Origin: an uncultured archaeon
GTDB lineage: Archaea > Nanohalarchaeota > Nanosalinia > Nanosalinales > Nanosalinaceae
Length of the DNA: 64,000 nucleotides
Direction of reading: 5' to 3'
Assembly: GCA_964421955.1 (NCBI GenBank)
Contig: CAYQYU010000004.1
Coordinates: 1 to 64,000 of the forward strand
Shown: positions 1 through 64,000 of the stretch, piece by piece
Layout: every line of letters starts with the position of its first letter
Numbering within the stretch: the first letter of the stretch is position 1
The notes under the pieces: model-generated
The model's input: the letters and a program-made list of their open reading frames with translations, nothing else
Databases searched by the model: none
What the model was told of the DNA's origin: nothing
Translations under genes and position numbers: made by a program

Positions 1-2458
1 TGCATACATGACAGACACAGTTTCAGTACCAGGAAGCGTTGCTGGATGGTCCGCAACAAACGGACTCACCCTGAACAGGGAAAACAGCAACCTGTTCCTA
101 GACGACGCGACAGACGCAGAACAGACCAGCCTGGACGACAGTGACCTGAACGTACTGGCAACAACCAACTTCGACTCCGAGGACAATGAGGAAGTTGAAG
201 TAGAGCACGAAGTAACAGTGGGTAACCAGCACCAGAACTTTGAGGTAGCTGGAGACAACGACGACCCATCTCTACACGTCAACGTCCCTACAAGTCCTAC
301 AAGCGGAAGCAACCTGTTCACAGCATCCGTCGAGTTCAGTGAGACAATGGACTTCTCAGTCCAGGACACCGACGATGTCTGGGCGAACGCAGACCAGGCC
401 ATCGAAGACGGAGACACGATCGAAATGTTCGGACAGGAGTACACCTACTCCGACGATTCCGACGCTGACGAGCTAATTCTGTTCGGCTCAAGCGACAGGT
501 TCGAAGTCGACACAGGAGAATCAGTAACAGAGACCATTGACGGCGATGAGCACACATTCGAGGCTCAGTACGTCGAAGATGGGGCAACAGCAGCAACCAT
601 CACGGTCGACGGATCGACAGAATCCGTTGAAGAAGGAGATTCCCTGACAGTCGGAGACCAGGAAGTCAGAGTATCCGACATCTTCAGGACAGGACCTGAT
701 GGACAGGGACGCGTAGCGTTCTCCATGGGTTCACAGGAAATCGCCATCCAGAACGACGGCGACGTAGAGCTCGGAGGAGACACCGTTGACGGCGTAGAAG
801 CCAACGTTGACGGAGCAAACTTCACCGAAGCTGACGGACTCGACTTCTACTTCGGCGCTTCAGACAGCGACGAAGACTACGTCGGAGCAGGAGAAACTTA
901 CGTTGACCCTGTATTCGGCGCAATCGAGTTCCACTACGGAGGACTCAACGCGAACGCTGCAGAAGACGCAGCAGGAACAGTCACAGTCGAGACAGCAGAC
1001 GAAGAATCTTCAACAGTCTCGTTCGCGACCGACTCTGGAGACTCTGCAGACGTCACCTTCATGGACTACGACAATAACGCCAACAACGGAGTAGAGCTAG
1101 CAGCAGACGCAGACGAAGAGATTGCAGTCCACGAAGACCAGGAAATACAGGGAGACGACTACATCGTCCTGAACTCCAACGAAGAAGCAGCAATGTACCA
1201 GGTGACCGAACTGGACAACAACGACGCCAGTAGCAGCAACGAAGGAGAGCTGAGCGTTACAGTAGAGAACGTCCACACAGGAGATTCTGCAACGGTCGAA
1301 GACGACAACATCGACGCCTCGGATCTGGACGGCAGCTACACCATGACCTCCGAGTCAATCGAAGGCATGGACTTCGATGTCACATTCACGACAAACGGAG
1401 TATCCTTCGACAACGGCAACATGGTCACACAGGTCTACCCGGCGCTCTACACACAGAGCGACGCAGCAGTGGCTTTCATGGAACAGACATCAACCTTTGA
1501 TGTCAACACGTCCATGGAAAGCAGCGGTGGAATTCTGAACTTCAGGTTCCCATCGACCACAAGCTCCGGCGATCAGGACCTAGCCATGAACATCACTGGC
1601 CTAGCTGAAGACGCTGCAGCCAACAACCAGAACTTCACAACTACGACAGTAGGTGGAATCAACTACAACATCACAGTTGAAGGAGACGGTTCAGCTGACG
1701 GCGCCTACAGCGTCACAGCTAACGCAACCAGTGTCTGGGATCCAGCAGTTGCTCTGGTACAGCCTGAGGACGACGAGGACAACGAGCAGTCGTTCGTCTT
1801 CGAGCCTGTCACAGGAGGAAGCAACAATCTGGACAGTCTGGACGTCACCTACACAGGAACCAAGAGCCACGAAGCATCTGGCGACCTTGGAAACGACGTC
1901 TGGGCGACAGCCGATCTGGACAGCGAGGACAACGTAGAAGTTGGTTACAACTTCTTCGGAACCTACACTGAGTACGACACAGATGACAGTGACTCTGAAG
2001 TCTTCACTGCCAACCTGCCAAGTGCTCAGTCAACAGCCGGAATGGCAGTCACAGGAACCGACGGATCTCTATCTGCTTCTGGAAGCAGTGCGGGATCAGT
2101 CGAGACCCAGACACCAACCGGATGGCCTTCCGCAGCCATGCTGGATTCTGAAGTGACTTCCAGTCACAGACAGAACTCCAACATGATCCTGGTCGGGGGA
2201 CCTGCAGTCAACGGACTTGTCAGCGACCTAGCTGACGAAGGAGACACATGGTCCACTGATCAGTACAGCCAGGGAACAGCCATCATTGATCTGGTATCCG
2301 ACGCATTCAGTCAGGGCAACGACGCTCTAGTTGTTGCAGGAATGAGTGCATCCGACACCAGAGAAGCGGCTGACTTCATCAGCAACTACGCTGATCACCA
2401 GGACGAGCTTTCCGGAACAGCTCGACACGAGCTAACCACAGCTCAGTCCACACAGTAA
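1..2458 (+). CDS. S-layer protein (5' end probably lies outside the window)
   Basis: >816 aa, extremely acidic, beta-rich; C-terminal 'NMILVGGPAVNGLV...LVVAGMSASDTREAA' matches the Methanococcales/Thermococcales-type S-layer C-terminal domain; no signal peptide in the visible part; frame open to the window edge. Confidence 0.85.
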   Translation, partial: AYMTDTVSVPGSVAGWSATNGLTLNRENSNLFLDDATDAEQTSLDDSDLNVLATTNFDSEDNEEVEVEHEVTVGNQHQNFEVAGDNDDPSLHVNVPTSPTSGSNLFTASVEFSETMDFSVQDTDDVWANADQAIEDGDTIEMFGQEYTYSDDSDADELILFGSSDRFEVDTGESVTETIDGDEHTFEAQYVEDGATAATITVDGSTESVEEGDSLTVGDQEVRVSDIFRTGPDGQGRVAFSMGSQEIAIQNDGDVELGGDTVDGVEANVDGANFTEADGLDFYFGASDSDEDYVGAGETYVDPVFGAIEFHYGGLNANAAEDAAGTVTVETADEESSTVSFATDSGDSADVTFMDYDNNANNGVELAADADEEIAVHEDQEIQGDDYIVLNSNEEAAMYQVTELDNNDASSSNEGELSVTVENVHTGDSATVEDDNIDASDLDGSYTMTSESIEGMDFDVTFTTNGVSFDNGNMVTQVYPALYTQSDAAVAFMEQTSTFDVNTSMESSGGILNFRFPSTTSSGDQDLAMNITGLAEDAAANNQNFTTTTVGGINYNITVEGDGSADGAYSVTANATSVWDPAVALVQPEDDEDNEQSFVFEPVTGGSNNLDSLDVTYTGTKSHEASGDLGNDVWATADLDSEDNVEVGYNFFGTYTEYDTDDSDSEVFTANLPSAQSTAGMAVTGTDGSLSASGSSAGSVETQTPTGWPSAAMLDSEVTSSHRQNSNMILVGGPAVNGLVSDLADEGDTWSTDQYSQGTAIIDLVSDAFSQGNDALVVAGMSASDTREAADFISNYADHQDELSGTARHELTTAQSTQ

Positions 2459-2459
2459 T

Positions 2460-2531
2460 CCAGGTTCCTCTTGAGGAGCTTGGTTAAGAAGCCTTCGGGG
2501 CTTCGCCCCATATCTTTTCTTTTTCTTCTTT
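2460..2531 (+). terminator. Two stem-loops plus U-tract after the S-layer gene
   Basis: CCAGGTTCCTC-TT-GAGGAGCTTGG (2460-2483) and GAAGCC-TTCGG-GGCTTC (2488-2504), then TCTTTTCTTTTTCTTCTTT. Confidence 0.7.
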
Positions 2532-2594
2532 CTATATTCTCCAGAGAAAAAAGGGATTACTCTTTAGTTCCGCAATTGACAAAACCTAACTGCT

Positions 2595-2918
2595 ATGGTA
2601 GACACTATCTCGACCCCAGAACTTGAATCAAAGATTGAAAATGGCGAAGACTTCACGCTTATAGACGTTCTGGGAGCGGACCATTTCGAGGAAGAACACC
2701 TCCCCGGAGCAGTCAACATTCCTCTCGACCAGATAGCGGAAGAGGCGCTGGACAGGTTCGACAAAGATGACGATCTTGTAGTGTACTGCGCGTCAGAATC
2801 CTGCCAGGCCTCGCCTAAGGCGGCGGAGAAGCTGGAATCGCTGGGATTTGAGAACGTGAAGGATTACGAGCCCGGAATTAAGGGCTGGAAAGAGACTGGC
2901 AATCCCGTAGAAAGCTAG
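2595..2918 (+). CDS. Single-domain rhodanese-like protein
   Basis: LIDVL..HF.EEHLPGAVNIP and VVYC(ASESC) motifs. Confidence 0.9.
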   Translation: MVDTISTPELESKIENGEDFTLIDVLGADHFEEEHLPGAVNIPLDQIAEEALDRFDKDDDLVVYCASESCQASPKAAEKLESLGFENVKDYEPGIKGWKETGNPVES

Positions 2919-3211
2919 AAGAACTCTCCAAGGCCGTAGTGCAGATCCCATTCTCCGTCTCTCATCTCGCCTATGGGCAGCCTGAAGTTCAGGTCCGTCC
3001 CTCCCTTGTGAACCACTGCATACGCGGTGTAGCCATCCTCTGTGGGCTCCACCTCTTCAGTAAGGTAGTCGCCGAGTTCCATTCTTAAAGCGGTCATCTT
3101 CTCCCTGTCGATCTCCTCTTCAAGCATGTAGCTGGCCTCATCAAGAGAGATATCGGGAGAGAAAATCCTCCGTAGAGAATCAAGGTAGCCAGAGGATCGA
3201 CTCTTGGACAT
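2915..3211 (-). CDS. Hypothetical protein
   Basis: 98-aa acidic ORF filling the gap; TTAAG about 28 nt upstream. Confidence 0.65.
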   Translation of the reverse strand: MSKSRSSGYLDSLRRIFSPDISLDEASYMLEEEIDREKMTALRMELGDYLTEEVEPTEDGYTAYAVVHKGGTDLNFRLPIGEMRDGEWDLHYGLGEFF

Positions 3212-3249
3212 TCCAAGGGATAATTGTCAGAGCCGGCTTAAGTTTCCTT

Positions 3250-3462
3250 TCACTCCCTGTTCACGCCGACCATCCTGTGCCGGGTGCCGAAGACCTCGCT
3301 GGTGTAAGTCCTTACCTCGCCCTCCGCTTCAAGAAAGTTTAGGCAGCGGTGGACATCGTCCTCGGTAAAGTCGAGTTCCTCCGCAATCTTCAGTGCGGAC
3401 GGCCGCGAGCCCTGATCCACTATCTCCCGGGCCTTCTGCTTCACCTTTTCCGCTCTTCTCAT
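3250..3462 (-). CDS. Small winged-helix DNA-binding protein
   Basis: PSALKIAEELDFTEDDVHRCLNFLEAEGEV is an HTH followed by a wing. Confidence 0.75.
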   Translation of the reverse strand: MRRAEKVKQKAREIVDQGSRPSALKIAEELDFTEDDVHRCLNFLEAEGEVRTYTSEVFGTRHRMVGVNRE

Positions 3463-3500
3463 ATTTAAACGGTTTAAACAGGCCTGAACAAAAAGCTTTC

Positions 3501-3686
3501 ATGGACCCGGAAAAGATTCTAGACGAACTGGAGCACGACGTGGAGGGCCTGGAGCACGACTTTGACGCGGTTAAAGACCCGGAGGCCGATGACTCGCTCA
3601 GGGAGAAACAGGAAAAGGCGGAAGAACTGCTGGAAAAGATTCACGAGCAGATAGAGTTTCTCGAGGAACAGGTGGAAAACGAATAA
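3501..3686 (+). CDS. Small acidic helical hypothetical protein
   Basis: MDPEKILDELEHDVEG...; ATG about 25 nt after TTTAAA; divergent from the previous gene. Confidence 0.7.
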   Translation: MDPEKILDELEHDVEGLEHDFDAVKDPEADDSLREKQEKAEELLEKIHEQIEFLEEQVENE

Positions 3687-3723
3687 ATCTTTAGGACATG
3701 ATTAACACATGTGGTGATCAAAA

Positions 3724-4134
3724 ATGCGCAGGATGAAACGTGATTCCTTCGACGACGTCTTTGGCCGGATGCAAAACCTTTTCGAGGAGTTCCAGGACAT
3801 GGGCAGATCCATGGTCGGCGGGATACCGGTCGACATCCAGGAGGAAGACGGCAAGATCATAGTAAAGGCCGACCTTCCAGGAGTTAGCAAGGAAGATATC
3901 AACCTGAAAGCCGATGCGGAAAGCCTTGAAATCTCCGCGGAAAGCTCCGAAGAGATCAGGGAAGAGAACGAGAAATACCTCCGGCGGGAGCGTTCCCAGA
4001 GGAGCTACAGGAGAACCGTCCGCTGGCCCGCGGCCGTTGACCCAGAGACAGTCGAGGCAGACTACAGCGAAGGCGTGCTGACAGTCACCGCAGAGAAAGA
4101 GGAGAACGACGGGGTAAATATCGACATCAGCTAG
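3724..4134 (+). CDS. hsp20: Small heat-shock protein (Hsp20/alpha-crystallin)
   Basis: PVDIQEE..IIVKADLPGVSKEDI...A.YSEGVLTVT. Confidence 0.95.
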   Translation: MRRMKRDSFDDVFGRMQNLFEEFQDMGRSMVGGIPVDIQEEDGKIIVKADLPGVSKEDINLKADAESLEISAESSEEIREENEKYLRRERSQRSYRRTVRWPAAVDPETVEADYSEGVLTVTAEKEENDGVNIDIS

Positions 4135-5140
4135 CGGTTAAAAACGCCGCATCTCCGTCCCTTTCAACCTCTACTTCTTTTCCAAACTTTCTCATTACCT
4201 CAAGCGAGGTCTGGACATGCGGAGTTATCTCCGGAATCCTGGCTTTGCCGCCCACGAGCCCCAGAAATATCACCAGCTGGTCAGACATGTACGGGTCGAC
4301 CGCGGCCTCCGAGGCATGAAATTTTTTGAAACCCTGGATCACTTCCTGCGCAACTTCCTCCGAGCGCTTGCCCTGCTCACCAAGCGCGTCAAAGCCCGCG
4401 ATAGAGTTCTTGTATACCGCTTTAAGCACCAGAGAGGAGCCGGTAGAGTCTGTATCTACATACTCGACATTTTTTTCTACCTCCACGGAAATGTGGGAAT
4501 TTTTCAGTTTTCTCGCAGCCTCGTCGGCCTGTCTATCCGCGACTTTCGGTTCTTCAAGCTCCCGAGAAGCCTTTGAGTATATCTCGAATCTTCCCAGCGA
4601 GCCTCTTTCCGTCAGCTCCAAGCCGTCCATCGAAAACGGCAGGGTCTTGAGCCTCACTTCGCCTCCGCCACGGGGATAGAAACCGGTTCTCCTGACATCC
4701 ATGCGGGCTTCCATCCCGAACTTCCTGAGGAGCGGGAGCTTTACCTGACGGTAGTACTCGACCGCGGGGGACCATTTAACATCGGTTCCTCCTTTAACAT
4801 CGAGGCGGAAGTCCTGGTTGAACTGCGTCGTTAAAGGAAGCACAGTGTCGAGAAGCAGCGTCACGCTGCCCGCGGTCCCGATGTTCGCGGTGAAGTTCCG
4901 TGGCTCGAGCTCTCCAGGCCTGAACTCAAGTGTCCGCGACTGCTCCTCCAGTCCCTCTGATTCGGCGTTGCAGAGTCTCGCAACAGTTTTGACCGCCTCT
5001 ATGTGCTGGTGCTTGAGCCCGGGATTCGGCCGGGAACTGCGGATATTATTCATAGCGAACGGTTCTCCTGTTATCGCCGAGAGCGATACAGAAGAGCGAA
5101 GCATCTGGCCGCCGCCTTTTGATCCATCGATCTCGATCAT
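4127..5140 (-). CDS. rtcA: RNA 3'-terminal phosphate cyclase
   Basis: MIEIDGS.GGGQMLR, RPNPGL..QH, GGTDVKWSP, GFYPRGGG, DQL and catalytic His (TPHVQT); start reassigned to ATG 5140. Confidence 0.95.
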   Translation of the reverse strand: MIEIDGSKGGGQMLRSSVSLSAITGEPFAMNNIRSSRPNPGLKHQHIEAVKTVARLCNAESEGLEEQSRTLEFRPGELEPRNFTANIGTAGSVTLLLDTVLPLTTQFNQDFRLDVKGGTDVKWSPAVEYYRQVKLPLLRKFGMEARMDVRRTGFYPRGGGEVRLKTLPFSMDGLELTERGSLGRFEIYSKASRELEEPKVADRQADEAARKLKNSHISVEVEKNVEYVDTDSTGSSLVLKAVYKNSIAGFDALGEQGKRSEEVAQEVIQGFKKFHASEAAVDPYMSDQLVIFLGLVGGKARIPEITPHVQTSLEVMRKFGKEVEVERDGDAAFLTAS

Positions 5141-5183
5141 AAGTAGAGGTAGTCTTGAAAAGTTTTCAATCGTACCACGAAGT

Positions 5184-5702
5184 ATGGACAAGTTCTTTTC
5201 CCAGTCGCCCGAACAGCTCGATGGATTTCTGGACTTCATTGACGAGGATCTCGAAAACGTTCGGCGCGTCGTCAGGTTCTGCAGGCAGGAAACCCTTGAC
5301 GTGGAGTTCCGCGTGCACGCGAAGTCTGAGACCGCCCGTGAGTCCGCGGAGAAGCTGGATGTCGACCTCCAACAGATAGTGAAGACTCTTGTGTTCATCA
5401 CAGGAGGCGACCCGGTTGCGGTGCTCTGTCCCGGCGATTCAAGGGTCGACGAGCAGAAGCTGAGGTCTCTGACTGGAGGAGAAGTCAGGATGGCCCGGCC
5501 CCGGGAAGTGGAGGACGCAACGGGCTACGTTGTCGGCGGAGTCTCCCCCTTTGACCTCAATATCCCGGTTTACATGGAAGAGTCGATACTGGAGCACGAA
5601 AAAGTCAAGCCGGCCGCGGGCTCAAGAGTTGTGGGCGCACTCCTAGATCCAGAAGATCTGAAGGAGATAACAGAAGCGGAAACTCTCGAAATTGTGGAAT
5701 AG
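5184..5702 (+). CDS. YbaK/ProX-family aminoacyl-tRNA editing protein
   Basis: QIVKTLVF and TGYVVGGVSPF motifs; start reassigned to ATG 5184. Confidence 0.9.
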   Translation: MDKFFSQSPEQLDGFLDFIDEDLENVRRVVRFCRQETLDVEFRVHAKSETARESAEKLDVDLQQIVKTLVFITGGDPVAVLCPGDSRVDEQKLRSLTGGEVRMARPREVEDATGYVVGGVSPFDLNIPVYMEESILEHEKVKPAAGSRVVGALLDPEDLKEITEAETLEIVE

Positions 5703-5750
5703 ACGCAGAGCTTCACAATTAATTTAACGTTTCGAGAAACCAGATTACCT

Positions 5751-6770
5751 ATGGATCACAAACAGAGGAAACAGCTCGTCCTCAGGAACACTGAAGAAGT
5801 CGTGACAGAGGAAGAGCTAGAAGAAGTTCTCGAAAAGGATAACCCGAGGTGCTACGTCGGTTACGAGACCTCGGGTCCCGTGCATCTCGGCCACTGGATC
5901 TCGGTCAGGAAGATGCTTGACCTCCAGAAAGCGGGCTTCCAGCCCGTGATCCTCTGGGCTGATCTCCACACATACCTCAACAAGAAGGGTGAGGAGGGCT
6001 GGATCGAGGCCATGACCGACTACTGGCAGGCAACATTCGAGGCCCTCGGGCTCGAGGCCGAATACGTCCACGGCCGCTCATTTGAGGAAAAGACAGAGTA
6101 CTTCCACGACATCCTTGAGATGGCGAAAGAGACCACGATTAATAGAGGCACCCGCTCGATGTCGGAGGTCGCCCGGGACAAGGAGAACCCTTACATCTCC
6201 CAGATAATCTATCCATTGATGCAGGCGCTGGACATAGAGTACCTTGATCTTGACCTCGCGGTCGCAGGAATAGACCAGCGGAAGATCCACATGCTTGCCA
6301 GGGAAAAGCTGCCGAAGCTCGGTTACAGGAAGCCCACGTGCCTCCACTGGCCTATGCTCGCCTCGCTTTCAGGCACCGGAGACAAGATGTCCTCAAGTAA
6401 GAAAGAGACAATGTTTCCGCTACATGCGGATCCCTCCCACATAAGAGAGGTCATCACGGAGGGCTACTGTCCCTCAGGAGAGACAGAGGACAACCCCGTG
6501 CTTGAGATCGCGAAGTACTTCATTTTCGGCGCAGATCGCAACCTGGAGATTGAGAGACCTGAAGAATACGGCGGAGATGTAGAGTACGATAACTACGAGG
6601 AGCTGGAGAAGGACTTTGAATCCGGGGAGCTCCACCCACAGGATCTGAAGAACGCAGTCGCAGAGGACGTGGTCGAACGGTTCAAACCTGTCCGGGAACG
6701 TTTCAAGGAGGAGCCTGAACTGCTCGAACCGCTTGAAGAAATCGGCCATGAGACTCCAGATTACATCTAG
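5751..6770 (+). CDS. tyrS: Tyrosine-tRNA ligase (archaeal type)
   Basis: YVGYETSGPVHLGH, YPLMQALD, GIDQRKIH, KMSSS. Confidence 0.97.
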   Translation: MDHKQRKQLVLRNTEEVVTEEELEEVLEKDNPRCYVGYETSGPVHLGHWISVRKMLDLQKAGFQPVILWADLHTYLNKKGEEGWIEAMTDYWQATFEALGLEAEYVHGRSFEEKTEYFHDILEMAKETTINRGTRSMSEVARDKENPYISQIIYPLMQALDIEYLDLDLAVAGIDQRKIHMLAREKLPKLGYRKPTCLHWPMLASLSGTGDKMSSSKKETMFPLHADPSHIREVITEGYCPSGETEDNPVLEIAKYFIFGADRNLEIERPEEYGGDVEYDNYEELEKDFESGELHPQDLKNAVAEDVVERFKPVRERFKEEPELLEPLEEIGHETPDYI

Positions 6771-6907
6771 CCTGGTCGGAACAAATTTAACTTTTCCAGA
6801 GACATTTCTCCCATGGTCACAATCAAGGGTGGACGTTTTTCCGCTCGGCAAACTTGAATCGCTTCCAAAACATTTCCTAGTTAAAGCTTTCTTCCGCTGT
6901 GGATACT

Positions 6908-8173
6908 ATGCTTGACATAGAGCTCTTCCGCGAGAATCCCGAGAAGATCAAGGAATCAGAGAAGCGCAGGGACAAGGATGTATCCCGCGTTGACAGAGTC
7001 GTTGAACTCGACCAGGAGTGGCGAGAAAAGCTACAGAAACTCGAAGACCTCAGGGCCGAGAGGAACACCGTGGGCGACGAGATCGCCGAGCTGAAGCAGG
7101 AGGGCAAGGATGCGGAGGAAAAGATCGAGAAGATGTCGAAAGTCAAGCAGCGCATCGAAGAGCTTGAGGAAGAGGTCGAAGAACTCAAAGAAGAGCGGGA
7201 CGAAGTCAGGTACAGGATAGGAAATATCGTCCACGAGTCCGTTCCAAAGGGCGAAGACGAGGACGACAACGTCGAGTTAAGGACCTGGGAGCCTGAAGAA
7301 GGGAAGAGAGAGGAAGCAGATCTCAGCGCCGACTTGCTCAAGGATAGCAACCTGGTGGAGACAGAGAAAGCGACGGAAGTTGCCGGCGACCGCGCCTATT
7401 ATCTCAAGCGCGACCTCGTGAGAATGAACTGGGCTCTCCAGCAGTTCGCGATGGATCTTCTCATAGAGCAGGATTACATACCCCACCAGACGCCTTACTA
7501 CCTAGAACAGGAGGCGATGGAGGCGGCTGCGGAGCTTGAGGACTTCCACGAGCAGCTCTACAAGCTAGACCGAGAGGACAAGTACCTTATCGCGACCTCG
7601 GAGCAAACACTAGCTGCGCTACAGTTTGATGAAATTATTGAGCCACAGGAGCTGCCTCTAAAGTACGCAGGTTTCTCCACAAATTTTAGGCGAGAGGCCG
7701 GAAAGCACGGCACACAGACCCGGGGTATCTGGCGTGTCCACCAGTTCGAGAAGATAGAGCAGTTCGTTTTCTGTGATCCGGAGAACTCCTGGAAGCTACA
7801 CGAAGAGCTTCTTGATAATGCGGAGGAGGTGCTCCAGGAGCTAGAGCTGCCATACCGGGTCGTAAACGTCTGTACGGGCGACCTGGGCGACACTCCGGCG
7901 AAAAAGTACGATATCGAGGTCTGGCGACCTCCTCTAGAAGAGTACGGCGAGATTGTCTCCTGTAGTAACTGCACAGATTACCAGGCAAGAAAGCTCGGCA
8001 CGCGTATAAGGCGGTCGGGCGGCAACCAGACAGCTCACACCTTGAACGCTACGGCACTGGCGACGTCCCGGGCCATCTCTGCGATCGTAGAAAACCACCA
8101 GAGCGACCGCGGAATAGAGATTCCAGAGGCCCTGCAGCCCTACATGGGAGGCCAGGAGTACATAGAGATCTAG
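6908..8173 (+). CDS. serS: Serine-tRNA ligase
   Basis: N-terminal coiled coil, LIATSEQ, FRREAG, RVHQFEKIEQF, EIVSCSNCTDYQAR. Confidence 0.97.
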   Translation: MLDIELFRENPEKIKESEKRRDKDVSRVDRVVELDQEWREKLQKLEDLRAERNTVGDEIAELKQEGKDAEEKIEKMSKVKQRIEELEEEVEELKEERDEVRYRIGNIVHESVPKGEDEDDNVELRTWEPEEGKREEADLSADLLKDSNLVETEKATEVAGDRAYYLKRDLVRMNWALQQFAMDLLIEQDYIPHQTPYYLEQEAMEAAAELEDFHEQLYKLDREDKYLIATSEQTLAALQFDEIIEPQELPLKYAGFSTNFRREAGKHGTQTRGIWRVHQFEKIEQFVFCDPENSWKLHEELLDNAEEVLQELELPYRVVNVCTGDLGDTPAKKYDIEVWRPPLEEYGEIVSCSNCTDYQARKLGTRIRRSGGNQTAHTLNATALATSRAISAIVENHQSDRGIEIPEALQPYMGGQEYIEI

Positions 8174-8237
8174 AATTCTTCACTCAGGGCTACAAAGGTA
8201 CATAAGCGACAGGCGACCAGTTAATCTTGGTGATAGC

Positions 8238-8447
8238 ATGAATGTATCAAGAGCTCTATCCGGACTTGTCGAGAACGCAGTTGCGTTCGTAGTGATGATC
8301 CTGCTCGGCATAGTGTCCTTCTTCGTAACCCTCTTCGTGGTACAGGCGGGAAGCGCACTTGCAGGTTACGAGCCGAGCGCCGACTTTGCGGTACTTTCAG
8401 CCGCGCTGATCGTAGTGGCGTCTATCATAGCAGGGTCAATGAAGTAG
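8238..8447 (+). CDS. Small two-TM membrane protein
   Basis: 69 aa with two hydrophobic segments. Confidence 0.75.
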   Translation: MNVSRALSGLVENAVAFVVMILLGIVSFFVTLFVVQAGSALAGYEPSADFAVLSAALIVVASIIAGSMK

Positions 8448-8526
8448 TGACCTGGAACCCATTTTTCTTCTTTTTATCCCGACAAGAGTCATTCCTATAA
8501 AAGTCTGATTCTTACTGAGTTTCTCT

Positions 8527-10560
8527 ATGGAAACCACTGTGATGGTCGGCGAGAAGCCCAACGTTGCGTCAAGGATCGCGCAGGCGCTCGGCGATTACTC
8601 GATTCGCGAAAACAGAGGAGTCAAGAATTACGTCATAGAGACGGACGACCGGGAAATAATCATAGCGCCCGCGGTAGGACACATCTTCAACCTCGAGCAG
8701 TCCAGCGAAGGATGGTCCTACCCTGTATTCAAGGTTGAATGGAAGCCGATATTCGAGACAGAGGACGGCGCGAACTACGTCAAGAAATACTACAACAACC
8801 TGAAAGACCAGATTGAAAAGGCGGATAGCTACATCAACGCATGCGACTTCGACCTCGAAGGATCTGTAATCGGGTACAACGTCATAAAAAACCTTGCAAA
8901 CCCTGATGAAGACCGGATACAGAGGATGAAGTTTTCAACACTGACTTCTTCCGACCTCCAGGAGGCGTTTGACTCCCTCGAGAGCTTTGACGAAGGCATG
9001 ACCCAGGCCGGACTGACCCGGCACATCATGGACTTCTACTACGGTATAAACGTCTCAAGGGCGCTAATGCAGGCGGTGAGGGAGAACGACCGCTACAAGA
9101 CTCTTTCCACCGGGCGAGTCCAGGGCCCGACGCTGAAGGTGCTTGCGGAACGGGAGCGGGAGATACAGGCTTTCGAGCCCGACCCTTACTGGGAGATCAT
9201 GCTGAAGCACACGGAGTTCGAGGCCCAGTGGGAAGATGAAGAGGACCGCATATGGGATGAGGAGACCGCGGAAGAGATATTCTCGGAAGTTAAAGACGCC
9301 AGGATAGCAGAAGTAACCAATATCAAGATAAACAACTACAAGCACAATCCTCCTGTACCTTTCAACCTCACGGGACTCCAGAGCGAGGCCTCTTCACACT
9401 TCAACATATCGCCGAAGAGAACGCAGCAGCTCGCCCAGAACCTGTACGAAAACGGGCTGATCTCATATCCCCGAACGGAGTCGCAGAAACTGCCCACGAA
9501 AATCGGTTACAAAAATCTCCTGAACAAGCTGAAGAACCAGGACGAGTTTGAAGAAAAAGCGGAGAAGGTGCTCGACAAGGACGAGATCTACCCGAGACAG
9601 GGCAAGAAGAAAGATGATGCTCACCCCGCTATATATCCAACAGGGGAAGCGCCCTCCGGGCTTTCAAAACAGGAGCGCCAGCTCTACGACCTCATCGTGA
9701 AGCGTTTCTTCGCGGTATTTGGAGACGCTGCAAAGAGAAGAACGCTAACATTCACGCTGGAAGTCGAAGACCACAATTTCCTCGCGCAGTCAAAGATTAC
9801 TGTCGAAAGGAACTGGTTCGACCTCTACGACCCGTACGTCCGCGTGGAGGAAGCAGAACTGCCCGAGATGGAGGAGGGGCAGGTTCTCGACATCGAGGAG
9901 TTCGAGCTGCTTGAAAAAGAGACTCAACCACCGCGGCGTTACTCGCAGTCCGCGATCGTCAACGAGCTGGAGAAGAGGAACCTGGGGACCAAGGCAACGC
10001 GGGCACAGACGGTCGACCGCCTGTATTCGAGAAACTACATCGAGAACCAGCCCATCGAGGTAACTGATCTCGGGCTCACGATAGTGAATACTCTTGAGGA
10101 TCACTGCCCAGAACTATTATCGGAAGAGCTAACAAGGGAGTTCGAGGAGAAGATGGAGTCGATAAGGAGCGAGGACAAGACCTCAGGAGAGGTCCTGGAA
10201 GAGGCAGAGAAACAGCTGAAAGACGTCCTGTCGAGGTTTAAGGAGGACGAGAAGGAAATTGGGAAAGAACTCGTCGACACCATCGACCAGGAGCGTGAGC
10301 GCAGAAGACAGCTGGGCGCTTGCGACCAGTGCGATGACGGAACATTGAGAATAATAAAGACCAAGAAGGGTCGGTTCGTCGGCTGCTCAAACTACCCTGA
10401 CTGCGAGAACACCTATCCGCTCCCGGGCGAGGGCAAGATCGAGTCCCTCGACGAACTATGTGAGGAATGCAACACGCCAAGAATAAAGGTAATAAGAAAG
10501 GGCAGGAAGCCCTACTCGATGTGCATCGACCCCGACTGTCCCACGAAGGACGACTGGTAG
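8527..10560 (+). CDS. topA: DNA topoisomerase IA with C-terminal zinc ribbons
   Basis: EKP, D.D.EG, STGRVQ.PTL, ISYPRTES (catalytic Tyr), AHPAIYPT, GTKATRA. Confidence 0.97.
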   Translation: METTVMVGEKPNVASRIAQALGDYSIRENRGVKNYVIETDDREIIIAPAVGHIFNLEQSSEGWSYPVFKVEWKPIFETEDGANYVKKYYNNLKDQIEKADSYINACDFDLEGSVIGYNVIKNLANPDEDRIQRMKFSTLTSSDLQEAFDSLESFDEGMTQAGLTRHIMDFYYGINVSRALMQAVRENDRYKTLSTGRVQGPTLKVLAEREREIQAFEPDPYWEIMLKHTEFEAQWEDEEDRIWDEETAEEIFSEVKDARIAEVTNIKINNYKHNPPVPFNLTGLQSEASSHFNISPKRTQQLAQNLYENGLISYPRTESQKLPTKIGYKNLLNKLKNQDEFEEKAEKVLDKDEIYPRQGKKKDDAHPAIYPTGEAPSGLSKQERQLYDLIVKRFFAVFGDAAKRRTLTFTLEVEDHNFLAQSKITVERNWFDLYDPYVRVEEAELPEMEEGQVLDIEEFELLEKETQPPRRYSQSAIVNELEKRNLGTKATRAQTVDRLYSRNYIENQPIEVTDLGLTIVNTLEDHCPELLSEELTREFEEKMESIRSEDKTSGEVLEEAEKQLKDVLSRFKEDEKEIGKELVDTIDQERERRRQLGACDQCDDGTLRIIKTKKGRFVGCSNYPDCENTYPLPGEGKIESLDELCEECNTPRIKVIRKGRKPYSMCIDPDCPTKDDW

Positions 10561-10842
10561 CTAGAGCGACGGATTGTCCATGCCAGTCCAGAAAGGCGGG
10601 GTATGGTCAACGTCGGCAAGCTTTTCACTTCCATATTCTTCTTCGAAGTATCCTCCGTCAGGGACTGCTCGCCTGCCGAACAGGTCGCCGAGCGCAGCGA
10701 CTCCTTCAGGACTGTACTCGGGCTCCCTGTCGTAGCTATTCTCCCAGTCCTGGCTGCTCTGTTCCTGGCTTTTTTGATCACTGTTCAGCGCGGCAAAAGG
10801 ATCGGGGCAGAGCATCCCGCCGGGATTCTCGACATCTCTCAT
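10561..10842 (-). CDS. Acidic hypothetical protein, cassette copy 1 ORF4 (AVPDGG motif)
   Basis: 93 aa; GGAGG Shine-Dalgarno; start abuts the upstream micro-ORF stop (TAG ATG). Confidence 0.65.
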   Translation of the reverse strand: MRDVENPGGMLCPDPFAALNSDQKSQEQSSQDWENSYDREPEYSPEGVAALGDLFGRRAVPDGGYFEEEYGSEKLADVDHTPPFWTGMDNPSL

Positions 10843-10926
10843 CTACATATCGCCTCCATGGACGCTTCTCTGGGTGTTCGAAGGGTTTGAAGGGTTCGAT
10901 AGTTTTGTGGTGTTGTCTGTCGTCAT
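10843..10926 (-). CDS. 27-aa micro-ORF MTTDNTTKLSNPSNPSNTQRSVHGGDM (copy 1 ORF3)
   Basis: Translated by hand; SD-like GAGTTGA upstream; paralogue at 11488-11568. Confidence 0.5.
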   Translation of the reverse strand: MTTDNTTKLSNPSNPSNTQRSVHGGDM

Positions 10927-10971
10927 GGTGGATCAACTCGAATTGAAAACGAGAAAGACCACCGCTGTCGC

Positions 10972-11103
10972 CTAGAACAGCAGTAGCACAATAATCAGGA
11001 CAATAATCGCAGAGCCAGAACTGGCCGAAAGTTCATGGAAAACGGATCTAGCGAAAAAGTTATCAGCCAGAGCAAAAACTCTCGGACTCAATAAAACGTC
11101 CAC
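10972..11103 (-). CDS. 43-aa peptide with C-terminal hydrophobic tail (copy 1 ORF2)
   Basis: GTG start, ends AIIVLIIVLLLF; paralogue at 11620-11748. Confidence 0.4.
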   Translation of the reverse strand: MDVLLSPRVFALADNFFARSVFHELSASSGSAIIVLIIVLLLF

Positions 11104-11167
11104 CCTTGATTGGCTCCGAGTCCATAGCAGAAAATAAAGAAAATAGAATTTAAAAAGGAAAGGGGGG

Positions 11168-11488
11168 CTAAAGAGGTGCCCCGTTCTCTGTCCTGTCCTC
11201 TTTTCTGTGGGAGACGTCCTCCATCGTTTCATTCGAGCGATCGTAGCCTCCCATAGGTCCTGGAGCACGGTACTGGCCGCCATCTGTAACATATCCTTCG
11301 TCAGACAGAGGGCCTTTCGTTTCCGGACCCATAGGACTGGCCATGTAGGCTCTTCCCCCATCAGTCACCGCATCTGGATCTTCACGCTCTACCTCATCCA
11401 TAATTTCTTCTATATTTCTGTCGGTCTCTTCCATTCTACGAGCGAATCTATCTCCTATAATAGAATCATCCTCGTGAGAATTAGCCAT
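11168..11488 (-). CDS. Acidic hypothetical protein, cassette copy 2 ORF4 (two VTDGG repeats)
   Basis: 106 aa; GGAGGTGA SD; TGATG overlap with the upstream micro-ORF. Confidence 0.7.
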   Translation of the reverse strand: MANSHEDDSIIGDRFARRMEETDRNIEEIMDEVEREDPDAVTDGGRAYMASPMGPETKGPLSDEGYVTDGGQYRAPGPMGGYDRSNETMEDVSHRKEDRTENGAPL

Positions 11489-11568
11489 CACTTCTCACCT
11501 CCTTCTACAGCTTTTTCCACGGTTTTGAAGTTGCAATGCTTAGGTTGTGTGTTGTTGTGTGTTGTCAT
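11488..11568 (-). CDS. 26-aa micro-ORF MTTHNNTQPKHCNFKTVEKAVEGGEK (copy 2 ORF3)
   Basis: Translated by hand; GAGGTGA SD upstream. Confidence 0.55.
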   Translation of the reverse strand: MTTHNNTQPKHCNFKTVEKAVEGGEK

Positions 11569-11619
11569 AGAGTGTTCACCTCGAATCAATCGAGAAAGCG
11601 AGAAGAACCACTCCACCTT

Positions 11620-11748
11620 TTACAGCAGGAGCAGCAGTGCCAGTAGCAGAAGCAGAGTAACGTCTAGATGTGAATTAATCGAAACTTGAGGAACTATAAA
11701 ATCGAAGATAGCTGGAACTCTAGAAGTGAAGTTCCAGAACGCGTCCAC
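11620..11748 (-). CDS. 42-aa peptide with poly-Leu tail (copy 2 ORF2)
   Basis: GTG start, ends VTLLLLLALLLLL using several different Leu codons. Confidence 0.45.
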   Translation of the reverse strand: MDAFWNFTSRVPAIFDFIVPQVSINSHLDVTLLLLLALLLLL

Positions 11749-11811
11749 CTGAGGTTGAAAGTGCTGCGGACATACTCACTGCTTCATCACAAACGTTTAT
11801 AAAGGATCCGT

Positions 11812-12501
11812 CTAGAAGAGTCCTTTCTCATCTGGCTCCTTCAGCCCCTCGTTCACGATCTGGAAGCGCTGGCTCTTACCTTCAGGAAGTGAACGGTGCT
11901 TCTCCACCTCGATCTTCCTCAGGCTCTTGTCCTCGTAGGAAAGCTTCAGGAGGCACTTCGACCAGTAACGGGGAACGTCACGGCCCACGAGTTCCAGGCC
12001 GTCCTCGTCAAAGTTCGTGTAGACCTGGTTCGTCACAAGTACAGGGATCTCGTGTTCGCGGGCAATTTTTGAGAGGGTCGAAAGCTGCTTTGAAAGCCTC
12101 TGGTTGACCTCTGAAACGTTATCGCCGTTGGCCTGGAGGCGGTAGAGCGACACCAGAGAGTCCACCACTATGAGCTCTGGTTCCTCCTCTTCAACCAGCC
12201 CCGGGAGCGACTCTATGTCCTGCTCTTGCTCGTTGAAGGTCGTCGGCTCCATGACTGTAACGTTTTCTAGCGCCTCATCATCCGCTACCTGGACGAAACG
12301 CTCGGCGGAGAAACCTTTCTCGGTGTCTATATAGGCGACCTTCTCGCCCGATGAGGCGACTTCCGCAGCGACCTGGACGCAGACGTTGGTTTTTCCAGAT
12401 CCGGATTCGCCGAATATATTGGTTATAATCCCGCTCTCTATTCCACCATCCAGGAGCGAGTCGATCGGCTTTGAACCCGTAGAGAGACGTTCAACTTTCA
12501 C
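11812..12501 (-). CDS. radB: DNA repair protein RadB
   Basis: Short RecA-type ATPase (GESGSGKT, IVVDS, TNQV) with the RadB KHR motif. Confidence 0.93.
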   Translation of the reverse strand: MKVERLSTGSKPIDSLLDGGIESGIITNIFGESGSGKTNVCVQVAAEVASSGEKVAYIDTEKGFSAERFVQVADDEALENVTVMEPTTFNEQEQDIESLPGLVEEEEPELIVVDSLVSLYRLQANGDNVSEVNQRLSKQLSTLSKIAREHEIPVLVTNQVYTNFDEDGLELVGRDVPRYWSKCLLKLSYEDKSLRKIEVEKHRSLPEGKSQRFQIVNEGLKEPDEKGLF

Positions 12502-12606
12502 GTAAAAACCGTGAATTCGAAATCTTTTATCCCTGTCCTGTCTTGAGCAGAAGTTTAGTGGACGTGAATAAAAACTGATTTAAATGTTGTCATTAAAAAC
12601 AGGGCT

Positions 12607-12927
12607 ATGCCCGAGGAGGCCTCGCTGCTGACCTATAACACCAGGAGGGAGAACTTCGAGTCCGTCTACGAACGGAACAAGTTCTACCGCGGCCTTTTCG
12701 GCTACAGACAGACCGTGAAAAAGAATGGAAAGAAGTACGAATACGAAAAAGAGGGTTTGATGGACATGGTTCCAAACGCCAGGATCGACGACTCAGTTTT
12801 CATAGTCCCAGAATCATCGATGGAAAAAATTCACGAATACTTTTCAGATTGGGGAGACAAAGTATCATACCACGTCTTCACTGTAATGATTGAAGACCAG
12901 GACATACTCGAGCAGATCAGAGGTTGA
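12607..12927 (+). CDS. Small hypothetical protein upstream of cdc48 (possibly ferredoxin-like fold)
   Basis: 106 aa, FYRGLFGY...GL...SVFIVP pattern; apparently co-transcribed with cdc48. Confidence 0.7.
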   Translation: MPEEASLLTYNTRRENFESVYERNKFYRGLFGYRQTVKKNGKKYEYEKEGLMDMVPNARIDDSVFIVPESSMEKIHEYFSDWGDKVSYHVFTVMIEDQDILEQIRG

Positions 12928-12933
12928 TACCAA

Positions 12934-15213
12934 ATGACAGACGAGAACGAGACCGTGAAACTACGTGTAGGAGAAGTACCGCCAAACGCACAGCAGGACA
13001 TAGGAAGAGGAATCGTCCGGATTGACTCGAAGGTGATGGAAGAGTTAAGCGTCACCGAGGGAGATGCAGTGATGATCGAAGGCGACCGGGAAACAGTTGG
13101 ACGGGTCGCGCGTTCCTACCCCGCGGACAAGGGTCTCGGGATCGCCAGGATGGACGGCTACATGAGAAAGAACGCGGGCACCTCGCTCGGGGAAAAGGTA
13201 GAGGTTGCCCGGGCCGAACTCAAAGAGGCGGACAAAATAACCCTGGCGCCCGCGGAAGAGGGCGTGATGATCCAGGTCTCGGATCCGAACATATTCAAGC
13301 GCGCTCTTTCGGGAAGAGCAGTCACAGAGGGCGATATCATAGTTCCCGGCGACGGCAAGGACCGGCGCCAGTCACTATTTGACGACCTGTTCGAGATGGA
13401 GGCCGACCAGTTCCGGTTCTCGTTTGGCGCTGAGACAAAGCTAGCGGTCGTGGACACCAAGCCGCAGGGCGCAGTCAAGATCACGGAGAAGACGGAGATA
13501 GAGATGAAGCAGCAGGCCGTCAGCACAAGCAACCAGCAGCAAGTCCGCGTACCTGAAGTAACCTACGAGGATATTGGAGGTCTGGAAGAGGAAATACAGC
13601 AGGTGCGAGAGATGATCGAGCTGCCGCTGAAGCACCCTGAAGTATTCCAGCAGCTCGGAATCGACGCGCCCTCGGGAGTGCTGCTCCATGGACCGCCGGG
13701 AACCGGTAAAACACTGCTGGCGAAAGCAGTCGCAAACGAGGCCGACGCGACGTTCTTCTCGATCAACGGCCCGGAGATAATGTCGAAATATTACGGAGAA
13801 TCCGAAAAACAGCTCCGGGAAAAGTTTGAGGAGGCACAGGAGAACGCACCCGCGATCATATTCATCGACGAGATCGATGCTATCGCCGCCAAACGTTCGG
13901 AAGTAGGAGGCGAGGTTGAAAGACGCGTGGTCGCGCAGTTACTCTCCCTGATGGACGGACTCGAGGAGCGTGAAAATGTTATTGTGATTGCGGCGACCAA
14001 CCGTGTCGACGCAGTCGACCAGGCACTGAGGCGTGGAGGCCGTTTCGACCGGGAGATAGAAATCGGAGTTCCAAACATCAACGGTCGTAAAGAAATTCTA
14101 CAGATCCACACCAGGAACATGCCTCTGACCGATGAGGTAGAACTCGGCGAGATCGCGGAGATGACCCACGGCTATGTCGGCGCGGATCTAGAGGCGGTAT
14201 GCAAGGAGTCCGCCATGTCAATACTTCGCCGCGTACTTCCGGAGATCGACCTTGACGAAGAAATCCCCAGCGACGTGATGGAGAAGCTGGTTGTCGACAG
14301 AGAGGCGATGATTGAGGGCATAAGAAAGGTCGAGCCGTCAGCTATGAGAGAGGTAATGGTAGAGGTTCCAAAGGTCTCCTGGGAAGACGTTGGAGGCCTG
14401 GAAGATACGAAAGAACAGCTACGCGAGATGGTGGAGTGGCCGCAGAAGTACCCCGAGCGGTTCGATAAGATGGGTATCGACGTTCCGAAGGGAATCCTGC
14501 TCTACGGGATGCCAGGAACCGGTAAGACCCTATTGGCGAAAGCAGTCGCAAACGAGGCGAACGCCAACTTCATATCGATCAAGGGCCCCGAGATTTTCTC
14601 GAAATATGTAGGGGAATCCGAAGAGGCCATAAGAGAGGTCTTCAAGAAGGCCAGACAGGTCGCACCCTGCATACTGTTTATCGACGAGATCGACTCCATC
14701 GCGACGAGAAGAGGTTCGAGGATGGACTCCGGGGTTGGCGACCGCGTAGTCAACCAGTTGCTGACTGAACTCGACGGAATCGAGTCTCTGGAAGGGGTAA
14801 CAGTTATCGCGGCTACAAACAGACCTGACCTCATCGATCCAGCGATTACCCGGCCGGGCAGGATTGATCGCTCGATGGAGGTCGATGTGCCGGATATCGA
14901 AGCACGGGAAAAGATCTTCAAGGTCCACACCGAAGAGATGCCCCTGGCGGACGATGTCAAGCTCGAAGAACTCGCCCGGCTGTCCGACGGCTACGTCGGC
15001 AGCGACATTGAATCAGTGTGTCGAGAGGCAGGAATGTTCTCGCTCCGTGATGATCCAGACTCTGAAGAGGTGAAGATGGAGCACTTCGAGAAGGCACTCG
15101 ACAAAGTGCGCCCGACGGCGACCGAGGACAACCTGGAGCATTACAGGCAGATGATGAGAAAGATGGAGGAGATCGAGCAACCGTCCGAGGAAACGCCAGA
15201 CTACTACGCCTGA
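12934..15213 (+). CDS. cdc48: CDC48/VCP AAA+ ATPase
   Basis: N-domain plus two AAA modules ([16 protein letters not shown]); C-terminal YYA HbYX-like motif. Confidence 0.97.
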
Positions 15214-15307
15214 TCGCGTGAACTCTTCACTCCCCTTCTTCTTTACTATATTTAGTTCCCCTGAAGTAACCTCCGATTTATAATAATGGACTCTCAAAGT
15301 TAGATTT

Positions 15308-16285
15308 ATGGCTGAAGAGTTCGAGTGTGAAGAGTGTGGCAGGAGTTTCGATACCAAGAGAGGACTCAGCTCCCACCAGAGACAATCTCATGGGGGAGAA
15401 GAAGATCAGGATCCAGAACCTTCCAGAGACCAGATGATAAGCATAACTGTAAACCACGCTCTCATAGGCGTTTTCGTGCTCGGGCTCGCAGTCGGGCTTT
15501 CCGCGGGGATGATGCTCGGTGGAGGCCAGACTCTTGTTGGTGATGTGCCAGAAGACAATTCTGACGCCCCTGCACCTTCCGGCACCAACAACAATGGTGG
15601 AAACTCTGCAGGAGACATAGGCTATGTCGACAACTCAAAGGTCTCAGGTTCTTCTACTACCGAGGTCATGGCAAGCATAGCAGATAACCTGGGAATGGAT
15701 GGTGACCAGCTCGCGAGCTGTGTGGAGGCTGCAGATGAATCCGAGATAACGACAGACAAGAACAGGATAGCTGGCAATCTTGATAGGATAGGCACTCCAA
15801 CATTCCTCATAGGGACCTCGGAAATCGGGTACGAGAGAGTCCGGGGCGCACAGCCCTACTCCAGGATGAAAGGAACTATCGACGAGCAGGTTTCCGAGGC
15901 ACAGAATCCTGGAAGCGACAGCGTGGAGGATGACGAACACCTGCTGACAAACATAGAACTTGAAGGCGAGCCAACACTCGGCCAGGAAAGTGCGCCGATA
16001 AACATCATAGAATATTCAGACTACGGATGCCCCTGGTGCGCTGAATGGCATGGGGTTGACGCAATCCCGCAGAGACCTATAGATCAGGAGAAATCTTTCG
16101 ACAAGGTCCGGTCAAACTACGTGGAGACCGGAAAGGTGCGTTTCGTATCAAAAGACTTCCCTGTGCCCCGGCTACATCCACAGGCCATGACGGCACACAA
16201 GGCCGCAAACTGTGTCTGGGAACAGGACCAGGAAAAGTTCTGGAAGTTCAGCGCAGAGATATATGACAACAGAGACCAATGGTAG
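15308..16285 (+). CDS. Membrane-anchored DsbA-like oxidoreductase with N-terminal C2H2 finger; circularly permuted
   Basis: CEECG..F.....L..HQRQSH, TM helix, GTPTF..GAQPY segment, then EYSDYGCPWC. Confidence 0.85.
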   Translation: MAEEFECEECGRSFDTKRGLSSHQRQSHGGEEDQDPEPSRDQMISITVNHALIGVFVLGLAVGLSAGMMLGGGQTLVGDVPEDNSDAPAPSGTNNNGGNSAGDIGYVDNSKVSGSSTTEVMASIADNLGMDGDQLASCVEAADESEITTDKNRIAGNLDRIGTPTFLIGTSEIGYERVRGAQPYSRMKGTIDEQVSEAQNPGSDSVEDDEHLLTNIELEGEPTLGQESAPINIIEYSDYGCPWCAEWHGVDAIPQRPIDQEKSFDKVRSNYVETGKVRFVSKDFPVPRLHPQAMTAHKAANCVWEQDQEKFWKFSAEIYDNRDQW

Positions 16286-16797
16286 AAACAGGAAAGAAAG
16301 CTTACCGACGAGTCTTCCGGGCGCTAAAGGCTTCGACCAGCAACTATTACCGGATTGCTGGGGTGCTTCTTTTCTCGATTATGATCTTCCTGGTGTTCGC
16401 CTTCACAACTGATATCCCCTGGCATCTCCAGACACTGGAATCAGGTTTCCAGTACTGGGACGACGCCTTTCTCAACGGCGTTGCAGGAATATACATCGGT
16501 GGAAGCATGACCTTTCTGCTGACCATCCTCTACTCCGTGACAGGAGGTTTTGCACTGACAAACATGATTGTACAGCTGAGATACAGGGGTGTCGCAACCA
16601 AGGGACTTGGCGGTCTACTGCCTGGTTTCGTCGCAACAGGGTGTGCGTCCTGTGGCGTAGGGGTGATAGGCATGCTCGGTATCAGCGGCGCTGCAGCAGT
16701 ATTCCCGCTTGGAGGAGATCTCTTCAAGCTTGGAGGTATACTGATCATGGTATACTCTCTTTACGAGTTCGGCGACCCCGAAATCTGTGAAGCCTAG
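16279..16797 (+). CDS. Membrane protein with GCASCG motif (probable DsbA partner)
   Basis: Several TM helices, CxxC, overlaps the DsbA stop. Confidence 0.75.
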   Translation: MVETGKKAYRRVFRALKASTSNYYRIAGVLLFSIMIFLVFAFTTDIPWHLQTLESGFQYWDDAFLNGVAGIYIGGSMTFLLTILYSVTGGFALTNMIVQLRYRGVATKGLGGLLPGFVATGCASCGVGVIGMLGISGAAAVFPLGGDLFKLGGILIMVYSLYEFGDPEICEA

Positions 16798-17684
16798 TCC
16801 CTTGTCGTGACTATATTCTCACCGTCTTCCACTCCAACGAGAACGGTGTGCTCTGCCTGGGCCACTATGCTGTCTTCGAGCTCTCTCAGAACGGGATAGG
16901 AGTGGATGACACCTGAATCAACTAGCCTCTTCAGCGCCATCTTCTCCCTTCCCGAGAACGAGGAGAACCAGCGCGGAGTGAAAGGTAGACCGTTGAACGA
17001 TTTGATCTCGCCCAGAAGTTTGCGCTCCGACCTCCCCCTGACATTCCGGTCAGACTCCAGCTTGTAGATGTTGCCCTTCTTGCCCTCCTTCACTTTTCCA
17101 GAACCCGTGGTTACGAATGGCTCTATCGCGACTGCATCACCCTTCTCAATTACATGTGAGGAGCCGTTGTCGACGTTGGGTATAGAGACGCCGGCGTGCT
17201 GTGTGTAGCGACCGAGGTAGTGTCCCGTTAGATTCCGGACCGGGCTGTAATCATCCTCTACCTGGCTCTCGACGTATGCGCCGAACTCCTGGACCGTTAT
17301 CCCGGGCTCCACGAATTCAAGTGCGAGTTCTAATACATTCTCCACTGTGTCTATAATCTCCTGGTGCTTCCCGGAAGGGTTGACAGTCAACGCCGTGTCC
17401 GCAATATAACCGTCCGAATGAGCGCCGATATCTATCTTCACGACATCGTCCTCTTCCAGCACACGTTTTTCTTCCGGCGAGGGCGTATAGTGCGCGGCCT
17501 CCTCATTGATCGAAAGGTTGACAGGGAACGCCGGCTCGAGACCCTCGTCACTTATCAGCGACTCGATCTCGTCCGCGATAGTCTTGAGATTTACGCCCGG
17601 TTCCGCGACTTCACGAGCCTTCTTCCTGGCGAGTTGTATAACCTCTCCAGCTCTGATATAGTTCTCCTTTATCCCGGAATCCAT
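16794..17684 (-). CDS. map: Methionine aminopeptidase type II
   Basis: AFPVNLSINEEAAHYTP, KIDIGAH.DGYIADTA, NLTGH, AIEPF, AQAEHT. Confidence 0.96.
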   Translation of the reverse strand: MDSGIKENYIRAGEVIQLARKKAREVAEPGVNLKTIADEIESLISDEGLEPAFPVNLSINEEAAHYTPSPEEKRVLEEDDVVKIDIGAHSDGYIADTALTVNPSGKHQEIIDTVENVLELALEFVEPGITVQEFGAYVESQVEDDYSPVRNLTGHYLGRYTQHAGVSIPNVDNGSSHVIEKGDAVAIEPFVTTGSGKVKEGKKGNIYKLESDRNVRGRSERKLLGEIKSFNGLPFTPRWFSSFSGREKMALKRLVDSGVIHSYPVLRELEDSIVAQAEHTVLVGVEDGENIVTTRD

Positions 17685-17786
17685 AGAATTGAATTGGGTA
17701 AAACTAGTTTAAACCAGACGGTCAAAACCATCTTTACCACCTACAAGACACAACTGATTTAAAGGGCCTTGATCCAGACTTGCTTA

Positions 17787-18152
17787 ATGAACCTAATCCA
17801 GAGGATCCTGGATTCTCTGAGACCGAGTCGCAGTATAAGCTATCCTGAAGTATTGGGGTATCTTGAACCAGGTTCAAACGGCTCTGACCATGAGTTCACG
17901 TATATAGGCAGAACCCTCGCAACACCTATATCTGGAGAAGAAGCTCTAGAAGAGCTGAGAGACGAAGAGCCAGAACAGATAACTTATATTTCCAAGTACA
18001 GAGGTTACAAACTAAAATTTGAATACGAAGACCGGACAGAAGTGATAGAGACCGTTCCCCCGTACCTTTCAAAAGAGCAGATAGAAACTAGAGAACTGAT
18101 TAGGCGGGAGAAACAGGATATAAGGAATAGCGAGAGATACCACTGGACCTGA
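17787..18152 (+). CDS. Hypothetical protein
   Basis: Acidic ORF; ATG about 25 nt after TTTAAA. Confidence 0.65.
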   Translation: MNLIQRILDSLRPSRSISYPEVLGYLEPGSNGSDHEFTYIGRTLATPISGEEALEELRDEEPEQITYISKYRGYKLKFEYEDRTEVIETVPPYLSKEQIETRELIRREKQDIRNSERYHWT

Positions 18153-18153
18153 A

Positions 18154-19308
18154 CTATTGATCAACACCTGTTTCTATAGCCGCCTCTTTAACCCTTTCCG
18201 CAATCTCCATCGCCAGCTGTTTGTCGAGCGTCTCTGGGACGATGCTATCTTTCTCAGGCTCCTTGAATTCCGCGATTGCCTCCGATGCCGCTATCTTCAT
18301 CTCCTCGTTGACCTCAGAAGCACGGGCATCAAGAGCACCCCTGAAAACCCCTGGAAACGCGAGAGAGTTGTTGACCTGGTTGTCGAAATCAGATCTTCCC
18401 GTCGCGGTAATCGCGGCTCCAGCCTCTTTTGCATCGTCTGGCAGAATCTCAGGATCTGGGTTCGCGAGTGCGAAAACGATGGCATCATCATTCATCGACC
18501 CCACCATCTCCTTCGAGACTATCCCGGCAGCAGAAAGACCGATCAGGACATCGGCACCCTCAATCGCGTCCTCCATATCTCCTGATTCTTCAGCCGCGAG
18601 CGTCTTCTCAGCCAGCTCCCGCTTGTATTCATTCCCTTCATTTGTCCTGAGTATCCCCGACGAGTCCACCGGGACAACATTTTCGGCCCCTGCATCGATC
18701 ATGAAGTTCGAGACCGCGATTCCCGAGGCTCCTGCTCCTATGACCGCGATCCTTGAATCCTCCAGATCTTTCCCCACAAGATCCAGCGCATTTTTGAGCG
18801 CGGCGCCAACCACAATTGCGGTGCCGTGCTGGTCGTCATGGAACACAGGGATATCGAGCTTTTCATCGAGCTCCCGCTCGATCCGGAAGCATTTCGGCGC
18901 CTGAATGTCCTCAAGATTTATTCCGCCGAACGTCGGCGCGAGCGCCTCAATATGCGCCATCAGGTCCTCCTCATTATCCACATCAAGTACCAGGGGGAAG
19001 CCGTCAACCTCTCCAAACTTCTTCATAAGGTTGGCCTTACCCTCCATCACAGGCATCGAGGCCTCCGGACCGATATCGCCGAGGCCGAGAACCGCGCTCC
19101 CGTCCGAGACAACCGCTACCATATTGCCTTTCGAAGTATAAGTGTAGACGTTCTCGCAGTCCTTCTCTATCTCTTTACAGGGTTCTGCTACGCCCGGGGT
19201 GTAAACCAGGTCCAGGTCCTTCCTAGATTGGATTTCCACGGATGCCTCGACCGATATCTTTCCCGGGTTTTTCGAGTGAAGTTCCAGCGCCTCTTCTCTA
19301 TCAACCAT
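18154..19308 (-). CDS. NAD(P)-dependent malic enzyme
   Basis: [44 protein letters not shown]. Confidence 0.95.
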
Positions 19309-19348
19309 GGACTGTTAGTGCCCGCTTACTTTCTAATCCCTTTCGACC

Positions 19349-20437
19349 TTACCCGAAGGTAAACGTGTAGGCCTCAACAGCTCCATCGGCAACGGAGACC
19401 TTCAGCGTATGGCTGCCGTAATTCTGGTTCTGGACTATGCGGTAGAGTCTCTCACCGTCCACGGTCACGTAGTTGACGCGCTCGCCGTCCTGTACAACAG
19501 CCAGCTCGGTCTGGTGTCCGTTGAGAACCATGTTGACGTTCCTGGCTCGATACTTCAGCAGGATTGATCCTCCCTTCGAGGCCGTGGCATGTTCTCTACC
19601 TATCACCCATTCACCGTCGAGGTAGAGCCTGTTCCGCCTCATGTTTTCCGGTAAGGAAAAATTGAACCTTCCTATAGTGTTCTGTGGGCCGTTCGCCAGC
19701 CTGTTGTTCCTCCATGCACCGAAGTATATCTCCGGGGTACCTATCCTTCTTGGATCAATATCCGTGGTGTCGTGATCTTTCTGGTCGATCTCCCTGACCG
19801 AGTCCTCGTCAACAGGATTATCGATTCCCAGTCTCTGCTTCCTCTCTTCCAGTAGCTCGACTATCTTGTCTTCCGTCTCTTTATACGCGCCCTCTCCTAT
19901 ATGCTCGTACCGGATGAAACCATCGATACCGATCAGGTACTTCTGGGGCCAGTACCTGTTATTATACGCGCTCCAGGTCCCGTGCTCGTTGTCCATCACC
20001 ACCGGGTAAGTGATATTGAAACGCTTGACCGCCTCCTCGACATTCGACCGCTTCTTCTCGAACTCGAACTCGGGAGCGTGGTTACCGATCACGAGTAGAC
20101 CGTCGTCCTTGTACTTGCGGTGCCACTCCTTGATTTGTGGAAGCGTTCTCTGGCAGTTGATGCAGCTGTAGGTCCACATGTCGAGAAGGATTACTTTGTC
20201 GCCGATGTTGTCCTGGATCGAGACGTTGCGGTTGATGAAGCCTGAAGGATTGTTTAGAGGTTTAGCCCTCTCGTACATTGAGCTCTTCTGGTCGATCACC
20301 TCCTGTTTTGTATCCTCGGAGAGATTCACGCTCCTGAAGTCGCCGCTGTTCCGAACATCCTGGAACGAGCTGAACGCCGCGAACAGCAGAACCGCGAAAA
20401 CGAGAAGGAGCTGCAGAGGCTTGTTGACCTCTATCAC
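19349..20437 (-). CDS. Membrane-anchored thioredoxin-like protein (DipZ C-terminal type)
   Basis: WTYSCINCQRTLP, H.PEF.FEK, N.YWP, GEGAY, TPEIYFG, C-terminal AYTFTFG. Confidence 0.9.
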   Translation of the reverse strand: MIEVNKPLQLLLVFAVLLFAAFSSFQDVRNSGDFRSVNLSEDTKQEVIDQKSSMYERAKPLNNPSGFINRNVSIQDNIGDKVILLDMWTYSCINCQRTLPQIKEWHRKYKDDGLLVIGNHAPEFEFEKKRSNVEEAVKRFNITYPVVMDNEHGTWSAYNNRYWPQKYLIGIDGFIRYEHIGEGAYKETEDKIVELLEERKQRLGIDNPVDEDSVREIDQKDHDTTDIDPRRIGTPEIYFGAWRNNRLANGPQNTIGRFNFSLPENMRRNRLYLDGEWVIGREHATASKGGSILLKYRARNVNMVLNGHQTELAVVQDGERVNYVTVDGERLYRIVQNQNYGSHTLKVSVADGAVEAYTFTFG

Positions 20438-21138
20438 AGCAGCACCTCGTTGAGTATCTCGAGGTTTGCGACAAGCTCTAGGTTCTGGGTCATTATCAGG
20501 AATCCCAGCGCTATCATGATGTAGCCGAAGAATATGCGCAGCTTCACGATCCTGTCCATGTTCGCATTGATCTTCTCCATTATCCGGTCAGGGAACGCAC
20601 CCACCAGGAGGAAAGGTGTTCCTATTCCAACCGAGTAGGCTGTCAGGAACACGAAGGCCGATCCAGGGCTTGCAGAGGCTAGCGCAAAGATTCCTCCGAG
20701 TATCGGTCCGACACAAGGCGTCCAGCCTACTGCGAAAGCGCCTCCGAGCAGAAGGGAAGCGAGGTAGCCGGTTCCAAAGTCCGAGTCGAGGCCGCCGCCG
20801 TATTCTTTCTGTAGAGCCCTGAATTCGACTATATCGGCGAGATGCAATCCGAAAAGGACTATCGCGGTGCCGGCGACTATCGAGAGGTAACCGAGCAGCT
20901 GTGTTCCGATCGATTCCAGGAACGAGTTTATCAAAACCCCCAGGATTCCGAAGACTATCGAGAAGCCGAGGACGAAGAAAAGCGCGGTGAAGAACATCTT
21001 CTTACGGTCAATTTCCCCTTCAAGATTTGTGCCCGACATGTGGGCTATGAACGCAGGCACCACTGGCAACATGCAGGGCGAGAGAAACGATACAAGTCCT
21101 GCGAAAAAAGAGAATATAATGGTTGGTTCAGACGCCAC
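20434..21138 (-). CDS. ccdA: CcdA/DsbD-family membrane disulfide reductase
   Basis: SFLSPCMLP and WTPCVGPIL motifs. Confidence 0.92.
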   Translation of the reverse strand: MASEPTIIFSFFAGLVSFLSPCMLPVVPAFIAHMSGTNLEGEIDRKKMFFTALFFVLGFSIVFGILGVLINSFLESIGTQLLGYLSIVAGTAIVLFGLHLADIVEFRALQKEYGGGLDSDFGTGYLASLLLGGAFAVGWTPCVGPILGGIFALASASPGSAFVFLTAYSVGIGTPFLLVGAFPDRIMEKINANMDRIVKLRIFFGYIMIALGFLIMTQNLELVANLEILNEVLL

Positions 21139-21153
21139 TTTCTCTCACCAGTA

Positions 21154-21477
21154 CTATTTCTCCATGCTCCCTTCTGAACCTTTCTCCATCGAGCCGTCCA
21201 TGCTGTCCATAGAATCTGTGGAATCGTTTGAACCGGAATCCATAGCGCCATCATCGCTCATAGAATCGCCCTCCATGCTGTCGTCTTCCATCGCCATGGA
21301 ATCTCCATCATCACTTGCCATAGCGTCTCCTGCATCATGGCCTCTCGAATCTCCAGATTCCTTGCTCATCGATCCATCAGCAGCTATTCCTGCAGCCATC
21401 ACAACGGAGAACCCTATCAAAACAACCAGACCTACCATTACTGTGGATCTGTGTTCCGTGTAAAACTCTTTCATCAT
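21154..21477 (-). CDS. Membrane-anchored Met/Asp/Ser-rich low-complexity protein
   Basis: N-terminal TM helix followed by DSM/DGSM repeats. Confidence 0.8.
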   Translation of the reverse strand: MMKEFYTEHRSTVMVGLVVLIGFSVVMAAGIAADGSMSKESGDSRGHDAGDAMASDDGDSMAMEDDSMEGDSMSDDGAMDSGSNDSTDSMDSMDGSMEKGSEGSMEK

Positions 21478-21512
21478 ACGGTTTAATGAGGTCACGGCCG
21501 CTTTTTAACAAA

Positions 21513-21543
21513 TTCCAGAATCTTTCCCAGATTCGTCCCGGAT
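21513..21543 (-). promoter_or_regulatory. Three direct repeats (ATCYGGGA-like, 11-bp period) just upstream of a TATA-like box
   Basis: Minus strand ATCCGGGACGA-ATCTGGGAAAG-ATTCTGGAATT then TTAAAAAG about 28 nt before the ATG. Confidence 0.55.
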
Positions 21544-21544
21544 T

Positions 21545-21826
21545 CTAGTTCCTCCAGGTAATGAACCCTAGAACAACCAGGGATGCGGTTTCCAGGGCCC
21601 TCAGCACCATCACCTGCATCGCGACCTTGTCAGCGTAGAAGCCCATCATCGTAATATTGAAGTAGAAGGCCAGCGCGTTCTCCACCAGTAAAAGCGAGGC
21701 GAATACCAAAAGGCCGAGGGAGAACTTTGAGCTAAGCTCGCGGTAGTTGATCGCGTAGACGTAGATCAGCGATCCGAGTATCCCTATGTTTACTCCCGAG
21801 AGAATTATCGCGGCTTTTGTGATCAT
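21545..21826 (-). CDS. Small 3-TM membrane protein coupled to the regulator
   Basis: Hydrophobic 93 aa directly downstream of the wHTH gene. Confidence 0.8.
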   Translation of the reverse strand: MITKAAIILSGVNIGILGSLIYVYAINYRELSSKFSLGLLVFASLLLVENALAFYFNITMMGFYADKVAMQVMVLRALETASLVVLGFITWRN

Positions 21827-21829
21827 TGT

Positions 21830-22144
21830 TTATTCATTACCTCCCGACCTATTATCTACCTTTTCCCAGATCTCCTCCAGAACATCCTGGTTCTGCTCCA
21901 TCATCTCGGTGAAACGGTACATTTCGCCGTAGTCCTGTTTGTCCGACTCGACAAGCCCGTTGTCCTCCAGCTTTTCAAGGTGGTACGTCACGGTCTTGTA
22001 GTCCAGACCCAGGTTCTCCGACAGCTGGTTCGGGTTAAAAGGTCGATTCCGCAGCTCGTTCAGTATCCTCGCCCGGGTTTTCCCACCTCTGGTTCCTCCG
22101 AGCAGATGCCACAGCAGGGATTTGAAGTCGCGGCCGAAACTCAC
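21830..22144 (-). CDS. ArsR-like winged-helix transcription regulator
   Basis: LWHLLGGTRGG.TR.RI..L..RP.N.NQLS..LGLDYKTV.YHL..L. Confidence 0.9.
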   Translation of the reverse strand: MSFGRDFKSLLWHLLGGTRGGKTRARILNELRNRPFNPNQLSENLGLDYKTVTYHLEKLEDNGLVESDKQDYGEMYRFTEMMEQNQDVLEEIWEKVDNRSGGNE

Positions 22145-22181
22145 ACCAAAGAACTACTGAACGAGGATTTATACAAATTCG

Positions 22182-24221
22182 TTAATCTCCCAGCTCAACC
22201 TCGATATCGGTGACGTACGCTTTCTCACCCTGGAGAACTACCGGGTTCAGGTCGATTGACTGGATCTCCTCATGGTTTAGGCCGATCTCTCCAAGCTTAA
22301 TGATCGCGTCCTTTACGGCTTCGAGCGAGACATCCTGATTCCGAGCGCCTTCAAACATTTCATGGCTCTTGAGCTGCTCTATCATGAGTTCTGCCTCCTC
22401 CTCGCTGATCGGTGCGATGCCGAAAGATACGTCCCGTAGGACCTCGACATAGATTCCGCCGAGGCCGACCATCACTGTCGGCCCGAACTGCTCGTCCCTC
22501 TTCAATCCGAGCGCGACTTCCACGCCTTCAAGCTCCTCCTGGACAAGTATACCCTTGATCTCTGAGCCCGGAGCATCGTGGTGGACGCTGTCAACTATGT
22601 CGTGGAACTCCTGCTTAAGCTCCTTCTTCGAATCCACCCCTGTCTTCACGCCGCCGATATCCGTCTTGTGAGATATATCCGGCGAGTCGACCTTCAGCAC
22701 TACAGGATAGCCCACGTTAGAGGCCGCCTCGACCGCGTTGTTCGGGGCCGGCGCAAGCTCTGTAAGCGCTATATCAAAACCGTAGGCCTTCAGGAGCTTC
22801 TCACCGTCCTCGAAATCACTGTAATTTTCTAGAGCGGATGCCGCCTTTTCTTCCTCGTATCCGACATCTCTAAGTGTCCTGTTACGATCGAGGAATTTCC
22901 GGTAACTATCCATAGCCTTCAGCACCTTTACCGCGTCCATGGGATCCTGGAAATCGGGAATACCGTTCTGCTCCAGTATTTCTATTCCCGGCGCAACGTC
23001 TTCCTCACCCATGAAAGACGCCATCACCGGCTTATCGTATTCCCCGGAAACTTTCGCGATCGTCTTCGCCGTCTTCTTTATCTCGGTGTTGGCCTGGGGC
23101 GTCAGTATCACGATAACCGAGTCCACGTTCTCATCCTCCAGGACTGCCTCGAGGGCGTCCCTGTAACGGTCATGGCCCGCATCTCCGATAACATCCATCG
23201 GGTTGTCCGGCATCGCCTCGTCCGGCATCGCCTCCTTTAACTTTCCCCTAGTCTCCGAAGAAAGTGATGCGAGCTCCAGGCCGTGCTCCGAAACCTCGTC
23301 AGTTGTGACGACTCCCGGTCCTCCTGCATTCGTAACTATCGCAACTCTGTCGCCTGAAGGCAGTGGCTGGTAGTCAAATGCGCGGCCATAGTCGAGCAGC
23401 TCCCGGTTTGACTCCGCCTCTACAATCCCGGACTGTCGGAACGCAGCCTTATACGCCTCGTAGCTCCCGGCGATGCTTCCCGTGTGAGACGAGGCGGCGC
23501 TTCCGCCCTCCTCACTCCTGCCGGACTTTATCATCACGATTGGTTTTTCCGCAGAAACCTCCCGGGCTTTTTCCAGGAACTCGCGGCCGTTCTCTATGCC
23601 CTCCGTGTATCCAAGTATGGTATCTGTTTCATCGTCGAGCCAGTGTTCCAGAAAGTCTACCTCGTTCAGCATCGCCTTGTTTCCAAGTGAGACAAAGTGG
23701 CGAAAGCCGATGTGCTCAGCCTTCGCGTAATCCAGTATCGCGGTACAGAACGCCCCGCTCTGCGACATGAAACTTATCGATCCCTCCTCTGGCATCTTCG
23801 ACGCAAATGAGGCGTTCATCGAGTTCTCAGTATTTATGAGTCCGAGAACGTTCGGGCCGAGTAACGCAAGTCCATGATCCTCGCAGATCTCAAGTATATT
23901 TTGCTCTCGCTGTTCATTACCTGTCTCCGAAAAGCCCGCAGAGATAACAATTGCCGCATCAACATTTTTCTCGCCCGCATCCTCTAGGACCCGGGGAACA
24001 ATCCGGGAAGGTACTGCGACAACCATCAGATCTGTATCACCCGGGGTCTCGTCGAGCGCCTCCACGCCGTGGACCTTGTCCGCATTCGGGTTGACAGGCA
24101 CCACTTCTCCTTCAAAATCGTGTAGGAGATTGTCGAAAACTTCGTGGCCGGTCTTTCCCTCCTCTCTAGATGCGCCAACAACCGCGACCTTTTCGGGCTT
24201 GAAGAGCGGATCCAGATCCAT
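22182..24221 (-). CDS. acdAB: ADP-forming acetate-CoA ligase (fused alpha/beta)
   Basis: VAVVGAS, GPNVLG, SQSGA, SHTGSIAG, NPMDV.GDA; C-terminal ATP-grasp (HKTDIGGV). Confidence 0.93.
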   Translation of the reverse strand: MDLDPLFKPEKVAVVGASREEGKTGHEVFDNLLHDFEGEVVPVNPNADKVHGVEALDETPGDTDLMVVAVPSRIVPRVLEDAGEKNVDAAIVISAGFSETGNEQREQNILEICEDHGLALLGPNVLGLINTENSMNASFASKMPEEGSISFMSQSGAFCTAILDYAKAEHIGFRHFVSLGNKAMLNEVDFLEHWLDDETDTILGYTEGIENGREFLEKAREVSAEKPIVMIKSGRSEEGGSAASSHTGSIAGSYEAYKAAFRQSGIVEAESNRELLDYGRAFDYQPLPSGDRVAIVTNAGGPGVVTTDEVSEHGLELASLSSETRGKLKEAMPDEAMPDNPMDVIGDAGHDRYRDALEAVLEDENVDSVIVILTPQANTEIKKTAKTIAKVSGEYDKPVMASFMGEEDVAPGIEILEQNGIPDFQDPMDAVKVLKAMDSYRKFLDRNRTLRDVGYEEEKAASALENYSDFEDGEKLLKAYGFDIALTELAPAPNNAVEAASNVGYPVVLKVDSPDISHKTDIGGVKTGVDSKKELKQEFHDIVDSVHHDAPGSEIKGILVQEELEGVEVALGLKRDEQFGPTVMVGLGGIYVEVLRDVSFGIAPISEEEAELMIEQLKSHEMFEGARNQDVSLEAVKDAIIKLGEIGLNHEEIQSIDLNPVVLQGEKAYVTDIEVELGD

Positions 24222-24321
24222 ATACTGGACTAACGTCTCGCGGGGATTAATAGCTTGGTAAAGTCACCACAGAGTGGCAAACCACCCTTTTTATTCGAGC
24301 ATCAAGTCTACCAATAATATA

Positions 24322-25374
24322 ATGAGTCGTGAAGAGGTTTACTCGGGTTCTATACAGAAGATAGAGGTGCTGGAAGGTGACGAGGATGTGCCTGATGTCG
24401 GAGAAGAAGAACTCAGGGAACTCTATAAACAGATGATGCTCGCCAGGAAATTCGATGAGAAAGCTTTTGCGCTGCAGAGGCGTGGAGAGATTTCTACATA
24501 CGCCCCTCACAAGGGACAGGAGGCTGCCCAGATCGGTGCGATGTTTGCGCTGAACGATGAAGACTGGATGGTTCCCTCGTTCAGAGAAACCGCGGCCTTT
24601 ATCGCCAGAGGTGCGCCACTCGAAAAGATATTCCGGCGATGGATGGGAGACGCCAACGGCCAGAAAGGTCTTGCCGATCTGAACACTTTGCCGGTCGCTA
24701 TTCCTGTCGGGACCCAGAACCTGCACGTCGCGGGACTCGGGATGGCGATGGAGAAGCGCGGAGACGATAAAGCAGTCCTAGGATTCACAGGAGACGGATC
24801 GACCAGCGAGGGAGACTTCCACGAGGCGCTGAACTTCTCGGGCGTATTTAATGCTCACTCGATTTTCCTCGTCCAGAACAACCAGTATGCGATCTCGCTC
24901 CCGCGGGAAAAACAGACCCGATCGGAAACAATTGCGCAGAAAGCTATTGCCTACGGAATCGACGGCATACAGGTCGATGGAAACGATATTCTCGCCGTGA
25001 TAAAAGCAGTTCGGGAGGCTCTGGAGAAGGCCAGGAGCGGGGATCCAGTACTTATAGAAGCCATTACATACCGGCTTGAAGACCACACAACATCTGACGA
25101 TTCGACCCGTTACAGGGACGAGGAAGAGGTCGAGAAATGGAAGAAGAAAGATCCTCTGGAACGGTTCCGCGAGCACCTAGAGGAAAACGATATCTGGAAC
25201 GAAGAGCTCGAGAAGTTCGAGGAAGAGGCGGAGCAAAAGATACAGGAAGCAGCCGAAACCGCGATCGAAATGGATGATCCCAGATTCGATGAGCTTTTTG
25301 ACTACGTCTATGAGGAGCTGCCCGAGTTGCTAGAGAAGGAGAAAGAGCAGCTCAGAAAGGAGGTGGAGAAATGA
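24322..25374 (+). CDS. pdhA: Pyruvate dehydrogenase E1 alpha
   Basis: GQEAAQ, GDG...EGDFHEALNF...NNQYAIS TPP motif, HTTSDD. Confidence 0.95.
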   Translation: MSREEVYSGSIQKIEVLEGDEDVPDVGEEELRELYKQMMLARKFDEKAFALQRRGEISTYAPHKGQEAAQIGAMFALNDEDWMVPSFRETAAFIARGAPLEKIFRRWMGDANGQKGLADLNTLPVAIPVGTQNLHVAGLGMAMEKRGDDKAVLGFTGDGSTSEGDFHEALNFSGVFNAHSIFLVQNNQYAISLPREKQTRSETIAQKAIAYGIDGIQVDGNDILAVIKAVREALEKARSGDPVLIEAITYRLEDHTTSDDSTRYRDEEEVEKWKKKDPLERFREHLEENDIWNEELEKFEEEAEQKIQEAAETAIEMDDPRFDELFDYVYEELPELLEKEKEQLRKEVEK

Positions 25375-25423
25375 TGACGAAAACAAGTTTTCTCGGACTC
25401 GGCAACCACGAGGCGGTAGCCAG

Positions 25424-26392
25424 ATGACCGAGAAGATGAATATTGTCGAGGCTGTAAGAGAAGCTATCCACGACGAGATGGAGGCGGACGAAAACGTCGT
25501 TGCGTACGGTGAAGACGTCGGAGAGGACGGCGGAGTATTCCGGGCCACGAAGGGGCTCCAGGAAGAGTTTGGCGAGGACCGGTGTTTCTCCTCGCCACTC
25601 GCAGAGTCAGGTATCGTCGGCACCGGGATCGGGATGTCGCTCTACGGCTTCCGTCCGGTGGTCGAAATGCAGTTCTCGGGATTCTCATACCTGGCATTCT
25701 ACCAGATCAAGGAGCACGCCGCAAGATTCAGGATCAGGAGCCGTGGCGACTACAACGTTCCGCTGACGGTCAGGGCTCCCTACGGCGGAGGAATAAACGC
25801 GCTGGAGCACCACCAAGAATCTCCGGAAACATACTTCGCACACGCCGAGGGGCTCCACGTAGTGGTTCCGTCTACACCGCAGGACACCTATTCGCTCTTA
25901 AGAAAATCCATCCAGCTCAATGATCCCGTGGTCTTCCTCGAGCCGAAGAAAACGTATAGGGCGTTCAAGCAGGAGGTTGACCGTGAAAAAGAGGTGGAGC
26001 TTGAGAAGTCTCGCGTGGTCCAGGAGGGAGACGATGTCACCCTGGTCGCATGGGGGGCGATGGTTCCTGTTGCGGAGGATGCCACGGATGAAATCGATGC
26101 GAGCGTCGAGATAGTCGATCCAAGGACCATATACCCAACCGATTTCGATACCATAGTTGAATCTGTCAGAAAAACGGGAAGGGTGATGGTGCTCCATGAG
26201 GCGCCGAAGTCCGTTGGATTCGGGGCCGAGATATCGAGCAGAATCCAGGAGAACGCCATCCTGAGCATGGAGGCGCCCGTCGAGAGAGTTACTGCGCCGG
26301 ATGTTCCCTATCCATTATACACCCTGGAAGACTTCTACATGCCCAACAAAAAACGTGCAGTAAAGGGACTGGAAAGAGTACTGGAGTTTTAA
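25424..26392 (+). CDS. pdhB: Pyruvate dehydrogenase E1 beta
   Basis: GEDVG..GGVFRAT.GL, PLAESGI, EMQF, FLEPK. Confidence 0.95.
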   Translation: MTEKMNIVEAVREAIHDEMEADENVVAYGEDVGEDGGVFRATKGLQEEFGEDRCFSSPLAESGIVGTGIGMSLYGFRPVVEMQFSGFSYLAFYQIKEHAARFRIRSRGDYNVPLTVRAPYGGGINALEHHQESPETYFAHAEGLHVVVPSTPQDTYSLLRKSIQLNDPVVFLEPKKTYRAFKQEVDREKEVELEKSRVVQEGDDVTLVAWGAMVPVAEDATDEIDASVEIVDPRTIYPTDFDTIVESVRKTGRVMVLHEAPKSVGFGAEISSRIQENAILSMEAPVERVTAPDVPYPLYTLEDFYMPNKKRAVKGLERVLEF

Positions 26393-26467
26393 CATGATCC
26401 GTAAAAACCGGAAGGAAACGGACGCCGGAGCGCTAGCGTAGAGCGTTCCCGCGTGATCAAACTTCGC

Positions 26468-27982
26468 GTGATAAGTTTGCTTGAGTTCGAGTTCCCGGAC
26501 ACCGGAGAAGGGGTTACAGAAGGAACCTTTCTCGAATGGCTGGTAGAGGAAGGAGAAGAAGTCGATGAAGACCAGGCAGTTGCGGAAGTAGAGACTGACA
26601 AGGCAGTAGTCGATGTGCCAGCGCCGGTTTCAGGAACTGTAAGAGAATTCCGGGCAGAGCCAGGTGACACCGTAAAAGTAGGAGAGGTAATAATGGTGCT
26701 CGACGACGGGTCGGGAGCGGATGAAGTAGAGAAAGAAGATAATGAGAGTTCAGATGAAACGAACAACGAGGAGGAAGATTCTGGGGATACGAGCGGCGAA
26801 GAGGAAGCGAGCGAGGAGGCTGAAACCCGGGAAAAAACCGGCGGCGAAGAAGAACCTGATACCGACATCAATACCAGAAGTGTTCTCGCGCTTCCCAGAG
26901 TCAGGAGGCTTGCGGAAGATAAAGGAGTCTCTATCTCGAAGGTCGAGGGAAGCGGGCGCGAGGGAAGAGTTACTGAGGAAGACGTGATGGAGGCGGCAGG
27001 AGAAGGTAGTGCGAAGCCCGTCGAGGAGCCCAAAGAAACGGGAGAAACTCAAGAAACAGAGCAACAGGAAACAGGAGCCACCAGTATACCTGAAGACGTG
27101 AAGGCCACTCCTGCTACCAGGAAACTGGCGCGAGAAAAAGAGGTTGACCTCGCGGCAGTTGAAGGATCCGGTCGTGGAGGAAAGATTACACGGGACGATG
27201 TACTGGAGGCCGCAGAAGGCCGGGGCGGCGGGGAAAAAGTCGATGCAGAGAAACACTCCGAACAGTCCAGCACAGAGAAGACCGGCGATGGCGAGATCGA
27301 GAGAGTTGAGATATCCGCCTCGAACAAGATCGTCGCGGAAAAGATGGCTGAGTCAAGATTTACGGCGCCGCACGTCACACATGTCGAGAAAGCTGATGTG
27401 ACGGAACTCGTGGAGCTCAGGGAGCAGAAGAAAGACGAAATTGATGCGCACCTGACCTACCTGCCTTTCATAATGAAAGCGGTACTTGTAGGACTGAAAG
27501 AGTATCCCGATCTTAACGCGGAGCTTGACGGCGAAAACGACGAGATCATCAGGAAAAAATACTACGACTTCAACATTGCCGTGGATACCGAGCGAGGCCT
27601 GAGAATCCCTGTGATAGAAGGAATAGATGACAGAACCATAGTCGAGCTCTCCCGGGAAATAGAGCAGAAAGTGGAGGAGACCCGGGAGGGAAAAATATCA
27701 AGAGAGGATATGCAGGGCGGCACCTTCTCAATCACCAATATTGGAGTTATCGGAGGGGAAGAGTTCACACCCATAATCAATCCTCCCCAGGTCGCGATAC
27801 TTGGGATCGGGAAAATAGCCGAGACGGCAGAAGTAGTTGACGGTCACGTACAGCCACGCTGGACCGTCAAACTCTCTCTTAGCTACGATCACCGCGTGGT
27901 CGATGGCGCGACCGCAGCAAGGTTCATGAACAATGTGAAAGAAAACCTCGAGGACCCGGGAGAACTCCTGATGGAGATATAG
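26468..27982 (+). CDS. pdhC: Dihydrolipoamide acetyltransferase E2 (start uncertain, GTG or TTG)
   Basis: Lipoyl ETDKA, two E3-binding domains, catalytic DHRVVDG. Confidence 0.93.
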   Translation: MISLLEFEFPDTGEGVTEGTFLEWLVEEGEEVDEDQAVAEVETDKAVVDVPAPVSGTVREFRAEPGDTVKVGEVIMVLDDGSGADEVEKEDNESSDETNNEEEDSGDTSGEEEASEEAETREKTGGEEEPDTDINTRSVLALPRVRRLAEDKGVSISKVEGSGREGRVTEEDVMEAAGEGSAKPVEEPKETGETQETEQQETGATSIPEDVKATPATRKLAREKEVDLAAVEGSGRGGKITRDDVLEAAEGRGGGEKVDAEKHSEQSSTEKTGDGEIERVEISASNKIVAEKMAESRFTAPHVTHVEKADVTELVELREQKKDEIDAHLTYLPFIMKAVLVGLKEYPDLNAELDGENDEIIRKKYYDFNIAVDTERGLRIPVIEGIDDRTIVELSREIEQKVEETREGKISREDMQGGTFSITNIGVIGGEEFTPIINPPQVAILGIGKIAETAEVVDGHVQPRWTVKLSLSYDHRVVDGATAARFMNNVKENLEDPGELLMEI

Positions 27983-27990
27983 GTGGTAAT

Positions 27991-29403
27991 ATCGTAGTCG
28001 GAGACATCTCAACGGGAGCTGACCTCGTGGTCATCGGCGCAGGGCCAGGAGGCTACACCGCCGCTTTGAGAGCGGCGCAGGAAGGACTCGATGTCGTGCT
28101 CGTTGACAGGGAAAAAGTCGGGGGCGTCTGTCTCAACCATGGATGCATCCCCGCAAAAGCTTTGATTCACTCCGCGAAGTACCAGGCCGATCTCGAGCAC
28201 TGGGACGAGATAGGCATCCACACAGGAGAAATCGAGGTGGACTTCTCCGGGATACAGGACTGGAAGTCAGGGGTGATAGAGAAGCTTACCTCCGGCATAG
28301 AGCAGTTGCTTGAAGCTAATGGAGTCGAATTCATAAAAGGGACCGCGAGGTTCCAGGACTCGAACACTGTGAGAGTCGAAGAAGAGCACAACGCGGAGAA
28401 CATAGAGTTCGAGAATGCGATCATCGCGACAGGCTCCCGGCCCATCGAAATACCGGGGTTCGAGTTCGATAACGAGCGAGTCATCTCTTCCAGGGAACTC
28501 CTGCAACTGGAAGAGGTGCCTGAGGAAATAGTCGTTATCGGCGGCGGATACATCGGCATGGAGGCAGTCACAAAGTTCTGCAAATTTGGCTCCACAGTCA
28601 AAGTTCTGGAGGCGCAGGAACAGGTTCTCCCGCGCTTCGACGGCGAGATAGTTGATGCTCTCAAGGAGACCAGCGCCTGCTACGAGGATGAAATCTACAC
28701 GAATGCGGAGGCAAAAGAGCTGCAGCAGGAAGATGAGAAGGCAGTTGTCGTGGCACACCAGGGAGAAGAAGAGATTGAGCTTGAGGGAGATTACGTTCTC
28801 GTGGCCGTAGGCAGAACGCCAGAGCCGACTCTGGAATCTCTCAATCTTGAGAACACAGATGTTGAACTCGACGAGGAGGGCTTTGTGAAAACAGACGAGA
28901 AAATGGAGACCACTGATGAACACATTTACGCGATCGGGGATGTCGCAGGTCAACCTTTACTGGCCCACAAGGCCTACCGGGAAGGCAAGGTCGCGGCAGA
29001 AGTCATAGCGGGAAATCCCGGGGCCTTGGACAACCAGTACATACCGAAGGTTATCTACACCGATCCCGAGATAGCAGCAGTCGGGATGACACGGGAGGAG
29101 GCGCGGGAAGAACATGAAGAGATTCTGGTCGGCAAGTTCCCGTTCTCTGCCTCCGGGAGAGCTTTGACAACCAACCACTCCTCGGGATTTGTCAGGGTAA
29201 TAGCCTCCGGCGACGAAGAGCTTCTGGGGGTCCAGATAGTGGGTGCTCGGGCGTCCGACATGATTGCCGAGGCCACTCTGGCGCTCGAGATGCAGGCCTA
29301 TCTCGACGATATCGCGAATACGATTCATGCGCATCCAACGTTTCCCGAGGCTTTCCAGGAAGCCTGTGAGGACGCAAAAGATGAATCCGTCCACACCTCA
29401 TGA
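27991..29403 (+). CDS. lpdA: Dihydrolipoamide dehydrogenase E3 (probable ATC start)
   Basis: GAGPGG, GGVCLNHGCIP, HAHPTFPE; the conserved VVGDISTG N-terminus lies upstream of the first GTG. Confidence 0.93.
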   Translation: MVVGDISTGADLVVIGAGPGGYTAALRAAQEGLDVVLVDREKVGGVCLNHGCIPAKALIHSAKYQADLEHWDEIGIHTGEIEVDFSGIQDWKSGVIEKLTSGIEQLLEANGVEFIKGTARFQDSNTVRVEEEHNAENIEFENAIIATGSRPIEIPGFEFDNERVISSRELLQLEEVPEEIVVIGGGYIGMEAVTKFCKFGSTVKVLEAQEQVLPRFDGEIVDALKETSACYEDEIYTNAEAKELQQEDEKAVVVAHQGEEEIELEGDYVLVAVGRTPEPTLESLNLENTDVELDEEGFVKTDEKMETTDEHIYAIGDVAGQPLLAHKAYREGKVAAEVIAGNPGALDNQYIPKVIYTDPEIAAVGMTREEAREEHEEILVGKFPFSASGRALTTNHSSGFVRVIASGDEELLGVQIVGARASDMIAEATLALEMQAYLDDIANTIHAHPTFPEAFQEACEDAKDESVHTS

Positions 29404-29463
29404 GAACTCCTGATCTTAGCCCTATTCCCTTCTAATTTAAACGGAGATTCCAAAGTTCAAGCT

Positions 29464-32148
29464 GTGAAATGGTACTCCGGCAGTCTTGAGGAAGTGTTCA
29501 GCCAGCTCTCCAGTTCAGAAGAAGGGCTTGAGCAGAAAGAGGTGGACCAGAGGCTTGAAGAACACGGCGAGAACGTTATAGAGTCGGGAAAGGAGATCTC
29601 TCCGATAAAGATATTTCTGTCCCAGTTCCACGACTTCCTGATCTATCTCCTCATAATCGCGGCCCTGGTTTCCCTGGGCGTAGGCTTCCTACCCGGGCAT
29701 TCGCCGGAGTACACTGACGCGATCCTGATATTCATAATCCTGCTGGCGAACGGAGTGTTCGGCTTTGTCCAGGACTACAAGGCCGAGAAGTCCATAGAGG
29801 CGCTTAAAGAGATGTCAACGCCTAACGCCACGGTAATGAGGGATGGCGAAAAGCGGGAGATAGACTCTACACAGGTGGTGCCCGGCGACATAATATTTCT
29901 TGAGCAGGGGGACGCAGTCCCGGCGGATGCCCGGATAATCGAAGAAGAGAACCTGGATACCAACGAATCCTCTCTTACAGGAGAGTCCGCCTCCGTCTCG
30001 AAGTCCCCCGGCACTCTAGAAGAAGGAACATCACTCGCGGAGCGGACCAACATGGTCTACATGAACACTACAGTTGTCAGGGGGCGTGCAAAGGCCGTTG
30101 TCGTCGGCACGGGTATGGATACCCAGGTCGGGGATATCGCGACAGAAATCCAGGAGGCGGACGAGAAGAAGACGCCTTTCCAGAAAGAAGTCGACGAGCT
30201 CGGCAGGAAGATCGGATACGGTATAACCGCGATAATATTTTTCGTTGGCGTGACCCAGTTCTCGTTTACAACCGCCTCTCCAGTCTCTATACTTCTTGTT
30301 GCGATAACTCTTGCAGTTGCCGCAGTTCCCGAAGGTCTGCCCGCGGTGGTCACACTCACGCTCGCGATGGGATCAAAAAAAATGCTGAAAAAGGATGCGC
30401 TCGTCCGTCGGCTACCTGTGGTGGAATCGCTCGGAAGCGTCAATGTTATCGTGACCGACAAAACGGGAACTCTCACTGAAGATACAATGACTGTCGAGAA
30501 GCTCTACTTTTCGGGCGAAGAGTTCGAGGTCACGGGCAAGGGGACCGACCCCGAAGGCGAGTTCCTGCAGGACGGTCAGGAAGTCGGCGGGGACCGGATA
30601 AAACCTCTACTGGAGTGCGGCATGATATGCAACAATGCGGAAAAAGCTCCCGGAGACGAAGAAACAGACTTCTACGGAGATCCAACCGAGGTCGCACTGA
30701 TAGTTTCCGCAAAGAAGGCTGGACTGGAAAATGAAAGTGAACGCATAAACAGCGTGCCGTTCTCGTCCGACAGGAAGAGGATGACTGTTGTAACCGAGGA
30801 TCACGTGGCGTACATGAAGGGTGCACCCGAAACCGTCATAGACCGCTGCGGAAAAGTTCTAATCGATGGAGAGGAGAGGGAACTCACGGATGAGCTGCGC
30901 CAGGAGATACTCGACAAAAATACAGAATTCGCATCCCAGGCCCTAAGAGTCCTTGGCTTCGCCAGGAAGAATGTCAAAGACACGGAGGCCGAGGCCGATG
31001 ATCTCGAGTCCAACATGGTATTCCTCGGACTACAGGGAATGATCGATCCCGCACGTGAAGAGGTCAAGGAGGCTGTCGAAGACGCACGCACCGCAGGAAT
31101 AAGGGTAGTTATGGCCACGGGCGATAATGTCGAGACTGCCTGTGCGATAGGTGAGAAGATAGGCTTTAACCCAGAGGGTGCGATGACCGGCAGAGAGCTG
31201 GAAGAGCTGTCTGATAAAGAGTTAAGCGAAAAGGTCGAGGAGGTCGAGGTCTTTGCCCGGGTCTCGCCTGAGCACAAGGTCAGGATACTTAATGCGCTGC
31301 AGGAGAACGGTCACAGCGTGGCGATGACAGGAGATGGCGTAAACGATGCCCCTGCACTGAAGAACTCGGATGTAGGCATAGCCATGGGTCAGAGAGGTAC
31401 GGATGTCGCAAAACAGTCGTCTGACATGGTGCTCCGGGACGATAACTTTGTTACGATAAGAGATGCTATCGCGGAGGGGCGCGGGATATTCGACAACATC
31501 AGGAAGTTCGTGAACTACCTTTTGAGCGCTAATGCTGGCGAGGTACTCGCAGTTTTCCTTGGCGTCCTTATCGGCAGCTTCCTGTTCCCCGAGACATTCA
31601 ATACGGGCGCAGAGGCTCTCATACTCACTCCTGTGATGCTTCTCTGGATCAATCTGGTTACCGATGGTTTGCCCGCACTGGCTCTGGGCACCGATCCCAA
31701 GTCGGAGGGGATCATGGAGCGCCCTCCCCGGGGCAACGACGAACCGGTCATCAACGGAAGGATGATGGCATCTATACTGGGCATGGGTATTATCATGACG
31801 GTGACAGGACTGCCTATCTTCTTCAAGGCGGTATCAGCAGGAAGCCTGGTCAAGGCCCAGACTCTGCTTTTCACCTTCCTGGTCGCGGTTGAAATAGTCC
31901 GGATACAGACCATCCGCCAGCGGTACAATCAGTCGATCCTGTCGAACAACTGGCTGGTTGCGGCGCTTGCATCCTCACTTGTGCTGCAGCTTGCGGTGCT
32001 CTACACACCCCTCAGCAACTACTTCAAAACCTACCCGCTGACGCTTGAAGGCTGGCTCTGGATCTCTGTCTCTGTCCTAGCTTTCATAGTGTTAACTCTA
32101 GGCATGACCCGGATTTTCGACCGCTACTTCGAATCTCGACAGCTTTAA
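29464..32148 (+). CDS. P-type ATPase, type IIA (Ca2+-like)
   Basis: TGES, PEGLP, DKTGTLT, KGAPE, TGDGVNDAPALK, WINLVTDG. Confidence 0.95.
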   Translation: MKWYSGSLEEVFSQLSSSEEGLEQKEVDQRLEEHGENVIESGKEISPIKIFLSQFHDFLIYLLIIAALVSLGVGFLPGHSPEYTDAILIFIILLANGVFGFVQDYKAEKSIEALKEMSTPNATVMRDGEKREIDSTQVVPGDIIFLEQGDAVPADARIIEEENLDTNESSLTGESASVSKSPGTLEEGTSLAERTNMVYMNTTVVRGRAKAVVVGTGMDTQVGDIATEIQEADEKKTPFQKEVDELGRKIGYGITAIIFFVGVTQFSFTTASPVSILLVAITLAVAAVPEGLPAVVTLTLAMGSKKMLKKDALVRRLPVVESLGSVNVIVTDKTGTLTEDTMTVEKLYFSGEEFEVTGKGTDPEGEFLQDGQEVGGDRIKPLLECGMICNNAEKAPGDEETDFYGDPTEVALIVSAKKAGLENESERINSVPFSSDRKRMTVVTEDHVAYMKGAPETVIDRCGKVLIDGEERELTDELRQEILDKNTEFASQALRVLGFARKNVKDTEAEADDLESNMVFLGLQGMIDPAREEVKEAVEDARTAGIRVVMATGDNVETACAIGEKIGFNPEGAMTGRELEELSDKELSEKVEEVEVFARVSPEHKVRILNALQENGHSVAMTGDGVNDAPALKNSDVGIAMGQRGTDVAKQSSDMVLRDDNFVTIRDAIAEGRGIFDNIRKFVNYLLSANAGEVLAVFLGVLIGSFLFPETFNTGAEALILTPVMLLWINLVTDGLPALALGTDPKSEGIMERPPRGNDEPVINGRMMASILGMGIIMTVTGLPIFFKAVSAGSLVKAQTLLFTFLVAVEIVRIQTIRQRYNQSILSNNWLVAALASSLVLQLAVLYTPLSNYFKTYPLTLEGWLWISVSVLAFIVLTLGMTRIFDRYFESRQL

Positions 32149-32174
32149 TAACAGGCGCAACTCAGTTAGGTTAC

Positions 32175-32342
32175 ATGAGTCTTTTAGGCAGTAGCGGCGA
32201 CGAGTGCTATGTCTGCGGGAAAGACGTGGACAGCGATGACTGCATAGAGTTCGACGGAAAGAAGTTCTGCTGTGAGAAATGCAAGGAGCACTACGAGGAC
32301 GAGGAGAAGCAGGACGAGAAAGAGATCTGCGAGTTCTGTTAG
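32175..32342 (+). CDS. 55-aa TRASH/YHS-like Cys-rich metal-binding protein (not in ORF track)
   Basis: MSLLGSSGDECYVCGK...KKFCCEKCKEHY...EICEFC. Confidence 0.85.
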   Translation: MSLLGSSGDECYVCGKDVDSDDCIEFDGKKFCCEKCKEHYEDEEKQDEKEICEFC

Positions 32343-32345
32343 ACC

Positions 32346-33239
32346 ATGAACGTCGTAAGGAGAATCATATACGGTTTCGTAATAGCAGCGGTTTTCACGG
32401 CGGCAGCTGTTGCGATGATCCCAGACTACAACCTCGTTCAGCACGTTGTTCCGCTGATTGGTGCGGGAACAATTGTCACCTTTGCGCTCGCGGCGCTGTC
32501 CTTCCACCAGGATGGAGAACTTACCCTGCACGACAAGAACGTGCTGATGAACGGCTTTCTTCTCGCGGTACTGATACCATCATTCTACACCGCCGGGGCA
32601 TTCATGCACGAGAGCCAGACCTCATGGAGCAATGGAGAAATCCACTGGCACGCCGACTACGAAGTATTCATCGAAGAAAACGGCGAGATCAGGGAACTCG
32701 ACCTTATTGATCCTTCGGAGTTCTGTGAGACCGCAACTGACCAGACAAGGGTAATGTGCAAGCTCAACGACCGTACAGGACTCAAGGAGTACCACGAGCA
32801 CAACGATGACAGGATACACCTGGAGGGAACTTTCAAGACGATGGAAGCGGCCTCACTGAGGTCCTTCTTCCAAACCTTCAACGGCGATCTCACAAACGAT
32901 AGAATTGTCTATCCCACCAACGATGGCGTGGTTGAGAGACAGAACAACGGCGGAACTGTAAAGATACTCGTAAGAAAGGGCGTGGCTGGCAACCGCTACT
33001 GGTGCGCTATCGGGGAAGAAGTTCCCGAAGAAGACAGGTGCGAGAATCCGCACACAGGTCAGCCCGCAAACTCGCCGTCCGAATACGTCATCTCACCCTA
33101 TAGCAGAGGACCAACTCTCGATGACATTTTCGTGGTATACGACTCAAACACCGTCGAACAGGCGCTCCAAGATGTGAGAGAAGACGGAGAGTACAGAGGA
33201 TACGGCCTCACCAAGGAGGGAACCGGATATGGAGGCTGA
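32346..33239 (+). CDS. Membrane-anchored protein with His-rich extracellular domain
   Basis: Three TMs then HWHADY and HEHNDDRIH motifs, four Cys. Confidence 0.8.
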   Translation: MNVVRRIIYGFVIAAVFTAAAVAMIPDYNLVQHVVPLIGAGTIVTFALAALSFHQDGELTLHDKNVLMNGFLLAVLIPSFYTAGAFMHESQTSWSNGEIHWHADYEVFIEENGEIRELDLIDPSEFCETATDQTRVMCKLNDRTGLKEYHEHNDDRIHLEGTFKTMEAASLRSFFQTFNGDLTNDRIVYPTNDGVVERQNNGGTVKILVRKGVAGNRYWCAIGEEVPEEDRCENPHTGQPANSPSEYVISPYSRGPTLDDIFVVYDSNTVEQALQDVREDGEYRGYGLTKEGTGYGG

Positions 33240-33245
33240 TGGATT

Positions 33246-33977
33246 ATGGCTGTAGAGGCAGCACTTCCCACCCTGGGCGCGGTGCTGGTTACCGCGGCCG
33301 TCGACTCGATCAATCCCTGTGCTATAGGGGTCGCACTGCTCCTGGTCGCAACGCTCGTTAAACAGGACCGCAGGAAAGACATACTCAAGGTCGGCATCAT
33401 TTATGTCACCGCAGTCTACGTGACCTACCTGCTCGCAGGCCTGGGGATCATATACGCGCTGGGATCTGTGGATACCCAGATCGCGAACTACGTCACAGTG
33501 TTTGTCTCACTTGTCGTGATCTCTGGAGGCCTGATAGAGATAAAGGATTTCTTCTGGTACGGCAAGGGCTCCTCGCTGATGATACCCGAGGAGTACTCCC
33601 AGAAGATCGCTGAGAGAATGGAAGACGTTACCACCCCCGCAGCGGTGCTGCTCGGAATTTTTGTGGCCGCGGTTGAGCTGCCGTGTACCGGAGGACCCTA
33701 CCTGGCGATACTTACCGTCATACAGCAGACACTGGTCGAGCCGTCGACAGGATTCCCTATGATCGCATTACTGCTTATGATGCTCTACAACCTGATCTTC
33801 GTGATGCCGCTGATCGCTATAGTAGTGCTTTCCTACGCAGGAACCTACAAGGTATCGGAGATGAAGAAATGGAAACACATGAACAAGTCCAGGATGAGAA
33901 TGACCGCGGGACTCCTGATGGTGTTCCTCGGGTGGGTGCTGCTCCTCCTGGCAACAGGAGTAGTGAGGTTCGGTTGA
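33246..33977 (+). CDS. CcdA-like (cytochrome c biogenesis/GAP-type) membrane protein
   Basis: DSINPCA and ELPCTGGPY motifs, about 6 TMs. Confidence 0.85.
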   Translation: MAVEAALPTLGAVLVTAAVDSINPCAIGVALLLVATLVKQDRRKDILKVGIIYVTAVYVTYLLAGLGIIYALGSVDTQIANYVTVFVSLVVISGGLIEIKDFFWYGKGSSLMIPEEYSQKIAERMEDVTTPAAVLLGIFVAAVELPCTGGPYLAILTVIQQTLVEPSTGFPMIALLLMMLYNLIFVMPLIAIVVLSYAGTYKVSEMKKWKHMNKSRMRMTAGLLMVFLGWVLLLLATGVVRFG

Positions 33978-33979
33978 CG

Positions 33980-34258
33980 ATGGCCGGTCCGGTAGTCAAC
34001 AGAGATGGTGCAAAGGAAGAGTTCGACGAGGGCAAGATCTGGAACTCGATCTTCTATGCCTGTAGAGAATCAGAGTACCCTGAAGAGGAAGCAGTCGAGA
34101 TCGCTGACAGGGTCAAAAAACGTGTGATTGAATGGATGGAGCACCACGAGGACTGCTTCGTCACCACACGAGAAATCCGTAGACGTGTTATAGAGGAACT
34201 TGAGGAGGAAGATGAGGATGTCTCTTTCATGTACGAGACTCATCTTGATCTGAGCTAG
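33980..34258 (+). CDS. Stand-alone ATP-cone domain protein
   Basis: VVNRDGAKEEFDEGKI..SI..A ... TTREIR..V...L; start reassigned to ATG 33980. Confidence 0.85.
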   Translation: MAGPVVNRDGAKEEFDEGKIWNSIFYACRESEYPEEEAVEIADRVKKRVIEWMEHHEDCFVTTREIRRRVIEELEEEDEDVSFMYETHLDLS

Positions 34259-34496
34259 TGCTTTCATTCCTGTATATACTTAAGGCGTAGACCGCCAGAA
34301 CTGCTATGACTAATGTTTCCAGTATAACCGCCCAGACCATTACTGGAGAATAGCTTCCGTATAGGCTGGAAAACCCGTCTTCATTTCCCTCTTCAACACT
34401 GCTTTCTACACTATCATTATGGCCTACATGGGCCATGGAAGCAGAACTCAACAACAGCATCAGGATTACCAACACAGATTTGCGAAACCACAGCAT
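34227..34496 (-). CDS. Small secreted, C-terminally anchored protein (mature N-terminus HVGH)
   Basis: Signal-peptide-like segment ending SSASMA, acidic linker, C-terminal TM. Confidence 0.6.
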   Translation of the reverse strand: MLWFRKSVLVILMLLLSSASMAHVGHNDSVESSVEEGNEDGFSSLYGSYSPVMVWAVILETLVIAVLAVYALSIYRNESTSSDQDESRT

Positions 34497-34573
34497 TCTA
34501 CAGAGTCGTTGTTCAGCCACGCTAAAATGGTTTTACTCGATCCATAAATAACTGGGAGCTCAAGAACAGAAAT

Positions 34574-35233
34574 ATGGAAACTGCAGAAATAGAGGAGGCC
34601 TACCAGGAACGCAGGAACGAGATCCAGGAGAGGCTGGAAGAGTTCCAGAAACTTCGGGACGAGGGCGATCCCCGGCTTTTCCGGGAACTCGTCTTCGTGA
34701 TACTGACCTCAAGAAGCGCGGCAAAAAAATCCTGGGAGGCCGCAGAGAAACTTGAGGAACTCGGGCTGCTGGAGAACGGCTCACGGAAAGAGATAGCCGA
34801 GGTACTTGAGAATCACGGTATCCAGTACGAGCGGGACAAGGCCGGCTACATTGTAAGTAATCGTGAGTCTCTCTCACAGCCAACCCTCCGGGACACCTCG
34901 GGGGAACTCAAGCTCAGCTCGAGAATCGATCCCGGAAACCTGGAGAAGACCCGGGAACAGCTGGTCGACAGCCTCCAGGGTGTAGGATGGAAGGGCGCAT
35001 CCCACTTTCTAAGAAATATCGGTTACGGCGGCGATTTCGCCATAACCTCGGCCTACATAATGAATAATCTCCACCAGCTAGAGATGGTGGAATCACCAGA
35101 ACCTCCTTCAGGAAAAGAAGAGTACCTGAAGTTCGAGAGGGAGTTCCGGAAACTTTCACAGCAACTCGGAATCGGCGTGCAGGAACTTGATCTGCTGCTC
35201 TGGTCGATGGAGACCGGTGAGGTATTCAGATAG
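34574..35233 (+). CDS. ogg: 8-oxoguanine glycosylase (Ogg2 family) homologue, atypical active site
   Basis: ELVFVILT, G.K.ASHFLRN.G, LDL.LW...TG.V. Confidence 0.8.
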   Translation: METAEIEEAYQERRNEIQERLEEFQKLRDEGDPRLFRELVFVILTSRSAAKKSWEAAEKLEELGLLENGSRKEIAEVLENHGIQYERDKAGYIVSNRESLSQPTLRDTSGELKLSSRIDPGNLEKTREQLVDSLQGVGWKGASHFLRNIGYGGDFAITSAYIMNNLHQLEMVESPEPPSGKEEYLKFEREFRKLSQQLGIGVQELDLLLWSMETGEVFR

Positions 35234-35570
35234 AATCCCTTTCGAGGGCGTAAGCCGGCGCAGGTTCATCTACATCGAAAATTCTCACATCTTTCTTGAT
35301 CGATCCTTCCTCTTCCAAGTATCTCAGCGCCTCAGAGAGGTGCCCTAAATCTTCCTCGAAGTACCTGTCGTCCTCCTCGAAGTGTTGACGTATATCCCGA
35401 TATCTCTGTGGGTTTGCGGAGTAACCTATCAGGTCTTCGATTTCACGCGCAAATTCTCTGACTCCCTCTTCAACTAGAGATTCTCTGGAACCGCTCCCGG
35501 AGTCAGCTGTTCTCAAAAAAGTGCTCATAGCAAACACAAGATTCGAAATAACTTTTTTAAATAAAACCAT
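35226..35570 (-). CDS. Hypothetical protein, possible wHTH (start uncertain)
   Basis: Acidic ORF; LSEALRYLEEEGSI pattern. Confidence 0.6.
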   Translation of the reverse strand: MVLFKKVISNLVFAMSTFLRTADSGSGSRESLVEEGVREFAREIEDLIGYSANPQRYRDIRQHFEEDDRYFEEDLGHLSEALRYLEEEGSIKKDVRIFDVDEPAPAYALERDSI

Positions 35571-35761
35571 CAGTCGCCAGTCATCTGCTTCATCTCCCTG
35601 AGACCGAAAGTCGTGATAGTCGCGGCTAACAGCGCCCCGAAAATTTCGTACATCCAGAAAGGCGCGGTTTCAGCAGCTAGAACAGGTACAAGTACAACAA
35701 GGGGCACCAGGAAGGCTATCTCCAGCTCCAGCAGACGCCGCAGAAAGCTGTCGATCTCCAT
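35570..35761 (-). CDS. Small two-TM membrane protein
   Basis: 63 aa hydrophobic. Confidence 0.65.
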   Translation of the reverse strand: MEIDSFLRRLLELEIAFLVPLVVLVPVLAAETAPFWMYEIFGALLAATITTFGLREMKQMTGD

Positions 35762-35793
35762 ACCTTATCATTTGATTCCCTGTTTTTGAAGGT

Positions 35794-37065
35794 CTATGCA
35801 AAGTCGTACTGGAAGTACCTGAACCGGACGTACAGGTAGACAAAGTAGAGCACGACCAGCAGGAAGGCTCCCGCCACTGATATTACGCGGTTCTCAGTCG
35901 ACTCCAGCCTCTCAGCTACAGGTTCCAGCCCGATAAACCTGAACGGCCTGGCGAGCGTGTCTCCTATCCTCTGCTTCGAGAACATGTACATAAGTAAGAC
36001 GCCCGCGGTTATTGTTTCCATTGGAAGATCCCAGAGCACGAGCGGGCGGGGAACCGCGTAAGTAGATATTACGGCTCCGGAACCTATAGCGAGCAGAGGA
36101 TTCGTAATATTGCTGCCGATCAGTGTCCCGAGGGAAACCCCGGCACTCCCATGCCTGAGGCCGGATATTGCGGTAATCATTTCTGGGAAGACAGAAACAA
36201 TACCTACAGAAGCAACACCTATCATCGACTGTGAAAGACCTGTCTGCTCGACCGCCAGCTCCACGACTCGGAGGAAAATCTCGGCGGAAACTATCACCAG
36301 TATCATGGCCGCTATGCCTATGAAGAGATCGAATAATGGTCTGGTAGAAGCTTTGACATCGCCCTGCTCCGCCAGCTCCTCCTTCCTGGTGGTGTAGAGA
36401 TAGTAAACGTAGGCCACAAAGCTGCCGACAAGAATCAGCCCGTCAAGCCGGGTAAGAGTGCCCGAAACGTTCAGGGCTCCTCCTGTCAGGAAGCTGACCA
36501 CGCCTTTCCAGTTCAGCGCGAGTATAAGCGTCATCAGCGTCGTCCCCATCATCGGAGCGTAATCCCGGATAAGGAACTTCCGGGAGAACCTGAAGCTGTG
36601 CCTGTCCGCGATAAAAGCAGAGGATATTATGACCAGACCAAGGACAAGTGTCTGCTGGACCACGTCGCTGCCGATGTTCGCTCCCAGGACCGCTCCAGAC
36701 TTGCCCAGGTAGACTTCAGTTGAACTGGAAGCCGCTGACGCGGTTATCGATCCCTTCTCAGCAAGCAGATTCACCGCAGTCCCAAAGTCGCCAACCAGGA
36801 GGTTGACGGGATCGACACCGAATACCTGGAGCGGGGCGCCCGAACTTGCCAATATGTTCACCGAGCCCACGAGATGTAGGGCCAGTTCAGGGAGAGAAGT
36901 ACCTATAGAAACAATAGTCATCGCGATAACGACCTCGGATATGCCGTAGTGTTTCGCCACACCCTCCATCTTCGAGACCACTATCTCGGCACCGAAAACC
37001 AAGAAGAATATGGACAGAACACCGATCAATACGTTGGCTACGAATCCCGTGAATCCGAGAACCAT
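35794..37065 (-). CDS. Na+/Ca2+ (CaCA) antiporter family
   Basis: Two alpha-repeats GTSLPEL...GANIGSD and SVFPEM...GTLIGSN. Confidence 0.9.
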   Translation of the reverse strand: MVLGFTGFVANVLIGVLSIFFLVFGAEIVVSKMEGVAKHYGISEVVIAMTIVSIGTSLPELALHLVGSVNILASSGAPLQVFGVDPVNLLVGDFGTAVNLLAEKGSITASAASSSTEVYLGKSGAVLGANIGSDVVQQTLVLGLVIISSAFIADRHSFRFSRKFLIRDYAPMMGTTLMTLILALNWKGVVSFLTGGALNVSGTLTRLDGLILVGSFVAYVYYLYTTRKEELAEQGDVKASTRPLFDLFIGIAAMILVIVSAEIFLRVVELAVEQTGLSQSMIGVASVGIVSVFPEMITAISGLRHGSAGVSLGTLIGSNITNPLLAIGSGAVISTYAVPRPLVLWDLPMETITAGVLLMYMFSKQRIGDTLARPFRFIGLEPVAERLESTENRVISVAGAFLLVVLYFVYLYVRFRYFQYDFA

Positions 37066-37105
37066 AACATTCTTTCGTCAACACGGCGTTAAAAACATGC
37101 TTTTT

Positions 37106-39505
37106 CTAGCCGAACTTGCCGAGACCGCTCTGCTTCCCCTTGCCCTTCAGCTGGTCCTCGGTGTAATCGAACACTTTCAGGACACGGTGGGACGCGGGAA
37201 CGATCTGGTTCTCGATGTAGTACTCGGGGTCATAGTCCTCCGCGTACTTCACCAGTTCGGCGCGGGAGGAAATATTGCCGCCTCCCTTCGTGATCACGTA
37301 GTCGATGGTGGTTCCCGGTGAGATGTCGTCGCCTCTATTTATCGCCTTCTTGGCGGCCTCGACGTGGGGAGCGGTCGACTTGTAGTTCTCCGGCTTCTTC
37401 GTCAACTGGGTGTAGATCCTGAGCTTCTCGACCGGAACATCCCCCGCCTTCATATCCCCGACAGTCTTCTTCACGTACTCTGCCGCGTCTTCAATCTCTC
37501 CCTGTAGAACCTTTCTCAAGACTTCCTTCTGCGTTTCCTTTGCAACAGGAGACCAGTCCCTCCTGACCTGCTCGAACCCGGTGATTTTGAGGCCTCCTTT
37601 TTCATCCATAAGCGCGTACTTTTTCTTCGCACCCTCTCCCGATTCAGTGGAGGTGAAGAATCCGCGGGGGAAGAAGCCCTCGAACTCCAGCTCCATGAAG
37701 GACGGCAGCTGGTCGTTGACCGCCTCAAGGAAATTATCGATACGGTCCTGGATGTCGTCGCCCTTCAGGAACAGGGAGTCGGTGTCGCCATAGACGACCT
37801 CGAAACCTTCTTCCTCCGCGTGGTTGATCGCCTCCTGGATGTATTTCCTGCCGAGGAATGTGGTCGCCTGGGCAGATTCACGGGAGTACCACCGGGCACC
37901 GTCATAACCCAGGTAGCCATAGAAGCTGTTCGCGAGAATCTTCTCCGCCTGCTGCCTGGAGTCAAGCGACCGGTATTCTTGAGAGTCCGGTTCAAGGTTC
38001 TCCATCTCCTCTTTAAGGCTATAGCGGTCCTCAACCAGTCCCTCTACGAGTTCGGGGAAGAATCCCTGATCGTCCTGGCAGAAGTAGAAATCGTAATCCT
38101 CCATCTCCATTCGATCTTCACAGCCGTCCAGATTAAGGGTGTCAGGCGAGATGTTGTGGGACACCATTACTGTGGGATAAAGAGACCGGAAGTCCAGCAG
38201 AACTATGTCGTTGTGGAGCCCCGCCTCTGGTGTATAGACAAAGCCCCCCTCGTAAGCTCCAATTCGTCGTCTTCTTGAGCGCTCTTCGCGCGTCGGTCTG
38301 TTCAGGGCAAGCATATCCCGGGCATAAGCTTCCCGGAGAAGAAAGTTCTCGGTCAGCTGGCCGTAGGTCAGTCTGCACGCATCAAACGGTATCAGTCCCG
38401 CGATCCTCGAAAGCTCTAGCATCTGTGGTATCAGCTCCTCTCCGAGCTCGTAAGCGAGCTCCGAATCTTTCAGTGCGTACTCCGCAAACCTCTCCAGGTC
38501 CTCTTTCTGCTCCCAGGATTCTTTCATATCTTCCCAGCTCATCTCGTCCTTCCTCCTGCCAAGAATCTCCTCGGCGACTGAGTCAAGGTCGAGCACCTCA
38601 GAGTCCAGTCCAGGAGAGACCACGTGCGCGATAAACGGGTAGAGGTCGAGGTGCATCCTCCCCTTCAACCGGGCACCCGAAAAACGCCCTCTTCTGTTAA
38701 ACTTCATCCTTTCTCCCGATCTTCCGAGAGACAGCTCGAGGGCGTGGTGCTGTGCTCTTTCTCTCAGAACGTCAAAGTCGAACTCGTCCGTGTTGTAGCC
38801 CGTCAGTATGTCGACGTCGCGTTCTTCCACTACCTCTATCAGGCGCTCGATGATCTCTTTCTCCGACTCGACCACCTCTACATCTTCTGAACCAATGTCG
38901 GCAGTTGTCAACAGCTTACTGTAGCCGTCGCTGTAGAAAGAAGCCATTATGATTTCATCATTGTACACTTCAAGGTCGAACGCCAGGGTCTGGAGCTCCA
39001 TCTCTGGTCCTTCCACGTTTGTCCGGATATCTTCGATATCCACCGCCACATCGAAATCTTCCCTGTCAACCTCCTCTCCCTTGATCTCTATCCAGGTAAC
39101 CGGTTTGATCTGGTTATCGACCAGGAAACGCTTGTAGAATGGGATGTCGAACTCCCTGCACTCTTTAACTCCTTCAATATCGGCGATTTCTGACCGGAGC
39201 TTCGGCACATCCGGCGGAACATAGGTGTAAATCTTGAGAGTCTCTACCTCTTGGTTTAGATCCTTCTTTTTGACCCTCTCGACATCCAGAACTTCAATAT
39301 TTTCGCCCTCGTGGCTGAAATCTGTCTCCTCTATGCCTTCCTCAGCTTTCTCTATATCCCCCGGTATAGCGTAAAAGTATGGCAAAAAGTCGCGCTCCAG
39401 GGCCAGAACGTTCCTGCCGTCTTTGTCCTTGCCGAAGACTCTTACAACTACCTCGTCTTCCTCTATCCGGTAGTCGACATCAGTTACCTGGAGCTTCAGC
39501 TTCAT
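37106..39505 (-). CDS. polB: Family B DNA polymerase
   Basis: ExoI FDLE, ExoII GYN...FD, DFRSLYP, KILANSFYGY, YGDTDS, C-terminal PIP box QSGLGKF. Confidence 0.97.
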   Translation of the reverse strand: MKLKLQVTDVDYRIEEDEVVVRVFGKDKDGRNVLALERDFLPYFYAIPGDIEKAEEGIEETDFSHEGENIEVLDVERVKKKDLNQEVETLKIYTYVPPDVPKLRSEIADIEGVKECREFDIPFYKRFLVDNQIKPVTWIEIKGEEVDREDFDVAVDIEDIRTNVEGPEMELQTLAFDLEVYNDEIIMASFYSDGYSKLLTTADIGSEDVEVVESEKEIIERLIEVVEERDVDILTGYNTDEFDFDVLRERAQHHALELSLGRSGERMKFNRRGRFSGARLKGRMHLDLYPFIAHVVSPGLDSEVLDLDSVAEEILGRRKDEMSWEDMKESWEQKEDLERFAEYALKDSELAYELGEELIPQMLELSRIAGLIPFDACRLTYGQLTENFLLREAYARDMLALNRPTREERSRRRRIGAYEGGFVYTPEAGLHNDIVLLDFRSLYPTVMVSHNISPDTLNLDGCEDRMEMEDYDFYFCQDDQGFFPELVEGLVEDRYSLKEEMENLEPDSQEYRSLDSRQQAEKILANSFYGYLGYDGARWYSRESAQATTFLGRKYIQEAINHAEEEGFEVVYGDTDSLFLKGDDIQDRIDNFLEAVNDQLPSFMELEFEGFFPRGFFTSTESGEGAKKKYALMDEKGGLKITGFEQVRRDWSPVAKETQKEVLRKVLQGEIEDAAEYVKKTVGDMKAGDVPVEKLRIYTQLTKKPENYKSTAPHVEAAKKAINRGDDISPGTTIDYVITKGGGNISSRAELVKYAEDYDPEYYIENQIVPASHRVLKVFDYTEDQLKGKGKQSGLGKFG

Positions 39506-39582
39506 GTTTCTAAACCCGGGATCGAAAGTTAAGTAAGAACTGAACCGATCAGCTTTTATTCCACGAGATAGGTTGAACTTAC

Positions 39583-40242
39583 ATGAGAGTTCTACTGTTG
39601 ACTGATATCCACGGCGAGGTAGAAAAACTGGAGAAAATCCTGGAAAGAGAGGAGTACAACGCGATTCTCTGCGCAGGCGATCTGGGTGACGCGAACGAGT
39701 TTTCGGACTATGGCGCCAACCTAGAGGAAGTTCTCGAAGCGTTCGACCAGCAGACAGGGAAACTTGTTAACGCAGTCCCGGGCAACATGGATCCCGAAGA
39801 GGGATGTGTCCGGAAACTCATCGAACACCGGATCAATCTCCACAAGAATATCGCCTCTCTGGGAAACTTCGAGGCAGTGGGTTTCGGGGGCGGCCAGACA
39901 CCCTTTGGAACGCCCTTTGAGCCCTCAGGGAAAAATATCAAAGAGGCTGTAGACCTTCTCTACCAGCGAATGACATCGGACACACGCGTTGCAGTTATCC
40001 ACCAACCACCGAAAGACACGAAACTGGATCTCGTCGACGGCGACCATGTGGGCAGCGAGGAAGTCCGGGAACTTATCGAGGAGAAAGATTTCGACCTCTT
40101 CCTGACAGGTCACATACACGAGGCCAGGGGGCGGCAGAAGATCGGAGATACTCTGGCAGTCAACCCAGGACCCGTAATTGAAGGATACTATGCGGTAGCC
40201 GATATAGAGGATGGGATAGAGCTGGAGATGAAACAGCTATAG
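39583..40242 (+). CDS. Calcineurin-like metallophosphoesterase
   Basis: DIHG, GD, GNMD, HQPP, GHIHE. Confidence 0.92.
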   Translation: MRVLLLTDIHGEVEKLEKILEREEYNAILCAGDLGDANEFSDYGANLEEVLEAFDQQTGKLVNAVPGNMDPEEGCVRKLIEHRINLHKNIASLGNFEAVGFGGGQTPFGTPFEPSGKNIKEAVDLLYQRMTSDTRVAVIHQPPKDTKLDLVDGDHVGSEEVRELIEEKDFDLFLTGHIHEARGRQKIGDTLAVNPGPVIEGYYAVADIEDGIELEMKQL

Positions 40243-40423
40243 AAAGGTTTCTACATCACTCAAATTCAGATAGAAAAATTCATCAGGTCTAGAAACAAGT
40301 ATAACTTACTTCCAGACTTCATACAGAAGAATGGGGTGCTGTAAACCAGTTATATTTTTATAAAAAGAAGGAGAAGTTTTTAATATCGAAAACTAGTGTT
40401 CGTGTTATGGAGGTGAATAAATA

Positions 40424-40621
40424 ATGGCAGAACTACCACTTGCACCGGTCAAGCGAATCATTAAACAGTCAGGAGCTTCTCGAGTCGCAGAAGACGCGGT
40501 TGAAGAGCTCAGGGACGAACTGGAGAGGCACGCTGAGCAGAGAGCGAGGGAGGCAAAGAGGTACGCGGAGCATGCAGGCCGCAAGACCGTTCAGGCGGAC
40601 GATGTCAAGGCCTCACAGTAA
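40424..40621 (+). CDS. Archaeal histone (HMf family)
   Basis: ELPLAPVKRIIK..GA.RV..DA...HAGRKTV.A.D; GGAGGTGA SD. Confidence 0.95.
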   Translation: MAELPLAPVKRIIKQSGASRVAEDAVEELRDELERHAEQRAREAKRYAEHAGRKTVQADDVKASQ

Positions 40622-40662
40622 GAGGCCAATCCTCTTTTAATCTCTGTTTCTTTATTCTTCTT

Positions 40663-41415
40663 ATGCGCATAGAGAACAGTTTTATTCTCGCGCCAGGTAT
40701 AGGCGAAAAAACAGAAAGGCGGCTCTGGAAGAACGATATCACGCACTGGAACGATTTTGAATCGTCAGATGCCCTGAATGGAAAACAGGATCGTGTCCTG
40801 AACTTTCTCGAGAAAGCCCGCAGAAACCTGGATGTCGGGAACACTGTTTTCTTCAAGGACAAACTTCCCGCGAACAGCAACTGGAGACTCTACAGGAACT
40901 TTGAAAGCCAGGCGTGCTTCTTTGACATAGAGACAACAGGGCTCGACAGGGAGCAGAACAAAGTCACCACCGTGAGTTTCCACAGGAACGGGGAGACCAA
41001 AACACTGGTTGCGGGCGAAGACCTTACACAGGAGAACTTGGAGAAGGAGTTCTTCAAATCGAGCATGCTTGTGTCATTCAATGGAAAGCGGTTCGATCAG
41101 CCATTCCTCGAACACAACTTTGACCTAGATATCGAGAAACCGCATGTTGACCTGATGTATCCCTGCCGGAAGCTCGGACTCTCGGGCGGGCTGAAGAAGA
41201 TCGAGGAACAGCTCCAGATCGACAGAGAACAGGAAGACATTGACGGAAAAGCTGCAATAAGACTGTGGAAACGCTACGAGAACAAGGATGATCAAGCGGC
41301 GTTGGAGAAGCTGGTCGAGTACAACCAGTACGATGCCAGAAACCTCAGACAGTTGTTTGAAGAGGTTCACAGCCGCTTAACCCAGAAGATCTATCATCCG
41401 CATATCCGGCATTAG
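40663..41415 (+). CDS. YprB-like RNase H-fold (DEDD) exonuclease
   Basis: FFDIETTGL, SFNGKRFD.PFL, GGLK.IE..L, YN..D. Confidence 0.9.
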   Translation: MRIENSFILAPGIGEKTERRLWKNDITHWNDFESSDALNGKQDRVLNFLEKARRNLDVGNTVFFKDKLPANSNWRLYRNFESQACFFDIETTGLDREQNKVTTVSFHRNGETKTLVAGEDLTQENLEKEFFKSSMLVSFNGKRFDQPFLEHNFDLDIEKPHVDLMYPCRKLGLSGGLKKIEEQLQIDREQEDIDGKAAIRLWKRYENKDDQAALEKLVEYNQYDARNLRQLFEEVHSRLTQKIYHPHIRH

Positions 41416-41451
41416 CGGAATCCTTATAAAGTTGGGAGCCAAAGGTTCAGG

Positions 41452-41990
41452 TGAAAATGGCCTTGGTTCACAATACTTACCAGCTCACCGGAAACATGTG
41501 GGTGGATCTGGTGAGCACCCGCTATAACCAGTCCAAGGCCAGGGCCTCTCACATTATTAACAAGTTTCTAGCAGAGTAGAGTGGGATGACGCCTTGGCCT
41601 CTTAACGAGGCCAGTCACGCCGACCACGAACAACTCAAAGCCAAACTGAACTCAAGTTCCTGCCATCTCTACACCGTGGAACTTGCAAGAGGGTGGATGC
41701 TGCTTGCTAGGTGGTGTCCATCCTCCGGAACTTTTTCTGTCTACTCGAATCCACGTACCACGCCAGAAGGTGTACACAATCGACGCGAACACACGGAACT
41801 TCGAAACCGAACTGCAGGCAATAGAGTCCGAGAACTCTAGAGGCAGAGCGGAGCTTCACTCAGACGCAGACGTAGTTCCGGCCACGGCGCTATAGAAATC
41901 TGCTTGAGGAATAGGATCTCACCTAGAGGTCTTGCTCCCACAGCTTTCGTTGGTCAAAGCTGTTCCAGAGCAACAGCCCGGGTGCTCCGA
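41452..41990 (+). ncRNA. Candidate large structured RNA containing small ORFs
   Basis: CTTATAAA box at 41423; at least 7 helices with G-U pairs on the + strand, including a 17-bp hairpin at 41689-41725; no long ORF. Confidence 0.5.
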
Positions 41991-41993
41991 TAG

Positions 41994-42470
41994 CTACTCG
42001 TATGCCCCGGACTCGTAAGCAGCCCATCCATTAGCGATAGAGTCCAGCATCGAGGTGAAAGTCTTCGACGGCTTCACAACTTTCTGTCGACCCTGGTTGC
42101 CTTCGGAGCGATCACGATATTCTAGATATTCGTACTTGATCACGCCCAGCCTTCTTAACTTGGGCAAGATCTTGTTCTTGAGGTTGCTCTTGCCTTTCTC
42201 ATGGCCCCATTCATCAAAATTATTCAGTTTCTCAGAATCTATCTCGCCCTCATCCTTAAGCTCGCGTAAAAAAATCTTGGCGTACTTGTTCCTTTTTGGT
42301 GACTGCTCCCGTGGAAAGAACAGGTCAACGATCTTCTCCCAGTTCCATGCGCGATCACTTAACTTGTACTTTTCACGGTCCTCGGGGATCGCTATTGAGT
42401 TTTTCGTGACTATCGTTGAGGACTTTCTGGCAGCCTCGTCAACGAAAGGATGTTTACTGTCTTCAGTCAT
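41994..42470 (-). CDS. Hypothetical protein, probable winged helix
   Basis: Basic 158 aa; KSNLKNKILPKLRRLGVIKY pattern. Confidence 0.7.
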   Translation of the reverse strand: MTEDSKHPFVDEAARKSSTIVTKNSIAIPEDREKYKLSDRAWNWEKIVDLFFPREQSPKRNKYAKIFLRELKDEGEIDSEKLNNFDEWGHEKGKSNLKNKILPKLRRLGVIKYEYLEYRDRSEGNQGRQKVVKPSKTFTSMLDSIANGWAAYESGAYE

Positions 42471-42513
42471 ACAGGTTTCTTAACAAAGGAGGTATATGAA
42501 TATTAGGAAAGTA

Positions 42514-42921
42514 TCATAAAGAAGATTTTAATTCTTCCAGAGAATTCTCCGCTATTCTGGCGTCCTTCTCCAGCTGATTCATTTCTTTCCCCATCCTTGA
42601 AAGCTCCTGAATCTCTTCAACAAGATCCTTCCTAACTTTCTCAATCATCTTCTCCACGACCTGTTCCTCTTCGCTAAATAGCCTTGCCAGTTCTCTTGAC
42701 TTTTGTTCTCTGGATAGATTGGGATTGCCCTCTATCTTCTGCATTAGAGGCCGGAGTTCTTCATTGAGGAATTGGTCCAGCCTTGATCTCTCCTCTTCAA
42801 GCTCCTGTCTTAGAGAATTCATATGCTGAAGGAAATTTTCCATGTCATTATCGATACTCTGGATATCATCAATCAAACGCATAACATCCTTCGTATGCTT
42901 GCCAAAATCCGAATCCGCCAT
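42514..42921 (-). CDS. Coiled-coil hypothetical protein
   Basis: All-helical heptad pattern, 135 aa. Confidence 0.7.
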   Translation of the reverse strand: MADSDFGKHTKDVMRLIDDIQSIDNDMENFLQHMNSLRQELEEERSRLDQFLNEELRPLMQKIEGNPNLSREQKSRELARLFSEEEQVVEKMIEKVRKDLVEEIQELSRMGKEMNQLEKDARIAENSLEELKSSL

Positions 42922-42998
42922 ACCGGATCATTGAAAATCCTAGCTTTTAACCTCTTCCTTCTAGAAGGATTTAATCATCTAGTCAGGCAAGAGATAGC

Positions 42999-43733
42999 TC
43001 AGACCAACTGTTTAATGTAGGGTATCGCGTACATTATACCCACTCCTGCGGAAAACATGATCAGGTGTATATACCAGCCCTCCTTCGACTTGAATCTGGG
43101 CAGAAGATCTGATCCTGCGATATACACAAAGTTACCTATCACTAGAGGTATTAGAACTGCCAGAGCATCGGATGATACCTGTGCAAGCCCTATTACAAGC
43201 ACCGCCCCTAGAAACATGAAAGCGCTCAAACCAATATTTACTCCTAGAGCCTTCACCCGGGAGAAACCGCCGTCAACCATTACACCGAAGTCTCCAACCT
43301 CTTTAGGGATTTTGTGAGCCACTATAGCCACCGTTACAGCAATACCTGATGAGAAAGATGTCAGAAACCCTGTGGCAACGAGAACGCCGTCAAGAATGTT
43401 GTGTACCGCGTCGCCCGCGGCCAGTACATATGGGAGTGGCTCCTCGTGCCTTCCTGTGTGATGGCAGTGCCAGTGAACCACTCTCTCAAGAACCAGGGAG
43501 CCAATCATACCGATTATAACCATTAGGCCTGTGAAACGCGTGTAAGACAGGCTATTAGCAAGTCTGAAAACCAGGTGGATGAAGACCCCTCCAAATATCG
43601 TACCTGCCGCAAGAGACACAAAGTAGGGAATCAGACGCTCAAGATCACTCCGGGACATAAACAGGAAAAGCGCTCCCAGAGCAGAGAAAACGGATGCAAT
43701 GATCAGAGCTGCGAAAATAGTTGCAGTCGCCAT
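42999..43733 (-). CDS. ZIP-family metal transporter
   Basis: HWHCHH loop, D.VHNILDG, HKIPKEVGDFG (K replaces the usual E in HEIP.E). Confidence 0.9.
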   Translation of the reverse strand: MATATIFAALIIASVFSALGALFLFMSRSDLERLIPYFVSLAAGTIFGGVFIHLVFRLANSLSYTRFTGLMVIIGMIGSLVLERVVHWHCHHTGRHEEPLPYVLAAGDAVHNILDGVLVATGFLTSFSSGIAVTVAIVAHKIPKEVGDFGVMVDGGFSRVKALGVNIGLSAFMFLGAVLVIGLAQVSSDALAVLIPLVIGNFVYIAGSDLLPRFKSKEGWYIHLIMFSAGVGIMYAIPYIKQLV

Positions 43734-43841
43734 AGAAGGAAAATAATCCTGCGACGCTTTTAAACAGGTAAGTAACTTGAAACAGCGCCGTAAAGACCAG
43801 AAACTACTAAAGTCGGCCATAAAGATTTATGACTATATCAC

Positions 43842-45428
43842 ATGGTATTTCAAAGAAAAGGCCTTACAGAGGTCGTGGCAACTGTTCTGATAATAACTCT
43901 CACAGTCGCAGGATCTTACACCGCATACCAGGCGCTGAAACAGCAGCAAAGGGCTGCTGAAGAAACCTCCAAGAACACTCAGGAAAGACTAGACATCAAC
44001 CAGGAAGACCTCCGGGTAGAGGGCTGCTGGAACGAAGATGGCAAAACCCATCTAAGCATCCGTAATTCAGGGGACATCGACATCGATACCTCGCTACTTG
44101 ACGTGGTGCTTAACGGAGTTATCGACAATAGCCACACGGTGAGCACCAAAACACTTGGACCTCAGGAGGCCGCCGTAATAGAGCTAAACTACCTTCTCGA
44201 CAGTAGCGACCAGATAAGCATGGTAGACACGGACGGAACAAAAATACGTGCAAACTGTCTGGACCTCCCGGATACGACGGACATAGCTAACTGGGGAACA
44301 GGATCGAGCGGTAGCACAACCATAACAACCGCCTCTATAATGAACGATTACACCTACCTGACCTCGAACTCGGCATCCGGCTCCGCAACCCTCAACGTAA
44401 ACGATGGAACAAAATTCTCCTCTGGAGAAGAAGTACTGATAATCCAGATACAGGACAACACACTAGGAACCCCTGGAAACTACGAATTCAGGACTATAGA
44501 CTCTACCAGCTCAAATAGTCTTACACTCGAAAACTCTCTGAACAACGACTTCAGATCCGGCAGCTTCGCGGACAACCCTGAATCAACTGCAACCGTAACC
44601 CAGGTAGTAGATGTTCCCCACTACGACTCTCTGACAATCAACGGTGGAGAAGTAAATGCGAAGGAGTGGGACGGTAGAACCGGAGGTATAGTAGCATTCA
44701 GGGCCAGCAACATACTCAGATTCCAGAGCGGTGGAAGCATAGATGTCGCTGGCGCAGGATTCCGGGGCGGAGTATGTGGAAGCTGCGGAGATGACTGGGA
44801 TGGAGGTAGAGGAGAAGGCACAACCGGATGGCAGCTCGGGGGAGGAACCAAAGACTACTCCGACAGCGTCTCACTAAACAACGGCATCGGCGGGGGCGGA
44901 AGCCACGTAAACAATAACAACGGAGGAGATCCTGCAGCAGGCGGAGGGCACGCAACTCAGGGCGAAACAGTCCCTGATGTCCAGTCTTCCTACGACTCTG
45001 AAGGCGGAGACACAATAGGAAACCCCAAACTCAGCAATATGTTCTTCGGCGGAGGAGGAGGCGCAGGAAGCGACCACGACAGCCACAGCCCGGATAGACC
45101 TGAAAGAAGTGATGGCGGGGGAATAGTCTTCATAGCAGCAAAAGAGATCGAGAACGCCAACATAAACGCAGAAGGAATAGACGGGAAAACAGGCAATCAC
45201 AAATGGTCAGGCAACTCAGGAGGAGGCGCAGGAGGCACAATCTGGGTCAGATCTGAAGACCTTGACATAAGCAACATAAACGCAGAAGGGGGTGCAAGAT
45301 CACCTGACGCAGGTGACGGAGAAAAAGGGGGATATGGTGGAGAAGGCAGGATAAGACTTGACTATTCAACGATAAACGGGAAGAGCCAGGTCACTCCTGG
45401 ACCGGGATACGAGGGATCTGTCAGCTGA
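43842..45428 (+). CDS. Archaeal pilin-like (class III signal peptide) protein with Gly-rich C-terminal domain
   Basis: RKG|LTEVVATVLII prepilin site with +4 Glu; Ig-like domain; GGGGG-rich region. Confidence 0.8.
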   Translation: MVFQRKGLTEVVATVLIITLTVAGSYTAYQALKQQQRAAEETSKNTQERLDINQEDLRVEGCWNEDGKTHLSIRNSGDIDIDTSLLDVVLNGVIDNSHTVSTKTLGPQEAAVIELNYLLDSSDQISMVDTDGTKIRANCLDLPDTTDIANWGTGSSGSTTITTASIMNDYTYLTSNSASGSATLNVNDGTKFSSGEEVLIIQIQDNTLGTPGNYEFRTIDSTSSNSLTLENSLNNDFRSGSFADNPESTATVTQVVDVPHYDSLTINGGEVNAKEWDGRTGGIVAFRASNILRFQSGGSIDVAGAGFRGGVCGSCGDDWDGGRGEGTTGWQLGGGTKDYSDSVSLNNGIGGGGSHVNNNNGGDPAAGGGHATQGETVPDVQSSYDSEGGDTIGNPKLSNMFFGGGGGAGSDHDSHSPDRPERSDGGGIVFIAAKEIENANINAEGIDGKTGNHKWSGNSGGGAGGTIWVRSEDLDISNINAEGGARSPDAGDGEKGGYGGEGRIRLDYSTINGKSQVTPGPGYEGSVS

Positions 45429-45469
45429 TAATCCAGAATTTATGAATAAAGAACCAGCAACAAATGTGT

Positions 45470-45847
45470 ATGAAGCTTGCTCACACAATGCTCCGGGTAT
45501 CAGACCCTGAAAGCGTCATCGAATTTTACAGAAACGCTTTTGGCTTTGAACTCCGGGAAAAGAAGGAGAAAGACACTTTCACACTCTACTTCCTGAAAGC
45601 CGAAGACCAGACCACCGAGATCGAACTCACATACAACCACGGCAAAGATGACCGCTACGAGAAAGGGGAGGGGTTTGGGCACCTAGCGATCCACACCGAC
45701 GAGGACCAGTCACTCCAGAAAGCCTATGATAGAGCAGTCGAAGCAGGTGGCGAGGACTACCGGCCGCCGGAAGAATGTCCCGGCAACTACGCGTTTGTCA
45801 AGGACCCTGAGGGCTACGAGGTTGAGATACTCGCCCGTTCCGCCTAG
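45470..45847 (+). CDS. gloA: Glyoxalase I / VOC-family protein
   Basis: HTMLRV.D......FY, IELTYN, GFGHLAI, FVKDPEGY.VE. Confidence 0.88.
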   Translation: MKLAHTMLRVSDPESVIEFYRNAFGFELREKKEKDTFTLYFLKAEDQTTEIELTYNHGKDDRYEKGEGFGHLAIHTDEDQSLQKAYDRAVEAGGEDYRPPEECPGNYAFVKDPEGYEVEILARSA

Positions 45848-46014
45848 AAAATCGTGCTTCAACACCTATTTTCTTCTACTGTTTTTCTATACATGTTTTG
45901 AGCAAATTATGCTTCTTGAGCTATTAGAAGCTGTAATAACCCATATACTTCTTCAATCTAAGGTTTGGATGCGGGCAGTCCTCTAATAACTGCTCACCGG
46001 AGGGGGAGGAATCT

Positions 46015-46518
46015 ATGGGGTTAGAAGATGTTTTTGGATGGTTTGCAGGTTTACTGGCGGCTGCAATCTTCTTGATCCTGATCCTGCCCTGGCTAATAGG
46101 TCTGCAGGTATACGTGGTGAAGTCCGGGTCTATGGCCCCCAAGATGCCCACAGGCTCCCTACTCTATACCGACGAGGTCCCAGAACCACGGCTGGAAGAA
46201 AGAGATGTCATAGCATTCAGGCCCGAAAACAGCCAGAGGAGGGCTAAGAGGATTGTCCACCGGATAGTCGAAGTAAAAGACGTGAACGGGACCGAGATGT
46301 ACAGGACAAAGGGTGATGCAAATCCAATGTCAGACCCGGGATGGACCTCTCACTCCCGAGTCCTGGGAGAAAAGGTATTCTCCATCCCCTATGTCGGTGG
46401 AGCAGTCACTCTGCTAAAGGGAATCCCTATGCTCCTTTTACTGGCTCTCTATCCGCTTTTTATAGTATCGGCCGCTAGATCCGGCTCAAAGCCAGAATCC
46501 GGACCCAGTAATAAATAG
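46015..46518 (+). CDS. Signal peptidase I (Sec11/SipW type)
   Basis: V.SGSM.P, IVHRI, TKGDAN...D, IPYVG. Confidence 0.9.
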   Translation: MGLEDVFGWFAGLLAAAIFLILILPWLIGLQVYVVKSGSMAPKMPTGSLLYTDEVPEPRLEERDVIAFRPENSQRRAKRIVHRIVEVKDVNGTEMYRTKGDANPMSDPGWTSHSRVLGEKVFSIPYVGGAVTLLKGIPMLLLLALYPLFIVSAARSGSKPESGPSNK

Positions 46519-46548
46519 CAATAGATGTCATAGTCATACAGTGTTAGA

Positions 46549-46959
46549 ATGGTACTAGAACAGTACAGTGACGAAATAGAAGCGTACGCTCCTTCAATCG
46601 GCAGAGTTCTGATAGGAGCCTTCTTCCTGTTCCAGGGAGTTACAAAGGTAACCGGTGGTTTCTCCGGATTTGCAGGATTCGTTGGAAGCCTTGGTCTTCC
46701 CGCGCCCACGGCAGTAGCAGGGCTCGTTGTAGCCATTGAGGCTCTGGGAGGGCTCGCTCTACTCCTGGGAATCAGGGCCAGACTGGTCGGCCTCGGGCTT
46801 GCAGCATACCTTCTGCTGGTCAACCTGGTAGCACACCAGTTCTGGACCCAGGCAGATCAACTTCCGACATTCATGAAGAACCTGGCCATCATGGGAGGTC
46901 TCCTGCTACAGTCAGCGCTCGGTTCAGGCGACTACAGCCTGGAAGAATACCTCGAGTAA
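46549..46959 (+). CDS. DoxX-family membrane protein
   Basis: GR.LIG.FF...G..K, E..GG.ALLLG...R, KNLAI.GGLL. Confidence 0.9.
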   Translation: MVLEQYSDEIEAYAPSIGRVLIGAFFLFQGVTKVTGGFSGFAGFVGSLGLPAPTAVAGLVVAIEALGGLALLLGIRARLVGLGLAAYLLLVNLVAHQFWTQADQLPTFMKNLAIMGGLLLQSALGSGDYSLEEYLE

Positions 46960-47000
46960 CGCTTCTACCACCGCTCTTTTTTCTCTATTTTTCGGCCAGA

Positions 47001-48020
47001 CTAGAGCTCACGCGGCACCCTAGAAAGTCTCTCCGAGCCACCCGAAGTAACGAGAACAGTGTCCTCTATACGGCACCCGCCGAGTTCTGGAACGTAGAGC
47101 GCGGGCTCGATCGCAACTACCATGCCTTCCCGGAACTCCTCATCTGATTCTCTCCTGATCGAGGGTTTCTCGTGTGCCTCAATCCCGAGCGAATGACCTG
47201 GGAGGTGTAGTGTATGCCGGTCTGGATCGTATCCCTTCTCCTTGACAAGATCCTGCTCTCGCTCCTGTATCCTGCTGACTGGCAGACCCGGCTCTATCAT
47301 ATCTACTAGCTCGGTCTGGATTTCTTTCACGGCTCGAAAGAGCTCCCGCTGTTCTTCCGAGGGCGAATCACAGTACGTCCTCGTAACATCGGCGCAGTAG
47401 TGCCTGTACCGGGCGCCAGTGTCAACTATAACCATGTCTCCGGATTGAATCTTCTCCCTCTCAGGCAACCTGTGGGGGCTAAGACTGTTTCGCTGGACCA
47501 GGCTCTGGCCCTTGTTCGTCAGGAAGGCGTCCTGGACACCGTTGTCAGAGTAGTGCTGGCTCAGCACCGAGTAGGCATCCCACTCTGTCATACCGGAAAA
47601 GAGCTGTGGGCGAAGTTTTTCGAACGCATGGCCTGTTATCTCGCATGCCCTCCTGATCCTGTCGATTTCTTCCGAAGTCTTGACCTTTCTCACGTCACCC
47701 ATGAAACCTGTCCGTTCGGCCCCAAAGCACTCCTTGAGGCGCTCAGAGCCGGAATCGGTTACAATCCTGCCGCCGTAAAGGCTCTGTCTTTTCTCAAGCA
47801 GATCGTCATAATCCTTACGCGAGCGCGCATAGTCCGGAGAGAAGCCTTCCAGGTCGTGGCGGTAGAAGTTCGAGACCACGATATCCACATCGTCTCTGGT
47901 TACAAACATGTACCCGGAAGCACTTTCACCTATGGCATACCGGAAGTTGGGCTCCTCGGTAATTATCACACAGTCGATATCCCGTTCCCGCATCCGATTC
48001 CTTATTATCTCAAGCGACAT
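47001..48020 (-). CDS. Xaa-Pro peptidase (M24B)
   Basis: D.GA....YCADVTRT, GHSLGIEAHE.P, IEP..Y, RIED. Confidence 0.92.
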   Translation of the reverse strand: MSLEIIRNRMRERDIDCVIITEEPNFRYAIGESASGYMFVTRDDVDIVVSNFYRHDLEGFSPDYARSRKDYDDLLEKRQSLYGGRIVTDSGSERLKECFGAERTGFMGDVRKVKTSEEIDRIRRACEITGHAFEKLRPQLFSGMTEWDAYSVLSQHYSDNGVQDAFLTNKGQSLVQRNSLSPHRLPEREKIQSGDMVIVDTGARYRHYCADVTRTYCDSPSEEQRELFRAVKEIQTELVDMIEPGLPVSRIQEREQDLVKEKGYDPDRHTLHLPGHSLGIEAHEKPSIRRESDEEFREGMVVAIEPALYVPELGGCRIEDTVLVTSGGSERLSRVPREL

Positions 48021-48062
48021 AGAATAAAAACCTGGTCAAAGGGTTAAGTAGTTCAGATGAGT

Positions 48063-48843
48063 GTTCGAAGGCAACGAACATAGAGGTAGTTCAGGCAAGT
48101 TGAACGGTCAGAGTTCAAGAGAGTTCGGATATTCCAAACAGTCTTCGAAACTCGAAGAGAGTTCAGAATTTATGAACACTCGGGCGCAAAATGAGTGTTA
48201 AGTTATCGCGAACAATCATGGTTTTGCGCAAAAGCCCGGAACAAAGAAGGTATAACCGGAACAGGGGAACCAGTGACCTGGTAAAAGAGCCGAGAAAACA
48301 TACCTCCTTTATTATATGCCGAATCCATCTGGATTACCCTTGCCCACGCACCGAAGAAATACCGAAAAACACACTTCACCACATATCATATAAAGGAGGT
48401 TTGTTACAGGGCGCCCGGGAGATCGAGGCCAAAACACCGCCAGGATTGAGAGGTGTTCTCCCAAAATACACACTCCCGCAACATTTCAGGAACCGCCTGT
48501 TCCAGTGTGATCGCCAGATCTGGAGCACAATATCGCGGCTGTTCCCGGTGTAAAGTATGTGGGCCGCAGCCCCGCCCGGTTCTGTTACCGAGATACCTAG
48601 ACCCATCTGGTCAAAAACCTCTTCCAGAAGACCATAAAGGTCGGAGCCACCATATAGAATTAACCCGTTCCCATCGTCCTGTGTATGTGCAATCCTCATT
48701 TAAAGCTCTGGAACGAGGAAAAATAGGTTAGTTACAAAGACTGTTCGTCAGCAACAAACACTCGTGGAAGTGGTACAGGGGTTTTGATCAGAACGTGAAA
48801 ACAGTTCACTTTAAAATAAATGGAATGTTCGTTAAAAATGAAT
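48063..48843. repeat. Array of GTTCR-N7-YGAAC inverted repeats in a long gene-free gap
   Basis: 17-bp sites at 48063, 48089, 48123, 48161, 48197, 48743 and 48827 (0-1 mismatch each). Confidence 0.7.
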
Positions 48844-48913
48844 AGTTCTGGTGTGAGTGAAATTTCAGCATTCAGGAAGAAATAGTTTTCAGGATCTGGA
48901 GAGACGGGTTGAG

Positions 48914-49180
48914 CTACAGCCGGCGAAGGACTTCCTGGAACGCCGCGGCCACGCGTTCTCCCTTCTCCGTGAGACTTACCTTCTTCTTCCTTCCCTTCTT
49001 CCGGAAATCCACGAGGCCGAGATCCTTCATCTTCTGTAGTACCTTGATCGTGTGAGAATAAGTTGCATCAATGTTCCGGGCAATAGCAGAGGCGTAGTTA
49101 CCGGTGTTATTGCGACGTAAATTTACTATTATCTGTACAGGCTTCCTGTTGAGGAAAAACTCCTCCAGATCCTCCCCCAT
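48914..49180 (-). CDS. Winged-helix DNA-binding protein divergent from histone-rpa-radA
   Basis: YASAIARNIDATYSHTIKVLQKMKDLGLVDF...GR...LTEKG. Confidence 0.88.
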   Translation of the reverse strand: MGEDLEEFFLNRKPVQIIVNLRRNNTGNYASAIARNIDATYSHTIKVLQKMKDLGLVDFRKKGRKKKVSLTEKGERVAAAFQEVLRRL

Positions 49181-49297
49181 TTCGGCTATCAAACTAATAT
49201 TGGCGCTGAATCTTAATAAAGATTTTTAAACCGGCTTGGTTGTATTAAAAGCCCGTTTTGTTTATATTATTCGAGAACAAGTGGCTAACATGACAGC

Positions 49298-49495
49298 ATG
49301 GAGTTCTCAATAGCGAAGATGAAAGAGATAATCAAGACCCAGGGAGACAAGAGAGTATCTGAAGAAAGTGCGGAAGAACTCAGGAATGTTCTGGAAAGGT
49401 TCGCCGGCGACATCGCAGAGGAAGCCATAGCCGTCGCCAGGGACGACGGCAGGAAGACCGTTAGAGCCGAAGACATCAAAGAAGCGCTTGCATAA
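49298..49495 (+). CDS. Archaeal histone (second paralogue)
   Basis: Histone fold with RVS..SA and GRKTVRAEDI. Confidence 0.9.
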   Translation: MEFSIAKMKEIIKTQGDKRVSEESAEELRNVLERFAGDIAEEAIAVARDDGRKTVRAEDIKEALA

Positions 49496-49540
49496 AAGCC
49501 GAGGGTCACCAATTTAAGATTTCCGAGACAACTTCTAGAT

Positions 49541-50542
49541 ATGCCTTCTGAAGAAATAGCGAATAAGATAATTGAGGATTCAGACCTTGACGAAGACGAA
49601 CTGGAGGAAGAAGTTGAGGAGAAGATGGAGGAGTTCTCTGGCCTTGTATCTGAAGAGGGAGCGCTCCACCTCGTCGCAAAGGAACACGGTATCGACCTGT
49701 CGGAAGCGACTGAAAACGATCTGAAGATCAAGAATATGGTTCCAGAGATGAGAAATGTGGATATCAAGGCCCGCGTGACAAACATTCTCGAGCCAAATAC
49801 TTTCGAGCGCGATGATGGAGACGGGGGAAAGGTACAGAACGTTATACTTGGAGACGATACGGGAACGATAAGACTGACTCTCTGGGACGACCAGACCGAG
49901 ATTGCGGAGAAAGTAGGCGAAGGCGATGCGATCAAGATAGCCTCCGCATATACCGTCGAGGATAACCGGGGCAACGCGGAGCTAAGGCTGGGTGACGAGG
50001 CCCAGGTCAAGATGGCTGATGACGATGAAGTCCCCGAGGTTGAAGCCTCAGACGGTTCGAGTTCGACAACCGAGGCCGACATAAGAGAGGTGAGATCCGA
50101 GAACGCCAGCTACCGGATCAACGGAATGCTGGTGAATATTTACACGAGCAACCCGTTCTACAACAGGTGCCCTGAATGTGGTAACTCCGTAAGAGAAGAC
50201 GACTCGGGAGACTATCAGTGCCAGGACCACGGAGAGATTGAGGATCCTGACAAGGCGCTTGCAGTCTCCGCCGTTATCGACGACGGGACAGGGAATATCC
50301 GGGCAGTTTTCTTCAGGGAACAGGCCCGGGAGATGCTTGAAGTTGACGAAGAGGTGGAAGAAGATGGAGATATCACTGCAGTCGAGAAGGCTGCTGCAAA
50401 GGCCATAGGGAAGGAATTGGAGATTGAAGGCAGGGCCCGTTACAACGATTACTTTGGAAGACTTGAGATACTCGTAAACGAATTGGAAGAGATAGATCCA
50501 GAGGAAGAAATCCAGAAACTCGTATCACAGATGGAGGCCTAG
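49541..50542 (+). CDS. rpa: Replication protein A (OB folds plus zinc finger)
   Basis: GDDTGTIRLTLWD OB fold; CPEC...CQDH; IDDGTGNIRAVFF. Confidence 0.92.
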   Translation: MPSEEIANKIIEDSDLDEDELEEEVEEKMEEFSGLVSEEGALHLVAKEHGIDLSEATENDLKIKNMVPEMRNVDIKARVTNILEPNTFERDDGDGGKVQNVILGDDTGTIRLTLWDDQTEIAEKVGEGDAIKIASAYTVEDNRGNAELRLGDEAQVKMADDDEVPEVEASDGSSSTTEADIREVRSENASYRINGMLVNIYTSNPFYNRCPECGNSVREDDSGDYQCQDHGEIEDPDKALAVSAVIDDGTGNIRAVFFREQAREMLEVDEEVEEDGDITAVEKAAAKAIGKELEIEGRARYNDYFGRLEILVNELEEIDPEEEIQKLVSQMEA

Positions 50543-50545
50543 CTC

Positions 50546-51490
50546 ATGAGCGACGACATAGAACTTGAAGAACTATCCGGAGTAGGAGAAAAGACAGCGG
50601 AAAAGTTGAGAGAGGCAGGCTACGACGACATCATGTCGATAGCGACGATGTCTGCAGGAGACCTGGGCGAGGTCGCAGATCTGGGCGAGAAAAAGGCCCA
50701 GGGAATCATAACTTCGGCACGAAAGCACCTGGATATCGGCTTCGAGACCGGTCAGGACAAGTACGAGACCCGGAAGGACATGAAGAGAATTTCTACTGGC
50801 TCCGAGGAGTTCGACGAGATTCTCGGCGGCGGAGTCGAGACCCAGGCAATAACCGAGCTATACGGAGAATACGGTTCCGCCAAAACTCAGATCGCTCACC
50901 AGCTTTCCGTCAACGTGCAGCTGCCAGAAGAAGATGGCGGACTGGGGCGAGGAGTTGTCTTCATCGATACCGAGGACACCTTCATCCCTGAGAGAATCGA
51001 GCAGATGGCTGAGAGATACGACCTTGATGCACAGGAAGTGCTTGAGAACATACATGTTGCCCGCGCATTCAATTCGGACCACCAGATGCTGCTCGCGGAC
51101 GAGGCCCAGGATATCTGCCAGCGCGAAGACATAGGATTAATCATAGTAGATTCGCTCACCGCCCAGTTCAGGTCTGACTACGTTGGAAGGGGAGAACTGG
51201 CGAAGAGACAGCAGAAGCTGAACAGGCACATGAACACGCTTCTACGGCTGGCGAACGCACATAATGCGGCGATAGTCGTCACGAACCAGGTCATGGCCAA
51301 CCCGGACCAGATGTTTGGCAACCCGACAAAGGCGATCGGAGGACATATCGTGGCTCACAACTCCGCAGTAAGGCTCTATCTCAGAAAGTCGAAGAAGGAC
51401 AAGCGCATCGCCCGTTTAGTCGACAGCCCGTACATGCCCGAGGGAGAGGCTGTCTTCAAGGTCAAGGACCGTGGAATTATCGACGCCTAA
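50546..51490 (+). CDS. radA: Recombinase RadA
   Basis: N-terminal Hh[32 protein letters not shown]. Confidence 0.97.
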
Positions 51491-51537
51491 GACCTAATTC
51501 TAAGGTATACTTCCGACTAAGAATCTCTGCCCGGAAT

Positions 51538-51798
51538 TTACATTATATCGTCTTCGGAGACGATAACAAAGTCGCCCACAGAACGTACGGCGGAGAAAGG
51601 GATGATGTGGCGGCCTTTCTGGTCTTCCTGGAGCTTTACCTCGTCCAGATGCTTGGTGGTGTCGGTTACAAGAATATTCATTAGTTCGCCTGTATCCGCA
51701 ACGAATGAAACGTCCTCTACCTCTCCGAATTTTTTGCCGTGTTCTTCAGAAACAATTGTCTTTCCTATGAGTTCTTTCGCTCGAGGTTTGTTCGCCAT
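51538..51798 (-). CDS. PRC-barrel protein (CdpB-like cell-division family)
   Basis: LIGKTIVS..G..FG.V.D......TGE...IPFSAVRSVGDFVIV; start reassigned to 51798. Confidence 0.85.
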   Translation of the reverse strand: MANKPRAKELIGKTIVSEEHGKKFGEVEDVSFVADTGELMNILVTDTTKHLDEVKLQEDQKGRHIIPFSAVRSVGDFVIVSEDDIM

Positions 51799-51850
51799 AC
51801 TTTTTCGACCTGTATAATAGTTTATCAGGCAGGGACTATTAAAAATCTGT

Positions 51851-52387
51851 ATGGCGCGCGTCTTCACCGCGGTCGATATAGAGGATTCTGACCTGAAAAA
51901 GGAGCTGAAACACGTCCAGAAAACCATAGACCTGGGTTTTAACGCGGTTCCGGGCGAGAAGATGCATATCACGCTCGAGTTCTTTGAAGACGTTGACGAC
52001 GAAGAGATCAGGGAGATAAAGTCCGTGATGGATAATATCGATGTCGAGCATTTTGAGATAGAAGTGAAGGGTCTGGGCGCCTTTCCGTCTGAAGATTACA
52101 TACGCGTGCTCTGGGCTGGAATAGAATCCGAAAAGATGCATGAACTCTACCGACAGGTCTCGGATCATGAAATGGATGCGAGCAACAACCACGACTTCGA
52201 GCCTCACGTCACAATTGCGAGGGTAAAAGATCTTTCACCCGGGAAGAAGAAAAAGCTGCAGAAAAGCCTCAGGGAGTTCCACGACCATTACTTCGGAAGC
52301 ATGAAGGTTGACAGGGTAAAACTGTTCGAGAGCCGTCTCACGGGCAAGGGCTCCAGCTACATGCTGGTCCACGAGGAAAAATTATGA
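51851..52387 (+). CDS. thpR: RNA 2',3'-cyclic phosphodiesterase (2H family)
   Basis: HITL and PHVTIAR motifs. Confidence 0.92.
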   Translation: MARVFTAVDIEDSDLKKELKHVQKTIDLGFNAVPGEKMHITLEFFEDVDDEEIREIKSVMDNIDVEHFEIEVKGLGAFPSEDYIRVLWAGIESEKMHELYRQVSDHEMDASNNHDFEPHVTIARVKDLSPGKKKKLQKSLREFHDHYFGSMKVDRVKLFESRLTGKGSSYMLVHEEKL

Positions 52388-52725
52388 GAAGGAAGAATGT
52401 ATACCGTATCAGCGTCTTCCTCGCCGCTATAGGGCTCGTCCTGATCTACTTCTCCAGTCTCTACCTGACTATAGACCAGGTACGTATCGGGGATATCGAC
52501 AGGAGCTGGTCGGGCAAGAACGTGAAGATATCAGGAAACGTCACCAGCTTTTCAACTTCGAGCGGCCATGCATTCATAGATGTTGAAGACTCCTCTGGCG
52601 AAATTCTCGTGGTTGACTTTGACTCCGATCTGGAGCTGGAGCGAGCTGACACAGTAAATGTTACGGGCCACGTCTCGGTCTACAAGGGCACTCTGGAGGT
52701 CATCGCTAAAGAGGTTCAGAAGTAG
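52384..52725 (+). CDS. Membrane-anchored OB-fold protein
   Basis: N-terminal TM; V.ISG.V...D.SG.I.VV.F...V.VTG.V..YKG.LE. Confidence 0.8.
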   Translation: MRRKNVYRISVFLAAIGLVLIYFSSLYLTIDQVRIGDIDRSWSGKNVKISGNVTSFSTSSGHAFIDVEDSSGEILVVDFDSDLELERADTVNVTGHVSVYKGTLEVIAKEVQK

Positions 52726-53762
52726 TCTTCCATCGTTCCAAAGGCGTCTTCCAGGAAATCTACAGTCTCTTCCACGTCCGAAATCTTGACGACCTCTGTC
52801 GGAGAGTGAATGTGCCTGGTAGGTATCCCTAGAGAGCCTGTCGGTATGCCGTCCCGCGATATGTAGATGCTGGCCGCATCAGTCGCTCCACCTTCGTAAA
52901 GGGCGCGGTGGTAGTTGTGATCCTCGTCTTCGGCAGTTTCGAGAAGCCAGTTCCTGACCTTTTCCGGTGTTATCAGGCCCCGGCCTCCTGCCTGTAGCAT
53001 GTCTATACCTGCTCCGTCTCCGGTCTCGACATCGGACTCGTCTGGTTCAATTCCTGGGACACCGCCCGCCATCGAGATGTCAACAGCGAGGGCAATATCA
53101 GGATCTATACCAAAGGCAGAGGTCCTGGCTCCTTTCGTTCCAACCTCTTCCTGTGTAGAGAACACGATCGCGAGCTCGTAGTCCTCATCAAATTTCTTCA
53201 GGGCCTCAATTGCTACTGCGCACCCGACACGGTTGTCGAATGCTGGAGCGGTCACGTAGTCGTTGCCAAGTTCTTCAAGTTCACGGTCGTAGGAGATATA
53301 GTCGCCTACCCGGACACCCATTTCTTCAGCGTCTTCCTCATCTTCTGCACCTATATCGATGAAGAGTTTGCTCATCTCGGGCACTTCACGGATGTTGTCA
53401 TTCTCTCCTTTCTGGAGGTGTGGAGGCTTTGCGGAAGCCACTCCGAAGATATCGCCTCCTTCAGAAGTGTGGATTCTGAACCGCTGGTTGATCACGCCTG
53501 TCTCGAACATGCCTCCTACCTTTGTAAAACGCAGAAATCCGTTCTCATCGATTCTCTTGACCGTAAGACCGATCTGGTCCATATGGGCGGCGACCATCAG
53601 CGTCTTATCCCCGTCGCCTTTCCTCGCTACAAGGTTGCCCATGTCGTCAACTTCTATCTCATCTGCATGCTCTTCTACCTTTTCACGGATTACTTCCCTT
53701 ATTTGATGCTCGTCTCCTGATACGCCAGGTGTCTCGACCAGTTCCTTTAGAAGCTGTTTCAT
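52716..53762 (-). CDS. M42 (TET) aminopeptidase
   Basis: AAHMDQIG, DNRVGC, QEEVG, GATDA, RHIHSP. Confidence 0.95.
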   Translation of the reverse strand: MKQLLKELVETPGVSGDEHQIREVIREKVEEHADEIEVDDMGNLVARKGDGDKTLMVAAHMDQIGLTVKRIDENGFLRFTKVGGMFETGVINQRFRIHTSEGGDIFGVASAKPPHLQKGENDNIREVPEMSKLFIDIGAEDEEDAEEMGVRVGDYISYDRELEELGNDYVTAPAFDNRVGCAVAIEALKKFDEDYELAIVFSTQEEVGTKGARTSAFGIDPDIALAVDISMAGGVPGIEPDESDVETGDGAGIDMLQAGGRGLITPEKVRNWLLETAEDEDHNYHRALYEGGATDAASIYISRDGIPTGSLGIPTRHIHSPTEVVKISDVEETVDFLEDAFGTMEDYF

Positions 53763-53813
53763 AAACCAGATTTGGAATCAAAGCTTTAAATTGTCAATCT
53801 ACAGTGGACTTAC

Positions 53814-54194
53814 ATGCTGCTCTACATCTTCATCCTGCTGTTCCTGCTGCCGTTTATCGACTTCTGGATACTGTTCAAGATATCCTCGATCATAGGTTTC
53901 TGGCAGACCCTTGCAATTGTACTTCTGACAGGGATAGTGGGAGCGGAGCTGGTCAGGAGGGAAGGCCGCTTCGTTCTCGAAAAGCTCATGACCTCGGTGA
54001 CTGCTGAAGAAGTATCCCGGAACTTTATAGAAGGCGCGTTACTGGTACTTTCAGGACTCCTGCTGATAGTTCCGGGCCTGATATCCGACTTTCTAGGCGC
54101 TCTCGTGCTGCTAAGACCTTTGAGAGAGCGGCTGGTGGTGAAGCTCTCCAGCCGTGCGAAGAGCCAGATGAACTTCGAGGTCAGAACGTTCTAG
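53814..54194 (+). CDS. fxsA: FxsA-family membrane protein
   Basis: GLLLIVPGLISDFLG motif. Confidence 0.88.
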   Translation: MLLYIFILLFLLPFIDFWILFKISSIIGFWQTLAIVLLTGIVGAELVRREGRFVLEKLMTSVTAEEVSRNFIEGALLVLSGLLLIVPGLISDFLGALVLLRPLRERLVVKLSSRAKSQMNFEVRTF

Positions 54195-54889
54195 GCCCTC
54201 AGAGACGCGAAGACAGACACAGCAAACACCGCCAGGCCTAGCTCTGAGGGAAGATCATAGCCGAACTGTGATGCTGCAATGAAAAGCAGAACCAGTGCTC
54301 CTCCCCTCTTCACGTACAATATGTTCATCCCCCTGTCAGCCAGGTAGGATGCGGCGTAGAGACCGATGATTGCGATCAACACGGTCGAAACCGCGGGCAC
54401 CAGGTACTGGAGGCTGAAGCCGAGCGCCGCAGGATTCTTTACCGAGAGTACAAGACCGGTCAGTATCACGGCGGACGTCGAAAGCTTCTCTGCAATCCTG
54501 ACTTCTGCTAAATGCGATGCAATCACCAGAAGCGCCAGCCCTGCGGCATACCGCAGTCTCGAGACGTAGAATAGCTGCTCGAATACCGGAGCAACTATTG
54601 CAACGGCCACGGCACCTATTATCAGGGGTGGAGTAGCCTTCAGAACCATTATTCTAGCCTCTTGCCTCGTATCTGCGTAGGAGTATAGAACCGCGAGAGC
54701 TCCTGCACCTGTGAAGATCGTGAGGCCCACGGCCACGACATCGGAAAAGGTGGAGACTGCTCCCGTCACGAGCAGCGTGGCGAACACACCATCAATCAAC
54801 GGGAGACAGAGGATGAAGACGAGTCTGCGCGTGCCTTCGTCCGCTGTCAGATGCCGTGAAGCGCCGTCTCTAAGTTGTTCCAGAACCAT
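54191..54889 (-). CDS. Haloarchaeal-type multi-TM protein (DUF5794-like)
   Basis: LPLIDGVFATL motif, about 7 TMs. Confidence 0.75.
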   Translation of the reverse strand: MVLEQLRDGASRHLTADEGTRRLVFILCLPLIDGVFATLLVTGAVSTFSDVVAVGLTIFTGAGALAVLYSYADTRQEARIMVLKATPPLIIGAVAVAIVAPVFEQLFYVSRLRYAAGLALLVIASHLAEVRIAEKLSTSAVILTGLVLSVKNPAALGFSLQYLVPAVSTVLIAIIGLYAASYLADRGMNILYVKRGGALVLLFIAASQFGYDLPSELGLAVFAVSVFASLRA

Positions 54890-55082
54890 AAAGAAAACCT
54901 CGAGAAACCCGGGATGGCTCTGGGACCTCTAGTTAAAGTTAAACTCGGTCCCAGTGAAATTCTTGGTAAACTTGAACTTGGGCAGCGCTGCGACTATTTT
55001 AGCGGCGCCAGAAACATCCGGTCTTATACTGCAGGCTGCCATCGTAACCGGAATTGGGTATGGAATTATTAAAAACCTGCTG

Positions 55083-56039
55083 TCAGTTGTCGAGGAAAAC
55101 CGGTTTCTCTCCATCAAGAACCTTCTTGTCGTCAAACCAGACAGTTGGTGACTTGCATACCGCGTCCCAGTGAAGACCTGCCTCAACTCTTCTGGGATCT
55201 GCCTCCGGAACGTACGAGGAATTGTCGCCAAAAGCGATATGGACAGTTCCGAGGACCTTCTCGTCCTGGAGGAGATTGCCGATCAACTCTGCCTCAGGGT
55301 TGGTCCCGAAACCGAACTCGGCGATATTTTTCGCACCATCCACCCCATCAAACTTCCTCTCGAGCGTATTGTAGCCGTCTGACTTGACTGCCACAACCTC
55401 GCTATCCCCTATCTCGACCTCTGTTCCCTCAGAGTCAGGCGCGAGCGAGAGCTGGTCGATAACCAGGATGCCGTTTACATCTACTGGAGCTCCATCTGCC
55501 TCTCCGGCCGGAAGATTGCCGAACTCGCCCGGATTGTGGATCAGACCCGTATCTGTGTGGAAGTAGTCTATGTTAACACCAAATCTAAGATCGGTACCTG
55601 AAGGAGTCTTGATCCTGACCTCCGAGGTCTCCGATAACATGGAGTAGACCTTCTCCGAGATTTCTTCTACGCGGGAATAGTCAGCCTGGAGAGACGTGTT
55701 CCAGATTTCTTTCGTTATTCCCGGAAGTGTCGCGCCCCTGGCACCGTTCTCACACGCCTCGACTCTCGCCTGGGTATGGGAGAGCGACTTCTTCGTGGGT
55801 GCTATGAAAACATCGGAGTTTCTGAGAGCGGTCGCAACTCTTTCGGGGGGCTCCTCGCCCTGGTTATCAGTCTCCTCGTACTCGATATACTCGTGTCCAC
55901 GGGTTCTTTGATCAACTGCTTTTCTCAGCGCTTCGATTAGATCGTGATCATTACCATCGTTCACAACCACCACTTTCTCCTCACGAGAAATGTCGAGGCA
56001 CTGGTTGACTATGGTTTCTGCTCCCCTTTCAAGAGACAT
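55083..56039 (-). CDS. M29-like (AmpS/T) aminopeptidase
   Basis: GNLPAGE, NIAEFGFGTNP, DEKVLGTVHIAFG, HWD. Confidence 0.9.
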   Translation of the reverse strand: MSLERGAETIVNQCLDISREEKVVVVNDGNDHDLIEALRKAVDQRTRGHEYIEYEETDNQGEEPPERVATALRNSDVFIAPTKKSLSHTQARVEACENGARGATLPGITKEIWNTSLQADYSRVEEISEKVYSMLSETSEVRIKTPSGTDLRFGVNIDYFHTDTGLIHNPGEFGNLPAGEADGAPVDVNGILVIDQLSLAPDSEGTEVEIGDSEVVAVKSDGYNTLERKFDGVDGAKNIAEFGFGTNPEAELIGNLLQDEKVLGTVHIAFGDNSSYVPEADPRRVEAGLHWDAVCKSPTVWFDDKKVLDGEKPVFLDN

Positions 56040-56083
56040 AGCAACTGCTTGAAGAAAGATTCTGAAATACTTAACCGATTTGT

Positions 56084-56314
56084 TTAAGCAAGTCTTACGG
56101 CGTTTCCTCTTCCCCTGTCAATAAACTCCAGATTGCCTTCACACGCCAGCCATCCAATAGCCATATTAACTCGCGAGCGCGGGGCATCCACCGCGTCCAC
56201 AACACTTGATAATGATGCCTCTCCTTCGTCTTCAAGGAAATTCCAGACTTCTCCTGCAACTTCTCCTATCCTGTTCTGCACTACTGCCACCTCTAGTAGT
56301 TCAGACTTGCTCAA
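56084..56314 (-). CDS. Small wHTH protein (DUF2582-like)
   Basis: IGE.AG.VW.FL ... MAIGWLA.EG. Confidence 0.85.
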   Translation of the reverse strand: MSKSELLEVAVVQNRIGEVAGEVWNFLEDEGEASLSSVVDAVDAPRSRVNMAIGWLACEGNLEFIDRGRGNAVRLA

Positions 56315-56358
56315 CCTAGTTTAAAAATTATAGAGACCATCATCTCATAACGAACAAG

Positions 56359-56505
56359 GCCTCGGTGGCTCAGTCTGGCTAGAGCGGTCCCCTCGTAGCA
56401 GCTTACAGTTCGAAGCCTGCTCTCCTTGGCGAGTGCAGAGCATGTTGATCGAACTGACAGCAGTTCGATAGGGACAGATCCCGGGTTCAAATCCCGGTCG
56501 AGGCT
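56359..56505 (+). tRNA. tRNA-Thr(CGT) with a 72-nt intron at 37/38 (56398-56469); CCA not encoded
   Basis: Acceptor GCCTCGG/TCGAGGC plus T73, D arm GCTC..GAGC, anticodon stem GTCCC/GGGAC, T arm CCGGG-TTCAAAT-CCCGG. Confidence 0.92.
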
Positions 56506-57296
56506 TACTCTTCACTTTTATTGAAGATGGTGTCTGCGGCCCTCTCATTGAATGTCTTCATGATCTGGTCCCGGACCTCTGAGACGTTTTCAGAATCCTT
56601 TATCCAGTACTCTGCCTGGACCACTGCCTTGTCGTCCTCGTAACCCTTCATGTCAACATTGGGCGAAGGGTTCTTTCTCACCCGATCATTTTTCTGGGCG
56701 ATATCCCTCAAGATCTCGGATGTCTCCTCGACCTTTGGGGGTGCAACCTTGACCTGAATCACCGTCTTCGTTCTGTCGCCGCGGGTAAAGTTTTTGACGG
56801 GGTTCTGTGTAAGCACGTTGTTCGGAACCACGGTCTTTTCGTCTATATTCCCGTTAAGCACGGTGGCATGGAGCTTGATATCCATGACCACTCCCTCGAT
56901 ATCATTGACACGGATATAGTCATTCTTCACAAACGGGTTGTCGAGGTGGATAAATATGCCCGCCACCACGTTAGAGACCTGATCCCTCATCCCGAAACCC
57001 ACGGCAACAGTTACCGCGGCCGCTATCGCTCCTATAACAGTAGTGAGCCCTCCGAAGTTGGCGGCCTGTAGGGACACTATAAACACCAAGAACAGGCTGA
57101 TCACGCCCACGAAGTTCTGGATCGAATGCCGGGACTTCTTGTCAGCATTTCTCTTCTTCGCGGCCCTCGATGTCATAGGAATCAGGACCAGCTTTATGAA
57201 AAGCACTCCGATGAAAAAGGTGGCGAAGAAGCGTGCAAGCTGGAGATATACCGCGGTGTCCGGCAGAAGCCCTTCCAGGAATATCTCGATAGCCAT
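56505..57296 (-). CDS. mscS: Small-conductance mechanosensitive channel
   Basis: VGFG.RDQVSNVVAGI......PF...DYI, VPN..L....V.N. Confidence 0.92.
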   Translation of the reverse strand: MAIEIFLEGLLPDTAVYLQLARFFATFFIGVLFIKLVLIPMTSRAAKKRNADKKSRHSIQNFVGVISLFLVFIVSLQAANFGGLTTVIGAIAAAVTVAVGFGMRDQVSNVVAGIFIHLDNPFVKNDYIRVNDIEGVVMDIKLHATVLNGNIDEKTVVPNNVLTQNPVKNFTRGDRTKTVIQVKVAPPKVEETSEILRDIAQKNDRVRKNPSPNVDMKGYEDDKAVVQAEYWIKDSENVSEVRDQIMKTFNERAADTIFNKSEE

Positions 57297-57332
57297 ATGA
57301 GTAGTAAGGGTCTGCTCTGTATAAAAAATCGA

Positions 57333-58457
57333 TCAGACCTCGACTTCAAGCTCCTCCTGTGTCACAAGTCTGACGCTCGAAGAGCTGGCGTAGCCATCCG
57401 TCTTCATCCCGACAACGTAGTCCGCATCAAAACTCTCCGCGGCCTCGACTTTTTCGCGGCTGATCTCGCCGTCAAAGGCAAGGGCGTAACAGCTCTCAGT
57501 TTCCGCCTCTTCAATCCTGTTGATCGGTATCTTCTCCTCAACCTCGAGCTCCGAGTCCAGAATGTACGCTGCCCTGGTTCCTACAAGCTCCTCAAGAATC
57601 CCCTGGAAATTCTCGAGGAGCTCTGCATCCGGCTCTCCGGTCTCCGGGTCCGAGTACTTCGCGGCCTCCTTATCCCTCAGAGACGAGAAAATCTGCTTCT
57701 TGCCCAACTCCTCGACCTCCCTGTCTTCCGGCGCCCTCGCAACATAGTCGACCCGGGACTTTTCCTTCAGTTCTTCAAGTATAAGATTGCCGCCTCTGTC
57801 TCCATCGAGGAACGCGGTAACTTTCTTTCCCTCGACCACTTCAGAAATCTTCTCTGGTACGGAGGTTCCTCCTATCGCGACCGCATTCTTAACACCGTTT
57901 TTGAGTAGTTTCAGCAGGTCGGCGCGGCCCTCCACAAGGACGATCTCCTCGGACTCGGCGACCTCGGGACCTGCCTTGAATCCCTTGTACTCCGTTAACT
58001 GGCCGGCCCTAACCTCCTTTTTTACCTCCTGGTTGATTTTGCCGTGATCAGGCGATCCAGACTCAAGTTCCTGAAGTAACTGTTTAGCTCTCTTCCTGAT
58101 ATAGTCGCGCTTCGAGACTCTCTCGTCACGGATCTCCTCCACCTTTATAGAAGCGTTTGTCGGCCCCACGCGCTCTATCGTCTCAAGTGATGCCGCGATT
58201 AATGCTGTATCGGCGGCATCAAGGGAAGATGGTATCTCTATCGATGCGTTTGACGAGCCGTTCTCCTTCTCCACCTCGACGTTTATTCGGCCTATTCTTC
58301 CGCGCTCCTGTAGTTCACGGAGGTCGAGATCCTCGCCAAGGAGTCCCTCGGTCTGTCCGAAGATCGCGCCGACGATATCTGGTTTCTCAACTATTCCAGA
58401 AGAATCAAGCTTTGCGTCAATTATGTATTTTACGGAGCTCTGCGACACTTTACCCAT
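57333..58457 (-). CDS. dnaG: Archaeal DnaG (primase-like, exosome-associated)
   Basis: VEKPDIVGAIFGQTEGLLG, TOPRIM VEGRAD...DGDRGG. Confidence 0.95.
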   Translation of the reverse strand: MGKVSQSSVKYIIDAKLDSSGIVEKPDIVGAIFGQTEGLLGEDLDLRELQERGRIGRINVEVEKENGSSNASIEIPSSLDAADTALIAASLETIERVGPTNASIKVEEIRDERVSKRDYIRKRAKQLLQELESGSPDHGKINQEVKKEVRAGQLTEYKGFKAGPEVAESEEIVLVEGRADLLKLLKNGVKNAVAIGGTSVPEKISEVVEGKKVTAFLDGDRGGNLILEELKEKSRVDYVARAPEDREVEELGKKQIFSSLRDKEAAKYSDPETGEPDAELLENFQGILEELVGTRAAYILDSELEVEEKIPINRIEEAETESCYALAFDGEISREKVEAAESFDADYVVGMKTDGYASSSSVRLVTQEELEVEV

Positions 58458-58698
58458 GTTTTTCAAGCTCCTCCATTATCTCGTCTTCCCCCATGTCGAT
58501 CGCCAGCTTTTTCCGCCGGGAGTTATGACCCGACACTATCCCCGGCTTCTTTCCAAGCATTTCCCCCAGCCTTCTAACAAGCTCGGCGTTGGCCCGGCCT
58601 TTCTCGGCTTCACTTTCAAGGTAGATCTTCGTTATATCGCCTGTCTCGATCCTGAAATCGTCCGATCCAGGCTCCGCTTTCACGTATATCCGGGCCAT
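58450..58698 (-). CDS. DUF167/YggU-family protein
   Basis: GRANAELV..L......IVSG.NSRRK; start reassigned to 58698. Confidence 0.88.
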   Translation of the reverse strand: MARIYVKAEPGSDDFRIETGDITKIYLESEAEKGRANAELVRRLGEMLGKKPGIVSGHNSRRKKLAIDMGEDEIMEELEKHG

Positions 58699-58700
58699 AG

Positions 58701-58871
58701 TATGATTTTGCTGCCCTGTAACACAGGTCAATCATAGATCCTGCCCTTTCGGGGGACCGTTCATGCCTGCTGACCGTAGGGCAGCCCTAGAGGAAAATAG
58801 TGACAGAAGCTTTTTCTGGTTATCGGTTACTATGCTAGATTCTGAAGTGCGTTCGGCCTGCGGCCGAATGC
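58701..58871. ncRNA. Candidate structured RNA or cis-regulatory leader
   Basis: Three consecutive helical domains fill the intergenic gap. Confidence 0.5.
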
Positions 58872-58901
58872 TCTATTGCGTGTGAACCGAGCTTAACCGG
58901 T

Positions 58902-59561
58902 TCACTGGAAAAACACTCCTTCTTCTGGCATCGGCTTGAACTCGGCCTGCCTGGTCTTTGTCTGTATAGGTTCCTCGCCATGGTACTTCCTGACATACTG
59001 GAAGTATTCCGTGGTGCGCTCGATCGCGTATTCTCCATCCCTGTCGACCGTGTCGTGACCGATATGCTTCATGAAAGCCCACCTGAAGAACCGGTTTAGA
59101 GGTCTCGCAATAAAGCGCGGGAGAAAGGTTATCCCCTTTGGCATCTCGTACTTGATCTGGGTGGTGACGTGGTACTCCACCATGCAGAAGTCGTTTTCCC
59201 CGGAAGGAGGTGACTTGGTCTGGATATCCGTAATTATCTTTAGTCTTCCCCAGCCTCCGCTCGGCAGATCCTCATCCGCCTCCATCACAGAGTGGAATTC
59301 GTTGCTGTCAACATTCTGGGAGTAGAAAGTTTCATCTGGACGGCCCATGTCCATATTCTGTTTGAATATGTACTTGTGATCCCTGTAGATCCTCGGAACC
59401 TTCGGGCTCTCGTACCAGTCCATCCTGTTCTGGATCTCTATCCATTCACCGTCAAAAAGATGGAAATCGTGCCAGATGTTGTCATCCTCGTCCTCATCCG
59501 GGTTCGGTCTCTCGAAAAACCAGTATAATATGGAATCTTTCAGGTTGGATAGAGCCGACAT
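58902..59561 (-). CDS. Hypothetical protein (paralogue trio member 3)
   Basis: Acidic ORF; C-terminal helix pattern shared with the two upstream genes. Confidence 0.75.
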   Translation of the reverse strand: MSALSNLKDSILYWFFERPNPDEDEDDNIWHDFHLFDGEWIEIQNRMDWYESPKVPRIYRDHKYIFKQNMDMGRPDETFYSQNVDSNEFHSVMEADEDLPSGGWGRLKIITDIQTKSPPSGENDFCMVEYHVTTQIKYEMPKGITFLPRFIARPLNRFFRWAFMKHIGHDTVDRDGEYAIERTTEYFQYVRKYHGEEPIQTKTRQAEFKPMPEEGVFFQ

Positions 59562-59566
59562 CCGGA

Positions 59567-60190
59567 TCACTTCCAGGGCGGGCTGTAGTGCGAGGCGCCT
59601 GTCCTCCCGATGGCCTTCTCCAGCCCAAACTTCTCCCGCATCAGGTTTTGCATCCGCAGCATCGTCTCCTTTGCCTCCTCCTCGTACTTCTCGATTTCTT
59701 TTGCGTAAAATTTCTTGTACCAGATGCCCACCATTATCTCGTAGAGCTTCGAGCGTTCAAAACGGGTTACATCCTCGGCCTCAAGACCCATCCGGTTCGA
59801 GAACCTCTTGTTAGGCTTCTCAGACTGGCCTGAGGGAAGCCATTCTATGGGTTCGCCGCCAGGATACACAGTTATCACATCAGCATCTATCTTCGACCGG
59901 GCCTTGAGTATCCCCTCTGGACGGTCCTGTGTGTAGAGGTACCGGGGATCCTTCGCCTTGAGGGAAACATTATACCGTATCAGAGTGTGCGGGCTCTTCT
60001 CCTTGAATGCGTTAATACGTATCCTGTCCTTAGGCCTCTCAACGTTGAACTCCATCCTTCCCTCTTCTATACGGTCAATGTCGAACTCCTCTACTAGCAT
60101 GTCCTTGAGGCCTCTATAAACCCGTGCCGGATCGTTCTCTACAAAGAAGTGGTTGCTGGTGACGCCCGCGGACTCTTCAAACCTCACCAT
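59567..60190 (-). CDS. Hypothetical protein (paralogue trio member 2)
   Basis: GGAGGTG SD; similar to 60243-60692. Confidence 0.78.
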   Translation of the reverse strand: MVRFEESAGVTSNHFFVENDPARVYRGLKDMLVEEFDIDRIEEGRMEFNVERPKDRIRINAFKEKSPHTLIRYNVSLKAKDPRYLYTQDRPEGILKARSKIDADVITVYPGGEPIEWLPSGQSEKPNKRFSNRMGLEAEDVTRFERSKLYEIMVGIWYKKFYAKEIEKYEEEAKETMLRMQNLMREKFGLEKAIGRTGASHYSPPWK

Positions 60191-60242
60191 CGATAGAAAA
60201 CACCTCCTGCGTTTTCTTTCCTAATAACCCGGGATAGATCCA

Positions 60243-60692
60243 TCAGGCTTTCACCTCCACCGATTGCCGGAGACGGTTGAAGAACTCTTCAGTCTTGTCT
60301 TCAACCAGGTGCTCGTAGCCCTCCCTGACGCTGCCGTAGAGGAATTTCTCGTACAGGGCGGTGTAGGCGTAGTACCAGAGAGTGTTCTTCCAGCCCTGGG
60401 TCTCGTACTCTGTCACAAGCTTGCCCTTCACCTGGACGTCGAGCTCCCTTGAAGTTCCGTCGATGTAGAGATATATCTCCAGCTTCTCTATCGTTACATT
60501 GTCGAGACCCTCTATAGTCTCTATCTTCGACCTTATCTTCCTCTCCTCTATATCGTTGAAGTACTTTACCTCCATCACTTCATCAAACGTCATCCTCCTC
60601 TCGAGGAGATCCCTTATCTCTGCATAGGCATCCTCAGGATTATCGACCACGAGAGTCTGTCTTCTCCTGACAATCTCCTCAACGATCTTCAT
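60243..60692 (-). CDS. Hypothetical protein (paralogue trio member 1)
   Basis: 149 aa; VDNP..AY..IRDLL similar to VENDP.RVY.GLKDML. Confidence 0.78.
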   Translation of the reverse strand: MKIVEEIVRRRQTLVVDNPEDAYAEIRDLLERRMTFDEVMEVKYFNDIEERKIRSKIETIEGLDNVTIEKLEIYLYIDGTSRELDVQVKGKLVTEYETQGWKNTLWYYAYTALYEKFLYGSVREGYEHLVEDKTEEFFNRLRQSVEVKA

Positions 60693-60729
60693 GAATAGAA
60701 ATTGTCCGCATCAAGTAAAAAGTATCCGG

Positions 60730-61269
60730 TCATAGGGAGGCCCGACACTCCGGACAGAGAAGATGGCCTGACTCTTCCCTGAGGTCGTCCGAATAGTTCT
60801 CGCACTCCTCACAGACACCATCCCTGCCCTCCTCTCTCGGATCCGCAGGGGAGTCCAGTTCCTCCTGCTCCTCCATTATCTCGGCGAAGCCCGGCCACGC
60901 TCTCAGGATGTCTGACTGGGTCAGGATGCCGACGAGCATGTCGTTCCTCACAACAGGAATTCGGGAGACGTCGTTCTTGATCATAGCCATAGCAACGTCG
61001 TCAAGAAGCTCTTCCTCCTCCGCGACGATCAGGTCTGTGCTCATTATTTCCTCTACGCTGGTCTCGGTCGGATCAACGTTCTTCGCGACCACCTTGTAGG
61101 CGATGTCCCTGCAGACAACGATGCCTACAGCCTCGCCGTCATTAACTACCACGAGCCCTCTTATCCACTCCTCTTCAAGAAGCTGTGCGGCCTCCTGGAC
61201 TGTTTTATCCTGTTCAATGGCGATTACGCCGTCAGTCATGACCTCCTTGATTCGGACTTCTCCATTCAT
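60730..61269 (-). CDS. CBS-pair protein with C-terminal zinc ribbon
   Basis: Two CBS repeats, GVCEECE...LLCPECR. Confidence 0.9.
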   Translation of the reverse strand: MNGEVRIKEVMTDGVIAIEQDKTVQEAAQLLEEEWIRGLVVVNDGEAVGIVVCRDIAYKVVAKNVDPTETSVEEIMSTDLIVAEEEELLDDVAMAMIKNDVSRIPVVRNDMLVGILTQSDILRAWPGFAEIMEEQEELDSPADPREEGRDGVCEECENYSDDLREESGHLLCPECRASL

Positions 61270-61307
61270 AATTCTGGTAGCACGCCCGAACCTAAAGAAG
61301 ATTATGG

Positions 61308-64000
61308 TCACGCGGTAAACTGTTTGATACCGGTCTGGCGGTCGTCTTTGCCGAAAAGACTCTGGAGCGTCTTCTTCAGGATCAAAATCTGCTGCCTAAC
61401 GTACGGGGAAACCTCATAGTTCTCGATTATCTGCCTAGACGGTTCAAGGTACTTCTTGATCGTCCCCTCGGAAATTGTAAGAAGAACCTTGCCACCGCAC
61501 TCGGGACACTCCGCAGTGGTTTTACCTGTAGGCGCAATAGTCTGGGCGGTCATCGGGACACGCCGGAACTTGGTGTTGCAGTCGGTACACCGCATCTCTT
61601 GACTTGAGAACGAGCGGAGGTTGCCCTTTATATCCGGGATGAAATGCTTTTGTAGAAGAAGATCGGCGACTGCGTTTTCATCCACCGCTTTAATTCTCCT
61701 GCCCAGCTCGAGCTGTTCAAAGGTCTTCTCGGTCATCTCGTCGAGCGTCACATACTCGCTCTGGTTCGGCGCGTCCTCGACATTCGAGGTCTCATGTGTG
61801 TAGCTGTGGCAGAACGGTTCATCACTATTTACCACATCCTCTCCGATCTCGATATCTGTATTGAGGTCCCACGGGTATTTGTACTCTAGAGTCTCCTGGT
61901 AAAATTCGCGGGGATACTCGCCGACCGTTTCCGTGGCCCAGGCCTCATCATCGACCTCGTCCGGGTTCAATACCGTTGAAAGAATCAGCGGCGCATCCAT
62001 CGTTCTTGCCCCGGTCATGTCAGGAAGGAACTGCCGCGAAAAATTCAGGAGGCCATCCATCAGGAGCAGTATCGCGTCCTCATCCCCGTCGCAGTTCCGC
62101 CTTTTACCAGCGTGCCAGTAAGGATGGGCGTAGATTCCCTTTGCGTCCGTGAACCCTATTATGCGTCCGACCGTTCCTCCGGAGGTGTGGGGGGCCAGTC
62201 CGATCACGAGTTCGCCGACAAGATCTTCCTTATCCTCTACGTTGTAGTAGGGTTCCAGATTGTAGAGCTTCTCCAGGGTTTCATCAACAAACTTCGCGAC
62301 ACCTACAAGGTACTCCGACGCGGCCAGGGATCTGTCGCCATCGGGAACAACTATGTCCTGCGGTTTGAGCGCCAGGACCTGGTCCTTCCGCTCGAGTTCA
62401 TCGCCGTTGACATCCTCAGTGTAGCCGAGCTCTCTCAGTCTTTCAACCGAGACCGATATCTCGCCGGGTTTGAAATGTGTCATGGGTATATCGGTGGCAT
62501 CGTACCTCACTGTGCCGTCCTTGTTGACATAGAGGCCGTGCTTCTGCCGTATAAGTCCTTTCTCGACCGGCTCGACATGTCTATGTTCCCCGGACATTCC
62601 TCGTGGCGACTTCAGCAACTCTGGAAGATGAAGGTTAGTATTCCGTAGCGCTCGGTCAATTACCTTTTTTACGTCAATCTCTGTCCTCTTGTATCGGTTG
62701 AACCTGTCGTTTCCACATTCGCCACACTTCTCCCGTTCCTTTTCGAACTCCTTGCCGCAGCCAGAACAGAACCAGACCTCTTCCGCAGGAACGTCGCAAT
62801 CAAAGCAGTAGGAGAAGTAGCTGTACTCGCTACATTCCGGGCACTGGTTGTGGATTATCTGCTGTTTTATGCTTCCCTTCCTGTAGGACTCGGAAAGGTT
62901 TCTCATCCTCCCTCCTTCCGCTCTTCCACACGGGAAAAGCAGTTGAGGGCGGCCTTCCAGGGTCCTTTTTTCCGCCTTCTCCGGCCGTCCCATCCTCGCA
63001 CCGACGTAGTGCGGTGCCTGATCTCTCAGTTCTGTTCCTGATACATCTTCAAGGTAGTCGAGTATCGCCTCCGAATCTTCAATTTCGGGCTCTTCTGCAT
63101 CCATCAGCAGCTTCTGGAGGACAACGGAGTCTTCTTTCAGGAGCCTGATCTGGCCATCCTCCATCCGGTGAGGTACAAGTATGTCTTCGAGACACTTCTT
63201 TGCCTTCTCGCCCTCAATTTTCCCGGAGTTAATTTCCTGGTGCAGCGCCTCAAATCTTTCAACAGTAGTATCGGTCCAGTGATAGATCCATTTTGGATGT
63301 AGAGGTATCTCCAGCTTCTCCGATATCTTGAAGGCCTCTTCCGGAGTCGGGGAACGCTCCGAGAAGTCACGGCCGAGCTTCACCTCTTTCTCTTTCAGCG
63401 CATGTTCGAGATCTTTCTCCCACCATTCTTCCACGTAAGGTGAAGGTAGAAGTCTCTTCCCGTTCTCGACGAACTCGCCGTATGCGACGAGCATGTCGCC
63501 AAGGAAAAGTATTTCGTCGAGCTCGTCACGCAGTTCTCTGGCCTCCTCCCGGGACTCCACTCTTACTACGTTGCCGTTCTCCAGCCTCACGACAGGAGGA
63601 TGGATAGTGTCGCAGGGAGTTGCGACAGTGCCTTTCATAGGGTACTCTGTCTTCATCTGGGTTCCTGTGGCGATAAACCGGTCTGTTATCTCCATTGTCG
63701 CGGGATGTACCGACACTGCGGCGAGACCGTTAGTTCGGGAGTGGCCGTATCGCAGCCGGAAGCCACCCTTCCTGCCAGGATGGCTGAAGACCGGGCGGCC
63801 CGCGGTCATCGATCCCAGGAACTTGTCGGACGGCTTGTACTTCGAGCTCTCCTCTTGCTCTTCTTCTCCTGAGGAATGGAGCTCTTCCTGGAGTTCAAGG
63901 TATTCCTCTATCCACTTCCAGTGCTCCAGACCGAAGTCGTCGCCCCAGCTCTCGATCCGTTTCTTGATCTTCGGTGCCTTCAGCGGAAGGCCGTCGAGGT
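61308..64000 (-). CDS. polC: DNA polymerase D large subunit DP2 (5' part beyond the window)
   Basis: GGFRLRYG.SR..G, GARMGRPEKA, KDGTVRYD, RRNCDGDED, zinc fingers; frame open to the window end. Confidence 0.97.
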   Translation of the reverse strand, partial: LDGLPLKAPKIKKRIESWGDDFGLEHWKWIEEYLELQEELHSSGEEEQEESSKYKPSDKFLGSMTAGRPVFSHPGRKGGFRLRYGHSRTNGLAAVSVHPATMEITDRFIATGTQMKTEYPMKGTVATPCDTIHPPVVRLENGNVVRVESREEARELRDELDEILFLGDMLVAYGEFVENGKRLLPSPYVEEWWEKDLEHALKEKEVKLGRDFSERSPTPEEAFKISEKLEIPLHPKWIYHWTDTTVERFEALHQEINSGKIEGEKAKKCLEDILVPHRMEDGQIRLLKEDSVVLQKLLMDAEEPEIEDSEAILDYLEDVSGTELRDQAPHYVGARMGRPEKAEKRTLEGRPQLLFPCGRAEGGRMRNLSESYRKGSIKQQIIHNQCPECSEYSYFSYCFDCDVPAEEVWFCSGCGKEFEKEREKCGECGNDRFNRYKRTEIDVKKVIDRALRNTNLHLPELLKSPRGMSGEHRHVEPVEKGLIRQKHGLYVNKDGTVRYDATDIPMTHFKPGEISVSVERLRELGYTEDVNGDELERKDQVLALKPQDIVVPDGDRSLAASEYLVGVAKFVDETLEKLYNLEPYYNVEDKEDLVGELVIGLAPHTSGGTVGRIIGFTDAKGIYAHPYWHAGKRRNCDGDEDAILLLMDGLLNFSRQFLPDMTGARTMDAPLILSTVLNPDEVDDEAWATETVGEYPREFYQETLEYKYPWDLNTDIEIGEDVVNSDEPFCHSYTHETSNVEDAPNQSEYVTLDEMTEKTFEQLELGRRIKAVDENAVADLLLQKHFIPDIKGNLRSFSSQEMRCTDCNTKFRRVPMTAQTIAPTGKTTAECPECGGKVLLTISEGTIKKYLEPSRQIIENYEVSPYVRQQILILKKTLQSLFGKDDRQTGIKQFTA

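Follow-up and report, generated by a model that had tools for sequence, protein, structure and literature searches.

What do two diverged copies of a chain of very small open reading frames (ORFs) control, and why are their frames kept when their peptides are not? The question is raised by the minus strand of a nanohaloarchaeal contig, within the stretch of 64,000 nucleotides that was analyzed as a whole (hereafter, the window). A preliminary description of this DNA had recognized two copies of one five-element layout, referred to below as cassettes A and B, and had considered them a translationally controlled small-peptide system. Both copies show all five elements on that strand, and the micro-ORFs do lie below gene-caller cut-offs, as had been pointed out. 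Judged by comparison with related genomes, both cassettes belong to a genome- and phylum-wide family of leaders that mainly controls aminoacyl-tRNA synthetase (aaRS) genes.

Architecture of the two cassettes

Cassette A opens with a promoter (P1), the TATA box of which (TTTTTAAA, 11149..11156, minus strand, as are all features of both cassettes) ends 23 nt before the ATG of a short upstream ORF, uORF0 (11063..11125), which reads MDSEPIKGGRFIESESFCSG in frame 0 up to its stop codon. Embedded in uORF0 is the shift module (11090..11107), with the canonical sequence AAG GGT GGA CGT TTT followed by a specifier codon, ATT (Ile; 11090-11092). A +1-frame ORF of 43 aa (VDVLLSPRV...AIIVLIIVLLLF, 10972..11103) starts at the GTG within GGTGGACG and carries an Ile/Val/Leu run, the putative sensor run, at 10975-11010. 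It is followed by a spacer hairpin (GGTGGTC...GATCCACC, 10927..10963), which holds a weakened Shine-Dalgarno sequence for ORF4 (GAGTTGA, 10933-10939) and has a predicted energy of -15 kcal/mol, weak when set against shuffled sequences (z -0.9). ORF4 (27 aa, MTTDNTT...; MTTDNTTKLSNPSNPSNTQRSVHGGDM and stop; 10843..10926) contains a GGAGG (10853-10857) that serves ORF5, and the ATG of ORF5 directly abuts the ORF4 stop codon (TAGATG). ORF5 (10561..10842) encodes an acidic protein of 93 aa with an AVPDGG motif and no Ile.

Cassette B repeats this order. Its P1 TATA box (TTTATAAA, 11796..11803) ends 22 nt before the ATG of uORF0 (11720..11773; frame 0, MSAALSTSGGRVLELHF and stop), and the mRNA is therefore taken to be leaderless. 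The shift module (11735..11752) is a variant, TCA GGT GGA CGC GTT, with the specifier CTG (Leu; 11735-11737). In five relatives (L057, L072, L080, L095, and L099) a single uORF carries a KGGRF-I/V site and, after it, this GGRV-L variant. The +1 ORF (42 aa, VDAFWNF...TLLLLLALLLLL, 11620..11748) likewise starts at the GTG within GGTGGACG and carries a Leu sensor run (11623-11658). The spacer hairpin (GAGTGGTTC...GAACACTC, 11567..11616) begins 6 nt past the +1 stop codon and holds the ORF4 Shine-Dalgarno sequence GAGGTGA (11576-11582); it is predicted at -18.9 kcal/mol (z -2.1 vs. shuffles), and in L057 a matching 8-bp helix is recognizable by eye. ORF4 (26 aa, MTTHNNT...; MTTHNNTQPKHCNFKTVEKAVEGGEK and stop; 11488..11568) is CA-rich at its start, and the Shine-Dalgarno sequence of ORF5 (GGAGGTGA, 11495-11502) is formed by its end. 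ORF5, the start codon of which overlaps the ORF4 stop (TGATG), encodes an acidic protein of 106 aa with two VTDGG motifs (11168..11488; 107 aa if counted from a GTG at 11491).

The elements of the preliminary description were thus recovered in both copies: a TATA box with a leaderless, GGR-containing uORF, +1 ORFs of 42-43 aa with hydrophobic ends, the conserved spacer, and a translationally coupled acidic ORF5. The GG-D/E endings that it ascribed to the ORF4 peptides exist as well, and are merely the ORF5 Shine-Dalgarno sequences GGAGG and GGAGGTGA. In an alignment of one copy with the other, which it had proposed, blastn pairs no part of the two cassettes, which are too diverged, and ORF5 of cassette A matches ORF5 of cassette B at only E = 0.045. 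Relatives that belong to other genera keep the order and the frames: of 16 loci inspected, 10 have a separate ORF4 and ORF5, and 3 have ORF4 fused to a threonine ammonia-lyase gene (ilvA). The retention of layout and frames during divergence of the peptides holds across these relatives. The cassette layout is far beyond chance.

The ORF5 proteins themselves are, by similarity searches, orphans. Neither matches a Pfam family, and a search of the protein atlas with ORF5 gave no score >0.83. ORF5 of cassette A retrieved itself alone, and ORF5 of cassette B retrieved itself and one 140-aa relative (52% identity); the ORF5-like proteins of relatives can be aligned in patches only.

A leader family in the Nanohaloarchaeota

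The family to which the cassettes belong is defined by a leaderless ATG, 0-14 codons, the 15-mer AAG GGT GGA CGT TTT, and one specifier codon. The 15-mer (≤1 mismatch) is present in 47 of 70 Nanohaloarchaeota genomes (28 of 41 in a smaller set), and a reversed 15-mer used as control yields 0-1 matches per genome. When one genome per species was searched across 185,579 species, ATG plus motif (an exact 18-mer) gave 20 matches, 13 of which come from records bearing the name nanohaloarchaea or from a record titled Candidatus Asbonarchaeaceae (taken here to be nanohaloarchaeal). On these counts, the 15-mer module is real and phylum-specific.

Conservation was assessed on 104 instances, which were gathered by nucleotide pattern from related genomes, so that the figures that follow contain some circularity and cannot be treated as independent counts. 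An in-frame ATG precedes the motif in 101 of the 104; of the remaining three, two are located in a +1 frame that belongs to an upstream copy, and the third is masked with Ns. An AT-rich box begins 24-38 nt upstream in 90 of 104 instances, and family-wide the AT content peaks at -35..-25 relative to the uORF ATG. Taken with the conserved ATG, this pattern indicates that frame 0 of uORF0 is read.

Within the motif, synonymous positions are fixed against the codon usage of the genome. The codon before the specifier is TTT in 98 of 104 instances and GTT in 6, and is never TTC, which makes up 78% of Phe codons genome-wide; GGT is kept in all 104; and CGT is used despite representing only 9% of Arg codons. 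For this reason, the GGR motif is read as a nucleotide signal resembling a Shine-Dalgarno sequence and not as a feature of the peptide. The GTG within it is invariant: no listed mismatch affects the T or G of GGTGG.

The GGGUGG of the motif can pair with the 16S rRNA 3' end (...GAUCACCUCCA), which reads ...GGAUCACCUCCA in three complete relatives (the 16S rRNA is not assembled in the source genome). By a simple count (GGUGGA, CGU, UUU), the distance from this Shine-Dalgarno-like element to the shift codon is 3-4 nt, as in RF2; in the best 16S pairing register, counted manually, it lies ~4 nt farther from the shift codon than in RF2 and nearer to initiation-type spacing. Following a +1 slip, UUU retains two base pairs. 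Perfect re-pairing is obtained only with specifiers starting with U or C; those starting with G or A (Gly, Val, Thr, and Ile; 48 of 104) leave tRNA-Phe with a wobble mismatch, and at GUU sites such as that of cassette B re-pairing is poorer still. The four U's would favour a -1 slip, yet the -1 frame is not kept open in the family.

A general hairpin 3' of the specifier was not detected across the family (mean z -0.32 vs. -0.38 inside genes), and a stem after the specifier occurs in glyS leaders only. The spacer hairpins of both cassettes fold barely better than shuffled sequences, and an alternative pairing with the tail run is predicted but is no better than shuffles. A search of the whole window against Rfam, with the serS leader described below included, gives no family at its gathering score, and four matches found between 10400 and 12000 at E up to 10 are at chance level (E > 1); the window also contains no tRNA genes. 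A second motif, CAAAACC...TTCTAG, was considered as a pairing partner of the 5' motif and rejected, as it does not covary with the CGC variants. CAAAACC with TTTAAATA is also found ~25 nt before thrS of the source genome, a gene that has no leader, and the second motif is consequently interpreted as the BRE/TATA of the main gene itself.

The specifier codon and the downstream gene

In leaders of synthetase genes, the specifier names the amino acid of the downstream enzyme without exception (57 of 57: Ser 15, Gly 11, Val 11, Thr 10, Tyr 6, Cys 2, Phe 1, and Trp 1), and in the hisS leader of the source genome the specifier likewise matches its target. Beyond the synthetases, Ile specifiers stand upstream of threonine ammonia-lyase (ilvA) at three loci, and a Trp specifier stands upstream of a TrpD-like gene. 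Other targets of Trp specifiers are mixed (GNAT, inositol-monophosphatase-like, PPDK-like, and unassigned); the specifier therefore does not name the pathway in every case. Altogether, 11 amino-acid specificities are represented.

One sister leader lies in the window, outside the cassettes. The serS leader (6813..6915, plus strand; serS start at 6908) has a uORF0, MVTIKGGRF-S-ARQT (6813-6857), with the motif at 6825-6839 and the specifier TCC. Its +1 frame is open up to a TGA at 6913-6915, within ATGCTTGA of serS. All sister leaders of the source genome (serS, glyS, valS, and hisS) have a +1 frame that continues directly to the start codon of the synthetase. The stop within codons 2-3 of serS was considered as a trait linked to the leader and dismissed, as serS genes that have no leader carry TAA or TGA there too.

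The +1 reading frame

Stop codons in the +1 frame are frequent before the motif (32 in 353 codons) and absent after it: none in the 800 codons that overlap uORF0 and none in the 1,142 beyond, i.e., 0 in 1,942. Over the uORF0-overlapping stretch, the +2 frame has 10 stops as compared with the 0 in 800 of the +1 frame, and downstream of the uORF0 stop, frames 0 and +2 contain 91 stops in 1,168 codons and 74 in 1,133, respectively (165 in 2,301 combined). The +1 frame thus opens at the motif and is closed before it. It ends at the main start: the first +1 stop falls at -15..+12 of the main start codon in 53 of 57 leaders. Frame 0 has its first stop there in 0 of 57 and frame +2 in 5 of 57, and 13.5 are expected from shuffled leaders. 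Re-initiation after the uORF0 stop was considered as a route into the +1 frame; it is unlikely, because the frame is already free of stops where it overlaps uORF0. Translational control by a leaderless uORF together with a +1 frame that overlaps it and becomes open at GGTGGACG, as envisaged in the preliminary description, is thereby supported by comparison, and the frameshift option that it raised is now the best-supported reading.

The hydrophobic ends of the cassette +1 peptides follow the specifier. Ten tails of Ile-specifier loci contain 4-8 Ile each, seven Val-specifier tails contain 0 Ile and 2-5 Val, and cassette B, with a Leu specifier, has 10 Leu among its last 12 residues; in aaRS leaders, the last 12 residues of the +1 peptide hold a mean of 2.3 Ile, Leu, and Val together. 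From this agreement, which covers AIIVLIIVLLLF, TLLLLLALLLLL, and the tails of 17 relatives, the tails are interpreted as runs of Ile/Leu/Val sensor codons that track the specifier, and not as membrane toxins.

Proposed mechanism

Each cassette may be a two-stage gauge, read by ribosomes, of one charged tRNA. In the first stage, a leaderless mRNA would be made from the TATA-driven promoter and ribosomes would initiate at its 5' ATG in frame 0. They would then translate the fixed signal AAG GGU GGA CGU UUU with its 16S-complementary GGGUGG, which would bring UUU (GUU in cassette B) into the P site and the specifier (AUU/Ile in cassette A, CUG/Leu in cassette B) into the A site. With the matching charged tRNA in ample supply, the ribosome would keep frame 0 and terminate a few codons on; with that tRNA scarce, it would pause and slip by +1. 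In the second stage, ribosomes in the new frame would slow at the Ile/Leu/Val run or terminate at the +1 stop that follows it, and these ribosomes would open the hairpin that holds the ORF4 Shine-Dalgarno sequence. ORF4 would then be translated and would pass ribosomes on to the acidic ORF5 through the stop-start overlap. Such a scarce-codon +1 frameshift, similar to that of bacterial prfB and relayed to ORF4 and then to ORF5, is in our estimation probable, with considerable reserve. Points against it are the two possible Shine-Dalgarno spacings, the imperfect re-pairing at many specifiers and at GUU sites, the run of four U's, the lack of a general hairpin after the specifier, the marginal spacer hairpins, and the mixed targets of Trp specifiers.

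A wider proposal is that the leaders form a programmable regulon, in which one 15-nt cassette and an exchangeable sense codon measure the charging of any tRNA, and a +1 shift triggered by scarcity activates synthetase, biosynthesis, and other genes. We would give this generalization an even chance of being correct. Comparison establishes the module, the agreement of specifier and gene, the opening of the +1 frame at the motif and its ending at the main start, and the tails that track the specifier. The shift itself, activation of the gene by scarcity, the opening of the hairpin, and any role of ORF5 are deduced from these.

Alternative explanations

Four other readings were weighed against the proposed frameshift. 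The most substantial of them dispenses with slippage: ribosomes would have two possible start sites, the 5' ATG (frame 0) and the motif GTG (+1), and traffic or stalling at the specifier would gate the GTG. It draws on the invariance of that GTG, on the opening of the +1 frame exactly there, and on the long Trp-class +1 ORFs, which can be read as GTG-started proteins (VDVFG...); overlapping starts in two frames are also known in E. coli (PMC9841429). On the other hand, 44 instances have the GTG at least four codons from the 5' end and no Shine-Dalgarno sequence at a usable distance, the GTG lies beneath ribosomes arriving from the ATG, and the exclusive use of UUU over UUC is left unexplained. 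A ribosome stalled at the specifier would moreover cover the GTG, so that expression would fall in a shortage, whereas synthetase and ilvA genes are expected to respond in the opposite way. Dual initiation is accordingly regarded as unlikely. A reading in which the pause at the frame-0 specifier alters RNA folding, transcription, or the use of promoter 2, with the openness of the +1 frame being incidental, is less probable again. The specifier logic and the leaderless uORF would suit classical leader-peptide control of this kind, and the main genes do bear their own BRE/TATA within the leader, but it fails on the 0 stops in 1,942 +1 codons through AT-rich promoter sequence vs. 165 in 2,301 in the other frames, and it explains neither the ending of the +1 frame on the main start nor the encoding of sensor-codon runs in that frame.

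An RNA that binds uncharged tRNA in the manner of a T-box, through specifier-anticodon pairing and pairing of UGGA (in GGGUGGA) with NCCA, would likewise account for the match between specifier and downstream gene; the motif includes the UGGN to which a role in UGGN/NCCA pairing is ascribed (PMC7778990). Against it stand the lack of any Rfam family at gathering score in the window, the in-frame ATG of 101 of 104 instances, which is located at the transcript start, and a region between motif and gene that cannot be aligned between classes and in which no common stem was found. In addition, the UGGA is identical across eight amino-acid classes. In a T-box, the N of UGGN covaries with the discriminator base of the tRNA; a reading of these bases with aragorn yielded only 12 tRNAs, the ends of which are ambiguous. 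We consider this reading very improbable. The preliminary description had suggested uORF-controlled peptide precursors or membrane peptides similar to type I toxins, which is hardly credible. The +1 ORFs of both cassettes do end in 12 hydrophobic residues, but such a run is too short to span a membrane, its composition is set by the specifier codon, motif-bearing leaders before synthetase genes lack such a tail, and the remainder of each peptide is not conserved.

Comparison with known systems

The proposed frameshift has its nearest counterpart in bacterial prfB. In RF2 +1 frameshifting, a Shine-Dalgarno-like element lies 3 nt before the shift codon, and frameshifting is also described in the role of a sensor, with the mRNA being unfolded to the benefit of an ORF further downstream (Atkins et al., PMC5009743). 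Both systems have a short frame-0 ORF and, overlapping it, a +1 frame free of stops from the shift site on, a G-rich Shine-Dalgarno-like element that lies, by a simple count, a few nucleotides before the shift codon and encodes Gly as a by-product, and a P-site codon able to re-pair one base forward; in both, a slowly read A-site codon would signal that the factor supplied by the gene is running short. In contrast to the UGA of prfB, the slow codon of the nanohaloarchaeal leaders is an exchangeable sense codon (11 amino acids). As this codon is a sense codon and not a stop, the leaders are an analogue of prfB and not a member of that class. They also differ in being archaeal and in residing on leaderless mRNAs, and their frameshift is a predicted one. 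Instead of the enzyme itself, their +1 frame would usually yield a disposable peptide whose translation is coupled to that of the actual gene.

The regulon logic is that of the T-box: one conserved leader module precedes many aaRS and amino-acid genes, and a single specifier codon sets the specificity (PMC7778990). The nanohaloarchaeal specifier, however, would be read by a translating ribosome and not by naked RNA-tRNA pairing, and these leaders are archaeal and have no Stem I, antiterminator, or Rfam match. Classical leader-peptide attenuators include ilvL, leuL, and pheM of E. coli. The cassettes resemble these and ermC-type leaders (PMC5009743) in having an Ile/Leu/Val run that ends a short leader ORF, followed by a hairpin that holds a ribosome-binding site, and threonine ammonia-lyase (ilvA) is among the targets in relatives. 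They differ in that the run sits in a frame to which the motif gives the only access. A terminator was looked for and not found, the hairpin is weakly supported, and control is probably translational.

Significance

Our literature search found no published description of these leaders, nor of any cis-acting control system for archaeal aminoacyl-tRNA synthetase genes. In a 2021 review, only one case of -1 frameshifting is given as reported in Archaea (PMC8211752). If the proposed mechanism is correct, the leaders would be an archaeal counterpart of the bacterial T-box and the first natural modular sensor that works by shortage-induced (hungry-codon) frameshifting, with two-step cascades and proteins made solely through the shift included. 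The leaders suggest how host-dependent nano-archaea may sense amino-acid supply, and they offer a system that is simple, defined by sequence, and open to testing, and in which 11 amino-acid specificities occur. Because it is only 15 nt long and its sensor codon can be exchanged, the module is also a potential compact part for amino-acid-specific translational switches. For genome annotation, a consequence concerns the genes starting VDVFG in the +1 frame, which are probably annotated with wrong starts.

Aminoacyl-tRNA Synthetase Leaders and Their Specifier Codon

The motif at the head of cassettes A and B, two minus-strand gene groups of the window, belongs to a module (AAG GGT GGA CGT TTT, followed by one specifier codon) that also precedes aminoacyl-tRNA synthetase (aaRS) genes. 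In 57 of 57 aaRS leaders the codon after CGT TTT encodes the amino acid of the downstream enzyme: Ser before serS (15 instances), Gly before glyS (11), Val before valS (11), Thr before thrS (10), Tyr before tyrS (6), Cys before cysS (2), Phe before pheS (1), and Trp before trpS (1), the genes being identified with Pfam and NCBIfam, six glyS, five valS, and two tyrS by a class-level Pfam match plus N-terminal likeness, with only 10 residues of the gene visible at leader L085 and masking after 25 at L086. The full set comprises 104 instances from the genome of the window and 27 relatives; the remaining 47 precede genes without an evident pathway link, 23 of them at Trp-specifier sites. Threonine ammonia-lyase (ilvA), with which Ile synthesis begins, lies downstream of Ile specifiers at three loci, and a TrpD-like gene follows one Trp specifier.

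In the 922-kb genome of the window, GGTGGACG occurs 28 times, and four copies stand in the context ATG, few codons, (A)AG GGT GGA CG(T/C) (T/G)TT, namely those of cassettes A and B and those ahead of serS and glyS; searching with a profile also recovered valS and, ahead of hisS, a weaker variant. The serS leader (6780-6915, + strand) has its own TATA, a uORF reading MVTIKGGRF-S-ARQT, and a +1 frame ending in the ATGCTTGA of serS; tyrS (5751-6770), just upstream of it, is without such a leader. Specifiers are GGA in the glyS leader (C1:95620-95715), GTA in the valS leader (C8:25090-25275), and CAC in the hisS variant (CAG GGT GGG CGT TTT CAC; C2:19691-19900). The module is absent before thrS, tyrS, cysS, trpS, and pheS of this genome, and serS of four other genomes has no leader.

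With at most one mismatch, the 15-mer AAGGGTGGACGTTTT was found in 28 of 41 relatives in a first sample and in 47 of 70 genomes of the phylum, at 1-10 copies per ~1-Mb genome, the reversed pattern giving 0-1 matches per genome in the same 70. Among 185,579 species, one genome each, the exact 18-mer (ATG plus motif) has 20 matches, against an estimated chance expectation of about 17. Thirteen fall in records named nanohaloarchaea or in one titled Candidatus Asbonarchaeaceae, taken to be nanohaloarchaeal; one of these is Candidatus Nanosalina, of the family of the window, and the other seven matches are in scattered bacteria.

Both Frames of the Leader

In 101 of 104 instances the motif is preceded, at a distance of 0 to 14 codons, by an ATG in its own frame (roughly a quarter would be expected by chance). 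The three others comprise one with masked N's upstream and two second copies of the motif, at L074 (G012:C22:16419-17809; 58 nt downstream, both Trp) and L089 (G018:C10:20393-21457; 97 nt downstream, both His). The second copy of each pair lies in the first copy's +1 frame and shares its stop, so that these double motifs look like two-step frameshift cascades; the final ORF of L089 is AbrB/MazE-like (80 aa). In 90 of 104 instances an AT-rich hexamer begins 24-38 nt upstream of the ATG; the number is slightly flattered because the ATG with such a box was chosen where there were two candidates. AT content is highest between -35 and -25. By its position, the box is the predicted archaeal TATA box of a transcript starting at the ATG.

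The +1 frame is open only from the motif onward. Upstream of it, 32 stops occur in 353 codons (44 N-terminal extensions of at least 4 codons). In the 57 aaRS leaders there are none in 800 codons between the motif and the stop of the frame-0 micro-ORF (uORF0), and none in the following 1,142, up to 15 nt short of the main start (the start codon of the downstream gene), a stretch in which frame 0 has 91 in 1,168 and frame +2 has 74 in 1,133; these counts come from related genomes and overstate independence, while leaders that differ in amino-acid class cannot be aligned with one another. In 53 of 57 leaders the first +1 stop falls close to the main start, between -15 and +12 nt (0/57 in frame 0, 5/57 in frame +2, 13.5/57 expected from shuffled leaders), usually as ATGA, ATGCTTGA, or TAAnnnATG. 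One of the four exceptions, L027, fits if a TTG start is used. The stop-free stretch spans the AT-rich BRE/TATA belonging to a promoter of the main gene itself. Since main genes keep this element inside the leader, there seem to be two promoters per gene, one for a leaderless mRNA and one for the sensor transcript. Such elements (CAAAACC plus TTTAAATA or TATAAAA, ~25 nt before the ATG) were seen in leaders L023, L040, L041, L091, L103, and L065, and upstream of thrS in the genome of the window (C11:~28340).

Composition links the frames as well. The last 12 +1 codons include 4-8 Ile in Ile-specifier leaders (n = 10), 2-5 Val and 0 Ile in Val-specifier leaders (n = 7), and 10 Leu in cassette B; aaRS leaders average 2.3 Ile+Leu+Val. 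The hydrophobic tails are, on this pattern, putative sensor-codon runs that track the specifier, and that a frame-0 codon predicts +1-frame composition would be hard to explain unless both frames are read.

Proposed Mechanism and Alternatives

These data call for ribosomes that read frame 0 as far as the specifier and the +1 frame from the motif on, and for +1 reading that leads into the following start codon. A +1 shift at UUU, while the A-site specifier awaits scarce charged tRNA, would connect these most simply. A ribosome would read frame 0 as far as the specifier, pause there when charged tRNA is scarce, shift at UUU, and be brought by +1 reading to the next start codon. For synthetase genes, low charged tRNA would give more shifting and more enzyme, a self-correcting loop; in the cassettes, the codon run would act as a second check beside a predicted hairpin that encloses the ribosome-binding site of ORF4, an arrangement resembling ermC-type translational attenuation as outlined in part of a review (PMC5009743). 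The logic is that of the bacterial release factor 2 gene, prfB, where, according to a passage of the same source, slow reading of UGA allows peptidyl-tRNA to slip from CUU onto UUU, with a Shine-Dalgarno-like sequence placed 3 nt ahead (PMC5009743); in the leaders, too, a slowly read A-site codon is proposed to provoke the slip. GGGUGG of the motif complements the 3' end of 16S rRNA in three complete relatives (GAUCACCUCCA). The assembly of the window's genome (rated 98.8% complete) yielded no 16S rRNA, and aragorn returned only 12 tRNAs; the missing RNA genes are probably unassembled or contain introns.

Several features fit a +1 slip poorly. The spacing between GGGUGG and the shift codon is ambiguous, 3-4 nt by simple count but, counted in the best pairing register, ~4 nt more than RF2 has. 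The tRNA would re-pair imperfectly at specifiers starting with G or A (48/104) and at six GUU sites, including cassette B. The U run would favor a -1 slip, but the -1 frame is not conserved; no general stimulatory structure was found downstream of the motif. The +1 frame could instead be entered by separate initiation at the GTG inside the motif, which is invariant. Synonymous positions are fixed against genome codon preference, the Phe codon being TTT in 98 cases and TTC in 0 (TTC makes up 78% of Phe codons genome-wide) and GGT holding its position in 104/104; this argues in favor of a frameshift. A separate start is judged unlikely.

As in T-boxes, the bacterial tRNA-sensing riboswitches, the response would be specified by a codon. 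The leaders are nevertheless not counted as members, because they have no covariance-model match and are proposed to be read by ribosomes; their nearest known kinds are regulatory +1 frameshifting and leader-peptide sensing. Searches of the full text of articles returned no description of the motif or of Nanohaloarchaeota aaRS leaders, and no sense-codon frameshift sensors for aaRS genes. A 2021 review of archaeal recoding counts a single reported -1 case in Archaea (PMC8211752), and part of a 2016 review calls the natural use of hungry-codon frameshifting unclear (PMC5009743).

Cassettes A and B

Cassettes A (10561-11156) and B (11168-11805) are flanked by archaeal topoisomerase I (8527-10560, + strand), whose 3' end faces them, and by radB (11812-12501, - strand). 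Each element listed in the preliminary description was found in place in both, in the order TATA box, leaderless GGR micro-ORF, +1 ORF starting inside GGTGGACG with its last 12 residues hydrophobic, conserved spacer, ORF4 (26-27 aa, beginning MTT), and ORF5, acidic, with a DGG motif and coupled to ORF4. Cassette A has the canonical motif, then ATT (Ile); cassette B has TCA GGT GGA CGC GTT, then CTG (Leu), a variant that in relatives occurs as a second site (KGGRV-L-Q), preceded within its uORF by a KGGRF-I or -V site. As diverged copies, the two align in islands of identity but nowhere beyond them; blastn gave no match between them even at a cutoff of E = 10, and their ORF5 proteins compare at E = 0.045. 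The GG-[DE] endings ascribed to ORF4 are present but amount to the Shine-Dalgarno of ORF5 (GGAGG; GGAGGTGA), which its 3' end forms. Past the +1 stop, a pyrimidine tract and the ORF4 Shine-Dalgarno (GAGGTGA in B, GAGTTGA in A) lie within a small predicted hairpin, with energies near those of shuffled sequences.

The search of relatives, proposed as a check, found the order kept in 10 of 16 loci inspected, with ORF4 fused as the ilvA N-terminus in three more; L059 is syntenic, adjoining the topoisomerase 3' end. The genome of the window has no ilvA. ORF4 always opens CA-rich and G-poor (ATGACAACACACAAC..., MTTHNHTT...), as at 10902-10926 and 11541-11568 (- strand) and in L101, L064, L057, L063, and L066, and at the ilvA loci this opening is an N-terminal extension of the enzyme. 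It might serve as an unstructured region for initiation or as a Thr/His/Asn sensor.

ORF5 proteins contain 20-30% Asp+Glu and can barely be aligned with one another, an [A/V/T]-x-D-G-G patch being common to several; no family and almost no homologues were found. ORF5 of cassette A (10561-10842, - strand), behind the Ile sensor, has 0 Ile, and that of cassette B (11168-11488, - strand), behind the Leu sensor, contains 2 Leu among its 106 residues, a scarcity that may be chance because Val-sensor relatives have no matching depletion.

Genes Beginning Inside the Motif

At 10 of the 23 Trp-specifier sites, a +1 ORF of at least 93 codons begins inside the motif (VDVFG...); where a family could be matched, it is GNAT, inositol-monophosphatase-like, or TrpD-like. 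VDVFG genes stand behind a short frame-0 ORF ending ..GGRFW at L036, L042, L045, L054, L061, L078, L079, L088, and L092, and gene callers would place their start at the GTG or lose the frame-0 part.

Follow-up and report, generated by a model that had tools for sequence, protein, structure and literature searches.

The analysed window, that is, the whole stretch of 64,000 nucleotides (positions 1 to 64,000 of contig CAYQYU010000004.1 from an uncultured archaeon of the Nanosalinaceae), contains an ORF-poor gap at 41416-41993 between an RNase-H-like exonuclease gene and a 158-aa gene. A sequence-only reading of this DNA had described a gap of about 580 bp with CTTATAAA at 41423. Both are present, the gap measuring 578 bp, and it proved to hold a real, conserved unit on the + strand, with the same order of exonuclease gene, unit and 158-aa gene at the loci of 23/23 relatives. 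A DNA match to the unit was detected in 22 of 24 genomes of the same family, and the covariance model (model R1) gave one match per genome in 44 of the 49 genomes of the family that includes Ca. Nanosalina and Nanohalobium. Outside this family the model matched 1/10 genomes in f3 and 0/10 in f2, f4 and f5; beyond this single nanohaloarchaeal family, the unit is hardly seen in the phylum.

The larger alignment comprised 41 orthologue sequences, and several tests were run on 24 orthologues. The conserved unit spans about 440 nt (41457-41895). The earlier proposal of a structured RNA of about 540 nt held for its structure and + strand and failed for its length. Further hairpins had been suggested up to 41987, but the tail between the convergent genes (41896..41993) lies outside the conserved element and lacks sequence conservation, and 41896-41990 shows no folding beyond chance in the window (z -0.93), with 10/23 orthologues giving z < -1.64. 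The whole gap folds only mildly better than shuffled sequences, with z -2.60 on the + strand and -1.90 on the - strand. Terminator and sigma-70 scans returned 0 sites. The public sequencing runs listed as carrying the region are four DNA runs of one study, with no RNA runs among them. Literature searches on nanohaloarchaeal RNA did not turn up a description of the unit. Passages of PMC7002113 report a conserved 266-nt intergenic transcript, STRG.4577.1, from a nanohaloarchaeon, and this may be either the present element or the 264-nt SRP RNA.

The two small reading frames

Upstream of the first frame stands the TATA-like promoter box CTTATAAA (41423..41430, + strand), and a TTWWAA-type box begins 32-40 nt 5' of the sORF1 ATG in 24/24 orthologues. 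Because this distance matches the known archaeal TATA-to-start spacing, the transcript is probably leaderless or near-leaderless. The first cistron, sORF1 (41457..41579, + strand), encodes 40 aa (MALVHNTYQL...KFLAE) and ends in TAG. Its frame is open for 30-46 codons from a conserved ATG in 41/41 aligned orthologues, and in 24/24 both remaining + frames are closed. Indels comprise whole codons, and TAA, TAG and TGA interchange at one stop position. Codon-position periodicity is weak and pN/pS is 0.66 (0.97 and 0.78 when the frame is shifted). Compared with sORF3 the signal is weaker, and sORF1 behaves as a protein-coding frame of modest signal. RNA pairing places a further constraint on the sequence of sORF1, and part of its conservation may reflect this.

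The second cistron, sORF3 (41770/41779..41895, + strand), encodes 41 aa if read from GTG 41770, or 38 aa if read from ATC 41779, and stops at TAG 41893-41895. A Shine-Dalgarno (SD)-like AAGGUG (41767..41772, + strand) contains the in-frame GTG 41770, which is most likely the start codon in this genome. GGTG is conserved 5' of sORF3, the 3' end of the 16S rRNA reads GGAUCACCUCC, and over the whole genome GGTG has its peak between -14 and -9 relative to ATG codons. The suggestion that the peptide frame at 41770-41895 is coding was borne out by every criterion applied: the frame is open in 41/41 orthologues with codon-sized indels and interchanging stop codons, variation by codon position follows the order 3 > 1 > 2, and pN lies below pS (pN/pS 0.42; the shifted frames give 0.93 and 1.59). 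The peptide had also been described as having no ATG start, which is right for this genome; 25/41 orthologues use an ordinary ATG, and an in-frame GTG is found in 15 of the other 16. Genomes of the L029/L060 type have no canonical start codon in frame. Because the SD-like motif precedes sORF3, an IRES-like reading is unnecessary, although internal initiation may still be under the control of the structured spacer.

An HMM of sORF3 matched 45/49 genomes of the family and, among 1.84 billion proteins, 40 representative ones. All of these are either small proteins or are matched at their C-terminus. Every match ends with the 38 residues, and the extensions are unconserved. Stand-alone sORF3 paralogues occur that have AGGTGA and a TATA box of their own, and the peptide ends in a conserved hydrophobic A-T-A-L. 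For the sORF1 and sORF3 peptides alike, 0 Pfam or NCBIfam families were matched at E<=1 and a usable neighbour was not found in the ESM Atlas. The predicted complex of the two peptides scored 0.02.

Helices of the spacer and four complementary segments

The non-coding spacer between the two sORFs measures about 190 nt here and 184-322 nt in relatives, and the frame across it is not fixed. The orthologous regions were examined for covariation as the sequence-only reading had advised, and a clear signal emerged. Over 40 pairs in 41 sequences, 92.5% of cells pair, a share that falls to 37-44% when the partners are slid. Double-sided changes number 216 vs 58.5 in shuffles, and 0/500 shuffles reach any observed measure. 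Four helices covary, namely the kink-turn (k-turn) stem-loop, P3, P4 and the H1 hairpin inside sORF1. H1 (41484..41515, + strand) has 9 pairs, is 88.9% paired and carries compensatory changes at 6 pairs, with a local fold z of -2.65.

The k-turn stem-loop (41581..41627, + strand) is the first spacer element, 2 nt 3' of the sORF1 stop. It is composed of a Watson-Crick C helix, the C-stem (41581-84/41624-27), a three-nucleotide GAU bulge (41585-87), tandem G.A/A.G pairs 3' of the bulge (41588-89/41622-23), and the NC stem with P2 (41591-41620). This layout, GYGG-GAU-GA...GA-CCRC, corresponds to the standard (L7Ae-type) definition as used in PMC6298567. The core nucleotides G41583, G41584, A41586, U41587, G41588, A41589, G41622, A41623, C41624 and C41625 are invariant in 41/41 sequences. 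Pairing in the C-stem and the NC stem is complete (100%) and includes compensatory changes (at one pair, CG in 32 and UA in 9), and the pairs of the C helix alternate between CG, UG and UA. The hairpin UGGCCUC/GAGGCCA, already picked out by eye, is P2 (41594-41614), which covaries in relatives with compensatory changes at 8/8 pairs. The -1b:-1n position is G:C in 41/41 k-turns. According to passages of PMC6298567 (Huang, Ashraf and Lilley 2019), the k-turns of l7ae leaders have a GAU bulge and tandem G:A/A:G pairs, and a G:C at -1b:-1n blocks ion-induced folding whereas L7Ae still folds such k-turns. Considering that the GAU bulge and the -1b:-1n G:C mark the type reported to be unfolded without protein, the predicted k-turn is likely bound by L7Ae, the gene for which was found in this genome away from the locus.

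Downstream of the C-stem lies an A/C-rich single-stranded linker (41628..41652, + strand), variable in sequence and length, in which conserved pairing was not found. The P3 hairpin (41653..41685, + strand) follows with 8 bp in the window, a conserved CU-rich loop UGCCAUCUCUACACCGU and a local fold z of -1.72. The strands formerly assigned to it, CAAGUUCC/GGAACUUG (41653-41660/41678-41685), do pair, and the hairpin forms in 24/24 orthologues with 6-33 pairs enclosing the loop motif, the outer stem sequences being different. The P4 hairpin (41689..41725, + strand) has 17 bp in the window with exactly the six G-U pairs that had been counted. Its 17 pairs are 92.8% paired, 13 of them with compensatory changes; the local fold z is -4.32, and the loop, of consensus UUGCAA, is near-palindromic and conserved. 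One P4 pair is GU in 41/41 sequences, and this invariant pair fixes the + strand, as had been argued from the G-U pairs.

Other proposed pairings fared less well. The long-range helix CCGGAACU/AGUUCCGG (41725/41874) is 53.4% paired with no excess over shuffles and was given up, and the UACACC/GGUGUA pseudoknot in fixed register is 74% paired, with 43/500 shuffles equally good. The P3 loop and the SD are complementary in composition, but their covariation is not significant against non-cognate pairs (duplex energy -9.69 kcal/mol for cognate and -9.13 kcal/mol for permuted pairs, 192/2000; -8.16 kcal/mol for shuffled loops, 0/200). For the outer AGCAGA/UCUGCU helix, a complement of >=6 nt was detected in 4/24 sequences, with one case (the window against L004) that looks compensatory; its duplex energy is better than that of shuffled tails (0/300) but not of non-cognate tails (112/2000).

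Four segments of the unit are complementary to one another. R1, GGCCUUGG (41459..41466, + strand), lies at the sORF1 start codon and is complementary to R2, CCAAGGCC (41533..41540, + strand), which covers the K-A-K-A codons of sORF1 and is complementary to both R1 and R3. R3 (41591-41597) and R4 (41607-41614) fall within the NC stem and P2. In the 41 sequences R1:R2 pairs in 88.9% of cells vs 13-59% when slid, with double-sided changes in 5 cells (a count reached by 14/500 shuffles), and R2:R3 in 92.1% vs 13-57%, likewise with 5 (1/500); these double changes stem from about three lineages, and sequences of close kin can beat shuffles without structure. Concerted changes in multiple segments were observed in three lineages (L028/L029, L061 and L030). 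The two conformers have similar mean computed energies, the difference scattering with an sd of 11 kcal/mol and some constraints being misplaced by the alignment.

Interpretation of the unit

In our judgement the gap is rather likely to be a new, unannotated, Nanohaloarchaea-specific gene unit for two tiny proteins and a structured RNA with a k-turn. We lean towards reading it as one bicistronic + strand mRNA encoding two microproteins, the spacer of which is under strong RNA-structure selection.

A different view, which we consider unlikely, takes the spacer (~41580-41765) as a stand-alone L7Ae-bound ncRNA or RNP scaffold, possibly processed out, that would act in trans or within a lineage-specific particle, the sORFs merely sharing its promoter (a dual-function RNA). 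Such a role would suit a spacer conserved as much as the coding parts or more (the invariant k-turn core, the P4 G-U pair and the UUGCAA loop) and present, like core RNAs, as a single copy in almost every genome of the family, and its CU-rich P3 loop could pair with the SD sequences of other mRNAs. However, processing signals or a separate promoter were not seen, and the position of the k-turn directly past the sORF1 stop, the SD-like end of the spacer and the R3:R2 complementarity suggest action in cis. A match to an Rfam family is also missing: 0 matches reached the gathering score in the window, and at E<=10 only rmf appeared (16.8 bits, minus strand). The search for tmRNA, RNase P and SRP RNAs that the sequence-only reading had recommended likewise gave none at the locus; RNaseP_arch lies elsewhere in the genome at G000:C12:6170-6475 (E 3e-13, with 49 bits against a cut-off of 84) and Archaea_SRP at C1:9831-10094 (124.5 bits).

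Somewhat more doubtful is the idea that sORF1 is a regulatory leader ORF, with the act of translation or the nascent chain remodelling the RNA and controlling sORF3, much as leader peptides do in bacterial attenuators. The purifying selection on sORF1 is weak, R2 lies inside it, its stop abuts the k-turn, and in the most divergent genus the frame is retained with an almost unrelated sequence and the UGA of the k-turn as its stop. Yet the motifs M-A-L, TGNM, D-L-V-R, K-A-K-A, S-I-I-N and L-A-E are kept across genera (mean column identity 54%), and a leucine survives two-base codon changes (TTG to CTA or CTG), both of which speak against a mere leader.

A decayed protein gene, or a frameshift or readthrough cassette leading from 42 aa through TAG to 84 aa and then +1 into the peptide frame, is very improbable. 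In the window 41451-41579 and 41586-41840 are indeed in frame across a single TAG, with the peptide frame +1 to the 84-aa ORF, but over spacers of 184-322 nt the frame relation is not constant, the hairpin loops change by lengths that are not multiples of three, and the stop after sORF1 is kept as a stop with all three codons in use. A longer homologue was not found, all matches ending with the 38 residues. The 84-aa ORF (41586-41840), a would-be third ORF starting at the ATG of GGGAUGA, is spurious, the ORF from the same ATG having an unconserved length of 3-71 aa in relatives. The analogy with a tmRNA-like RNA for trans-translation, in which the ...ATAL peptide would be the tag reading frame, is invited by the conserved A-T-A-L end, by the place of the frame 3' of a structured RNA and by the 16/41 orthologues without ATG. 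It can be practically discounted and, at the level of sequence, is refuted by ARAGORN (0 tRNA or tmRNA genes and no tRNA-like domain in the window), by the missing Rfam match, by 0 SmpB (PF01668) matches in the 98.8%-complete genome (control positive in 10/14 reference genomes), by the unconserved 3' end past the stop, by the ATG and GTG starts with their SD-like motif, and by the paralogues with their own promoters.

For the bicistronic mRNA, we infer from the aligned sequences that the L7Ae-type k-turn and the four complementary segments may couple RNA folding to translation of the sORFs. R1:R2 together with R3:R4 would alternate with R2:R3, R3 and R4 forming opposite strands of the k-turn stem. 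A protein bound to the k-turn would free R2, which would then mask the 5'-terminal AUG of sORF1, and ribosomes on sORF1 would free R3 and let the k-turn form. P3, with its CU-rich, anti-SD-like loop, and P4 would probably set the access to the ribosome-binding site of sORF3. Some 140 nt separate the k-turn from the SD of sORF3, whereas in l7ae leaders the k-turn overlaps the SD, a difference that counts against this mechanism. A bolder proposal, to which we assign a low probability, is that the unit represents an undescribed archaeal riboregulatory device, an L7Ae-dependent pairing relay, or else a new Nanosalinaceae-specific L7Ae RNP RNA. The relay would run as 1:2 / 2:3 / 3:4, masking or unmasking the 5'-terminal AUG of leaderless sORF1, with the L7Ae-dependent k-turn as the 3:4 helix. 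The free pool of L7Ae, a protein of ribosome and RNP assembly, would in this way gate the synthesis of two lineage-specific microproteins, and the relay would be attenuator-like, acting on translation instead of termination.

Significance and comparison with known systems

Nanohaloarchaea are DPANN symbionts with tiny genomes in which almost every base is coding. Since the unit is kept in nearly all genomes of the family despite such compact coding, it is likely important to the cells, and it is absent from annotation, Rfam and Pfam. The analysis yields two new families of microproteins, of which one includes paralogues, and a well-supported candidate structured-RNA family with a textbook k-turn that is suited to an Rfam entry. 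Gene callers miss ORFs of this kind and at times also over-extend them through the spacer, as the 60-107-aa predictions among the database matches illustrate. The unit also offers a concrete case, open to experiment, in which the translation of a probably leaderless archaeal mRNA would be controlled through RNA structure, and to our knowledge very few natural examples of such control are available beyond the l7ae leader.

An L7Ae-type k-turn is shared with the box C/D and H/ACA guide sRNAs. Unlike in box C/D sRNAs, the 3' strand (G/A)CCGACC presents C-GA and no CUGA D box in register, and in the bulged strand, GGGAUGA, it is the second GA that makes the G.A pairs; C'/D' boxes and an Rfam match were not found, and this class was rejected. 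An H/ACA sRNA was rejected as well: a lower stem, a pseudouridylation pocket and an ACA at fixed distance were not found, and the variable A/C-rich linker occupies the place 3' of the C-stem. With tmRNA the unit has in common a structured RNA 5' of a short ORF, the lack of ATG in some genomes and a small hydrophobic tail, but it differs in having neither tRNA-like domain, SmpB nor conserved 3' end, and in its normal starts with an SD-like motif. SgrS/SgrT and RNAIII/hld are dual-function small RNAs, both coding and structured. The present unit resembles them as a transcript of a few hundred nucleotides with conserved small ORFs and covarying structure, and differs in being archaeal and in having two ORFs and a k-turn.

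Bacterial trp-type attenuators combine a leader peptide with 1:2 / 2:3 / 3:4 alternative pairing. Similarly, the unit has a short ORF at its 5' end and four overlapping complementary segments, one of them inside the ORF, and the position of the ribosome would choose the fold. In contrast to these attenuators, the scan showed segment 4 without terminator or oligo-U, the 3:4 helix is the predicted protein-binding k-turn hairpin, and the mRNA appears leaderless, such that 1:2 would mask the start codon itself. A literature search not aimed at this question found no archaeal attenuator-like counterpart.

A close comparison is with the L7Ae-binding k-turn hairpins of archaeal l7ae mRNA leaders (Daume et al. 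2017, PMC5539422; PMC6298567). Shared with them are the -1b:-1n G:C, said to need protein for folding, and the same proposed logic, in which a protein stabilises one RNA fold and alters ribosome access, the binding being predicted in the present case. Unlike in those leaders, the k-turn described here is located outside the l7ae gene, which appears to own a CC-GAU-GA...GA-GGUG leader, and it stands between two small ORFs; its NC/P2 stem is long, and additional conserved hairpins accompany it.

Locus, distribution and known families

The gap at 41416–41993 (+) lies between an RNase-H-like exonuclease gene (40663–41415, +; PF13482, E 5e-43) and a convergent gene for a protein of 158 aa (41994–42470, −), and the ORFs inside it are all short. 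Comparison of orthologous loci shows that it carries one promoter-proximal unit, in which two conserved ORFs (sORF1 and sORF3) are joined by a covarying structured spacer that opens with an invariant k-turn. DNA matching the 578 bases was found in 22 of the 24 other same-family genomes with 67–75% identity across different genera, in 1/7 genomes of family f3 and in 0/9 of families f2, f4 and f5, and the same two genes flanked the match in 23/23 fetched loci. A covariance model of the spacer matched exactly once per genome in 44 of 49 family genomes and in the window's own genome, the five family genomes without a match being 68–85% complete; outside the family, it matched 1/10 genomes of f3 and 0 of 10 in f2, f4 and f5.

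The 158-aa neighbour is unusually conserved (71–89% identity across genera, mean column identity 86%) and had no family in Pfam or NCBIfam, and its AlphaFold model (pLDDT 72.5) gave weak matches only, to winged-helix PadR/LmrR/MarR-type regulators and TFE-alpha (best E 0.009, TM 0.35–0.56). The ORF list of the surroundings (40424–40621, +, and 37106–39505, −) reads as a 65-aa histone-like ORF, a family-B DNA polymerase and a metallophosphoesterase-like ORF; the element thus has replication and chromatin genes as its neighbours.

The element is outside every curated RNA or protein family. The Rfam check proposed by the sequence-only reading returned no family at gathering score in the whole window, and in the gap at E ≤ 10 only rmf (16.8 bits, minus strand). 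The layout had also been likened to a tmRNA message domain; ARAGORN found no tRNA or tmRNA, and by their defining tests the element is neither a tmRNA nor a box C/D or H/ACA RNA. RNase P RNA and SRP RNA are both located elsewhere in the genome (C12:6170–6475; C1:9831–10094, 124.5 bits), so the gap is neither. The RNase P RNA scored 49 bits against the RNaseP_arch cut-off of 84, yet matched the full model length, indicating that the Rfam model under-detects nanohaloarchaeal RNase P RNA.

Two small open reading frames

sORF1 (41457–41579, +; 40 aa) begins at a conserved ATG, which is preceded at 32–40 nt by a TATA-like box in 24/24 aligned orthologues. Its frame is open in 41/41 aligned orthologues, varies in length by whole codons and ends at one position as TAA, TAG or TGA, while the two remaining + frames contain stops in 24/24. 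The pN/pS of 0.66, against 0.97 and 0.78 in shifted frames, points to a coding signal that is real but modest, because the same bases also pair as RNA. Among 22 further non-duplicate loci, sORF1 was present in 18 and truncated by the locus end in 3; the most divergent genus has a 35-aa ORF of nearly unrelated sequence, running from the same ATG to the UGA of the k-turn. The peptide had no match in Pfam, NCBIfam or ESM Atlas clusters, and its 12 database relatives are unnamed or named "hypothetical protein".

The acidic peptide frame noticed earlier, sORF3 (41770/41779–41895, +), does behave as coding, with variation by codon position of 3 > 1 > 2 and a pN/pS of 0.42 vs 0.93 and 1.59. It is open in 41/41 orthologues with interchanging stop codons, and its consensus is M-[DN]-A-N-T-R-x-F-E-[AT]-E-L-Q-A-Q...V-x-A-T-A-L. 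At the M position 25/41 carry ATG; the remaining 16 carry ATC, ATT, ATA or CAA, and in 15 of these a GTG of the same frame precedes that codon, by three codons in 14 cases and by four in one. Considering this pattern, the window's sORF3 most likely starts at GTG 41770, giving 41 aa. This GTG sits within a conserved AAGGUG that corresponds to the 16S 3′ end GGAUCACCUCC, and genome-wide GGTG peaks at −14 to −9 ahead of ATGs. In the clade of locus L029 (G014:C15) and its close relative L060, the conserved N-terminal codon is ATT and GGTG is out of frame; L029 has no canonical in-frame start, and L060 has no in-frame ATG, GTG or TTG across the ten upstream codons examined, which suggests near-cognate initiation at AUU or AUA in this clade, or an undetected sequence problem.

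An sORF3 HMM found the peptide in 45/49 family genomes and only 40 times among 1.84 billion representative proteins; all 40 matches reach the C-terminus, the longer proteins having unconserved N-terminal extensions through the spacer. Stand-alone paralogues came to light among the weaker HMM matches. The copy in the window's own genome (C14, about 20829–20945, −; L031:530–646) encodes 38 aa, MNPNYRNFETEIQALKEY... (in full, MNPNYRNFETEIQALKEYEMETVRISPQLLPKKATPQA), and has a TATA-like box and AGGTGA of its own; a small winged-helix-like gene lies upstream of it. Together with similar second copies in G007, G016 and G068, this paralogue places sORF3 in a small microprotein family of several copies, whose N-terminal motif is N-x-R-x-F-E-x-E-[LI]-Q-A. 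The sORF3 peptide had no match in Pfam, NCBIfam or ESM Atlas clusters. A complex prediction run on the sORF1 and sORF3 peptides gave no verdict.

A frameshift cassette, as formerly considered, does not fit the spacing of sORF1 and sORF3, which is anywhere from 184 to 322 nt and keeps no fixed frame, and the 84-aa ORF noted from the ATG inside GGGAUGA shrinks to 3–71 aa in relatives. A frameshift site or broken gene was also rejected on hairpin loops that differ by non-multiples of three.

Structure of the spacer RNA

Forty named pairs (hairpin H1 within sORF1, k-turn C-stem, NC stem, P2 and P4) were scored on 41 sequences, and also in a 24-sequence version. Standard pairing was seen in 92.5% of cells vs 79.3% in shuffled alignments and 37–44% with slid partners, and double-sided changes in 30 pairs and 216 cells, where shuffles gave 18.9 and 58.5; not one observed measure was reached by any shuffle (0/500). 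The arms of P3 (41653–41685) shift in the alignment and are unsuited to column scoring, and each orthologue was instead folded alone, giving a hairpin round a conserved CU-rich motif in 24/24 with very different outer stems. The local hairpins picked out by eye thus recur among relatives, P2 and P4 (41689–41725) within the covarying set and P3 in every orthologue folded, and the + strand proposed for them is fixed by P4 G-U pairs that vary little or not at all. The P4 apical loop (41706–41711) has the self-complementary consensus UUGCAA, UUGCUA in the window, and nearly invariant closing C-G, G-U and U-G pairs; it might serve for dimerisation through kissing loops or for binding a protein.

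The long-range helix CCGGAACU/AGUUCCGG lacks support, being paired in 53%, the same as shuffles, and the structured RNA supposed to extend to 41990 ends in a tail (41896–41993) without conservation. For the UACACC/GGUGUA pseudoknot and a wider pairing of the P3 loop with the SD-like motif, composition is complementary, with shuffled loops worse in 200/200, and cognate preference is not significant (P3-loop/SD, 192/2000; UACACC/GGUGUA, 43/500). Only a minority of orthologues show a version of AGCAGA/UCUGCU (complement of 6 nt or more in 4/24), with energies that beat shuffled tails (0/300) but not non-cognate tails (112/2000).

The first element past the sORF1 stop (41581–41627) has, from its base pattern, the form of a textbook k-turn: a C-stem G(Y)GG/CC(R)C, a GAU bulge, tandem G.A/A.G and an NC stem running into P2. 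Its core bases are invariant (41/41), as is the G:C pair adjoining the bulge (−1b:−1n, 41/41). According to Huang, Ashraf and Lilley (PMC6298567), l7ae-leader k-turns share the GAU bulge, and G:C at −1b:−1n blocks ion-induced folding, yet L7Ae still folds such k-turns. The L7Ae gene is present in the genome. About 50 nt upstream of it (C6; L073:1406–1455), the leader reads ...GGCAACC-GAU-GA-CCCUUU-GA-GGUGCU...AUG and by eye could form a k-turn or k-loop, CC-GAU-GA...GA-GGUG, whose 3′ strand is its own SD (GAGGUG), resembling the autoregulatory leaders in that paper.

Possible alternative pairing and a proposed mechanism

Four + strand segments are mutually complementary: R1 (41459–66, GGCCUUGG), which overlaps the sORF1 start codon; R2 (41533–40, CCAAGGCC), the codons of K-A-K-A; and R3 (41591–97, GCCUUGG) and R4 (41607–14), the 5′ and 3′ strands of the k-turn stem. 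On 41 sequences, R1:R2 and R2:R3 are paired in 88.9% and 92.1% of cells vs 13–59% with slid partners, with five double-changed cells each, a number reached by 14/500 and 1/500 shuffles. Concerted changes occur in three lineages: from R1 to R4 in order, G→A, C→U, G→A and C→U in L028/L029, and U→C, A→G, U→C and A→G in L061; L030 has R2/R3/R4 rewritten as UUUAGAG/CUCUAAA/GGUUUG. In constrained folding the two conformers came out, on average, close in energy, with a mean difference of 0.1 kcal/mol (sd 11), R2:R3 being lower in 9/24. With so little variation among related sequences, this evidence for alternative pairing is suggestive, not proof.

The element is rated a microprotein mRNA with a riboregulatory structure predicted to bind protein. 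The k-turn would be bound by L7Ae or a relative, and because R3 can pair either within the k-turn stem or with R2, the R1–R4 equilibrium would be shifted by protein binding as well as by translation of sORF1, in an attenuator-like action on translation of a leaderless mRNA; sORF3 initiation would then be set by P3, P4 and the SD-like motif. Literature searches turned up no description of the element; a metatranscriptome paper (PMC7002113) includes a nanohaloarchaeal transcript of 266 nt, conserved and without a name. The element is of moderate interest, and evidence establishing either the relay mechanism or a stand-alone RNP would raise it. The nearest known system is the translational control of l7ae leaders by L7Ae and their k-turns.
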